From contig OZ336873.1 of NCBI GenBank assembly GCA_965287045.1, forward strand, positions 37,200,001-37,264,000: a DNA stretch of 64,000 nucleotides, given 5' to 3'. Position 1 is the first letter of the stretch. Every line of letters begins with the position of its first letter. Below are positions 1-64,000 of this stretch, piece after piece. The notes below the pieces were generated by a model. That model had not been told where the DNA came from, made no database searches, and saw only the letters and a list, made by a program, of their open reading frames with translations. Made by a program: the position numbers and the translations under genes. The stretch is from Carcharhinus amblyrhynchos (Eukaryota).

Positions 1-476
1 AGCGGAGGCGAGTAAGATGTATCTCTGGTATGGGGGGGGGGGGGCAGATGGATCTGTGGTGGGGAGGAGGGGGAGAAAGGTGGGTCCGCTGCCATTCTGC
101 GGGCAATCGTTGGGGAGGGGGAAGGTGGCAGGGAATCACAATTGGTCTGGGTAGCGGGAGGGTTGATAAGGGGGACAGTAATGTCTGTTGGGAGCCATCA
201 CTCCCACTTTTCGCTCCCGGGATGCTTTCTCTACTTTTTGCAGTACAGGGGCGATCTGACACGGGCGCGCTTTTTCAAATTTTTTTCTAATTGTGTACAC
301 GCAATTCAGAGCTCTGTTCATTTCGGGCGCGCTAAGCCCCGCCCATAGTGTGAATGGGACCCGCGATTTTCTTTTCAGGCTAAGTGCGCATGGGGGCGGC
401 TGAAAGCAGATTTCTAAATTGGATCTGAATTACGCCCACGTTCAGCATTTAGAATGAAAATGGTAAAATCAGGCCC
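1..476. mobile_element. End of a GC-rich non-autonomous DNA-transposon-like element
   Basis: CpG-rich block ending in GGTAAAATCAGGCCC, the same terminal motif type as the other GGGC...ATTTT-ended elements in the window. Confidence 0.55.
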
Positions 477-489
477 AGAGTTTCAACAT

Positions 490-700
490 CAGAGTTTCAC
501 AGTTACGAGTTTTGATAGGTGTCTGGATATTTGGAAATGTCTCTTTCTTCACTCTCACCTGTGCAGGCTTTTTTTTCGACTTTACCTTGGAATGTGGCCT
601 TGCACTCTCAAGCTGTTTGCTCTGTTTCAGTTCAAATACCAAGATTTCCAGTTAGTTGAAAGTTGAAAAATCATATTTTCAAAAAATAATGGGACACAGC
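490..700 (+). repeat. Unclassified dispersed repeat, copy 1
   Basis: Aligns by eye with 38790-38985 (e.g. cagttcaaata...agttgaaagttgaaaaatca..ttttcaaaaa.taatgg). Confidence 0.7.
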
Positions 701-749
701 CTCTTAACACCCTCATATGGGAATTTGCTTCACTGCTAATGGTTTTGTC

Positions 750-2100
750 TATTCTTATACGTCACAAAGCAACACCCTTTTCATTCTGCACCATTGGTAG
801 TTTTCCAGTATCCTGCCTTAAAAGGTGACACAGTTTGTTCAGTCCGGGTAACACATTGTTACTTGTTGACAATTCCTGTGATTTTTGCATTCCATCAGAT
901 GTAAACTGTAAATCGAGCTGAAGTCGTCAGTCACCACTCCTCTTTTCATGTGACTTCAGTTTATCTCTTTGCTCTTGCTTACAGCCAGACACTATGGGCA
1001 GAATTTTCCCAAAAAATAATTGTCATTTTTGGATGAGAAAACCATTGTGATTTGTGATTGCAATTTTCTCACACTTAGGGCGGGAACCAGATTACATCCA
1101 CATCTGGGAATAGTGGCTGGGAGGATTCCACCGCACAGACACTGAACGCATTAAACCATGCACCTAAATTTCTCCGGCCCCGCTCCACTCTAATGAGATG
1201 CGTCAGGCACGACACAGCCAGAAAATCATGGCCTATTTTGGCAACAGGGTGCTGACATTTAAACAGTCTTTGAACCACCTTGTTCAGGTTCTTAATTCCT
1301 GACCTCCATTCTCTCTCACGGCAATAGGTTTTTTAATATCCAAGTCTGTAACAAATGTCTCAATTGTCCTCGTCCTGTTTAAATGAAAGATCACTGTGCT
1401 CCTTCCTGCTTTAAGAACCTTATTACAGTTACATTGATGATGATTCAAAAATCCTGATACTCGTCTTGCCAGTTCCCAACTCAACTAAAACTTTGACATA
1501 ACTAAAACACAATTCCTTCTCACAAGAAGAACAGCTTCATCATTCTGAAGTTTTAATTTATGTTCCGGAACCCAAATTCTTCCTTGTAGCTCCACAATAT
1601 CTGCATTAGTTACAGCCAAATAACTTTGTTTTAAAGCACTGTCTTTCTTTGTTCCTCTGTCAATCTTGAGTGCTACTGCTACATTCTGCTTTGACACCTG
1701 TGGCTTAGGTTTGTCACATCCTGCTTTCGCAGCTTCTGTATTTTTAATTCAAACAATGTAAATTTGTCTTCAACTGCCAGGTCATCTCATCAGTTCAAAG
1801 AGCCAATCTTGCTTGACACCTCCTGAGTCAAACCATTTTTTTTACATCAGATTCGGAGACTGGCATATGTTTTCCAAGTCCTTTGATCTTTCCGATACAT
1901 CCTTAACTATAACAACTTCAATGAACTTTGTTGAAATGTCTGGAGGCAGTGCGTTGTCTCCAACAATAATACTAAAGTGGTGTTACGTTTGTGTTGGAAG
2001 TAATGCAATTGCCTGTAAATTCATAAGGCGCATCTTTGTGTTATTGACTATTTAAAATGAAATTTTGACTGAACCGCCATCTGTCCTTTGAAGTATGCCT
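750..2100 (-). mobile_element. Highly decayed Gypsy pol 3' part (pre-integrase region and integrase core), interrupted by a DNA element at ~996-1280
   Basis: TKKDSALKQ...NDEAVLLVRRNCVLV...ELA resembles the D-P-x-L...LLRG-R-VVP...LAH region. VVTD...QFTSD at ~935-890 resembles integrase TDNGxQFTS. Confidence 0.4.
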
Positions 2101-2784
2101 AATTTCATGTTGACTTTTGGGTTTACCTATCATAGTAAAAGTTTTAAAAAGTGAAATCTTGTCCACCAATTCTTTTATCAGAGGTGAATTTGGGATTCAT
2201 TTTTTTCCATGTATTGTTCAAAAAGGGTTCAGAACAAGTATGTGTGTTTGTCTCTAAAATATAGAGAGGAGTGCTCATCAACAGGATGTCAGTATGTTAT
2301 TTGAAGGAACAGATTATTTTCCTCCACCTTTTCCCTTGAAGCATAAGCCATTAATTCCCCCCAATTCCTCACTCAATATGCCTGCCCTCTAATCAGTGCC
2401 ATTGGTATTCCTTCTCCTCCTCATTGTTACAGGAAGGAATTTGGGGAATTATTGAACTGCAAGCACAGTGGTTGGCTATCTTGCTTTTTTCCCTGCGTTC
2501 AATTTAAGTTGATTTTACATATTCCACCTTTTAATAGCAGAAAAATAGCATTATCTTAATATCTTGTGTATGATTAAAAATAATTGATCTGTAATGTTGT
2601 ATAATGTTTCGTACTGAAGGGAAATAAAATTAAGGTCCATTGACTTATTTTCTCAAGAGAATACTTTTCAGAAGCAGAATGTTCAAAAAAACTAATATAT
2701 AAAAGTTGGACATAAAATTTATACAAGAATACATTCACATAAAATTTGAATGAAGGCCTTGCTCCTCATCTCAACCTTTTTAAA

Positions 2785-3950
2785 AAATTAATTTAGGAGA
2801 TGTGGGCATTACTGGCTAGGCCAGCATTAATTGTCTATGCCTAGTTGCCCTTGAGAAGATGCTAGTGAGCTGCCTTCTTAAACTGCTGCAATCCATACAG
2901 TGTAGTTATACCCACAATGCTGTTAAGGAAGAAGTTCCAGGATTTAGATCTAGTGACAGTGAAGGAACAGCATTTTATTTTCAAGTCAAGATGGTGAGTG
3001 GCTTGGAGGAGAGCCTCCAAGTGGAGGTGTTCTCTTGTCCTTCTAATGTTTGTGGGTTTGGAAGTTGCTGCCAAAGGAACATTGATGAGTTCCTGCAGTG
3101 CATCTTGCGGATGGTAATCACAGCTGCCACTGTATGTCAGAGGTGGATTGAATGGTTGTGGAAGGGTTAGCAATCAAGTGGGCTGCTTTGTCCTGGATAG
3201 TGTTGAGCTTCTTGAGTGTTGTTGGAGCTGCATTCATCCAGGTTAGTGGAGACTCTTCCATCACATTCTGACTTGTGTCTAATAGATAGTGGACAGACTG
3301 TGGGGAGTCAGATGGTGAGGTACTTGCCACAGGATTCCTAGCCTGTGACCCGCTCTGTAGCCACAGTTTTATGTGGCTAGTCCAGTTCAGCTTCTGGTCA
3401 ATAGTAACCTTCAGAATGTTGATAATGCTGAATTCAGTGATAATAATCAAGAGGTGATGGTTAGATCCTTTCTTATTGGAGATGATCATTGCCTGGCACT
3501 TGTGTAGCATAAATGTTACTTATCAGCCCAGGACTGGATATTGTCGAGGTCTTGCTGCTTTTGGACACAGACTACTTCAGTATCTGAGAAATCATGAATG
3601 GTGTTGAAATTGTGCAGTCATCAGCAAACATTCCCACATCTGATGTTATGATGGAAGAAGGTCATTGATGAAGATATGTGCCTAGCACACTAATCTGAGG
3701 AACTCCTGAAGTGAAGTCCTGGAGCTGAGATGATAGACTCCCAACCACTACACCTATTTTCCTCTGTCCCAGGTATGATGCCAACCAATGGAGGATTTGT
3801 CTCTGATTCCCATTGATTCCAGTTTTGTTCAGGCTCTTTGATGTGACACTTGTCAAATGCTGCCTTGATGTTGAGAACATTCACTCTGACCTCACCTCTG
3901 GAGTTGAGATCTTTTGTCCATGTTTGAACCGAGACTGTATTGAGGTCAGC
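2785..3950 (-). mobile_element. CR1-clade LINE, 3' fragment
   Basis: Minus-strand ORF remnants (INILKVTIDQKLNWTSHI, WMNAAPTTLKKLNTIQDKAAHLI). The 3' end gcccacatc+A-run is shared with other copies. Confidence 0.85.
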
Positions 3951-3989
3951 ATTGGAAACTATACTCCATGCTATGTTCCTGGAAGATCA

Positions 3990-5620
3990 AGGTGTAATTT
4001 TTGGTAACTGAGAGCCAAACAAAGTCAAGAAAATGTTTGGTTGATCAGAACGATTGGAGACAGCCAGGTTGGAGCCCTGTTTGCAGTGGCGGTTTTGCTG
4101 GTGACTGGACTCACACTTCGGCAGTGTTGCAGACATTGAGATGGTGACTGCCTTTGTGAGTAAAGCTGTGGATGATAGCCTTGGCCCTCTGGCATAGATC
4201 AGTGGTGCTCACACTGATGAACTGCAAAATGTCCAAGAGAAAATGGATGAAGCGGAGAAGAGAATCCTATCAGTGAAGGGGGCGATTTCCTCAAGGGGGG
4301 GCTTATCTTCATTCCTTGGAAATCCTATTGCATGGTGTGTCAGGCATCCTGCTTAAATCGGGCAGATGAGGCCAGAGAAGGCGTGTCTGTGCGCCCGTCC
4401 CCCTAGAGGAGCTTAGGATGAATTCCCGGCTGAATTTGTCAACTGGCTGCCATGCTTTCATAATTGCAAAATGAAGGCTAGACATTTCTAGTTCGATGGG
4501 GCATATTGCATCCATTCTTCAAGGCCTGGGGTTGGTCAAAGATCCCAATTGTTGGTCTTACATTGTTGTTACCTCAGTGTTTGTCAAGAAAGACAGAAAG
4601 TGGGCAGACATGATGTGACGAGACCTTGTCACCTGCAGGGGCCTAGGTCTCTTTCTGCCAGAACCTCTGGGTGATGACACAGAAGTGGTGGAGAGGTTTC
4701 ACTGAAACTCTGGATGGATCCTGGATCATGCTCGACAATCCTGTCATGGCTTTGGCTTGTTCAAGCTCCGTGAATGGCTGTATTATCCTGCAGTTCATCA
4801 TCATTCTTGAACTTTTATCCCTTATGATTGTACTCCAGGTGTTATGATGTTGTCTTTTATCCTGACAAGGATGTATATAATATGAGCACTAAGACATATA
4901 TTGCCTGTTATTCTATTATCCTTTGAAAATCAGGGACATTCATTTATTTATGATGGAATTTATCATCCAGTATACTCTGGAGGTGGAACAAGGAAGACTT
5001 TAGTTTAGAGTTCGATACCGTTTGCATTCAATTTTGGTCTGGATATGCGGTACTGGGGTGAATAACGGGGTCTGCCTACCTTACTTTTGGCCCTGTGTCA
5101 AATTCTAATCTTTAGGATTCAATGTTTGCAGTGCAGCGATATTCTCTTGTTTGTGGACTGATAACGGGTCTCTTTCATTTTATCAGGGAGCGCGTTGGGT
5201 TGGTTGTATGATTAGGGTTGTGGAATATTTAGTCATATTTCTTTTTTTGTGCTATAATGCGTGCATTTACAGTAAAGGAGCATATCTTCAGGTACTTTTT
5301 ACTTTATGGATAAAATGAGTGGTGCCACAGCAGGGTGGTGGACAGGTGATATGATTTAGAGGTGATGAGTATGGTTTTATAAATCTTCATAGCGAGTGAA
5401 GAAACTCCCGTTAAAACTTATGGTATTGCATATTTCTTTTGTACTTTTGTTATTTTGGAGTTAAAGAATCTTTGATGGAATCCTGTTAAGGTACAGATCA
5501 TGTATCCTGGAAAAGTCTGGGTTTTATTGTCATCAGTGTCACCGGGGTAGTTTGAGCTAGGGGAAATATACCAGTGAACGCCCGAGCGTGTTCAAGAAAT
5601 CTTGGTTATTCTATTACCTA
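3990..5620 (+). mobile_element. Decayed L1/Tx1-like LINE remnant
   Basis: ORF1-like coiled-coil remnant NVQEKMDEAEKRILSVKG at ~4228-4280, followed by T-rich degraded sequence. Confidence 0.4.
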
Positions 5621-7749
5621 CTTTCTTTTGATTTGATTTATGTTTGTCATATGTATTAGTACACAGCGAAAAATACTGTTTCTTGTGCATTTCACATCTA
5701 CGCTTTGCCTCTTAGTAACATCATCTGAAAACACAGCACTGAGATCCACTTGTACATTAACACCCCATTCTCCCGCCACCACCACCTTTCCACTCGCCCC
5801 TCCATTGTCTTTGATTTATTAGGCTACTTATCTGATATCCAGTCTTGGATGAGCTATTTCCTCCAATTAAATATTGGGAAAACCAAAGTCAGCACCTTCA
5901 GTCCCACTTAAAGCTCCATTCCCTAGTCACTGATTTCACCCTCTCCCAGTCTGGGGTTGACACAGACATTATCCAAATTATTGTGCCGAGATAAAATAAG
6001 GAGTTGAATCAATGGTCTCACTGATTAATGAGTTTATCCATGAGCTTCTCACACTTACGTTGGAGATGAGGCTGTGTCTGAGTAAGGGAGAGAAGTTTAA
6101 GGAGACAATGTATAAAAGAAACCATGGCTAGCTCTGCATCATAGGATGACTCTGCGGTAGACGGCAATTGTTATTGGCAGAGAAAAATGAAGCCCCTCAT
6201 CACTTAACCTGCTACTGGATCTCAATAAATGCAAGAATTGTTCAAAGCAACATAACATGTATTTACAAAGTTTGCATTTCACATAATTTATCAAGAGTTT
6301 TTATAGGAGATTGGATTTGGAATGCATAAATTCTTTTCCCTTTTAAACACAACAGAGGTGTAAAATGAACAGATGGCTCACAGAACATAGTGTCACAGAG
6401 CACAAATTGAACAGAGGTGTGAGCATATGATAACTGTAACAATTGAATTTATGAGGTGTGAAAATGTGTTCCTTAGTGCAGCTTAAGTACTGGAATGTTG
6501 ATCAAAGTGAAAGTGTCCAGTGCATTAAATAGGATTTTGCTAAACGGGGCTAAACAGCTTATGCCACAATCATGAATTTTTTATTTTGAAAAACTCATAC
6601 AAGAAAACAGCATGGGTATTAATGAAAATATTGAAGCAGTACTTTTGAATGGAATGTTCTGGCAAATGGCAATCATTGTCTCAACTACATCCCATGAATT
6701 TTAACATTCAGATATTAATGGAAATTGTTGACATTTAATCCTAACACTTTTTTTGAATTTATAAAATTGGATGTATCTGTTTCCATAGTTCCACTGAAAA
6801 TAAAAGAATCCAATTTATTGCCCCCTTGCACTTCTTTTGTCTCCATCTGGGCAAAGTAAATGCCAAGGTTTTAACTGGCAAATATTTCTGAACTGTTCAG
6901 TCCTGATTTTGTGCCATAATTTTTAAAACATTTTCCAACATCTTCGCATGCGATTTGGTATGTGTGCGGACGGATGGAACAGTACAAACATATCTGGGAC
7001 CTGATGGATATACTGATTGCCCAACAGGTAAACTAACCAATTAATGCATGAGTGACAAGGCCACTAATGTACTTTGATAAATGTTGGAATAATAGTATGG
7101 ATAACAGGCCCCCTGATTGAAATACTTGAAAAATTAAATTAAAATGAGATGATATGTGCATGAAATGAAAGGTGTAAGCACTTAGTGATACCTCTGGATA
7201 AATTATTTTCCACATCATCACTCCCTTACTCTGACCGAGATAACAAATTAGTGCGATGATGCAGTTTTGTGCTGCAGAATTGTGTGGATCAAAATTTTGA
7301 CTGAGATTGCCTATGTTAACACAAAGAGAGACAGCAGAAAGAAGGGATTTTTGCCCCATCAGTTTTGACTGAATTTAAACCCATTCACATTGGTGAAGAA
7401 AGAAAGCTTGTATTAACCCACCAATCTATTTTGAATCACTTCTCGAGTCTTTAACTTGATAGGTATTTTATATTGTGTGTGGTGCAATTGCTATTTGGAT
7501 TTATTTTCATGCATCAACATTTTTCTTTGTCCACAAGAACTAATGAATAAATATAGTTCTTATAGATGTAGGAGTGAAATATGTATCCGGATATTGGCAA
7601 AGCTTAATTTTTTGGTCTTTAAACTTCAACTGTAGCATACAATGGAAATATATAGCAAGAATCTCCAAATGCATTCCTGTTTTCACATGGCCAAGATTTT
7701 ATCATCAGTCTCATAATTTTGACTGCTACCAGTAGGTTCACTGCATTTC

Positions 7750-8590
7750 TTAAATTCGTCATTCATAGGATATGGACACAGCTGACAATGCCAGCACTTA
7801 GTGCTCATTCTGAATTCTCCATAAGAAGGTCCTGTGAACTGAATTGCTGCAGCCCATGTGGTGAATGTACCTCAACAATGATATATTTAGGTATGATTTT
7901 GACTGAGCACCAGTGAAAGAATAGTGATATATTTCCAAATCAGCCCAGTGTGAATTGGAAGGGAAGTTGGAGGCGATGGCATCCCATATGTTTTCTGTCC
8001 TTATCCATCTCGGTGGTAGAAGTTGCAGGTTTGGGAGGTGCTGTTGGCAAAATAATGGTGTGTTTCTATAGTGCATCTTGTAGTTTGTACACACTGCAGT
8101 CATACAGTGTATGTGGTAGTGGAGGAAGTGAACATTTAGTATAATATAGTGTACAGGATGTCACTCAGATGGATTGCTTTGCCCAGCGTGGTGTCAAGCT
8201 TCTTGATGCTGTTGAAGCTGCACTCATCCAGGCAAGTGGAGACTATTCCATCAGATTCCTGAGTTGCACCCTATGGATGGTAGAAAAGCTTTGGAGAATC
8301 AAAAAGTGAGTCATCAACCACAAAATATCTAACCACTGACCTATTCTTGTAGCTATTGAGACTTATGCAATTGATCCACTTATGTTCCAGTCAATGGTGG
8401 ACCTGAAAATGTTGGTACTGGAGGATTCAATGAGGTAATGTTTAAAGTCAAGGTGGTTAGATTCTTTCTTGTTGGGGACTGTCACTGCCTGGCAGTTTTG
8501 TGGTACAATGTTACTTGTCACTTATTAGAACAAGCCTCATTGTCGAGGTCTTGCTTATGCAGCCACGGGTGGCATCCATATCCTTGGTAT
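7750..8590 (-). mobile_element. CR1-clade LINE, 3' fragment (older copy)
   Basis: Colinear similarity to 2790-3600 (e.g. gctgcactcatccaggcaagtggagactattccatca). Confidence 0.8.
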
Positions 8591-8699
8591 TGCCAAATTT
8601 TATCAGATTTGTTACTGAACTCAGAGGGAAGAGAGCAAAATGAATACCATGGAGCTTGAAATCACTGAGGATGAGAAGCTGTTTGGTGCAGAGGGTGAG

Positions 8700-9720
8700 G
8701 AAGGAAATCAGCAAAGAAACCTTGATGAAGTTTTTATTGTACTAAATGCACAGTAGAGAATGAAGATTTCGAGAGATATGGAACAAGATGAGATTCTCAA
8801 AGGAAGAGTAAGTACCAGAAGAGTCAATGTCAGGGCCAAGTTGTGATGCATCATACCCTCATGAAATTGCTTCAAGAGTTTGTCTGGGCAATACACGAGG
8901 TCCAACTGTCTTCATCTGTCTCATTCATATTTTTTCCTTCAGCATATGGCAGAAGAGAAAATGTTCACCATTAACTGCACGGTTTTCAGTTCCATTTCCA
9001 ACTCTTTCACATTAGACAGGATCAGAATAACATTAATAACTTTGACATTGTCCTGTGTTGGATTCACTCCAATTGCTGTCACTAGAATAACAATCCTGGA
9101 TGCAGCAAATGGGCATGAATCCTTTTCAGCTTCAAATTCTGTTGCATGCGTCAAGAGAGCACCACAGATAACCAGTGATCATGTTCTACATTGTCCCTTC
9201 TATAGACAACAATATTGTCAAGTAGCTTAAGCATCGCATCAACACCTGACAAAACTGAAGAAACAATTTCCTGGAATTTGCCAAGTGTAGAGTTAGTTCA
9301 TGGGGCATTCTGCAGTATTAAAACACACCTTCATGAGGAACAAAAGCAATACAATATCCGCTTTGCTCCACTAATGGTATCTGAAGATAGCTCCATTCCA
9401 TGTTGAACATGATAAAGACTGTGGAGTCATGAAATTATACTGATAGTTCTTGGAATGTAGGAGGTGGATACTTGTCTGGAATGAATACTTTGTTAATTGC
9501 TTTATGGTTAATACATATTCTAAATTTACCATTTTTATGTTGTGCAATGATTAGGCTCAATATCAAAGGTGATGAGTCAATTTGTTCAATTATATCATCT
9601 GCTTCAACCAACTTCAGCTCCTCTGGCTCTTCATCATTAATTGCAAACAAAAACCATCTCAATTTTTTTGAAACTGGCAGAATTTGACATGCTGACATGA
9701 GAATCAAAGCAGTTCTCTGA
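8700..9720 (-). mobile_element. Decayed Ty3/Gypsy pol (reverse transcriptase, thumb and connection regions)
   Basis: DIIEQIDSSPLILSLIIAQHKNGKFRICINHKAINKVFIPDKYPPP...STVF...YLQIPL...GVF*YCRMP matches the Gypsy RT N-terminal motifs. Stops and frameshifts are present. Confidence 0.85.
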
Positions 9721-9879
9721 ATTTTCCCACATCCGGTAAATAAGAAAGAGTATCTTTACATATAGTCTGTATTATTGATCATGTGCTCCTGTGCGGTCTT
9801 CAAGTTTAAAGCCAAGTTTATTTAACGAGGTTTACCTCCTGCCGGCATTTGCTAAAATTTTTATTCACTTTTACATGTA

Positions 9880-10715
9880 CTTTGATGACTCCCAACTCTA
9901 TTTCCTTCACTGTTTCTCAATTGTCAGACTGCTTATCTGACATCCAGCACTGAATGAGCAGAAATTTCCACCAATTAAGTATTGGGAAGACTGAAGCTTT
10001 TGTTTTTGGTCCCCACTCGAAAGTCCATCCCTTTCCTTGGTAACTGAGACAAAACCAGACTGATGGCATCATATTTGATTTCCCACACATAATCCAGACT
10101 GTCACAATAAAGGCCACCTATTTCCACTTCTGCAACATTGCCCAATTTCCCTCTTGCCTCATCTTGTCTGCTGCTAAAACCCTCATTTATCCCTTTTCTA
10201 CATTGAGACTTGAATATTTCAATACAGTCATGGCTGGTCTCCCATATTCTACCCTCCATAAGCTAGAGATCATCCAAAACTCTGTGGTCCATGTCTTCTC
10301 TTTGTCTAAGGTCCCAATCACCAATCATCCTGTGCTTTCTGATCTATGATGATAATGCTGTGGTTTTAAAATTCTCATCTTCATTTTCAAATCCCTCCAA
10401 TGGTCTCCCCTCTTTGTAATCTTCTCCAGTCCCACAACTTTCCAAAATATTTGCACTCTAATTTTGGCTTCCTGAGCATCCTGGATTTTAATTGTACCAC
10501 CATTAGTGTCTATGCTTTCAAGCTGTCTCAGTTCCAAGTGATGGAATTGTTCCTTTAAAACTCTCTGACTCTCCACCTCTTGTTCTTCCTGTTTCACCAA
10601 ACTTTTAGCCATTGTTTCATGTGGTTTGGTGTCTAATTTTGGTTTGCAAAATTTTGTGAAATGGCTTGAGGCTCTCATTACATTAAAGATGCTATATAAA
10701 TATACATTGTTGCTA
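9880..10715 (+). mobile_element. L2 LINE, 3' fragment
   Basis: YADD-region remnant (gatgactcccaactctat), AAKTLIYPFSTLRLEYFNTVMAGLPYSTLHKLEIIQNSV, and an L2-type tail ctatataaat...ttgttg. Confidence 0.85.
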
Positions 10716-10799
10716 TTGTTGGGGTGATTTGACTTTCAAAAATGCACAACAATCCTCCCTTGTTCCAGCTATGAATCCAGCCAGTGAAATACTTTCACG

Positions 10800-11210
10800 C
10801 AAGAGGTCATGATTGTCGCCCAATCCATCACATAAACCAGCCTCGCACCCACTGACTCTGTCTACACTTCCTGCTGCCTTGGAAAAGCAGCCAGCATAAT
10901 TAAGGACCCCATACACTCCAGACATATTCTTTTCCATCTTATTCCGTGAGGAAAAAGATACAAAAGTCTGCAGTCACGTACCAACTAACTCAAGAACATC
11001 TTCTTCCCTGCTGCCATCAGACTTTTGAATGGACCTATCTCACACTGAGTTGATCTTTCACTACACCTTAGCACTAACTGTAATACTATATTCTACACTC
11101 TCTCATTTCCTCCTTTATGAATGGTATGCTTTGTCTGTATAGCATGTAAGAAACAATGCTTTTCACTGTATGCTAATACATGTGACAATTAAAATAAAAT
11201 AAAATCAATC
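10800..11210 (+). mobile_element. Rex1/Babar-type LINE 3' end
   Basis: C-terminal remnant RYKSLQSRTN*LKNIFFPAAIRLLNG, then a 3' UTR ending in catgtgacaat-aaataaaat repeats. Confidence 0.75.
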
Positions 11211-11224
11211 ACTGTATTTAATTT

Positions 11225-11810
11225 TACAAAGACTTCTAATTGTATTTGGTCAAATGCTGTTTTGATGTTAAGGGCAGTCACTCTCTTCTCACTGCTGATT
11301 TTCAGTTTTTCTTTGTCCAAAATTTGGATCAACATTGTAATTAAGTCAAGAGGCAAGCAGAATCCAAAATAAGCATCAGTGAGCAGATTACTGCTGAACA
11401 TGTGCTGCTTGATAGCGCTACCAATTACCTCTTCCATCACATCACTAATGATTTAGAATAGACCAGTTGAGGGAGTTGTTTGGCCAGATTAGATTTGCCA
11501 TTCTTTTTGTATACAACACATACATGGACAATATTTCTCTTCATCAGGTAGACACCTGCATTGTAGCTGCACTGGAGCCACTTGGCTAGGAGCATGGTTA
11601 GTTCTGGAGCAATAGAATTGAAATGTCAAGATCCACAACCTTTGTTGCATTCAATCCCCACTCAGCCATTTCTTGGTGCCATTTAGAGTGAATCAAACTA
11701 GCTGAACACAACTTCTATGATGGCGGAGGTCTCAAGGGCAGACCGAGCTGGATCATCAACTTGGTATTTCTGGTTGAAGATGGTTGCAAATGCTTTAACT
11801 TTGACTTTTG
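11225..11810 (-). mobile_element. CR1-clade LINE internal fragment
   Basis: MEEVIGSAIKQHMFSSNLLTDAYFGF...VTALNIKTAFDQ, an RT domain remnant. Confidence 0.75.
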
Positions 11811-12468
11811 CACTCAATACCACAACCACTGTGAGCTTGTACAGTCAGTGCATTGCATTAATCCCATATATGAAACCAAAATAGTTCTGCATAAATTGTA
11901 AGCCATGAGCAATAGCTCAGTTTCAACAGTATAATCCAACATACAAATGGTGGTTACCTGTCGCATTATTCTGGCTATAAAGCCTTCAAAGTATGGCCAA
12001 CCTACATTTTTTGCTGTCAGTTTGAATGCATCATTTGTTCCCATTTCCAAAGGGCATTTTTGCAAAAATAAAATACTGTTTGGCCAAATCCATGACAAGT
12101 AAACAATGCACAGACTCTGAAATAATCAAAAAATGTAGTGGCTCAGATATTACTATTGCAATCAGTAGATTGTTTCTCAGTCAGCAATCTGGCCAAGGAA
12201 GGTTTTATTTTTGCTAGAACGCCTTTTGAAAATGGGAATGGTGCAATTAAGTTGACACTACTTTTGAGTTCACTGTACTATGGCAGAATACTCAGCTAAT
12301 ATGCAAGTGAACTCTATTTCATTTCTGTCAAACTGTCTAAGGCGAATATAGCATGCACAGTTACTGTTTCACCAAATTTCCCACACAGCCTGAAGATTTT
12401 CCAGATGAATAATAGTTATATCTATGATGTTCTGATGTTGAATACACTAGATGACAAGATGAGTCATT

Positions 12469-12648
12469 GGTTGGGATTTTCTGCTTGCTTCCTGCCTCTT
12501 CTCCAGTGGACTTTCCTGTGGTGGATGCCAAAGTCTACAGGCTTTTGTTTGGCTCACCCACCCCACTGCCAGAGAACACACCATGGTGGGGGTTGATTTT
12601 GGTGGAAACAGAAGAACCTGCTAGCGGGAAGGGCTGGAAAATCCCACC
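12469..12648. mobile_element. Short MITE-like element
   Basis: Terminal inverted repeats ggttgggattttc ... gaaaatcccacc. Confidence 0.55.
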
Positions 12649-15600
12649 ATTGTTTAGCAATGTAACAGAAAAAGGCAAACATTTACTTCAGCTAACTGAC
12701 AGGAAAATGAATAATTCAGCAATAAAAGAATGTAGGTAGACTTTCAGAAAAGAAAATGTTTTTACAAGATTTACCATGCTCAAAATCAGGCACTTTTATA
12801 AGGATACACTAAACATGAATTTCTGCTTGCTGGTAATCAGAATCAAGATAAAAATTGCTGAAGGAACACAGAAAATAGAGAGTTACAACTGTTCCCGAAA
12901 TTCTAACTTCTATTTAAAATTCCATCACGTTGCAGCTGGACATCTGTGAAACAGTTTTGCCATGGAATTTGCAAGGACTTGAATGCAAACTATAACACCC
13001 AACAAAGTAGGTTTCTGGATCTCCATCTAAATAAAAAGAATGAATAGCAGAATAAAAGACAATTTCCTTCCAATAGCAAGAATTGAAGCCAAATCTAAAG
13101 ACAGCTGAACATAACCTTAACACAACTGAGCCTTGGGAGAATGCTCATCCCGGGTTGTTACAGGACATAAAGATGCATAGATTGAAGGAAGAATAGAATT
13201 ATCTCACCAAAGAAAAATGTTCATTTTCTCATGGATGTGTAAGAATGCAGGCAAATCATGAAAGTCTCTGAGACTGCTTAGTTCTAATTCCTGAATCTTC
13301 TTTGAACCCCAAGCTATATTACAAGAGTGTAACATTTGTACCTGATGAGTGTATAATGAGAAGCTTTGACACATGCATTTTTTTCAATAATACTCAAGTT
13401 CTGTACCATCAAACACCTATTACCATTTGTAAAGTCTGAGTAACCATTTGAGACCATGTAGTAATAAAACAATTTCTGGTTCAAAGATATACCTGACTGT
13501 TTTAAGCATTTACAATTTAAAGAAAATATTATATTAAATAAAAGAGATGTGACATATTTTGAATGTTGAAATTATGCTCAACAACTGAAGGATCCATGAG
13601 GAGAGGAAAGGTTAACCTGGAAAAAGAGGTTCTACACTTACAATTTTTGTTCAAATTATGCAAAACCATTGGTTGTTTAAGGCCCAGAAATTGAATAGTT
13701 CAGATGCCAGGCAGATGCCAAAGATCAACAAAATAATTTTGTGGCTGAGAGAATGAGCAGTTTGGCATATTACAGAAATTAAATTCCATCATGAAATTTT
13801 TGGTGCAATCATTTTGCAACTCATTTTCCAGCATAGCAACCTGAGGTTCCATTTGAGACAAGAGATCATTTTCCAAGGTTGCAAGTAACAAACTACGGCC
13901 ATAACTAACAAAGGATTAAGAGACTATTGATAGCTCATGACAACCTGCTTCCTGAGAAATATTGGTTGGTCAAGTAGCTTCAATCACTAAATCATATGAG
14001 TATTTATCAAGTTAATTTGCTGCTTTTTGTGCATTCATTTAGTAAAGTACCAGGGTTACTTAATTAATGCCTTTTGTAGCAAGTGCATGTGATAATCAGA
14101 TTTTGTTCTGAGGAAACTAAATGGAGAAAGGTCAATAAAACCAATACAATGAATACAAGGATTCCTTACAATAAAATGTTAACTCAATCCCAATACTGGG
14201 TCTATAACATGATAATAATTTCCATTCTTTATGTGATATGTACTGTGATGTCAAAATTAGTCATTGTTGGACTCACTGAAGTGGCCAACAAAAGCAAAGC
14301 ATCCAACAGTAAGTACATCATGCACCCAATATTGCGTTCATTTTTATTCAGTATGTCAGTACTTAAAAATATTGATCTGCATCTGGTTTTATCAGTGGCT
14401 ATATACATAACAAAATCCAGGTACAACCAAGGTCATCCCAGAACGTGCTCAAGATAATAGACAAACCAATAATGACTCGACAATACATCTCTTCAAAATA
14501 TTTGTTTTGTGTCTACTGAATGAGCACTTGTCGATAAGGTAGCTTTAATGGATTTTTTGATAATTTATTGAAAATATTTTTAAAATTCTAAGTCTAATAT
14601 TAAACATGCAAAGGATATTTTAAAGTTAATGGTAAACAGCCACAAAAATAATTTTGCCTTATTTAATCCATTCTCTGCAATTTCGGTTGTGGGCAGCTGT
14701 GTTTTCAAAACTAGAAAGAATACCAATCTTATAACAAAGTAATACATTCAGAGACAAAGTGGAAGCCTTCGTCCAACAATTTAATGTCTACCCATTTCAG
14801 TGAGCACCTGTTGAGGAAAACCTTTATTAAAAGCACTGCATTCTTGTAATAAAGATCTGTGTGAATTAATTTTGATTGCTCCACAAAACTCTTGCTCTGC
14901 ATTACAAATTAGGGCCTCTGATGTGGCCTGAAAATATCAGGGGAGAAGCGAGTCTGAATGAAGATTTGCTTCGACTGCAGTAATATAATCTGTGCAGTGA
15001 CATTAAAATACAGCACTGGTCACACTGGTCCAGATCTCCCTGCTGTAGCAGATTGCATTGACTTAAATTACCAGGTGTTTTTTGTCCAGAACAGAGAAAT
15101 TATCTCGGCTAAAAATCTCAAAAAAAAATGAAAGGAGCGTCTTGTTAAAGAAGGGAACATGATATTTTACATTTGGAATGAATTGATGGGTTCTATTTTC
15201 GCTGCCTACTTTTTTCGCTATTGCTTAATTTGAGCACATTACTAAATATGTTGTAAACCAAACAGTGCTTACTGTTACGTTTCACAACAGTCATTAATAT
15301 TTACAGGTAGAGAAGGTAAATTATTTTAATGGCCCAAACACAGTTAATCCATTGCCATCATACTTCCTTTTTATGTGTTAATTCTAACTGCTTGGTTCCT
15401 GAAAATCTTGGAGACAAATAATAATTAGAAGAGGGTAATAGCTTAGAAATCTGATGCTTATGAATTGGACAATTATTTTAAAAATACACACTTGGAAATC
15501 ACTTTGAAAACATTTGTAAAAAGATTACTCTTCTTAATGGTATTTCACCTATGTAATTCCTTTCTGCCAGTGAAAAACAATGCATTATTGGGTTTAATTT

Positions 15601-15809
15601 ATAAAATTAAATTACCTCGATTAACAGATGCAGCAACCGAAAAATAAGTAGGCTAATGAGAAACAGCACAAGTGTAATTCCATGCATATGCAAAGCACTT
15701 AGAAAATCTGAATTTTCATATTTGGACTAAAGCCTTCATATTGCTGTAAGGAAATAAAATGGCACAACTAATTTAACTCACACAAAACAATCTTTGAACA
15801 CAAATTAAA

Positions 15810-16452
15810 TTCTGATGCAAATATTGCTAATATCACTCCCCGAGATATCAAGAAACGGCTGAAGACACCGGATACTGCAAAGGCAATGAGCCCTGACAAT
15901 ATTCCAGCAATTGTCCTGAAAAGTTGTGTTCCAGAACTTGTCATGCCCCTAGCCAAGATGTTCCAGTACAGCTACAACACTGGCATGTACTCGGCAATGT
16001 GGAAAATTGCCCAGGTATATCCTGTACATAAGAAACAGGACAAAACCGTCCTAGCCAATTACGCACCATCAGTCTACTCTCAATTTATCAACAAGGGGAT
16101 GGAAGGGGTCATCAACCACGCTATCAAGTGGCACTTACTCAGCAATAATCTGCTCATGGATGCTCAGTTTGGTTCTGCCAGAGCAGCAGATACCTTGGAA
16201 CACCACCACCTGAAAGTTCCCCTCCAAGTCACACATCATCCTGACTTGGAAATATAACACCATTCCGTCACTGTTGCTGGGTCAAAATCCTGGAACTCTC
16301 TCCCTAACAGCACCTAATAGATGTAGCTACACCTCAAGCAATTGCAGCAGTTCAAGGAGGCAACTCACCACAACCTTCTCAAGGGCAACTAGGGATGAAC
16401 AACAAATAGTGGCCTAGCCAGCAACACCCACATCTTGTAAATTTAAAAAAAA
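15810..16452 (+). mobile_element. CR1-clade LINE with internal deletion
   Basis: SPDNIPAIVLKSCVPELVMPLAKMFQYSYNTGMYSAMWKIAQVYPVHKKQDK jumps at ~16180 to the 3' terminal region and an A tail. Confidence 0.85.
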
Positions 16453-19094
16453 AGGCACTGTTGTGGTACAGATGAGCTTCAGACTACTGAAGGTGGAATG
16501 AGGCCAAGAGAGCTCAGTTTTCCTGCCAATCCTGTATTGTACTTTGCATAAGGAATATGTTCTTTCCGCAATGGCTTATGAATGACAGTGGAACTTGAAT
16601 GTTAGGAGATAGACAAGGGCCCAATTATCTCTTTGATAACATTAAAAAGATTTCCAAAAAGTATTGCCTGATTAATGAACTTACTTAAATAAAGTCATGG
16701 GCAAGAATTTCGTGGAGGCAGGAAGACTCCCAGACCATTAAAAATGGTGGAAAGCACCCAGATATGGAAGTCTCGTCCCCATTTTTGAAATTTCCCATGT
16801 TTGGTGAAGGTGGTGGGGTGTGACGCACAAATGCTAGAAACCAAAACTCAGTAGGGGGTTTGAGTACTGCGTTCAAACAGACCCTATTTTGACTCTTTGC
16901 AAGGATCTTCACCTACTGTGTGGGAGTCGACAATTTGGAGCAGACGTAAAGACTCTTATAGGATGGATAAGGTTTATTAAGTGTCATGATCTGAAGGTTT
17001 TTAAATCTCCCACTCTTTAACAAGAAAAACAGGCTGACGCTGTCAATAAAAGGCAAAAATGCTCCTGCTGAAAAGCTTTGATCGACAGGTCATTTATTGT
17101 AGTTTAAAAACAATTGCCATTTACATAGTTTCAATAAAAAAAGTTTTCCCTGAAAAAAATTAAAAAGTGTTCTTTGTTAACATTTCTCCAACAGTCATTA
17201 TGAATATTGGCTGAGCTTCAAAAGCTACAAATATCTCAACAGAGGATTCTGAATTTACAGCTTGATTAACAGATTAATGTGGTTATTAAACATTTAGCTG
17301 TATCTCATGTGGGATCTACTTTGAAATCTGTTTTTATAAGCGATTAACCACTTGAGGAGGTTTAAAATTTTGAATAGGTTTTTGAATGGTAGATTTTTCA
17401 TTATCAATTGAGAGCTGTGTTAGATTTTCAGAAGTTAATCTTTTCATCATCGCCACATGGTTCCAGAGGCCTGCACATTGTAAATACTGGGCGAGTGGCC
17501 ACTTATTGCCATGGCCAAATGGGGCATGGGGGAATGAATGGGGTCATGAGTTGGCATGGAGGTGGCATGGGGTGAGGGGTGATGGTTTAGAGAGCCTATG
17601 AGTTTCTAAAATAGCTGGGACAATTTCCAGAGCACTTAGGTGAACCTTCTAACCAGCTCGCCTCAGCAGTCAGCTGCACTCCCACCTGCCTAGGTCAGCA
17701 AGGCCAACTCTATCCCACTCCCAACTCCCCAGGCTGAAAATTGAATTAAATGGAACTCTTTAAATCGATGTTGGTCTACCAAATCAGGAAATTGCCAAAA
17801 TCTATCCACCTATTTCAGTAGCAAAAATACTGACCCAAGAGTCAACCTTCAGTGTGTTGTGCTAGCTTATCTTAGCTAAGTCATCAATATGGTGTATAAG
17901 CAATCTCAACACCTCTGACTGGGCAGCGGAAAGGTAACTAGGTTCCTACTACATCTGATCATTTTAATGACTTCCCTTTAAAAAGCACATGTGAGTGAGG
18001 AAAACATATGACTCATGTTGTTCACCACACTCAAGTGATCCACAAATATTCACTGTCAGCCTTACCTGTCAGTGAGTACTTAGATGAGGTCCTGGAATCC
18101 TCACTACACCCAATATCTTCAGAAGTGGAGAGGGGAATTTTGTTTTTAACAATTTCTTGGTACTTTTTAAACTTTACCTTTGCACATAGCAGAGTGGGTG
18201 AGAAGCCAAAGCAGTTAAGGGTTCCATGTTTGAGGTGATTTCATATTCCCCTCCTGATTTGGTTTTGGGTCTTTTGCTAGAAGCATTACAATACAATTTC
18301 AAGTTCATAAAGTTGAATCTCTTTGCATCATTGAAAACTGTGCAGTATAAGTAACCTATTAACCTATTCTGTTCTACTAGGAACAGAATAAAAGAGAAAT
18401 AGGCAAGGAGCTTACATGTGGCTGGCAATGAAAGGATACTTTTAAAATAGTCTCCCTTATTCAATGCTTATTCCATGCATTTGTTGAGCATGGGTATCTC
18501 AATAAAGCATTCACAAGTGCTACCTGTCTGTCATTTGTGATAAAATCTGAAACTAGGCTTCCCATCTGTTTAAACTATTTAAAGAATATAGCACACTAAG
18601 GCCCACTGCAGTAATTGCTTTTTTGGACTACCTTGCAAGATGATCCATATCCCTACTTCCTGAAGCTATTAACTCTTTACACAACAGAGTAAAACAAAAA
18701 TTACATACCTTCAGTGCAGCAAACAATGTGACTAGCAATTTGGTTCAACCTTTTCTAGGTAAGGTACAATGGTTAACGATACTTTCCCCCGACTCTCAAG
18801 TAAGGCAAACTTTTTCCTGCCTTTCTGCAGTCTGAGCTCCTGTCACAATACTTGTAAACTTGATCTCCTTGGAATCAACAGTGGTGTGGTTTTATAAAAT
18901 TTAAAAATACAATTTTCAGAGGGATAACTAAGCAAAAACAAATCTTAGTTTTCAGTAAAACTGGAAAAAATACCTGCTGCACTGATTGTAGAGATCATGA
19001 TGAGTCAATATTTTATATATGTTGAATAAAAAAGGAATAACCAAACATATAAGCTATGTGTACATGTTAAATGTAAGCTACATATGAACTACAA

Positions 19095-20425
19095 TAGTGC
19101 TCCAGAACTAGCCATGCCCTTAGAAAAACTTTTCCAGTACAACTACAGCACTGGCATCTACCCAACAATATACAAAATTGTATAGATATATCCTATCCAC
19201 AAAAGGTAAGACAAACCCAATTTGGCCAATTAATGACCATAAGTTCACTCTCAATTAGCAGCAAAGTAATAGAAGTTGTCGTTGACACAGGTATCAAGCA
19301 ATTCATGCTCAGCAATAACTTATTTTTCTCAGCTTGGGTTCCACCAGCACCACATGGCTTCAAATCTCATTACAACTTTAGTCCAAACATGGACAACAGA
19401 GCTGCATTCCAGAAACAAATTGTTTTGAAATCAAGGCTGCATTTGATTGATTGTAGCAACAAGAGGCCCTAACAAAATTGAAGACAGTGGGAATTGGGGA
19501 GAAACCTTTCACTGAAAAACCAGGGAGTGGCATGAGGTAAATTGCTCCAATAGTGAGCTGGCAAAGACACAATGGGCTGAACGGCCTCCTTCTGTGCTAT
19601 AACCATTTTGTGATTCTGGTTGGAGTCATACCTAGTGCAACGGAAGATGGTAGTTGGAGGCCAATCACTTCAGCCTCAGATCATTTCCTCAGGACCTCCA
19701 CAGAGTACTGCCCTAGTCTCATCAATTTCCTTAATTACCTTCTCTCCAACAAAAGTCAAGAGTGAGGATGATTGCTGATGATTGTACAGTTTTTAACAGT
19801 ATTCCCAACTCATTAGATTTGGAAGCAGCTGTGCCCACATGCAGTGTGATCTGCACAGCATCTAGGTCTGGGGTGATAAATGACAAAAAAGCTCGTGCCA
19901 AATAAATGCCATGCAATGACCAGCTCCAAGAAAACAGAAACTAGCTATCCTTGACAGGCAATGGCATTACCATCTTGGAATTCCCCCATTATTGACTCTC
20001 TGGAAATTACTATTAACCAGAAATTTAACTGGGCCAGTCACATAATTACTGTGGCTACAAGAGCAGGTCAGAGACTGGGAATTTTGTAGCAAGTAATTCA
20101 CCTGCTGACTCCCCAAAATCTGCCCACTATCTATAAGGCACAAGTCAGGTGTGTGAGGAATACTCTCTGCTTGCTGGATGAGTGCAGCTCCAACAACGCT
20201 TGACATTCACCACCATACAGCATAAAGCAACCTATTTCATCAGAATCCCATTCACCACCTTAAACCCTCCATAACAGTGCACTATGGCTTCAGTGTGTGT
20301 CACCCACAAATTGCACTGTAGCAACTAGCCAAGGCACCTTCAACAGTAATTTCCAAACCCAAGGTCTCTATCATACAGAAGAACAAGGGCTGAAGATGCA
20401 TAAGAACATTACCACCTGCAAGTTA
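19095..20425 (+). mobile_element. CR1-clade LINE fragment
   Basis: Same family as 15810-16452. RT remnants are present, including attgctgatgattgtaca (xADD). Confidence 0.8.
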
Positions 20426-21067
20426 ATGAAGCCTGGCCATCAACATTCATCAATGATACAACCTACTCATGTAAGCATCTTGCCTGTTGAGCATGGGAAA
20501 TCCAGTGGCTCCCCCACGGAACTGAGTTCATCAAATTAAGTAGGTGGGATTAAGTGATTAATTAAGTGATCCTGGGACCGAGCCACAATCAACAGGTCCA
20601 GTCAGAAATGACCGAGGGGGTTGTCTGACCTGACTGTCTGCCATTCTCATAAAGGCATCATGCATTTGAAGGGTTACAGTTCACCAGGATCTCACACACT
20701 AACAGTAGAACAGATATCAGCACTGATTATCTGACAGACACTCTATCATCACAATCTTATGTAACATCTTGCACAAATGGCATCTTCAGACCTTGCTGGG
20801 GAGGACACAACACACACACAGGAAACCCAGGGTGACATTTATATCTAAATGCAGATGGGGAGATTGGAGTTTGGTGAAATTCAGGAGCAGTGCCAGCCCA
20901 GTGAAGCTAGCCAGCTATTAAAGATCTGAAATTGCACAAGTAGAGGCTAGATAGCAGACTCAGAAATTCAGGGGAATGGAGTCTTGCGAAATGAAATGTT
21001 AACCTGAGAGGCATGCAGCTGTTGAGAAAATGTGATGTGGAGCAGTTTTGAAGAAATTCAGCGACTT

Positions 21068-21189
21068 GGACCAGAATTTTCCAGCCGTTAATGCCCTGCA
21101 TCTACTGCAAGCAAGGGTGGAAAATTTGGCATTCAGCCAAATCTTTGTTCACTGCAGCAGGACCAGAGAATGGCTGGAAAATTCCAGCC
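21068..21189. mobile_element. Short MITE-like element
   Basis: TIR gaattttccagcc...ggctggaaaattc. The interior aatttggc...cagccaaatct is shared with 27461-27596. Confidence 0.6.
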
Positions 21190-21662
21190 TTAATCTCTCA
21201 AAGTGGAAGCAGTCGCTCATAAAGGAGACACAGTTTCACCAAAGTTGACTGATTCCAGTGTTCAATGATATCTGGGAGGGTTGCTGAGACAATGTGGTGT
21301 GTTTGACCATTGTTTACCTGTGAATTCACATGTACCTGATATTAACACAAAATTTTAGAATACAAGATGGACATAGTAAATTTTTAAAATCATTTTGCCT
21401 TTGTAACTTTTATTTTTGTTTATTCAAAACCCATTGTAACTTTACTCTCTTAGCAAGTGTCTTGACTCTCAAACTTTGCCTGCTTGAAACAAGTAGTTAT
21501 TGTTCTCTGGGCAGGTAGTACCAAATATTTGGGAAACATGTTAAGGATCTTAATAACATTTAACTCATAGGTTAATTTATTACACATGTCTACATATTAT
21601 GGACTCCTTAGCCATTGAATAGAAATTGTTTAAATAAACTGTCACTAAAGCAGTGCCAAAGT

Positions 21663-21969
21663 TTATTTAAAGTTTATTATTTATTAGTCACAAGTAAGCT
21701 TACATTGATATTGTGATGAAGTTACTGTGAAAATTTCCTAGTTGTTACACTCTGGCACCTGTACACTGAGGGAGAATTTAGCGTGGGCAATGCACCTAAC
21801 CAGCATTCCTTTCGGACTGTGGAGGGAACCAGAGCGCCCAGAGCAAACCCGTGCAGACGGTGAGGGGAATGTACAGGTTCCACACAGATAGTGACCCAAG
21901 CCGGAATTCAAACCCAGGTCCATGGCACTGTAAGGCAGCAGTGCTAATCACTGTGCCATCGTGTCACCC
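21663..21969 (-). mobile_element. tRNA-derived SINE (V-SINE/HE1-like head)
   Basis: On the minus strand: GGGTGACACGATGGCACAGTGATTAG (A box) ... GGTTTGAATTCC (B box), V-domain, and an AATAAA/TAAACTT tail. Confidence 0.85.
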
Positions 21970-23670
21970 ATTAAAAATTACAATAATAATCCACACCAAT
22001 ATCTTCCAAAGTGTTTCACAACTTTACAATTTATATCTAAAAACTTGCAACAAGACACTGGCAGCAACCCTTATAGCTCATAAAATAACTATACTAACAA
22101 CTCCTTCTGAATACACAAAAATACACACCTTCTTTCAAATGCTGTATGCTTAAAAAATGACTTTGTGATTTCTAACAAAGAATGTATTGAAGCAAAAGTG
22201 CTGAACCACAGAAAATGTTAGTTTTGAATTTAAAACAAACCTAACAATTGTAGGCTTCTTGTAATTTGAATTTTGGTGCAGAAGTCCTTTTCTAAATCTT
22301 AACAAATGAAAATCTGAACTGTTATTTCTTTATATTCACTATGAAGTCAGCTTGTCTGACCACTAATTGGCAACAATTCTGTAAATCCACAGGTGCCCCA
22401 TTCAGGGAATCAAAATCTGGGAAGTCCTGAGCAAGCATCGGTTGAAAAGCTCTCCATGTCACGGTCCTCCTCCTTCATCAATTCAGATCATGTATTATTC
22501 GAATCATCTGCTACATCAGTGGTGCTTTTCATGTGCAGAAATTGCTGAGGCAACAATGACATTTCACTGCTCTGCAGGTGTTGCTGTGTGCTGCTAGGAA
22601 CCCCTTAGTGTAGTTTAACATTGTTCCATGTAGGCACTTTGAACGCAAATACAAAGACTGCACGGCAATCAGAGACCTTATAGGCTACAGAGAGTTAAGG
22701 GCAACCAAAAGGCCACAGCAGGAATGGATGATTAATCCATAATATTTACCTCAATGGCAACTCCAAATCTCTTTAAAAGTCATAAAGCCTGATGCCTCAT
22801 TACACAGCAACGGCTTCAAAACTGTTTTCTAAAACCGCAAAACAATGATCAATAAGTTTTTTTTTAAACAGTGTGAACAAATACACCAAAGGAACTTTCA
22901 GCTCGTGTTTATCAAACTTAATGATATTATGACCTCTGCACTGTATTTCTCAATACTTCAACTGAACACGCAACAATTCCTTCAATTTCATAATTTAGCG
23001 AGTATTATGCAAGATTTTATTTCACAAAGTATTCCCCCTTTCAGTACCATCACTATAAATAACATTCAGGTTCAGTGGGAGAAGATCAATTGAACATATA
23101 TTTGCTATCTGAGCTTTGGCTGCTGCTGTATTACTTCACTGTATAATCAATATTCAACCTCTTAAGTGCATAGCCAAAAGCCCACATCATCATTAGCCCA
23201 AGTCAGTGTAGGTTTATTACACACCTAACAGCATGTTGTAGTCTTCCTCAGCATTACTAATTGCAACAAAAAATTCACACACTCCAGCGGTACTTTCTAC
23301 TGACACTGCTGAGGGTACACTATGACTGTCTATTAAATTGACAGTTATTTATTTTTCCACCTGCTTCATGACAAGGTTTTTTTTTAATCTTCTGTTTGTG
23401 CGTAGATTTCCCTACAGCCACTTGCGATGTCAATTAATAGTCAGTCAACAGAAGATGCATCATGACTGATTTTCCTGAGCCTTCCACTTGCATTCATAAA
23501 AAACAGAAACCAATTGCCCAAGATTTGCCAAGCAGAACAGCTGAGTATTGGCTAAACTTACAACAATGTCTGGAAAGTCAAGACTGTGTTTCTTAAGGTA
23601 CCAAGATTCCCAAGTGTCTCTTTTGAATAACACTCATAAACTATTTTGTGATTATTTACTACTGATGGTG

Positions 23671-23752
23671 GTCTCACAACACCAGGTTAATGTCCAACAG
23701 GTGTATTTGGTATCATGAGCTTTCGGAGTGCTGTCCCTTCATCAGGTGAGTT
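23671..23752 (-). mobile_element. Penelope-like element terminus with hammerhead-ribozyme core
   Basis: Minus strand CTGATGA-AGGGACAGCACTCC-GAAA-GCTC...cctgttggacattaacctggtgttgtgaga. Same family as 39146-39225 and 53962-54050. Confidence 0.6.
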
Positions 23753-23809
23753 TTGTGTGTACAGGGTGTTTTTACATTTGTTTGGAGAAATATTTATGAT
23801 ATTTATGAT

Positions 23810-26703
23810 TCAAAATGATTCAAAAAGGAAATGGGGAGAGTGCAAGTATGTTTCCCCCAGGGTGATAGATAGGAATAACAAGCCCAGAGAACCAGGGATG
23901 ACCAAAGATATTCAGCATACAATGAGAAGGAAAAGAAAGGCTTTTAAAAAGTACAAAGGGAACAAATCAGTGGAGGCATTAGTGAGGTATAGAAAGTTCA
24001 GGGTGGAACTTAAGGAAGCAATTAGGAATGCAAAGAGGGGATATGACAAAGCTCTGGATGGTAAAAACAGGGAAAAGCCCAAGATATTCTATGTATATCA
24101 ATGGGAAGAGGATAACCAGTGAAAGAGTAGAGCCCATTAGAAACCAAGGGGGGGGCAATCTGTGATGGAGCCAGAGAACATGAGTAGAGTGTTGAATGAA
24201 TACTTCACACCCATCTTCACCCAAGAGAATGAGACAATGGAGGATCTAGATAGGCTGGGCGAATGGGCCAGGAAATGGCAAATGGAATTTAATGTTGGCA
24301 AGTGTGAGGTGGTCCACTTTGGTAGGAAGAATGGTAGGAAGGACTATTACTTACGTGGCGAAAAACTGCAGCAGGCGACGGTGCAGAGGGACCTCGGGGT
24401 CCTTGTGCATGAGTCGCAAAAACCCAGCTTGCAGGTGCAGCAGGTGGTCAGGAAGGCAAATGGGATGCTGGCCTTCATAGCGAGGGGGATTGAATATAAA
24501 AGTAGGGAGGTCTTGCTGCAGCTGTATAGGGCATTGGTGAGGCCGCAGCTGGAGTACTGTGTGCAGTTTTGGGCGCCGCACCTGCGCAAGGATATTTTGG
24601 CCCTGGAGGGAGTGCAGAGGAGGTTTACTAGGCTGATACCGGAGTTGAGGGGATTGAGCTATGAGGAGAGGCTGAATAAACTTAGGCTTGTACTCGTTAG
24701 AGTTTAGAAGAATGAGGGGAGATCTCATTGAGACGTATAAGATGATGAATGGGATGGATAGGATAGAGGTGGAGAGACTCTTCCCGCTCAAAAAAGACAG
24801 TAGGACTAGGGGGCACAGCCTCAAGATAAAGGGGAGGCGGTTTAGAACGGAGTTGAGGAGGAACTTCTTCACTCAAAGGGTGGTGAATCTCTGGAATTCT
24901 CTGCCCGTTGAAGTGGTGGAGGCTGCCTCGCTAAATATTTTTAAGAAGCGGGTTGATGGGTTCTTGATAAGAGAGGGGATTAAGGGTTATGGGGAGAGGG
25001 CGGGAAAGTGGAACTGAGCTACAACAGATCAGCCATGATCTTATTGAATGGCGGGGCAGGCTCGAAGGGCTAGATGGCCTACTCCTGCTCCTATTTCTTA
25101 TGTTCTTATGTTCTTATGAATTCAAGGAGAGAGACTGTGAGGTTCTTGAGCAAATTGACACAGGGAAGGACAAGGTATTGGAGGTGTTGGCAGTCTTAAA
25201 AGTGGATAAATCACCAGGTCCAGATGAATTGTGCCCTTGGCTGCTGTGAGAGGTGAGGGAGGAGACTGCAGGAGATCTGACCCAAGTTTTTAATTCCTCT
25301 CTGACCATGGCAGTGGTGCCAGAGAATTGGAGAACAGCTAATGTGGTTCCACTATTTGAGAAGGGTTGCAGAGATAAATCAGGGAACTACAGACCAGTGA
25401 GTCTCATGTCAATGGTAGGGAAACTATTAGAGAAATTTCTGAAGGAGAGCATCTATCTCCAATTGGCGAGGCAAAGTTTGATCAGGGATAGTCAGCATGG
25501 CTTCATCAGAGGTTGGTCATGCTGAGCAAATTTTATTGAATTTTTTGAGGAGGTGACCAGGTGTATAGACAAGGGTAGGGCAGACATTGTAGTTTATATA
25601 GATTTCAGCAAAGTCTTTGACAAGGTCTCACATGGGAGACTTGTAAGGAAGGTAAATTCACATCGGGTACAGGGTAATTTGATAAAGTGGATTCAAAATT
25701 GGCTCAATTGTAGGAGACAAGAGGGTGATGAAAAAGGTTGCTTCAGACTGCAGGCCAGTGTCCAGTGGGGTACCACAGGGATCTGTGTTGGGTCCCCTGT
25801 TATTCGTCATTTATGACTATGTCGGGGGTAGAATTTGTAAGTATGTGGAAGACACAAAGATTGGACAGATGGTTAACAATGAAGTAGAGTAGAAGATATA
25901 GACGGAATGGTCAAATGGGCAGATAAGTGGTCGATGGAATTTAACCCTGAAAAGTGTGACATGATGCACTTTGGAAGAAGTAATTTAACAAGAAACTACT
26001 CAATGAATGGTAGGACATTAGGAAGTTCTGTGGAACAAAACTTGTTTATCCACAGATCCCTGAAAGCAGAAGGGCATGTTAGTAGCGTGGTCAAAAAGGC
26101 ATATAGGACCCTTGCCTTTATCAATCGAAGCACTGATTACAAAATCAGGGAAATCATGAGTACTGTGCACAGTTCTGGTCACCACATTATCGAAAGGATG
26201 TGATTGCACTGCAGGCAGTGCAGGGGAGATTTACCAGGATGCTGCCTGAGATGAAACATCTAAGTTATAAAGAGAGCTTGCATAGGCTTGAGTTGTTTTC
26301 GTTGGAGCAGAGAAGACTGAGCGGCAACCTGGTCAAGGTGTACAAGATTATGAGAGACATGGACGGAATGGATAAGGAGCAACTGTTCCCCTTAACTGAA
26401 GAGTCAGTCACAAGAGGAGATAGGTTCAAGATGAGGGCTGGAGGTTTAGGCAGAATGTGAGGAAAAGCTTTTTTACCCAGAGAGCAGTGACAGTCTGGAA
26501 TACGCTGCCTGGAAGAGTGGTGGAGGTGGGTTGCTTCACATTCTTTAAAAAATATCTGGATGAGCAATTGGCACATCATCACATTCAGGGCTATGGGGCA
26601 AGTGCTAGCAGATGAAATTAGGTGGGAGTTTGGATGTTTCTAACATGCCAATGCAGACTCGATGGGCCGAAGGGCCTCCTCTGTGCAGTATAATTCTATG
26701 ATT
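23810..26703 (+). mobile_element. CR1 LINE (host), degraded, split by a younger CR1 insertion
   Basis: KVDKSPGPDEL, PENWRTANVVPLFEKGCRDKSGNYRPVSL, YIDFSKVFDKVSH, WSMEFNPEKC. The 3' UTR ends in attctatgatt. Confidence 0.92.
24233..25118 (+). mobile_element. Young 5'-truncated CR1 nested in the host CR1
   Basis: Near-intact ORF2 C-terminus (DLDRLGEWARKWQMEFNVGKCEVVHFG...GYGERAGKWN*) with one frameshift near 24685. CpG-rich, with a (TTCTTATG)3 tail. Confidence 0.92.
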
Positions 26704-27460
26704 TACAGTAGAAGCCAAGATTTTCTGGCAAATGAAAAGCAGGGGAAAACAATCCACTAAAATATGGCAAAATGTTATTTCTAAACATTGTTGATTAATC
26801 TAAATGTTACTGCCAGTGTGTTAGAGCAGCATTTTAGTGCTGTGAATAAAATGCCCGCAATCTTTTTACCACTTTGAAGAGTAAAATTTTCATGATGTCT
26901 TCCTCATTGATTTCCAGTTGCAATGATTGTTTGACAACTATCAAATCCAAAATACAAATTACAGAAGATTATTTTAAATGCTTATTATTCAGGTCCTGTC
27001 CAATTCAAACAATCTGATACTGATTTAACTATAGACCAATAGTTTTGACCCAGGTGGAGAAGAAAAGGTGATACATCTTGGAGGCTGGTAGTGCCTGACC
27101 AATTAATATGCAAAGCAACGTGTGGGTGTCAAAGATGCAGGACTGTGTTGGCACTACAGGGTACAAATAAGTAGTGAATTTGAGACTCTTTTTTCTGCTT
27201 GCATAATGAAAGAATAATCTTTATAGTTCTTGCAGTGTTACTTATTGGCTCAGTAAGGTGCTGGATAGAATGAAGGAAGAAATAACATTGGCATGGTGTT
27301 TATCAGAGAGAATAGTATTATCGTACTCAAAGCATTAGAACAAGGACAGTGAAGAGAATTCTAGTCAGAAGTATGGAAAGAACATTGTGAAGTCAACACA
27401 CATACCTGAGTTAGAGAAATTTTACCACTTTGGGTGGCCTTAAGATCAAATACGGACAGA

Positions 27461-27596
27461 GGCAGGAATTCTCCAGTTTCGCACATCCTATTGCCATTAC
27501 CAGCAAGAACGAAGAATTTGGCTCACAGCCAAATCTCTCTTCACTACAATGGGACTGGAAAATTCCAGCTGCAGGCGAGGTCGGAGAATTCTGGCC
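27461..27596. mobile_element. Short MITE-like element
   Basis: TIR ggcaggaattctcc...ggagaattctggcc; related to 21068-21189. Confidence 0.6.
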
Positions 27597-27635
27597 AACG
27601 AAAGAGAGAAAAAGCAAAGCCGCCAACCCAGAAAG

Positions 27636-27818
27636 ATGACCAAAGCTCTTATGTCTGAGCTTGAGAAGTCACTGGGCAAGAAACAATCATTCAAACTGTT
27701 CCCCTTCATGAATCTTGCCCTGGATGAATCTGTCAAGATTGTAGCAAATAACATGGGCGTGGTGGTTATCAGAGAGAACAGAAACATCATGCCAGAAATG
27801 TTAGAAAGAATATACTGA
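27636..27818 (+). pseudogene. SNRPG: Processed retrocopy of small nuclear ribonucleoprotein G (Sm-G)
   Basis: MTKALMSELEKSLGKKQSFKL-FPFMNLALDESVKIVA-NNMGVVVIRENRNIMPEMLERIY aligns end to end with recalled Sm-G ([21 protein letters not shown]...DPFMNLVIDECVEM...[22 protein letters not shown]). It is intronless, with a short A-run near 27980. Confidence 0.85.
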
Positions 27819-29760
27819 AGGCAGCTGTAGTCCTGAAACATAGAAGGAACATTCTGAAGCCTAGAATGTTTGTCCTTTCGCAAGATGGCAATTGGTTCAT
27901 TTGTTAATCAAGTGCAACCTGCCATTTTTGTGAACATGTTATTATTTGTACTTTTGAGACCTAAATACACTTCTGCGTGAAAAAAGACTAATGGCACCCC
28001 CTACAAAACAACAGTATTGCTTAATAGTTTGCGACAATTTAAAAACTGAGTACACATGCCTTGAATTCACTATTTCATATAGCATGCTCTGAACATCTCC
28101 AGTAAGTTAGAACTATGGATAGTCTTTGCAGGTTTTTTATTCTCATTGAATAAGCAATTGTTCTACTTTAAAAATAAAATGGCGTTGGTCTGTCAAGTTC
28201 ATCAACTTCCACAGAGAAGAACATATAGAGTGCCATTATGTGAAGAAAACTGAGTGTGCGGCTTAGATCCTTGAGAACTATGTTTGTAATCTTAAACATC
28301 CTTGGCAGAGAGAGTCACTAAACAAAAAATAGGTCTTTCCCCATATAAGGCAAAAGTCATCCTAGGTCAAGTACCTGCATATTTCATCGTGGTCAGCTTC
28401 ATAATCGAAACATGGAAGTCTGGGAGCAGGCCACTCATCCACCCACTTTATTCTATTATGCTGAGATAAAGGAGAAAAATCAAGGAATGGGTTGTGGTAT
28501 TGTGGGGAATGGGGAATGATAAAACAGAAACAATAAGATTTGAGGCAAGATTTTCTGGCCATGCTTGCCCTAAGGCTGGAAATTCCCACCCAAGGTCAAA
28601 CTGGCAGGTGGGACAGGGAAATTCTGACCTTGGAGTCTTATCAAAAATGGTAAATAACTCTAGTGTTTCAACAATTGAATCAAACCTCCACAAGCACTCC
28701 AAACAAGCTGATGCACCCCAATTCCATCTCCCTAAAGGATATAAGAATAGAATGGACATCACAAACCTCAAATGTAGGAAGCTTTCTTTCTCCAAATGAA
28801 GAGAGTATAAGCTAAACCCAAAAAACAGATTGCAGAAGTTCACATTGCAAAACAAACATGTGGAAATCAGGATGGGTAATGTGGCTCCAAGACTTTGCAG
28901 ATTACAAAATTGGTTAACACATCTTTTTATATATCATCCATAACTACCACCATTCCCAATGCAGATTCAATGAAAGTTGCGATCCATTTATGAGCATAAT
29001 CAGTAAGTTATTTGATAAATCTTTCACGCAGATGTTTGCCAGATGTTTAGTGAGGAAATGTTGGCCTAAAGTCTGAGTGCTTATGCCTGAGGTGATAAGG
29101 TTAAAGGTATTTTTGCATTAATTTGCCAGTGATAAGATACACATATATGTCTGCAATTTAGTTTTACTGAAATTGTGCACTGACAACTTTATTATATCAG
29201 TCCTTTTATAAAGCAATGAAGTAAAAAAATTGCAAGCACAACAAATCATCCAAGATTTCTGCACCTGATAGCTAGCCAGTATTCCAGTTTGAAACTGTAA
29301 TATGTGCTTCAGAATAAATTTGGCCTTGGATCTAATGTCCTCATTGTCAAAAGACTCAACAATATTCAGTACTTGCAGTCACACATCAAAATACTGAGCA
29401 TGGCAGGGAAACATACAATAGCATCCAAGCATGAAGCTACACCTTCAGGCGACAAAGGCAAAAAGCTGTTGGGGTAAAAAACAGAAGGGTGACAACAGAG
29501 CAGAATACCATTAACATACAGTGACCTGGGGCCAGATTTTCACAGAGAAGGTGGCTAGATAGAGTCAGGAAACTCCCCGACTTGGCAATCTCCTCTCCTT
29601 CAAAACAGCCTCCCCGCACCATATTTTCATTTTGGAAAAGCAGAGACAGGGTGGGTTCAGGCCTCCTACTTCCAGCGGCGCAGGTGCATGGTCAGGCAGA
29701 CAGATTAGAGTACTCACCTCTATTTACCGGGACACTGACCTAGTGTTAAGAATGAACGTC

Positions 29761-30227
29761 AGCCTCCTCCTCCCTGTTGGCATAACCCCACACATTTACC
29801 TCACTAATTACCCCAACCAACACATCTTGAGACACTAAGGGGTAATTAAGCATGCCAATCCATCTAACCTACACATATTTGTGGCTGTGGAGTATACACT
29901 GAGGCATAGAAATGGCATTCATCCACCTCACCTATCCTCTATGTTCCCATACTTCCCATGTCACCTCCAAGTCCTTGACACACCAATGCCACTTCTATGC
30001 CCCCAGTGTATCCTCCATAGCCATAAAGATGTGCAGGTTAGATAAATTGACATGATAAATTGCCCCTTAGTGTCCTCAGATGTGTAGGTTGGGGAATTAG
30101 TGGGACAAATGCATGGGGTTTTGCAGATAGGGAGGAGAATGGGCCTAGATAGGATCATCTGTCCGAGAATCAGTGCAGACTCAATGAGATGTATGGCCTC
30201 CTTCTGCACTGAAGGGATTCTATGATT
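29761..30227. repeat. Inverted pair of HE1-like SINE 3' fragments (fold-back)
   Basis: 29761-29919 is the diverged reverse complement of 29985-30140. The right copy continues to a gattctatgatt tail. Confidence 0.7.
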
Positions 30228-30924
30228 CACCAAATATCCAGTATGGACAGACATCAGGGTAACTTTGAAGCAGTCATCAAAAGAAACTTCTAACAAACTA
30301 ACAGAGTTGTCATATTCAAAGACATTTCACACTGAAAAATTCTCATCCATAAAACCAATTCAAAATGTAAATCCACTCAAGTGGTCAATCTGTTGTAAAA
30401 ACAAACATTTAACCACTTATAACATCAAGGATAGACAGTCCTATAATTACCTCTTAAAACTATAAAAATGTGAAGACAGCCACCACCCCCCACCTGCCCC
30501 AAAATAAGCAGTTCTGGCCTTTTGAAACTCATCCAGGCGTTCACATCAATCAAAAAAACCCAAAAAATGCCAGCAAAGGAGTCATTTTCAAAGTAAACTG
30601 CCTGCAAATCAATGTAGTGTAAAATAAATTTTGAAAATAAAAAGCTGGTAGCAGTAAACATGCCGATGGAACTGTCAGATTATCATAAAATTCCAATTGG
30701 TTCACTTAACATCCTTCAGGAAAGGTGATCTCCCATCCTTATCCAGTCTAGCCTATAAACACTTCCAGTTTTACACCAATATTGACACTTAACTCCCCTC
30801 TGGAGTGTGTTGTGGTCACATCGTATATCTATACAGCTTACTGGAAGCTGAATACATTGGGTGGAATTGTACTGCCTGTCCACCACAGGAATCGTAGTGT
30901 GCAGGACCCAAATCATGCAAAGGT

Positions 30925-31295
30925 GACTTGATTTGATTTGATTATTGTCACATGTATTAGTTTACAGCGAAAAGTATTGTTTCTTGCACGCTATGCAGAT
31001 AAAGCATACCGTTCATAGAGAAGGAAATGAGAGAGTGCAGAAAGTAGTGTTACAGTCATAGCTAGGGTGTAGAGAAAGATCAACTTCATGCAAGGTAGGT
31101 CCATTCAAAAGTCTGTTGGCAGCAGGGCAGAAGCTGCTCTTCAGCCAGTTGGTGCGTGATCTCAGACTTTTGTATTGTTTTCCCGACGGAAAATGGTGGA
31201 AGAGAGAATGTCTGGGTTGCGCAAGGTCCTTACTGACTCTAGCTGCTTTGCCGAGGCAGCAGGAAATGTAGACAGAGACAATGGATGGGAGGCCA
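30925..31295 (-). mobile_element. Rex1/Babar-type LINE 3' end
   Basis: KQYKSLRSRTNWLKSSFCPAANRLLNG plus a tcaaa-repeat tail. Reverse complement of the 10800-11210 family. Confidence 0.8.
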
Positions 31296-31300
31296 ACCTT

Positions 31301-31349
31301 GGGCAGGATTTTCTGGTCTTGGGGTAAGTGCAGCTGGAAAATCCCGCCC
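31301..31349. mobile_element. Minimal 49-bp TIR element
   Basis: gggcaggattttc ... gaaaatcccgccc (12/13 inverted match). Confidence 0.6.
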
Positions 31350-32181
31350 ATTATCTTTAATTAAGCAGTCTGGATTATGGATACTGCACCTTGACACAGG
31401 GGACTAGTGACATATGTTTTGGTTTCTATACAGACAGGAATTAACGCTATGCCTCCACGTATGTCTGGAATGTCATTAAAATGTAAATGTCCTTCTCAAG
31501 TACCGATGACCACCTTTTCCATTTCAATAGAACATTAGGTTTGCTGGCCCCATGTAGATGGGATTTCAAATAAAGGCATTCAGGATGCTAATCATAGCTG
31601 GAATGTTGATGGGATATCAATCATTCCCGCATTTTGTGTCAATTATATCTGCTGTCAACTCATTGCGCTGACAATGGAATGTAGCAATACTATGGTCACG
31701 TGATCGAAACAGGCTGGAATGGACAATATCCTATTAGTCCACAAGGACTGGCCAGGGCAGGTCTGTCTGGAATACCCTGAAGGGAGGACTCTGCTTAAAA
31801 AGTTACCTTAGAATTGGGGTTTATGAGTTTTTACCAGTAAGATTAGTTAAATAGGATTAATTTTTCACTAAATGGGTTCAACCAACTTTGACTGGAAAGC
31901 CAGGAGTGCGCTGTTTTTGGAGTAAATTCGTGTGAACTCACCACCTGAAACTTCCAACCTTTTTTTCTCCAATGCATCCTTCAGGCCTGCAATGCTTCAA
32001 CTACCGCTTGATGAGTGATTATAAATAAGGCAATTAAATATATGCTACATCTTTAGAAATCATTTCCTTGTGTGTGTGAGAAGTGGGTGGTTGTTGCAAT
32101 TACATGTCATGTGTTGTGCAAAATAAACATTTATCCTTTTCTTTTATTTGAACTTACAAGAAAGTTTGCTTCATATCTGTT

Positions 32182-32370
32182 AGAATCATAGAAACCGTAC
32201 AGTGCAGAAAGAGGCCATTTGGCCCATCAAGTCTGCACCAACCACAATCCCACCCAGGCCCTATCCCCATATCCCTACATATTTACCCACTTGACCCTCT
32301 AACCTATGCATCCCGGGACACTAAGGGACAGTTTAGAATGGCCAATAAACCTGGCCCGCACATCTTTGAG
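32182..32370 (-). mobile_element. HE1-like SINE 3' half
   Basis: Reverse complement of the 3' half of 51323-51640. Confidence 0.8.
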
Positions 32371-35300
32371 TGTTCTTTAATGTCACAGCACTCAAAGGGT
32401 TAACATGCTCCATCTTAAACATATTTCTTATTATGAACAGTCAGGAGGTGAGAAAAAGGGGAAATTTTTACACATCTTTCCCTGTCCATATCAAGTAGCC
32501 TAGAAAGCCACTCAGTGGTATCAAAACTTTAAGAAGGCAACTTTCTTGGAAAAAGCTGGGGATCGGCAATAAATGTGGGCCTCATCAAAAACACAGACAA
32601 AACCTGAAAGATTTAAAGTGTAATTGCTAGAAATGACCATATTCTTGATTATTTTTAAGGCTTTAACCCATTCCTTATCAAAGTTATGGAATGGAAATGG
32701 CAAACACTGTGGAACTTCAGGGATTAAAAATACCATGTTTAAATATAACTACAAAGTCATAGAAAGATTAAATAACCAGAAACTTTACTTTCTCATGCAA
32801 AATTTCAGCAGTTCACTCAATTAATCTCATTAGAAAAATGAATGTATAACCAGAATTTTACCACTCCACCTGCCACAGGAATCAGAGCGGGTGAGGGGCA
32901 GACACTGGACAGTCCTGTCTCTTGATCTCAGGTGCGATTTTACAGTTTTGGGACAAATGAGGCCATAAAATCCCACCCACGATGCTTGCTTTTCCAGAAG
33001 TGCAACAACACAAAACATGCTTTCTCAAGTGGTTAAAGGAAGTCTGTGATACACCAATCTGGGGAACTTTTGGCCCATTCAGTATCTGAATCACTTCCAT
33101 TTTATCAACAAAAGTTTAGAAAACTTCTTTAGTGGTGATGTTTCCATTATTCCTATAGATTTTGCCAGATTGCTGCTAAAGCCTTTGTTCATTACTAAAA
33201 CATTGTGAATTATAGGCATCACAAAACTTCAGTATCAATACCCAAGGAAGATGATTTTCACACCTAAATGAAATCACACTGATTGTCATAAGTACTTGAA
33301 CCCATCACCTGATCATGCGAAAAGGACTCTGAACATCACAGAATTGAGTTAATCAGCTTTATCCAAAGAGTACAATGCTTAGAGGAACAAAACTAGACTT
33401 TTGCAATCCATTTAAATATGAAATTTATTTAACTTGTTTACTTCATAGAGATAACTGGCATTCAAAATGATAGAAAAGGGATTTGTGTTTGGAAACCTCA
33501 TTCTCTTAAACATTCCCTTTTATTATTGAATTATGGTTGACTGTACTGCTAAAGAATCTATGTGCACACAGGCAAAAGATATATTAAACAACGTCCTAGA
33601 GTTTTCAGAAAACAAAGACAAGCTGGCATTCTGGAATGTTTTCTTTTCCACAAAGCTATGGAGCACCATTGAATATTGAAGGCAAATGGAATGTGACTTT
33701 CGTTTCATGTCACTCCCACATTAGAAATGAGACTTTGGCTAGTGTGCTGTCAACTACACGAAAATAAATAATGCTGCTTGGGACCATTCAGTCGTGTTTC
33801 CTGTTGTGAAGTGGGACCAAGGAGAAGTAATTATTTAGAAAAATATTTTCTTAACAGTTTCTCATCCTGGTAAATAATCACTTCCCCTTGGTCTCCTGTA
33901 ACATCAGGGAACATTAGTGGGTGGTCCCCCATCATCTAGAGCACACATCTACTTTTCTGCTGCAGTGAGCAGACTAGCCGTAGCATTCCTGGTAAATTCT
34001 TCATTACTATAATGGCAATCACATTGATTTCCACCCTCCAATTCCTCTTGTAATAACTTTATGCTAACTATGATATCCTTCTTCGTATAATAGCTGGAAC
34101 AATTGTCTCCCATAATGATGGAAAATAATACAAACTGAATATTATAGCACATTTCCAAAGTCTCTGCCAAAAACCTTGAGTGAGGGCAAGAGATGGTAAA
34201 TTAAGCTGTTTTATTGATCCTTCAACACATCCAAGTGGCCATTCTTCACTTTAGTCAGGTGAATTTCAACCATCAAATAGCCTAGAAAGAATAGATTGCA
34301 GTTATATAGAGACTGAAAACATCTTGTCAAAGAACATCTTAGTCATTTTTCATTCATAGTTATGGCCAATCCCAAAAAGTTAATACATGCACGAGGTTGA
34401 CAGCAAACAGATAGCAAGTGGGCAGGACCACTTTCACAAGTGGTAACATTTACCATATGCGATAATGGCTATGAAGCCTTTGAACATGTTGCTGTCTCTG
34501 AATTGTCTGTCCAACTTTCCACCCAGCCACAGCGCAGAAACAGCTCTCAGTATTACATCCTACATGTTTGCTGTACATTTGGATTGCCCAGGCATGGCAA
34601 AGCACGCCATCCTCGTCCAATACCTTATGTACCAGTCATCCAGTTTGATGGGGTTGCCCTTGCCTTGAAGCATCCTTGCTGATCCAGTCACAGCCATAGA
34701 GTCTCTGCAGTGGTTTCTCTTCCCTACCCTGCACCATTACATATGGAGTTCCCCCAAAGATCTGTCTTTGATACCTCTGTATTTCTCATCTACATGCTGC
34801 CCCTCAGCAACATTATTCCAACCCAAATTCAATGATAAAAGGGAATGTTTAAGAAAATAAGATTTCCAAACACAAATCTCTTTTCTATTATTTTGAATGC
34901 TGGTTGTCCACATCAAATAAATAATTTAAATAAATATGTTTAAATGGATTGCAAAAGTTTGGTTTTCTTTATTTAAGCGTTGCACTCCTTGGATAAAACT
35001 GATTAATGCAGGGTTTCACATTCATGTTACCAAATTCTACCTCATCACCACCCCTCTCATCTGTTCCACTGCCTCAAGTTTGTTTGACTACCAGTTTTGG
35101 GTGAGCTGAAATGTTCTCCATTTAACTATTGGAACTGCAAACACCTTAGTCATCAGTCCTGACCATAACCTGTATTCCTATTTCATCCCCTTACCCATTT
35201 TGGTCTAAATCAGGATATCAAACCTGAACTCTTATTTATGTGCATGGCAGGACTCAAGGTGCCATCTATTTAGCAACCAAGCTATTGAGGAAATTAACCA

Positions 35301-35866
35301 CTCCCATTTCCTCTCCGATTGCATACTTCAGGAACGGCGAATGGTGATCTCAGAGTTACTGGGAGTGGGGGAGGTGGGCTGGTTCTCAAGCAGAGGATCC
35401 CTGAGCACTCCCCCTTTCTTCCAAGTATTAAGGCGAAGATAAATAAAAAGCAATTTTGCAAATTAAGACAAACTATAATAGAATCTCATCGGAAGAGTCA
35501 TATAGTATATGAGTAATTTGTAGAGAATGCAGTATTGCACCAAGTCATATTCTGAAGAATGCTGAGAATAGATGCTTAGGATGTGGACTGATTTCTTCAG
35601 TTCTGCACAATGTGTTTGGTACATGGAATGGAATATTCCTTAAATACTGTAAATAGTGACTGTCACAGTTTAATTTACATTTTAGAAATAAATACTGGCT
35701 TAACAATATTTTCTGCCCGAAATTCAAAGAAAATATCATGAATTATGTCATTTCATTGCTACACATTTCAGTGGACAACCTGTCTATCTGCACCTGAAAT
35801 TCCTGAAAACACAGTTCATTTGACACAGCTGCTATAAGTTGGGATGGTGTTGGTTCAGAACATGGC

Positions 35867-36062
35867 TGTTAAAGAAGTCTTCAAAGTCTTCTTATTGCAA
35901 ACACAAGACTTTATTAACAACTTGCAACAATACACACATAAGGTGCTATCTCCATCTTGGGTCTTAACTCATCTCTGGTCATGTGCCTTCTGATGTCACT
36001 GTGTGGGTGGTGCTGTGTTCAGTCTCACAATAAACTTGTAGAGAGCAGAACATTCTACTACA
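35867..36062 (-). mobile_element. Possible solo LTR
   Basis: About 195 bp bounded by TG...CA with an internal AATAAA on the minus strand. No clear target-site duplication. Confidence 0.35.
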
Positions 36063-36916
36063 ATTGAGTACTGCATAGAACTGAACTAGGCCCCTGGAGG
36101 TAATGAAAAGGTCACAGTTCCGGATTGGAGTAGAGTTGTGCAGATCTTTAAAAATGACAAATAGTGGTGGGACCTAGATGCCAAAGTCTTACCCCATCTC
36201 TGACAGATACAAATGTTGCTGGCAGGGGAAGGGGCCAGAGGCATTACTCACACAAGCGGGAAACACAAACTCAGCACCAACTTCAAATGACCCTTCTGAG
36301 TTCAAACAGTCCATCATTCTGGCTGCTAGAAGGGCCTTAACCCATGGTGTAGGAGAGACAAATTGACAGAGTAGATGTACACACTTGAAGGACGGATAAT
36401 GTCTATATAACTGTTGTGTTCTGAAGTCTTTAAATCCCTTGCTCTTTAAATATTAAATAAACAGGTTGAAACTGTCACTGAGAATTTTAAGAAAATCCTC
36501 TGTTGGACTATTTTGATTGACAAATTAGAAAAGAATTGTCTTCTGTTTGTGCAGGTTGGATACTGGCCTAACAGCTTCTGAAACAACTGGACGAGTCCCA
36601 AGGAATCAAGGTAGGCCTCCTAATCAACTCACCTAGCACTTGTCTGTCCCCATAGCTGTCTACGTTCTGCTTCTTGAGGTTGGCAAACTTGATTCCATCG
36701 TGAGCAAAAATTGTGCATTTCATAGCCTTTTTACCAAGGCAGGTCTGGTGAGTCAGGAAATTTCCTGACTCAAGCTTCCCGCCTCTGCAGTCAAAATTCA
36801 GCTCAGAGTGTCCATTGGTGGCCTTCAGCTTAAGAACCTATTTAAGAACTCTATGTAACTTTCCTTAGGGCACCTATATAGAATAACTTCCACTTTCAAT
36901 CAACTTCTTAGATTCT

Positions 36917-37952
36917 TGGGCCGCGATTCCCCCATCCCAACCCGCAACTTTTCTGGCGGGTCGCGGTGGGAGATGCGTGTCGCTGGCATTGTTCCACAAT
37001 TTGCACATGCGCCCGGAACGCATGCGCATCTCCTAGAGCCAGCGAACAGTCACCAGCCAGACCACACTGGAAACCGGCAGTAAGGCAGGTAAGTAATTTG
37101 AATTTTTTTTAATATATTTTAATTGTGCTTTGAATGTGATGATCAGGAACTTACCGGTCCAGATTGAATCTCCCACCCCGCCAGGAGTACTTCATTCCGG
37201 CGAGGTTTAGAGTAGCTCCTCACATTTGGGGAACTAACAAGAAACCCTACCGGAATGAAGGGGAGGCAATTGGGGCCCCCCAGGAGGTAGGGTTATTGGG
37301 GGGGTGCTTCCTGGGCATGTGCCCTTTAGCACTGCCCAAGGGGAAAAGTACCCATGCTCAGGGGGCACCTTGGCATTGCCATCGGGCATCAGGCAGTACC
37401 AGAGGGGTGAAGCTTATTGTGGGCAGAGCCAATTGTGGATAGGACCTGGGAGGCAATTGGTGGGGGGTGGGGACTCCCACTGCCACTCTGCATGGGGATC
37501 AGTCTGGGCTGGAGGGAGGCCAGAGATTGGGGCGGGCTGGGGAGAGTGGTCTGCCATTGTGGGGGGGGCAGGGTCTGCTGGGGTGAGAGAGGGGGTGGAG
37601 TGGGCTGGACATCAGGGCATTCCGGGGCAAGGGGGTCAGGGCTGGTCCGGGAATTGTTGTGGGGGCCATGATTGGGCAGTGGAGAAGGCTGGAGGGGCAG
37701 CACTGCGGGGGTCCTAGGCTGACCAGCGATTGAGCAGACTAACAGATCAGGACCACTGTGCCTGTGCAGAATTCCAGAGCTGTCACACTCTGGCGTGAAT
37801 AGGCCCTGATCCTCCTGGGTTTTTAGTGAGATTCAAGATTGGGACCTTTGCATTGCAGAGTGGGGAGATTCGAGTGAGAAGTTGAACTGACAACTGTTGG
37901 GATCTAGAACAGTTTTCCTGCTGGTTCAGTGGTTTTGGGAGAATTGAAGCCT
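36917..37952. mobile_element. ~1-kb GC-rich non-autonomous DNA-transposon-like element
   Basis: Ends gggccgcgattcccc / gggagaattgaagcc. The G-rich interior with ggca(c/t)tgcc motifs is shared with 40020-40600. Confidence 0.6.
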
Positions 37953-38789
37953 TGATTTGCACTCTAAAGCTGTAGCATTCTTTTTGTCACATGTACTAGG
38001 TGGTGTGCATTATATGTAATTTCTCTTAAAAATATTGCATCAAACAATTTAAACATTCATTATTTAACTGGAGTCAGAACGGATAAGAAAGATCTCGATT
38101 TGCATTGGAAAACATAACTTTTTTCAGAGGAGGAGAAAGATTAACTAATTAGACTTTAGAATTTGAAAATATGCATTTAAGAAGTTCCCCTTTTCCTTAA
38201 AAAACAATGACATCTCAAGGACAAACAGCTAGATGAAAATATGCTTTGTAGTAAAAACATATGGAAAAGCATTTTACTTCGGTAATGAGAAATGAGAGTT
38301 TAATCCAAGGGTAGAGAGGTAAATTGAACTTCAATTGCGTGTAAGAAAGAGGGCCAGAGCTGGCTCAAAAGAGTCACTCAGCTAGATTCTTATGGACACA
38401 TTATTTTCTACAAGGACCCCCACTTCACTGTGACAACAGCAAGATTAATGCATTGAAACTGAGAGACAAGTGCCCATGAAATAGGCAGAATGAAGGGTTT
38501 GGACCTTGGCTGGAGCCCAGCTTCACTCAGCCACCCAGTTTTACTTTTCCTAAAATATACAGGACACCAGAAAATAATACATCATAATCAATAAAATCAC
38601 CACTTAGGAGCTAAATATTTTTCATAAAAGCTGCCCAAATAAATTAGTTAATGGTGTTATAGAATTCCAAAACTCTCTTTCCTACAATTATGATTAAAAC
38701 CATTGAATAAACCATTGAATTCCTACAGGGCAGAAAGAGGCCATCCAGCCCATCAAGTCTGCACTGACTCTCTGAAAGGGCACCTTACC

Positions 38790-38985
38790 CTTCGAGTTTC
38801 GATGGCTGTCTGGATTATGGGAAATGTCTCCCTCGTCACTGACTCCTGTGGGTGATTTGTCTGTTTTTCACCTTCACCTCGGAGTGTGGCCATGCATTTT
38901 AAGCAGTCTGCTCCATCTCAGTTCAAATAGCAAAATTTTCAGTCAGTTGAAAGTTGAAAAATCAAATTTTCAAAAATAATGGAGC
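38790..38985 (+). repeat. Unclassified dispersed repeat, copy 2
   Basis: Similar to 490-700. Confidence 0.7.
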
Positions 38986-39145
38986 ATTGCTTAATAGTAC
39001 TTGTCCCCAGTATTCACCAATTCCAGGTGCTAGTTATCATTATGTCTCTGCATTTTTTACAATTAACAAATTACAAACATAATTTGTTTTTAGTAAATTG
39101 AACATTTATGAGCCATCACTATTTGCATACATTTACAATTTAAAC

Positions 39146-39295
39146 AGGTGATGAAGGAGCTTGAGACCCTGAAAGCTAGTGCTGTCAAATAAACCTGTTG
39201 GACTTTAACCTGGTGTTGTGAGACTGTGGGAGGAAACCAGAGAACCCGGAAGAAACCCACGCAAACAGAGGGAGAACATGCAAACTCCACAGAGG
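39146..39295. mobile_element. Penelope-like terminus (plus) abutting a V-SINE fragment (minus)
   Basis: gTGATGA-aggagcttgagaccct-GAAA-gctag...aataaacctgttggactttaacctggtgttgtgagact, followed by gtgggaggaaacc...aaactccaca. Confidence 0.6.
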
Positions 39296-40019
39296 CAGCC
39301 AGTTACAATTTAAAATTTAATCTTGTTACAAAGTCATCCTACATGAGTCTGTGCACTTTCCATTACAGCAATAACACATACAATTCCATGAGATGACTAA
39401 ACATGTGGCTACATGTTGGTTCATATGCAGTGATGTACACAGAGATGTGCACAAATACTAAACATCCACTTTTTTCCACTGAGAACTATATCATAAAATC
39501 AACAGGAAATTGTATTCACATAAGCATCATTAACATAGTAAAAAGTCCCAAGATGATTCACTAGAATATGACCAGTTAAATATTGACTGTGAGCCAGAGT
39601 AGACGACATTAAGGTAGGTTAGTCAAAGATTTTAAAGAGTGTCTTAAAGGAGGAAAGAGAAGTGGAGAGATAGGGGGAGGGATTTGTTCACTATATATTA
39701 CTCACTGTTGCTAAATTGATTATGCTGTGAAAGCCTGTTCTGACACTAACCATTTAATTGAATGCCAAATATTGCATATCTTGGGGTACAAGATTGTAAC
39801 TCAGCCAAAGTGAAGATGTCAAGTTTAGTTGAGAAAGCCTACCAAAGTAACTGAGTATGAATGTTTATCAATTTGGAGACAAACAAGTTACACAAGTTGC
39901 CTTTCTAACAGAGCTGTCCAAGAGAACTCTGACCAGTTTCAGGTGTAGCTATGATGGCACCATTTTAGTCACAAGCCCTACTTTAAATAAGAAATATCTT
40001 ACAAGACCCGGGGTGGGGG

Positions 40020-40600
40020 GGGGGTGATTCTCCCAGCCCGCTGCAAGAATCACCAGGAGACATTAGTGGAGGTCGTTCAGCAAGCTCTCGACTGGGCACC
40101 ACAGCCTCTGCGCATCTCCCAGATGGAGGTTTTTGGAGTAATCAGCTCCACACCAGATTTAAATATTTAAATTTGGATTTCCATTTCATTAGTGAGCCCG
40201 GGACGGAAGTCTCCAGACCTGCTAGGGACCACCATCCCCCCCCCCCCCCCCCAACTCCAGCAGGGTTTACGACAGCTCCTCACGAATGGGGAACTGGTGG
40301 CCAACCCAGCTGGACAGAACAGAAGCCATGGAGGCCCCGCAAAGTGGTTGGGGATAAGGGGGTGCCCGCTGGGCATTGCCAGCCTGGCAGTGCCAGCCTG
40401 GCCCCCTGATACTGCCCAAGGAGCAAATTGGCAATGTGCAAGGGACACCTTGGCAATGCCCACTGGGCTTTGGGCAGTGCCAAGGGGCAGAGCCTATTGG
40501 GGGCAAGGCCTATAGGAAGAGCGTTCATTGGGAGTGGGGGGTGTCACACTGCCACTCTGCATAGGGATCGGTGACAGAGGGAGGGAAGGGGTGATCTGTG
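40020..40600. mobile_element. Truncated GC-rich non-autonomous DNA element related to 36917-37952
   Basis: Shared blocks (gcgcatctcc, agctcctcac..tggggaact, cactgccactctgcat.gggatc). Confidence 0.6.
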
Positions 40601-40689
40601 GCCAATATTTAGTTAAACATGGGCGTGAATAAGAGTACTTCTCAGTAACCTGTGAGATTTACATATTTGGAATATAGACCTCCAAGTGC

Positions 40690-41452
40690 TTTTTTTAATT
40701 TATGGGATGTGGACACTGCCAGCATTTATTGGTCATCCCTAGCTGTCCTTCAGAGGTGGTGGTAAGGGTGAACTGTCTTCTGAAACTGCTGCAGTCCCTG
40801 AGGTGTAGGTACACCCAGAGTACTGTTAAGGAAGGAGTTCCAGGATTTTGACCCGGTGACAGTGAAGAAAGGTGATATATTTTCAAGTCAGGATGGTGAG
40901 TAATGTGGAGGGGTGATTGTCCCTGTTATCTGTTCTTATCCTTCAAGATGGTGATGGTAATGGTCATGGGTTTGGAAGGTACTGACAAAGGAACCTTGGT
41001 GAGTTCCTACAGTGCATCTTATAGATGGTACACATATCTGCCATTATTCATCTGTGGTGGAGAGATTAAATGTTCCTGGAAGAGGTAGCTATCAGGCATG
41101 CTAATTGTCCTGGGTGATGTCACACCTCTTGAATGTTGTTGGAGTTGCACTCATCCAGGCAAGTGGAAAGTATTCTATTACACTCCTCATTTGTGCCTTG
41201 TAGCTGGTGGACAGATTTTGCGAACCAGAGGGTGAGCCACTCACTACAGAATTCCTAGAATTTGACATTCTCTGGGAACCACACTGTTCATATGGTTAAT
41301 CAAATTCGGTTTCTGGGTAAATGCTAACCCCGAGGATGTTGATTGTGGAAGATTCAGCGCTGGTAATGTCATTGAATGTCAACAGACGATGGTTACATCC
41401 TCTCTTGTTGGAGATGATCATTGTCTGGCACTTATGTGGTGCGAATGCTACA
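40690..41452 (-). mobile_element. CR1-clade LINE, 3' fragment
   Basis: Colinear with 2785-3520. Confidence 0.85.
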
Positions 41453-42437
41453 TACTGAACAAAGGATAGTATTTGAGCTCATGCTTGGGCACAGATGAGA
41501 GTGGATGACCATTGCATCATAGTGGTCTGGACCTCCAGAAGTGTTAACCCTGCAGTCATTTGACTGAAACTAACTTTCATTCTGAAATATCCTGAACAAA
41601 GAAAATCTATCTGAGAAACATTTAAAACACCAAGAAGTATAATTTAACATCTGAAACATCAACGTTCATAGCTGAAATTCTTCTAATGCAGCCAAAATAC
41701 TATTCATTTACAAGAAGCTTCACAGCTTCATGAGAATCCATTAGCCTGCAACTTCCTGGCTCCCCAGCATCAGATTTGAAGGCTACCCCAAAGATGTGTG
41801 GGGAATCTTTCTGAGGAGTTGCCAGGTAAGGGTTTAATAAATGACTTTCTTTTTTTAAAAAAATCACCAAAAAGCCTGCTGTATGAACTTATTTTAAATT
41901 AGAAAATATCACTCTGAGGGTGAAGAAATGACCACCGTTTAGACGCAGGCATACTGATTATGCATTGGAAGGTACCACATAAATTGTGTCCATTACAGAA
42001 TTCTTAAGCTGTGCTGGCAAAAAAAAACAGGAATAAGGGGCCGGAATCCTGGTTTCAGGTCCCATCTGTCATTTTTAAAGGACTTGCGACTTGGTCCGAC
42101 TCCATAAAGATCCGTGCCAGTGTATCTTGTGCAGCTTCTAGATTTCTATCCAGGAGTTGCAAGTGAAAGTTTGACATTATCAAAGCAATTGTTAAGAATG
42201 TTAATTCACATGAGATTTGCTCTTTATTCTCAAATGTATTCGGCTGCTGTTTCCCCTTTGCCGTGATATTCCATTTTAGAACTGCTCATTATTGACTGCG
42301 TTTTCTATATTCTGCTGACCTGAAGCAATTATTCTGATTGGTGAGCCAATCATAATGACAGCTCCTCTCTTCATACAATGCTCTTGAGGTTGCTGTTTAG
42401 TTTTACTCGTAACCGAGGAGGAAAAGCACTCACATTG

Positions 42438-42712
42438 TTTAAGTTTATTTATTAGTGTCGTAAGTAGGCTTACATTAACACTGCAATGAAGTTACTGGCG
42501 CCTGTTCGGCTACACTGAGGGAGGACTTAGCATGGCCAATGCACCTAACCAACATGTCTTTTGAATTGTAGGAGGAAACCAGAGCACCCAGAGGAAACCC
42601 ATGCAGACAAGGAGAAAATGTGCAATCTCCACACAGACAGTGATCCAAGCTGGGAATCGAATCCAGGTCCCTGGTGCTGTGAGACAGCAGTGCTAATCAC
42701 TGTGCCATAATG
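42438..42712 (-). mobile_element. tRNA-derived SINE, same family as 21663-21969
   Basis: A/B boxes and V-domain on the minus strand; shares the tail aagtttatttattagtg. Confidence 0.85.
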
Positions 42713-43009
42713 CAACATTTGTCTCCGATTCTTATCTTACCATTTAATCATCAAACGCATAAAAAAATTCAAACAGCACATGCCTGTGCTCTCTGATAAA
42801 ACTATTAAGTACAGCCACAGTATATATATTTTTTTCTTATTTATTAAAAATGTATAGCCATTTCTGGATTCCAACCAGCCATATCATATGTTAGACAGCA
42901 CAGCTTTATAAGCATACAAGGTAAAAGTAATTCAACTCTGACAATCTACTACTGCACTAGCTATTTCTATCAGAGCAATTGAGACATTTAAACAATAAAA
43001 AAAAGTTAC

Positions 43010-43068
43010 CTGTTGTGTTTTTTCTTGGATAGCATAGAGTTCTAACTAAATATTTTCAACACAAATTC
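43010..43068 (-). other. Exon-shaped segment, closed in all three frames (non-coding or decayed exon)
   Basis: tttttgtaacAG|...CAG|GTAACT. The best frame reads ICVENI*LELYAIQEKTQQ. Confidence 0.25.
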
Positions 43069-44058
43069 CTGTTACAAAAATGCTATGCTTTTGCCCATAA
43101 ATTATACTGTATCCTGTTTGTCCCATTTATTCAAAGTGTGTATTGTACTATATCAAATTAATATTAACCAGTGGGAAATTTACATGTTTTATAATTTTTT
43201 TCACTGCAGTTTAGAGACATATTGTCATAAGGAATGTCTGACTTGCAAGCCAGACATTCTTGGCATAAAGGTAGCTCACTTGACATTATTAAATATGGTG
43301 CCAGGTCCTTTCAATTTAGTATTTTTGACAATTGAAAAAAACAACTGATTTTTCTACAGAAGTTTACATTTAAATTGTTCAAAAGGTTATTGGATGCAGG
43401 TGAATGGGCTGACCATGTAGCACGATGTTAGATACTTGCATGGATATTCTTAACAGCTTAGATGGGTTTGATATATCACCATAATTACTTGCTTCCCCAC
43501 CAGGATGATGATACCCCTTCAAAGATTACTAAACCATTAACTAGAATCTCGTACTTCAATCTGAACAGCTGTTTATAAACGTTCAGAGTAAAAGTTCTGT
43601 GATGAAGAAATTGTCCACTTAACCTCAAGAATACAAGTCACAACATTTGTTGTACTTACTGTATAATGTGATTACATTCAGCAGTGGATAAGAACAAGTT
43701 TCCCTGTTTCAGTGAAGGCTTCTCCCTAGTGGACATCCATTAGGATGGAATTATTGTCCCCTTTGTAAGACATACAGAGTAATTTCTATTACGTTTCTTT
43801 AAGCTATTTCTCAGACCAAGTAACATACCCATTAAATAGTAAAAACCTTCATTCAAAAATAGCCAGAGAGAAAGCTGGTGTGCTGAATTAGATCTACAAT
43901 ACTAGATACACTGTACAGAACCCAGGCTTTAACTTCCAACCAAAGGGATAACATTTTCTCATAAATGAAAGTAAAATGTGCTACACTGAAACTTCAATAG
44001 CTACAATGTTTTGCCCCAGTGGGGCTTATTTTATAGAGAGGTGAAGCACCTCAAACTT

Positions 44059-44218
44059 TCATTCACAGTCCAAGATCCTATAGTAAAATATCACCAGATG
44101 TACAAGGGTAGAAAAGAAGTCTGTGGATCTGTGATCAGGATGTTGTAAATATGCAGACATTTTATAAACCAGCTGTCCTGTCTGTATGGCCAGGGTAGTA
44201 TGACTTCTTGAAACTGTT
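44059..44218 (-). CDS. Candidate exon (TVSRSHTTLAIQTGQLVYKMSAYLQHPDHRSTDFFSTLVHL...) ending in TGA
   Basis: Very strong polypyrimidine acceptor gtttttcctttttcttttgtttttgtatttgttggcAG|. Open in phase 2, so compatible with either upstream candidate exon. Confidence 0.3.
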
Positions 44219-44567
44219 CTGCCAACAAATACAAAAACAAAAGAAAAAGGAAAAACAGCAGACAGCTCCAATGTAATACAAATCTTTTTTCAATATGAAC
44301 AATTCAAACAATTGTCCATGGTTAAAACTGCTTCATGGTATAATGAGCACAAAGCCTTAAAGCCTTCATTACTGGGTTTAGCACACCCCAGGATGTCTCC
44401 ATACTGAGCCAGTAAATATCCAGTGCACATTGGAAAGGCTGTGGAGGAATTGGCAGCTTCCTTCATTTCTTCTAAATCTGCCTTTAAGTACATTTTATTA
44501 GTGAATCACAACCAAAATAATTAAATCCAATGCTGCATCTAAAACAAGTTTGAACTATCTCACTTAC

Positions 44568-44622
44568 AGTTTTGGCTCTCTGCAGAGTTCCAGCTTGACC
44601 TCCTGCTCAAATCCTCTGTTCC
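44568..44622 (-). CDS. Candidate 55-nt internal exon (GNRGFEQEVKLELCREPK)
   Basis: Acceptor cttttcactttataacAG| and donor ACT|GTAAGT. Open from phase 1 to phase 2. Confidence 0.33.
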
Positions 44623-46479
44623 CTGTTATAAAGTGAAAAGTCCCAGTCAGGTTGTGCAACGTGGATCATATATGATTCCAAATAATCCACTTAGAGAGAA
44701 ACAACTTCAGAAAATATAGTATCCTCTGCAGCATCAGTGTAAAATCCCTTTCACAGAGTCAGCTTCAGTAAGCTATACTTAGCAACACTTGTCACATAGG
44801 TGATTAAAACTGGAAGGATACATTACTTCAATTTATTTACTAAGAGTAGATAATTTTTGACCTGCCTTTGCCAGCAATCCAATAATCTGAATTAACTTAA
44901 TATTCAAGTGTCAACATTCATCAAAAGTGTTATTGGTAATTGGCTTGTCTTGCTCATACCAAGAGTTACAAGTTTCACTTTTAGAATGGAAAAAAGGAAA
45001 TAATTTTGTATAGCAAGAAGGAATAGTGAATTTTGTAGAATCAGAGAGATGCTACATTAGACATATCAGATGGTTGCTTCACCCTTTAACTTCACAAGTT
45101 TTCTGTACATCACCATGTCACTTGGTAGAGAAGTGACTATGATCCTTATCTAAATTCATGTCTGTTGCTCTCAGTTGAATATTGTGCACCATGCTGTTAT
45201 TATTTCTCACTTTTAAGTTTCAACTTTAGAAGCATGATAGAGCCAGTGACCAACCAGGACTAATCGAGCTCTCAAAGATTGAGGAGAGTAAATCTGATCG
45301 GGTGACCACTACCTAAATGAAGTCTGCAGCACTTTAAAGGGAAGGTACATTGTTTGTTTGGTGTTAGCAAAAGAAATATTCTGGAATAGCAGGCAGTGTG
45401 GCTTCAACCAGGACTGCAGTCCAAGAAGGGGATGCTCTTCTGCTATAATGGACAATGGGTACTCAATTTTTTTTGCAGCCTTGGAGGGGGTGGAAGATCA
45501 TGTTAATATCACAAGGATTGTTCAAAGGCCTGGCTGCAGTGCTGGAGAAAATGTAATGAGCTCACTAGGGCTGCTAAGGTACATCTCGCTTAACCATCTC
45601 TCAAGCTTTCCACATGGCCATGTAGCACCATTATTTGGTTCAGCAAATCAATCTTTCCTTCATATAGAGGCCAGAAGGGGTAAGAATGATGGGTTTCATT
45701 CCCTAAAAGATATTAAGCAGCCAGTTGTTTTTTTAATGAGAATCTGACAGCTCTGTGATTTGCTGGTTTATCTAACTGGCCTCAGGAAAATGCAGATATA
45801 ATCACTGACTTGGGAGGATCCCTCACATTAGAGAACATCAGGACCTACTCTCTTTTCTGTCCATTGGAAAAATCATGGAAGTTTTTTCAGTTGCTTAATG
45901 GAAGCATGGACAGCAAACTGACTGATGCCATGGACATTTCCTGTGGCAGCCTGGAAGCAGCCAGAGGAAAATTCAGTCAGGTCTGTAGCGACCTTGACAA
46001 CAATAAGTAATTCTGTTCTAGCTGTGGATTGCAGGATGGTTTTACAATCCAGTGACAGCTTCACTGTTCCTAAGTAAACTGCAGGTATTTTGTACTTTGT
46101 TGGAATGGCAAAGATTCCTGCAAGCTTGCCCCCTTCTATTTGTTCCTTCCTCCATTGGCTGTTACTGCCAGATTCCTTGAAGCTGGAAACAGCCAGAAGC
46201 TCCCACAAAAGTTAATGGTGCTCTGCAGCCACCACAAGTAATTTGAAATGGTCTATATGACAAAAACCACAATGCAATGCAATCAGAATGTCTCCCAAAA
46301 ACCTTGAGTGTTTCAACCAAGTGCAGCTGAAGAACAGTTTAAATATCACTAGAAAGGTTGGTTCTCAATGTGTACTATACGTGCTGTGTACCTAGAACAC
46401 GTAGAGATAAAACAGCAACAGAGAGTACTAACTACTTCATTTGATTCCAATTTTCATTTGTTCATTAGATATAGCACTT

Positions 46480-46612
46480 GGGGTGAATGGGATCAAATGT
46501 TATGGAGAAAAAGCAGGATTAGGCTATTGAGTTGGGCGATCAGCCATGATCGTAATAAATGGCGGAGCAGGCTCGAAGGGCCTCCTCCTGCTCCTTTCTT
46601 CTATGTTTCTAT
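46480..46612 (+). mobile_element. CR1 3' UTR fragment
   Basis: gatcagccatgatc...ggcggagcaggctcgaagggc...ctcctgctcct matches 25025-25095. Confidence 0.75.
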
Positions 46613-46989
46613 CAGTCCCTGATTGATTTGAGGTCACCCCAGAAGATTTAAAAGAAGTGGACAACAGCTGGTAGGACAGAGGTTCCATTTCCTACTCAAC
46701 TTTCGTCCTGTTTTTTACATACAAATTAGGGTGTTAGTGAATGAAAATCATCTCCTAGCTTATAGTAGTCGTAAAGCCCTTTGAGAAACCTAAAATTAAT
46801 AAAATAGGAACATATGCCACTATATGATCAATGTAGAATCCATTTCCTATCTCATTGCTGACACTTTGAACCTAAGATAGTCGGAACATTGCATTTTCTA
46901 AATGGTTGGAAGCTGGGAACTAGGAGGGAGCCGAAAGATTTAGAGTTCTAAGTACAGAAATCACTAAACACCAGTAGATTGATACAAAA

Positions 46990-47680
46990 AATTTTAAAGG
47001 GCAATGGAATGCTGGCCTTTATCTCAAGGAGGCAAGAATACAAAGGGAAGGAATAAAACACCAGCTAAATCCCATTTAGAATACGTCATGCAGTTCTTGA
47101 TACTGCACCTTGGACAGATGGGGGTGTTGTACTAACCTTAGAGAGGGTGGAATACATATTCATTAGGATGATTACTGAGGCTTAAAAGGCTTCATATACA
47201 GAACAGGTTGCAATGACTAGGTAATTTTCCCTTGAGCATAGAAGATTGAAGGGTTACTCAACTGAGATGTTTTAAGATGCTTAAAAGAGTTGATAGGGTA
47301 GAAACTATTTCTTCTGGTGTAAGAATCCAGGACATGAGGGCATAATCTTAAAATTGGAGCAAGGATGTTCAGAGATTCCAGGAAGCATTTCAAAAATATT
47401 AAACTGAATTAAAGTGCTTTGGGACATCTGGCGGTCATGAGGCAGGTTATAGAAATGCAAGTCTTTCTTTTTGAAAATCTGAAACTCCCAAAAGATTGTT
47501 GAGGCCATGTCAATTAAAAATTTCAAAATTTAGATTGCTAGTTTTTTTTATTAGACAAGGGTATGAGTGTTATAGAACCAAGGCACATAAATGGAGTTAA
47601 GAAACAGGCCAGCCATAATCTAACGTTATGACAAAACAGGTTTGAAGGGCTGAATGACCTCTTTCGGTCCCTACAATCCT
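46990..47680 (+). mobile_element. Old CR1 LINE 3' end
   Basis: Degraded equivalent of 24450-25095 (aatggaatgctggcctttat..., agaagattgaaggg..., gaagggctgaatgacct). Confidence 0.75.
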
Positions 47681-48324
47681 ACCAAAGTCTGAGAATTTAA
47701 AAATGGTTCTAAATCTCTGAATCACGCTCACCCCTCAAGTATGTAATGTACCAAAGACACAAAATCTCATTTTCTAAAATGTGACAGCACTCTTGCAGAT
47801 AAATAACACATTTTCATATGCCCTTAGGGAAATTTAGCTGCAATTGTATAATGCTGCATAAAAACAATCACAAAACACTTTAGTTCTAATGAGTAGTTAA
47901 TAACTGTTCCCTTCACATTATGTTATTTTCTTCTGGTTGACAAATAGGAAAATCACTATTGTACTTCCACAGACTTTTTCTCTCAAACTGTCAACAGGAA
48001 GAATTGAGTCATTTCAACTTTAGTATTAAACTTTTTCTAGCTTAGTATGTTATCTTCAGCCAATCTTCCACCCAGAGAGAAATTTAAAAACTCATCAGAA
48101 TGGGTTCCTGAAGTTCCCATTAGCTCAAACCATGGCAACAGTACCTGCATGAATAGTTAGATTAGACAACACCAGCAATACAAAATTGGGTAAAAAAAGG
48201 TGAAATTCCTCTGATTTTTAATTTTACTGGAAAAAATAGCATAAAAGAAATATTTTTCCACTGTGTACTGATGCTGGCTTACTTGATAAAATTGACAGGA
48301 AGAGTCAAACATTCGAAGAGCAAA

Positions 48325-48755
48325 TGAGCTTTCATTTATGTTGCACCTTTCATTACCTCAGGATGCCCCTAGGCATCTTACAGAAGTATTTTTGAAGGTT
48401 AACAATTGTTGGAGTGTAAGAAATGGGGTGGCAAATTTGCATGCAGAAAAATTCTTAAGTAGTAATGAAATAAATGGCATGATCATCTACTTCAGATGTT
48501 GATTGAGGAATAACTGTTCACCAGAAAACCAGCATTCCTTTTCTTGTCTTCATGTAGTGCCATAGGGTTTTTTCCCTCTACCCAAGAGGGCAGATGGGCT
48601 TTGGATTAACATCTCACCTAATGGCACTTCCAGAATTACAACATTCCCCCCCATGATGCACAGAAGTGCCAGCCTGGAATATGTGCTTAAGCCATTATAG
48701 TCGGGCTTGAACTTTTGATCTTCTGACTCAGGCGATAGTACCACTGAGCCAAGAC
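48325..48755 (-). mobile_element. Deu-domain SINE (SacSINE1/AmnSINE1-related) with L2-like tail
   Basis: On the minus strand: a tRNA-like head (ttggctcagtggta...gttcaagccc), then gaggtgcc..gagatgttaa.cc...gcccatctgccctct...aaccctatggcact, resembling the recalled Deu domain. Confidence 0.6.
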
Positions 48756-51322
48756 CGACAAATTACACATAATGAACAGTCACAATATTCAAATAATTTA
48801 ATTATTTTGTTGATAATTAACATCCAATTGGAATTGGAAGTGCTAATTATGGATTGCAAAATCACTACCATTTCACTTTCAAAATGTTTTAGCTCATCAG
48901 TTCCAACAAACATTTTAATAACCACATAAAAATGAAATCTAAGTGACATCTTAAGATGCAGTTTTACGGTCACTGTTACATCAAAGCAAACCAACTTCAC
49001 ATATTAACTTAAAAATGACGTTATCACATAGAAGTAATATCATTACACGAAAACTAAGATGTGAACACTCCTCTGGGGTGAGATGAGTGAAGACTTTTTG
49101 AGTTTAGTCCACTGTATTATAATTCTTAATGTTTCATTTAAAAAGTTGCCAAGTGGTCCACTGGACTTTCTGAGAACTTTGAAAGTTAAATTTATAGTCT
49201 CTTTAACGGTAAGGGAAAACATATCCTGCCAAACACTTTCTAAGGGAAGGGAATAATTAGGAATGGGTTGCAATTGTTGGCCCTGTTAGCGACACTCACA
49301 TCCCAGAAGCAAATAATAACTAACTCAGAAATTAATGCACGTACCACCTTGTGCTGGCAGTATACAATAAGAGTAAGCAGTTTTATTCCGTTCCACTGAG
49401 CAGCCAATTCTACAGGTATCAATCTGGAAACAGTAACTTAAGTATAACTACAGTCTTGAGTAATGAATCACTTCCTTCCTTGACTTTGTCTATCCATCAT
49501 TATTCTTGGTTTAGCTTTCAAAAAAGGAAGTGATGCATGACATCATTTTCACATCTTAATCTTTAGCTCAATTGCAACTTGTTTAAAATACTACCAGTCT
49601 TCTGTGACAGTATTCACAGTAAGTCAGATGATGTGCTGTTACATAAGGACAGAAGCACACAGTGGTAGATTTTTAAATTCATCGTCCAGACAGCAATCTG
49701 GTACAGATCATACACCCTTTCCAGAATTTGCCTGATTTTCATTGCATTGAATTAATGGAGCAAAAATGAGGTGGGTTCTGTAAAAACAGTGACTACTTAA
49801 ATTATCCGGCATTTCTTTCCAGACCACAAAGATGAATTGCTGAAAACAGGCACATTTTGAGTCACAAAGACGGTACTGACATTAGTGAAGGAAATTTTAC
49901 AGATTGTGGTTCCCAGACACCTGTCAAACAAAATAAGGAACAAAATCCTACTTTCCTTTCTTTAATGACAGTGAATCCTGTAAACTGCAGATATTCAAGG
50001 CATTGGCCTTAGTTGTCCTTTTTCTCACTCAAAACATCAGTTCTATAAAAATGTTCCCAAAGATCTTAAAACACCAGCTGAGATCACAATCAATACCTAA
50101 TCAGCTGCAAGTGTTAATAATGTATATTTTGAAGCAGTTACAACAAAATTTGCATTTCAAGTACAGTACTTCTGCAGTGGAGCCATTTCCAATGGCAGTC
50201 TCAGTGATGATTAGACTTAGGGCCTAGGTCCACATAGGATCAGGAATGTACCCATCTTCTGGGTCCAAATGAGTCCACATGGGTTTGGGTGTGTATACAT
50301 CTTCGAGGTCCATGTGGGGTTGTGGCTGCAGTGGCAATTCAAACCCCGACATCCACATGGACAAAAAGAGGTCCAGCAGCAATCCATCAGTGATCATGGT
50401 CTTCAAACTTAGATACAGAACATTCTTTGCATATTTCAAAGTGTGACATTAGACATATCCCGTATGTAAACATATAAAAGTGTTTGCTATATTGCAAGCT
50501 GTCTGTTTTTGGCAGTTTCAGTTTTTTGCAGGTTTCACAACATTGCTGATGGGCAAAATTCTCCCATTTTGAGACAAAATGCAATGGTGGAGCCTATGTC
50601 ACTGGCCAGAATGACATGCCAGATTTTGCGCTTGAAACTTCGTTAATTATACCAGTGAGTTCCACTCTGACTCTCCCAGCAGGTTGGCAGCTAATTCATC
50701 TGCCTGCCCTCAGCTAACGGGTTTGAATGTCCTAGCACAATTTTAAAATACCAATCCAGCACACTCCTATCACTCTTTCCAGCATACCTACCTCTACCAG
50801 ACTGTGCAGGAGATCAGCAACCCAGAAGGAAAAGGCTAGCAACTTCAAGAAGAAGTCTGTTCCTTGATTTAATCACTGTCCTCTCCACTGCCTATCACCT
50901 GCAAGCCCCACTTGGCCTTTTACCGATCACCTCTGGAATCTTTATCCATCCCCATCCAATAAACAAAATGGTATCCCTTTAACCCCTTTGTTTCAAATTC
51001 ATTGCCCTTGGTCTTCCCTCTATTTTCCATTGTTTGTCTTCTTTATTCACCTCTTTGTCCCTCTGCCTGCCACCATGAGTCCTCACCTACTCTTCTTCTC
51101 TCTCCCCTCCTTGCAGAGCTCTCATTCCACATGGACCCTTTGTCGTCGTCAGGCTACCATTCTGAGCAACTATTAACCTTAAGTTTGCAACTGTTTAAAC
51201 CAATCTTGCCTTTCTCTTAAAATGGTATGACACCATAATCACAAAGAAGGAAAGTCTCCAGGAAAGCAGCTTTTTTCAAACTATTCCCTCAATTATAGAG
51301 GAAAATATATTACTCAAAAATT

Positions 51323-51641
51323 TGGGCGGCAAACTGGCACAGTAGTTAGCACTACTGTTTCACAGTGCCAGGGACCCTGATTCGATTCCAAGCTTGGGTC
51401 AGTGCGGAGTTTGTACATTCTCCCCATATCTGTGTGGGTTTTCCTCCAGGTGCTCCAGTTTCCTCCCAGAGACCGAAGTTGTGCGGGTTAGGTGAATTGG
51501 GCGTGCCAAATTGCCCTTTAGTGTGAGGAGGACTAACTAGGGTAAATGCATGGAGTACTGGGGATAGGGCCTGGGTGGGATTGTGATTGGTGCAGACTTG
51601 ATGAGTTGAATGGCTTTCTTCGGCACTGTAAGATTCTATGA
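51323..51641 (+). mobile_element. Full-length HE1-like tRNA SINE
   Basis: gggcggca..tggcacagtagttagc (A box), gattcgattcc (B box), V-domain and a CR1-derived tail gattctatg. Confidence 0.88.
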
Positions 51642-51801
51642 ATTTTTTTGGAAATTTTAAATATTCTTGCTGGGAATATCTGCACATCTCTTTCTCTGCA
51701 CAGTCTCTTTCCCAGCTAGACTGTCCTGTTGACACCACTTAGGCATAACATTGCAATTATTTTAATGCAAACTGCAAGGAAGAAGATGTCTTCAGACTGA
51801 C

Positions 51802-51934
51802 CTGCGGGCCACTTTGTAGCAGGAACACAGGAAACCATGCTGCAGACTGTTTTGAAGTCCTACTTCGTTTCCAGTACTGCATTCACAATTGTTGTTATGG
51901 GTAATTTTGTAATCTCTCTCATTTTGAAGGTCCG
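51802..51934 (-). CDS. Candidate internal exon of the unidentified minus-strand transcript (ADLQNERDYK...GFLCSCYKVAR)
   Basis: Weak acceptor aatacAG|, strong donor CAG|GTCAGT. The 133 nt are open in the phase-1 frame required by the 54330-54228 exon. Confidence 0.33.
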
Positions 51935-52964
51935 CTGTATTATAAATTCATCATCTGACGACATTTAATAAACATCAACTTGCACACATATACTAACTTT
52001 AAACACAGTAATTCTGTTAGTATCATGTAACTTAACCTTTTCAAATTTATACATTTTTGTGCTTATTAACATGAAGTGCTGGGAAACTTGCACTTCTTCC
52101 ATTTTGAACAACCAATGTCAATGTGAAGATCATGTTATAGGACAACCAGATGTCCTCAATCTATCTGAATTTAAAGAATATATCCCAGCAGATTAATTTT
52201 CCACACCAACAATCCTTGCAGTCTGAGTGGTAATGTCAATTTAATAATGTAGACTGTGCTGTGCCTCAAACTGACAAACTGTGAACTGGTTTTAGACTAC
52301 CCAAACTGATCTCACAGAAGGCCTTTACAGTTAGCAGATGGAGGAAAAAAAACCATTCAGCCAATCTCGGCTGCACTGAAATCCTGCTTCTAAAAATCTA
52401 TATTCCAAGTACCATCACATGTTGAATCACTCCCAAAATACGGTTTCTTCTTTTCTGAAAAAGCCATGATCCCCTTTAATGCGCTCCATTAAAATAAGGA
52501 GATAGTCAGTAACATATGAAAGAACATTTTTAGCCTGCTGGCAAACAACTCTAAGAGTGTCATTATTCGCAATTTTGTGGTTTCTACATCAGAACAATCC
52601 AAAAACAACAGTCTGACTCTGGTTTCATTCTGACTTTAAATCAGGGCCTCACATTGGAGGCAATTTCACTTTGCTTTGGCTTGGCATTACGTGCAGTATA
52701 ACTCCAGCACAATGTTTTGTCAAGCTTAAGAAGTACTTAGGGCAGTCACTGGATCGCCTGGATATTTTGTAAACCTAAGCAGGGCTTGTTTAAACATTTT
52801 GAGAGTGTGGCTACTCTCTCCATTTAGATTCGTGCCAAGAACAGGGAAGTCCGCAGATATGGAAACACCTCTCTCGTGGCGAGATGCTTTCAGTAGCAAA
52901 GCAATATTATAGTTAAAGGTACAAACTTACTTACAATAACCACTTGATATGTTATGCTGCCAAT

Positions 52965-53825
52965 ATTTGACTCAATTTATTCTTGTCATGTATTGGGATA
53001 CAGCGAAAAGTATTGTTTCTTGTGTGCTAAACAGACAAAACATGCCGTTCTTAGAGTAATTAGGGGAGAAGGAAAGGAGTGGGTGCCAAATATAGTGTTA
53101 CAGTCATAGCTAGAGTGTAGAGAAAGATCAACTTAATATACTATATGGTCAATAATCAAATTCCACTATTTCATTATTTGTGAATTTAATTTTTGAATTG
53201 TTTAATATCACTCACTGACTTCATGCAAAGACTGACCCAATTGTTAAAAAATAAATTTCTAATGGAACAGATTTGATATGATTTATTATTGCACATGGGA
53301 TATAGCAAAAAGTATTGTTTTTGTGCACTATACAGATAAAACACACCATTCATAGCATACATAAGGGAGAAGGAAAGGAGAGGCTGCAGAATGTAGTGTT
53401 GCAGTTACAGATAGGGATAAAGATCATCTTAACATATGGTCAATAATAGAATGATACTTTTTCATTATTTGAGCATTTAATTTTTGACTTATTTAAGTCA
53501 CTGATTTTATAAAAAGATTGACCCAATTGTTAAAAACTAAACTGTTGATGGGATAGATTTGACTTGATTTATTTTCCCACAGATAGGGATTCAGTGAAAA
53601 TTATTATTTCTTGCGTGCTATACAGACAAAACATACCGTTCATAGAATACACAGGGCAGAAGAAAAGGAGAGAGTGTAGAATACAGTATTACAATTATAG
53701 AAAGCGTGTAGGGAAAGATCCACGTAACATATGGTCAATAATAGAATGGTACTATTTCATCATTTGAGAATTAATTTTTGAATTATTTAACTTCATTGAC
53801 TTTATAAATAGATTGACAGAATTGT
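52965..53825. repeat. Diverged tandem triplication of a ~290-300-bp unit (Rex1-type 3' UTR plus unique flank)
   Basis: Units start at ~52966, ~53271 and ~53558. Each contains atatggtcaataat...ttcattattt...ttgac(c)caattgt. Confidence 0.85.
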
Positions 53826-54150
53826 CCCAGGACCAACCGATTCAAGAGCAGCTTCTTCCCTGCTGCCATCAGGCTTTTGAATGGACCCACTTTATATGAA
53901 GTTGATCTTTCTCTAAATCCTACCTATGACTACATTCTGCATTTTCTTTTCCTTCTCTATGTGATTCCAAATAAACTGTTGGACTTTATCTTGGTGTTGT
54001 GAGACTTCTTACTGTGCCCACCCCAGTCCAATGCCGGCATCTCCACGTCACACCTTCTCTATGCACGGTATGCTTTGTCTGTATAGTGCGCAAGAAACAA
54101 TACATTTCACTGTCTACTAACACCTGTGACAATAATAAGTCAAATCAAAT
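53826..54150 (+). mobile_element. Rex1/Babar-type 3' end with a nested Penelope-like fragment (53962-54052)
   Basis: RTNRFKSSFFPAAIRLLNG with a tcaaatcaaat tail. The inner fragment is flanked by the 11-bp direct repeat CCTTCTCTATG (53951-53961 and 54053-54063). Confidence 0.8.
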
Positions 54151-54227
54151 TTAAAAGTAAACTTCTGATGGGACAGAAGGCTTCACGTTAGCTTACAGTT
54201 TGTGAATGGAAGTATGTAAATAGTTAC

Positions 54228-54330
54228 CTCTACTTGTTTCTGCCAGTTGACCTTCCACTTCGGCCAAGGTCAAACTTGGTCCAAGTGTCAGGTCACTTGG
54301 CCACTGACCCAGACCCTCAGGGGTGGCCAT
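54228..54330 (-). CDS. Putative first coding exon of an unidentified gene (MATPEGLGQWPSDLTLGPSLTLAEVEGQLAETSR)
   Basis: Strong Kozak ccgccaacATGG just downstream of the CRE in the CpG island, then 103 open nt ending at GAG|GTAACT (phase 1). An alternative donor ACT|GTAAGC lies at 54196. No homologue recognised. Confidence 0.45.
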
Positions 54331-54960
54331 GTTGGCGGTGACGTCACGGGTTGCGGGGGGGGGGGGGGGGCTCGCTTGCCCCCCCCCCCCCCCCCAAGGT
54401 TCCAGCGAGGAGGGGGTGTGGCGCGCGGCCAGGGGCCACACAGTGTGTGTGGGCGATGCTGTCTGAAGCGCAGAGATAACAGCCTCTGTACTGCGCGGGG
54501 GAGAGAGACAACCCAGGCACGTCCAAATAAAAGTGCAGCCACGCAACACAATATTGACATGAAAACTTGGAGGGGGAAGGAAGGGGGAAAAAGGACTCAA
54601 TTCACCTGTAAACATGTCACCAGGAGGTTCCCAGGTACAGGTCGGATCTGCAAAGCTGAAGCTCCCCACGGGGACATAGATAATCACCTTCCCCCACCCC
54701 CTTCCCTTTTTGCCTCCTCTCTGGCAGAGCGAGTGCATTCTCTTAAGGGGGTAGCTGACATGAAGTTCCCAGAAGTACATCCGCAGCTGCAGGGCAACAT
54801 CCCATACAGTCCAGAGACAAGGGCTGCTTGTGTGTCCCCTCAGTGAGGAGAAAACATTTTTAAACTGCAGACCCAACAGATTTTGTTTTAACCCAACTCG
54901 TGTGATGAGAAAGCAAATTGAAACTCAGCAAGAGCATTCCCCCCCCGCCCTCCCCCCTCA
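54230..54960. promoter_or_regulatory. CpG island / promoter-like region with CRE (GTGACGTCAC, 54338-54347)
   Basis: Abrupt rise in GC and CpG content. Contains a perfect palindromic CRE, a YY1-like AACATGGC overlapping an ATG on the minus strand, and GC-box-like G/C tracts. Confidence 0.75.
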
Positions 54961-57900
54961 CCTTATGATCCAAGCATCTCCCCCAAAGCACTAGATTATT
55001 GGCGCCTGTTCCCCATACTTTACATGGCACTCATTGACTGTTTTACTGGGAGTACGAAAACAAGAAAAAAAGATGAATGAAAGCAGAGCTATTGATACAT
55101 TTTCGCAGCATCTCAGATTTCTGTTAATTATTTGACCGCGCTTTAACAGGCTTTTGTTATGTTTTGTTTTGAGGATTGCTGCAGTTGTGATCTTCCCGAG
55201 TTTGGTAATCCTCAAGGATTTGTCTTAGGGTCAGATAGGTATCAATTCAAATCAAGGAGGATTACAGAGGAATCCAAAACTGCCAACAATGAATGAGCAA
55301 GTTTTAATTGTCACCTGACCTGAGTATTGCACCTCATAGGAACAAGTGCGAGGTTTATTCCTAGCTCAGTTTTGCAGAATAATCTACACACATAGACAAG
55401 CCATTTGCTTTCGTTTACTATCTACGAATCTCTTATTGTGGGGATATAAAGGAATTGTTCTTCGACATTCAGAGGGAATTTTTATGGGGCACTTTATGGC
55501 GTGCTGATACAATGTTTTGTTGGAACCCAGTGCCGAACGTGCTAACTTTTGGAGTTGAATGTTCCACCTTTTTTTCCCAAAGCTTTGACAGATTTAGTGT
55601 GAAGGCATGACACAACATATGTGACATTTTCATCTTTATAATTAAATCATTGTAAATACAATAAATTTCGGTATATTTTAGTGGAAAAATAACGATGCTA
55701 GAAGGTGAGAAACTTCATTCGCACCTGTTTATTTTAAGTTACAAATATGTAACATAACGGATTTGCATTTCAAACGATTACGCCAGACGAAGCAGGATAA
55801 AAATTTTTAGGCAAGCTGAAATATAAAATTCACACAGTTATGCAATAATATTTCTTGCCTACGGAAAAGCCAGTTCTACTGGTATATGAAAAATAATCGA
55901 ATACTAAATTCGTCCTGACTGGAATTAAGATTTCCGAATAGTGCGTAACTTTGAATAAAGATTTTTGTTAGGATCTCGCAATCCGTTGTTTAAATGCAGA
56001 GGTTTATCCTTTCTTTTTAACACTAGCAGTAATTAAATGCTACAATTGTATTCTCTGACCGTCACTTTTGAAAACCAAGTGTATCCTTGCAGTGACAACC
56101 TACAGCCACCACCCTCCCTGCCCCCACCCCCGCAAAGAACACATTTTATTTCCCACCATCAAATGCGATTCACTCAATTACAGAGGACTTAAACACTATA
56201 ATTAAATGATGTAAAAAAATTGAAAGGTCAGTGTATGGATGGCCATTGGGATTCGACTGTGCAAATAAATGCGAAACGGAAGAATTCTTCAGGACAATTT
56301 ACGCTTCAACCCTGCGATTTCCTTCTGAACAAATACAGCGTGCACTGAGACCATTCGTATTTAAATTCCAAGCTCGTTAGCGCTTCAGGTGAATGAAAAG
56401 ATTTGGACTATAAGCTAAATCAAAATATCTTTCCAGTTATCCAATTTATGGTCCTGATGGGAGGTTATCGAATATGTACATTTAATATGTATTTGGAATC
56501 GAATTACACGATTAAAATATAGAATTAGTTCAGTGCTTTTTATGAGGATTGATGCAGACCCAATCAGTTATTCAACGCAAACATTCATCATCGCCTCCAT
56601 TTAAATACAAAGCAGAAATTGAGTAGTCGACTGTTGTGTGCGCCGATCTTAGGTGTAAAGTGATATTTCAGCCTATTTTATTTCGTTCCAAAAAATAGTT
56701 TCCAAGGGATCGCTTTCACTAGATTCTGCTTCAGTGGAGGTACAGCCATTCTAAAATAATTGTTTCCGGTGTTTACTAGATTTCACGTCGACGAGTGTGA
56801 TTAAAGAAATCGCTGAATAGAAATCTGTTAATTTGTTATTTATAACCGATTGAACCGCCGAGAATGTTCACGCATGCTTCGAAATGATTTGGAAATAACT
56901 TTGGGATGAGCTCAGAAAGTTTCCACCTATTTGACAGTTTCCTCTGTGCATGTGTATGTACTGTACTTAAATATAATTTAATTCCTTTTCGTTCTACTTG
57001 CATTGAAGGGAAAGGGAAAACTTTTAAATGATTTTGCTATGTTAAATTTGCCCGATTGCATGAATGCCAGAGCAGTAATTTTAAAAGTCGGCTAGATGTG
57101 CTCTGTGATATTAGACCAAGCCAGGCCATCCATAGCAAGCATAGCTTACGCTATACAAACTTCAGATTGATTAGTGACTTTGCTTCACTTTAAAAATAAA
57201 TCATTTGCAGTCTCTTCAACTTTACATTACGTGTTTTGACGTGGAAAATTAATCGTCTGGCGGTGAAAGAGGATACCGATCTAAAGTTATGTTTTAACAA
57301 TGCATAAATAAGTCTCTCCCTTGACAGTTTATCTGCTGATAAACATGCCGGAAGCTGATGCACCATAGACAAACAAAAGTCTTCAATTTAATCCCGTATG
57401 AGTGCCAGAAGACAAAAGGACGAAGCGAATACCCGGAGCATTTGCAAGGATCATTTAGCATCCAGCCCTGTAAATATTGGGTAACTTGGCTTGTTGTAAA
57501 AACCCAGAGAGGATACCGTGCTCGAATTAACAGTTCCTGCATTGCAGGAAGTGCAACGATGTGTAAAATTAAATGCAGCTGTCGAAAAGGGGGGAAAAAG
57601 ATCACTTCAATAAAAGAAATGCACTGTTCAAGGCAAATACCTGCGGTTTCATGAGTATAAAGGCTATGCGATCTTTATTGGGACTCATAGATCTTTAGTT
57701 CCGAAAGGGACGGAGACAGTGTTCCATGGGAATGTAGTAAAGTGAAAAGCATTATTGGAACAGGGCTTTTAGTGTTTATTTCACCCAATGTCCCTGCGAA
57801 TGATTGGCCTGGTAATAGCAAAGCAAACATGAAAATGTGGTATAGATTTTTAGCCTCATTAAGGAAGCGCTCACCATTTAGCGTCAGTCAATCAATTATA

Positions 57901-59949
57901 ATCACGAGTAAAGACACAAGGCATTATTATAAAAACACACTAGCCCGGTGATATTGCAAATGAGGAGATGGCTCTGCCGGTGCCATTCCCGGTGACGAGA
58001 AATCAACTTTGCATTTTACCCAACTAAAGTTGATCTTAAAAAGTGAACCCAATTAACAGGAGGACGCAGTGTGTGAAATGTTCCTTTTTTAAAAAACGTG
58101 GTCTTTAAAAAGTTTCAGTAAAATCAAAAACGTAATTATATATTTCTTGTAGCTTAATGTCATATTATATCGATCCCCTAGTTAACGCCGTTTAAAAATA
58201 ATGTACCACCAAATGTGCTCTAACATATAGATATTTGAGTGTTCGAACAGCATCATGCTTTTTGAACGGAAGTTAATTCAAAGAGGCAAAATGTCTTTCA
58301 AACGTTCAACAGGCTGAAGACAGTGGCTTAACACAGAAATGTGTGTGTGGTGAGATGTCGGGGAACACGCGTGTCCGAGATGTCGAACACCAGGATGGAA
58401 ATGTTATCATAATCGTTGGTCTAAATAAAACCTGCAACCTCTTTCTTAAAGATCTCCACTTTCAAATAGATAGAATTATATAAATGTAGCAAGTTGTTAA
58501 TTCCCCCACATCCTCTTCCGCGTCTACTAACATTTGAAATGAAAAGCCTATCTTGTCGGGACGGTAGCTGTAAACCAGAATCCAGTTTGACCGTACTGCA
58601 ATGATGACAAGTGCACCTATAAAGCAGAACTGCTGCCTTTGCATTGTCTTCCTCACTTGGTGCCACCCCTTGCAAATCCTGTACTACTTTCCAACTTGCT
58701 GCTACTGTTCCTGCAATATATGTGGCCACTGACATGAATACCGCTTTTGTTGTGCCTAATGACAAACTCACAAGATTATTCCACATCCCAGAGCAGTCCT
58801 GATAATCCACTTCACGATTTAGTAAACTTGAGCCAATTGGTGGAGGTTGTTAGGATAAAACTCGCAGTGCAATACAAAATATTCTAGATGTGGAAAACGG
58901 TGGCAAGTTTCATCTACAACAAGTTCCACAATCCATGTTGCGTCAACAGTAATTCAGTCCATATAATCTTTTGGATTTTTTTTGTAAAGCAAGTTTTCCA
59001 ATTCCGTAATAAGATAGACAAATCCGGGTTGCAGTACATTTGAACATACGTGACTTCACAACCGTCTTATAGTGCAAGCCAACCCTTTACAGGTCTTACA
59101 CACTTGGTTCAAAGTAAATGCATTTTATATAAAACACACAGTTAGTGGCTTCGGCGCGATAACTAATTTCACAGATAAGAAAAAAACAAATATCCAGTAC
59201 AAAAGCAATTACCAGAGCTAAACCCAGCTCCTCCCATCAATAGTAACTGAGGGACGGAAGGAGCCTGATCTAATCGATACTGTAATTAAAGATCCTATGA
59301 AGCGACCAGAGAGTGAGGAGCACGCAAAGAATTTATAATCCTGTCCCTGTGAGCACTTTATGAAGGAAAATCATTGGGAAAAGCTCCCACTGTCTCCTTC
59401 GATGTCAATACTGTGCGAACAGCAAGCAGGAGACAGCTCGAAAAGACTGTCAATAAGATCTGCTCGCTTTTTCTTTCATAGAAGCAGCAGCGAGGAATTA
59501 TTTCCAGCGGAAAGGGGGCGTTTAGGCGAAAGTTATTTGTCCAATTCCCCCACGATCCCCTGCTAGTGCACGGCAACGAAAATACCTCAATCAATTGGGT
59601 CAATATTAAAACGCAGTTTGATTAAGTTGCCAAACATCCTACACAATCTACTAGTTACTGCAACTCTTGGGGTGGAATCAGTTAACTAAGAGGATAACAT
59701 TTTTAAGTCTCAGAAATTCAGACTACGGTAGTCTACGAAATGCAAGTGCATGGAGGTTCAACTTTGGTACAATATGTAGTCCAGCCTGCAGGCTGTGCTT
59801 TCAAATAGTGGTAGATGGGCAATGGATATCAGAATATATCACATAGCTCTGCCCATCAAGTTCTCATCCAGTAGTTTAAATAGACAACATTTGATTATAA
59901 TTGCCAAGATGCTTATTAAAAGTGTACATCTGATTTCATGTGATGATAT

Positions 59950-61465
59950 GTACTATTAAAAAATTGTACTTCTATTTATTGTTGAGCTTAGTCATGAGTT
60001 CCTTAGTGGTATAGTGTAAGAGGCGCATTCTCAGTATTTACCCAGTGGTCTTGATATATATTAAACTATGCAATAATGAAATGTCCTAATCTTTTTTCAA
60101 TCAACAGAATCATCTATTAAAATCACATTATTCTGCACTACTTTTTGAACTCCTTTAATATGTTAGAAACATCTTAAAATCAGTAATTTACAAAAAAGAG
60201 TGATGAACAGATCTGTATTTTAAAAGCCTTTTAGAACTGGATACTCACCAAGTTTAGAAAATAGGTCAATGGACTTGCAATTAGTGGACAGGACCCCAAA
60301 AGAAAGTGATTTTAAGACAGAAAGCAAAAATACACACGCATCAAGGGTGGCTGTTGCAAAACTCATGTATTTGATTAAATGAGTAAGAATTACAGTACCT
60401 CAGCTGTTAGTAGGTATTAAATTTTAGTGAAACTGGATTGTTTCTTCCAGCTTTCCAAGAAAGTGCATATATCAGTCACAAGGGTTTTCATACCTAATAC
60501 AAAATTATTACACAATAAAACACTATCTCTCGTCGGTCGGTGAAGATGAAGCTTTGTCTTAAGCAACTTACCGGTACAGTATATACATTAATGATTTTCC
60601 CTAGACATATGTCATTATGATATATATATACACACACAAGACATAATCTACAATAGCTTCATATTACTCCCTTCAAAATTGTTCAAAAGATGCATTTACG
60701 TAGCAGCAATGTGAAAGTCCAGCACATTTTTCTTCTATACTAAATATACCTATGGGGCAGAAATCTTTATTGTATTTAAAGGTACAATAACAGGAGTTTC
60801 CTTCTATGACCATCGTGCTTATTACTTCACTGAAACTCATCAACATTTAAGATGACGTAAGTGAAAAGCACAGTACAAAGAACCATTTAGAACAGAAATG
60901 GTTTAACCTACAAAAAAACTTGCAATTTCACTTGGTGTTAAAAACAGTAAAGGGTAAACTGCTTACAGAGCAACAGCATTGACATTCAGTTTGAAGTCTG
61001 CAATTTTACAGTTATTTTGTTAATGGAAGGTATGACTGAACAATTAACTGATTGTGAATACTGTAGCAGACTACCAAAACTTTACATTATATATACAGAT
61101 CTTGTTTAGTGAGGAATGGACTTTTGAGGCATTGCACCAATGCCAGTCATGTTAAAACTAGATTACTCACAAATCATAAAATAAGTTAATGCAAGGGCAA
61201 AAATCACCTAACAGAATAGATCTGCAAATGCTAGGAAACTTACATGTTTAAAGCACTCTAGTCCATTAGTATATAGGCCAAGATGCTGAAGACCAGTAGT
61301 TTACACTTGCAACTTGTTTGCAAAGCAAAGTTATCACTAATAAATAAGTTTTTCATACAACACTAAAAGTTAGGCATTGTACAAAAGGTGTTCTCACAAC
61401 ACTTTGGTCCATTGGCCTGAAAGACGCCCCAGATTACTTCCATTGTTGGAATGTTGACTGTCACT
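59950..61465 (-). other. SALL1: SALL1 3' UTR (extent uncertain); candidate AATAAA signals at 60771-60766 and 59980-59975
   Basis: Repeat-free AU-rich sequence immediately after the stop codon. TTTATT occurs on the plus strand at 60766-60771 and 59975-59980. Confidence 0.6.
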
Positions 61466-61906
61466 TCAGTTTGATACAATTTCTTTGTTGTCTTCCACCA
61501 AGCGGGTGAATTTATGGTTCGTTCCATTTTCAGTGGTTGACATTTTCTCCAGACCAGCTAGAGGTGCACTGGGTTCAGTATTGTGAAGCTTCTCCATGCT
61601 TCCCGTTAAACCACTGATGGGCGAGCTGCCACCATTGCCCAGACTAGCAGGGTTTGGAGGAAGTCCACCATTCTGAATCACTGAAATCTCATTGGTCTTC
61701 ATCGCTAAGCCATTCGTTAGTGCCGCTGCGTACTGGTTCCAAAATGAAGAAGGGTCTCCGTCACGAGCTCGAACAGCCAAATCCTTCTGAAGCATTTCCG
61801 TGAATTTAATGGGATTTCCACTTAGGAATGCCATGGGACCATCCACTGAAAGACGCCGGCCTCGCCTTGCAGGGGCACTGTTCCACATGTGTGTCCCCAT
61901 ATGAAC
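61466..61906 (-). CDS. SALL1: Sal-like protein 1, last coding exon (146 aa + TGA)
   Basis: [44 protein letters not shown]...[31 protein letters not shown]...[14 protein letters not shown]. The C-terminus matches SALL1 (human ...FTRFVEDSKEIVTS) better than other SALL paralogues. Confidence 0.97.
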
Positions 61907-63644
61907 CTGTAATGTCAAAAATCAGATGGAACAAAGTTAGATCAGGCAACCACACAAGAATTGGGTACCAACAAAGACACTGCCATACCCAATCTATGGG
62001 CAAGAAAAATGCATGCATTTTTGGGGCCATGTTCGGCATTTAGCTAAGACTGCTGCATCCAATTTCGTTGTGATAACTCACATTATATCTGACATCACTA
62101 ACACAGCAAGTAAACATCCTTATCAGACAGGGATAAAATATCTTTAACTTGACAGTCTGATTGCTCATCAGAGACAAGCCACTGAAGGTTATTATTCCTC
62201 TCATATTACATGGGCGATCCCAAGAGAAATAGTTTGTCAGAAGAAATCGGCACATATTTGTAGTGCTCAATGGTTTCTTAAATTAAATACTGAACAAAAG
62301 GACATTTAATTTCTTAGAGTCTTTTTTCCACACCTTTGTTAATCCATTTCCTACAAGTGAACAGTTAAACATCAGGATGTAAAATACATTGAATCTTATT
62401 AACTGTTTGCAAGAATTGATTGTTTCACAAATCACATGCACACAATTTAAGCATACTGCAATATTTTCCATTAATATAAATTGTACTTTGATTTTTCTGG
62501 CATAATATCAATTTTCCATATTTTTGACTTTCTTAACACCATGCATTGATTACACTTATATAATTTATTATCCTATTTTTCCACTCTCCTCCAACATCCT
62601 ACCCACCCGACCTTTCACAAGAGACACGGGACTATCTCTGGGCATCTATGCTATCCTCTTTATAGTACAGAATTCTGAAATATGCAGATATCTCTGTACA
62701 CATTGGCAGGCTTCTTGGTCAACCCATGAATACATTCACTGTGACTGATAAAACCAACCCAAGTAAGAGATCAGAGTGCTACTGCCAACCAAGCTGGCAT
62801 CAATCTCAGGATCCACATCCAAACTTGAGTTCTACATTAGGAGATGTCAGTGATCCACCTTGTGCTTTTAAATTTGCCAGATAAACAACTGACAAACAAT
62901 TTGTCTGTGCACTTCATTCCAGCAGTTGATAAATAAAAGTAGAGTCAGTGTCTGAGGTACTATGGTGTGCAGGACTCATTTGATGATTTGGTTTTATTTG
63001 GAGCTCGTGGACAAAGCATCATAGAATCCCTACAGTATAGAAGGAAGCCCTTTGGCCTATCGAGCCTATACCGATGACAATCCCACCAAAGTCTTATTCC
63101 AGGAAAGCCACATATTTACCATGCTAGTCCCTCTGACTATAAGGGGAAATTTACCATGGCCAATCCATTTAACCCACATTATTTTTGAAGAAACCACAAT
63201 AAATTCTGCCTTACAGGCATTTTAATGGGATGTATCAAGCCCTTATTAATCACTGATATCGATAACCTCTTTGATGCATCATCTAATTGGTATAAAACAT
63301 AAATATACTTCAACATTACTGACCCTAATACAGATTGAAACGGTATTGTTCTGAAATAAATGTGGGATTGCATGTTTTCCATTTCGTTGGCTCCAAAGTC
63401 AATTGAGAGGATTCACATTCATTGCTACTGCTGTAGTTGCGTTGCATATAGGATTAGAATTGCATTTTAACAAAGCAAACTGCTTATAATTTGCATCAGG
63501 TAAAACAGCTTACATTGTTCTTCTCACTTTCCTCCTTATGTCTTTAAAGCCAACAGTATGACTAGATGCTGCTGTTTCCATTTCAGTTTAATATCTAAAT
63601 CACATGCACAAATTCAACATATTTAACAGAATGTCGGAAAATAC
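61907..63644 (-). other. SALL1: SALL1 last intron (1738 nt, GT-AG)
   Basis: Donor GTATTT at 63644 and acceptor tttttgacattacAG at 61908-61907. Splicing joins FTTKGNLK to VHMGTH in frame. Confidence 0.93.
63017..63180 (-). mobile_element. HE1-like SINE 3' fragment in the SALL1 intron
   Basis: atcatagaatccctacagt...ttacc...ggccaatcca, as at 32182-32370. Confidence 0.7.
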
Positions 63645-64000
63645 CTTCAAGTTGCCTTTGGTGGTAAAAGCTCTTCCACATATTGTACAGGCAAATGGTT
63701 TTTCACCAGTATGTGTTCTCTCATGTATCTGCAGAGCGCTGGATGAGGAGAATGTTTTCCCACATGCTGTGCAGTAATGCTGTTTCGGTGTTCTTCTTTG
63801 CGGTGCTGGCAGGACAGGCGAGATAGCAGATGCAGACAGAGGCCCTGATGAAATAAGGCTAGCAGGTGGATCTTTACAGTCCTGGGAACACCCATGCATG
63901 AAACCATTGACCTCAGTTTTGATTAGGGATGTCAAACTGTTAGCAGCCACATTTGAAGAGCTCTGATTAGGACCGATATTAGAATTGTTGGGTTCAAACA
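63645..64000 (-). CDS. SALL1: Sal-like protein 1, 3' part of the large penultimate coding exon (runs off the window); contains the last C2H2 double zinc-finger cluster
   Basis: Translates ...[16 protein letters not shown]...[51 protein letters not shown], closely matching recalled human SALL1. It ends at donor AAG|GTATTT (GT at 63644-63643), phase 0, the conserved SALL K|V junction. Confidence 0.97.

What the first reader, a model, noticed from the sequence alone, without database searches (positions are those of the whole stretch)
43010..54400. Candidate unrecognised spliced gene starting at a CpG island 7 kb downstream of SALL1
Seen: a CRE, then a Kozak ATG (gccaacATGG, 54330) and a 103-nt open exon ending at a GT donor. 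Further AG/GT-bounded minus-strand segments lie at 51934-51802, 44622-44568 and 43068-43010, and a very strong acceptor at 44218. Two phase-compatible open chains exist: exon1 + 51934-51802 + 44218, and exon1 + 44622-44568 + 44218. Both give short proteins I cannot match to anything. Recalled knowledge: in mammals the region 3' of SALL1 is a gene desert with lncRNAs before CYLD. Inference: this is a shark-lineage or anciently lost bystander gene, a micropeptide-encoding lncRNA, or a decaying gene. Exons were picked by eye, so some phase agreement could be chance.
Basis: partly seen in the sequence, partly recalled or inferred. Interest (0 to 1): 0.7.

Follow-up and report, generated by a model that had tools for sequence, protein, structure and literature searches.

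The report
Orphan promoter downstream of shark SALL1
A promoter-like stretch sits 7 kb past the SALL1 gene and likely starts a non-coding RNA, but the proteins proposed for it are chance exon picks, cut short by a stop codon in a close relative.

Summary
The 5' end is real, the proposed gene is not supported. At 54346-54228 (-) lie a CRE, a TISU/YY1-like ATG (10 of 12 letters) and a good donor, in unique GC-rich DNA; the CRE+ATG pairing arose in 0 of 3000 shuffles. The downstream exons are no better than chance: 183 splice-bounded segments against a control mean of 167, and fewer open chains than in control DNA. In a relative about 1.5% diverged, the frame that both proposed chains use after 44218 has a stop, and three exons are not more conserved than introns. 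No protein relative or Pfam domain was found. No RNA could be laid, so transcription is untested. Best reading: a housekeeping-type promoter and first exon driving a spliced non-coding RNA with a short ORF, like JPX. New lead: the other two SALL genes here are each followed on the same strand by an ATP9 flippase gene, and the one behind SALL3 has a similar CRE+TISU promoter. The orphan could be the relic of a lost third ATP9, but no ATP9 sequence remains.

The parts
54339..54346 (-). Full palindromic CRE (TGACGTCA), 8 nt before the ATG
   Evidence: one of 3 in 464 kb
54323..54334 (-). TISU/YY1-like element holding the ATG at 54330; 10 of 12 letters of the TISU consensus
   Evidence: 58 such sites in 464 kb, so common alone; consensus as given in PMC5577775
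54228..54330 (-). Candidate first exon from the ATG, 103 nt, 34 open codons, phase 1, donor GAG|GTAACT; weaker second donor after 54197
54355..54395 (-). G17 run, 8 nt, C16 run: an inverted homopolymer pair just upstream of the CRE; would form a long hairpin if transcribed
   Evidence: -62 kcal/mol for 101 nt, z -3.45; low-complexity, so weak
54300..54600 (.). GC-rich core, single-copy, marginal CpG island
55500..59500 (.). Broad low-GC domain that keeps CpG (o/e 0.7-1.2), between SALL1 and the core; likely unmethylated in the germline (inferred)
51802..51934 (-).
44568..44622 (-).
44059..44218 (-). Segment after the pyrimidine-rich acceptor at 44218; frame used by both chains has a stop at 44184 in organism C; the frame reached by direct splicing from exon 1 (76-aa product) is untouched by that change
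43985..44670 (.). Block of low divergence that covers intron as well as exon-like DNA; possibly a conserved non-coding element
   Evidence: scan p 0.02-0.3 by window size in organism C
43010..43068 (-).
61466..61906 (-). Last coding exon of SALL1 (name from recalled motifs and from CYLD synteny)

Best explanation
The CRE, TISU-like ATG and splice donor at 54346-54228 are likely a housekeeping-type RNA polymerase II promoter and first exon that would drive a spliced non-coding RNA away from SALL1, with at most a short, non-conserved reading frame. Inferred mechanism: CREB/ATF at the CRE and YY1 at the ATG element start transcription at the edge of SALL1's CpG-retaining 3' domain; U1 at the 54227 donor protects the minus-strand transcript, while the opposite direction meets a poly(A) signal within 150 nt; the donor would join whichever strong acceptor is near, 44218 being the best candidate. 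Shown: motifs, their rarity as a pair, lack of exon-specific constraint, the stop in a relative. Inferred: factor binding, transcription, splicing, exon use.
For: CRE within 30 nt of a Kozak/YY1 ATG in 0 of 3000 shuffles (CRE alone 16, ATG motif alone 456). Donor at 98.7th percentile. From 54380, minus strand: first donor-like site +150, first poly(A) hexamer +807; plus strand: first hexamer +145, first donor-like site +1321, the U1/poly(A) asymmetry of directional promoters (recalled; search listing only). The ATP9 promoter behind the SALL3 paralogue in this genome has the same build: several CRE-like sites, a 10/12 TISU ATG, a short exon and GT. Against coding: stop in organism C; 6 of about 28 changes fall in 274 exon nt where 3.8 are expected; no homologue, no Pfam family over its cut-off in 80 local ORFs or 258 ORFs down to CYLD. 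A 124-nt, 94% copy of the exon 1/intron 1 junction sits in a CR1 element on C22 between 8-nt direct repeats, compatible with an RNA template but not proof of one.
Against: No RNA evidence of any kind. The motif pair was chosen after the fact from many possible promoter motifs, which weakens the shuffle result. CpG o/e of the core is only 0.5-0.65. Strand skew over 43000-54200 is weak (AT -0.016 +/- 0.013, GC -0.044 +/- 0.017, against AT +0.05 to +0.10 over CYLD) and fits a replication gradient as well. The promoter and exon 1 were not compared in any other species. The direct exon 1 to 44218 product (76 aa) is not refuted. The splice matrices are approximate and recalled.
Confidence: 0.5

Rival explanations
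1. The GC core is a CRE-bearing regulatory element at the edge of SALL1's 3' domain with no stable spliced transcript; the ATG context and donor are coincidence, and the block at 43985-44670 is a separate enhancer.
For: TISU-like ATGs are common (58 in 464 kb). Internal exons match chance. The best-conserved part of the tested 2 kb is the intron 44219-44567 (0 listed changes in organism C, 4.9 expected). The SALL3 paralogue also has a CpG-retaining domain 9-17 kb past its last exon, with no CRE-type 8-mer of the three tested.
Against: Tight, ordered CRE-ATG-donor layout and the strand asymmetry of donor and poly(A) signals.
Confidence: 0.27
2. A small shark protein-coding gene, most plausibly exon 1 spliced directly to 44218 (76 aa), or a chain with exons not yet found.
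For: The 44184 change in organism C is synonymous in this frame, and A and B show no listed change there. The acceptor has the top pyrimidine tract. One search looked only at proteins of 78 aa or more.
Against: phmmer over 1.84 billion representatives with a query holding exon 1 found nothing at E 0.001 (no shark control was run). Atlas recognition 1886, below 2300. One synonymous change is what 1 of 3 frames gives by chance; 2 changes in 160 nt against 23 in 983 is not a significant deficit (p 0.25).
Confidence: 0.12
3. The promoter is the relic of a third ATP9 flippase gene, lost from the SALL1 block after the vertebrate genome duplications, and has been kept as a non-coding promoter.
For: Both other SALL genes found in this genome are followed on the same strand by a P4-ATPase gene, starting 22.5 and 59 kb past their last exons; the one behind SALL3 has a CRE-cluster plus TISU promoter.
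Against: No ATP9 remnant in the 464 kb: tblastx finds 5 exon pairs between the two ATP9 genes but none in the interval; profiles of those 5 exons give best E 0.44; no Pfam P4-ATPase hit there. Promoter/exon 1 DNA is no more alike than shuffles (423 and 411 of 500 reach the score; the two ATP9 genes against each other 19 of 500). Exon 1 phase differs (1 against 2). CRE plus TISU is a common housekeeping build.
Confidence: 0.1

Closest known systems
JPX lncRNA first exon (Hezroni et al. 2017, PMC5577775; passages read)
   Same: TISU-like ATG near the start, a short first-exon ORF with no conserved peptide, promoter-proximal sequence as the meaningful part.
   Different: JPX has RNA, ribosome footprints and a known ancestor (USPL); here transcription is untested and no ancestor is detectable.
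TISU/YY1 housekeeping promoters (Elfakess and Dikstein 2008, PMC2518114; passages read)
   Same: ATG element 10 of 12, GC-rich unique DNA.
   Different: The mismatches fall in positions 5-12, which that paper reports as needed for transcription and translation; distance to the start site is unknown.
SALL3-ATP9B and SALL4-ATP9A tandem pairs (names recalled; arrangement seen)
   Same: Promoter behind a SALL gene on the same strand; CRE-like sites, TISU ATG, short first exon.
   Different: No flippase exons follow and no sequence likeness above shuffles.

Membership tests
   Stop at 44184 in organism C in the frame both chains use (two runs, one sample)
   6 changes in 274 exon nt, 3.8 expected; 3 of 5 segments tested; low power
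   no shark positive control for the protein searches
   The cross-species comparison covered 42950-44950 only
Spliced lincRNA from a TISU/CRE promoter | Promoter motifs and donor in order | tested here: met
Spliced lincRNA from a TISU/CRE promoter | Capped, spliced transcript | not testable with these tools
   No RNA run was on offer
CpG island (GC over 0.5, o/e over 0.6, 200 bp) | Composition | tested here: inconclusive
   1 of 20 windows of 200 nt passes (54401-54600)
lncRNA derived from a lost coding gene (ATP9 ohnologue) | Syntenic position | tested here: met
lncRNA derived from a lost coding gene (ATP9 ohnologue) | Residual sequence likeness to the lost gene | tested here: not met
Known structured RNA family | Rfam match at gathering score | tested here: not met
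   0 matches in the window

The most novel reading that the evidence does not exclude
The orphan CRE-TISU promoter is the last trace of a third ATP9 flippase gene that sat behind SALL1 after the vertebrate genome duplications: all coding exons are gone, but sharks kept the promoter and first splice donor for hundreds of millions of years as a non-coding transcription unit at the border of the SALL1 regulatory domain.
Probability: 0.1. Interest if true: 0.65.

Novelty: new member of a known kind. Interest (0 to 1): 0.3.

Why it matters
If only an unannotated lincRNA promoter, it is one of thousands, of modest interest for its place beside a developmental regulator. If it is an ohnologue's promoter that outlived its gene, it would show directly that a bystander promoter can be kept for its regulatory role after the protein is lost, testable by alignment across sharks, rays, chimaera and gar.

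Tried and rejected
No RNA holder listed for 44450-54440: no evidence either way. Protein searches: exon 1 plus 10 codons, 78-2000 aa targets; 51934 exon; 243-aa frame holding exon 1 by phmmer; a 71-aa frame in the conserved intron 44293-44505: nothing. Pfam: 3 peptides; 80 local minus ORFs gave 6 weak hits, E 0.014-0.097, all under cut-off; 258 minus ORFs of 70 aa or more down to CYLD gave none, a CYLD exon control hit; plus-strand ORFs of the 664 listed were not scanned, and exons in shorter frames would be missed. First exon of a known gene further down: rejected on those scans. Repeat or paralogue origin: island and exons are single-copy. Metagenome pattern hits: 4 loci, 23-nt matches only, chance. 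Paralogous non-coding likeness to the SALL3/SALL4 3' regions: none for the island or the block. Decayed gene with 44218-44095 joined to 43068: each lineage has one stop in that chain (44184 in C, 43044 here and in A, B), which would fit decay but cannot be told from chance or polarised. Papers: no paper held all of SALL1, CYLD, shark, synteny or 4 of SALL1, SALL3, ATP9A, ATP9B, paralog; seen as listings only, nothing on this locus in the titles or abstract starts shown; no supplements were read, and those of PMC5577775 could list this locus. Earlier notes of the scan: none near, two unrelated.

Full report
Setting. The window is G000:C4:37200001-37264000. The exon at 61906-61466 (-) is the end of a SALL gene; two paralogues lie on C8 (63%) and C16 (48%). 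CYLD lies 400 kb away on the plus strand, as around human SALL1 (recalled).

Observation. All coordinates check out and both chains are open here, 131 and 105 aa. A third join, exon 1 straight to 44218, gives 76 aa. The segment 43068-43010 has a stop in every frame. The GC core is a marginal CpG island beside a broad CpG-retaining domain at 55.5-59.5 kb.

The 5' end looks real. There are 3 CRE palindromes in 464 kb and 58 ATGs matching TISU at 10 of 12 or better. In 3000 dinucleotide shuffles of the 500-nt island a CRE arose 16 times, a Kozak/YY1 ATG 456 times, both within 30 nt 0 times. The motifs were chosen after the fact, so this overstates the case. The donor ranks at the 98.7th percentile. 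Going away from SALL1 a donor-like site comes first (+150) and a poly(A) hexamer late (+807); going towards SALL1 the order is reversed (+145, +1321). The island is single-copy.

The downstream exons are chance-level. Chains from exon 1 giving 105 aa or more number 2 (strict) and 20 (loose) in the real region, against means of 22.6 (0-81) and 99 (12-451) in 20 control blocks. Only the 44218 pyrimidine tract stands out, tied first of 491.

Related species. Six runs hold the stretch, none on record as RNA. Contigs of 4 runs (3 samples, organisms A, B, C) were laid on 42950-44950: 5, 26 and 28 changed places; 40 rows were shown and 11 hidden, by my count 9 of B and 2 of C. In C, 44184 turns CAG to TAG in the frame that both chains use, leaving 90 and 64 aa; in the frame of the 76-aa join it is synonymous. 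The three segments covered carry 6 listed changes in C where 3.8 are expected. The quietest DNA is the intron 44219-44567 (0 listed, 4.9 expected), inside a block 43985-44670 with scan p of 0.02 to 0.3 by window size: a hint of a non-coding element, not of exons. At 43044 C reads CAG where this genome, A and B read TAG, and two changes in that frame are synonymous; this cannot be polarised. Exon 1, the promoter and the 51934 exon were not covered, so the central ATG is untested across species.

Databases. No homologue for exon 1, the 51934 exon or a 71-aa frame in the quiet intron. No Pfam family over cut-off in 80 local ORFs or at E 0.001 in 258 minus-strand ORFs down to CYLD, with a CYLD control positive. 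No Rfam match. I ran no control showing that shark proteomes are in the protein collections.

The paralogue lead. Both other SALL genes are followed on their strand by a P4-ATPase gene, with first exons 22.5 kb (C16) and 59 kb (C8) past the last SALL exon. The C8 promoter has a cluster of CRE-like sites, a 10/12 TISU ATG, a 77-nt coding exon and a GT: the same build as the orphan. But tblastx that finds 5 exon pairs between the two ATP9 genes finds none in the SALL1-CYLD interval, exon profiles give nothing better than E 0.44, the promoters are no more alike than shuffles, and the exon phase differs. The support is position and architecture only.

A side witness. A 124-nt, 94% identical copy of the exon 1 3' end and intron start is inserted in a CR1 element on C22, between 8-nt direct repeats, at a place where a local CR1 copy has about 15 other letters. 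Three control stretches of 1.3-5 kb have no such copy. An RNA template from an unspliced 5' end would explain it; a DNA template would too. Strand skew is weakly in the minus-transcription direction but also fits a gradient from CYLD.

Mechanism and comparison. Most likely a CREB/ATF- and YY1-driven promoter at the edge of SALL1's CpG-retaining domain makes a spliced non-coding RNA whose first ATG opens a short dispensable frame (binding, transcription and splicing inferred). This works like the JPX first exon (PMC5577775, passages) and TISU promoters (PMC2518114, passages). Membership among lincRNAs needs RNA that I could not obtain; membership among conserved coding genes failed the frame test for the proposed chains; membership among lncRNAs from lost genes met synteny and failed sequence likeness.

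Verdict. Observation partly confirmed; protein chains not supported; promoter with non-coding RNA 0.5, regulatory element without transcript 0.27, small protein 0.12, ATP9 relic 0.1. Interest 0.3.

Noticed in passing
L002:1436-1565 (G000:C22, near 29966400): A 124-nt copy (94%) of window 54264-54141, spanning the exon 1 donor, is inserted in a CR1 LINE between 8-nt direct repeats: a templated insertion of unique DNA or unspliced RNA.
   Followed up: partly
window 43985-44670: Low divergence in related organisms over intron-like DNA; candidate conserved non-coding element of the SALL1 domain. Holds a 71-aa minus frame (44505-44293) with no homologue.
   Followed up: partly
window 55045 (-): An AG with a pyrimidine tract as strong as 44218 lies 700 nt upstream of the island; could accept SALL1 read-through splicing.
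   Followed up: no
G000:C4:36135210-36136385 (-) and 36375134-36375714 (+): DUF3512 (BRD7-like, name recalled) exons occur twice in inverted orientation 240 kb apart: a local duplication or an assembly artefact.
   Followed up: no
G000:C8:37594970-37594830 (-): The promoter of the P4-ATPase gene behind the SALL3-like gene has five CRE-like sites within about 100 nt before a TISU ATG.
   Followed up: partly
window 55500-59500 and G000:C8:37637000-37645500: Both SALL1 and the SALL3-like gene have a CpG-retaining domain some kb past their last exon; none was seen directly behind the C16 paralogue.
   Followed up: no
G000:C4:36830000-37260000: T-over-A skew falls from about +0.1 over CYLD to about -0.03 near SALL1, like a replication skew domain.
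   Followed up: no
window 54395-54355: G17 and C16 runs 8 nt apart form an inverted pair directly before the CRE.
   Followed up: partly
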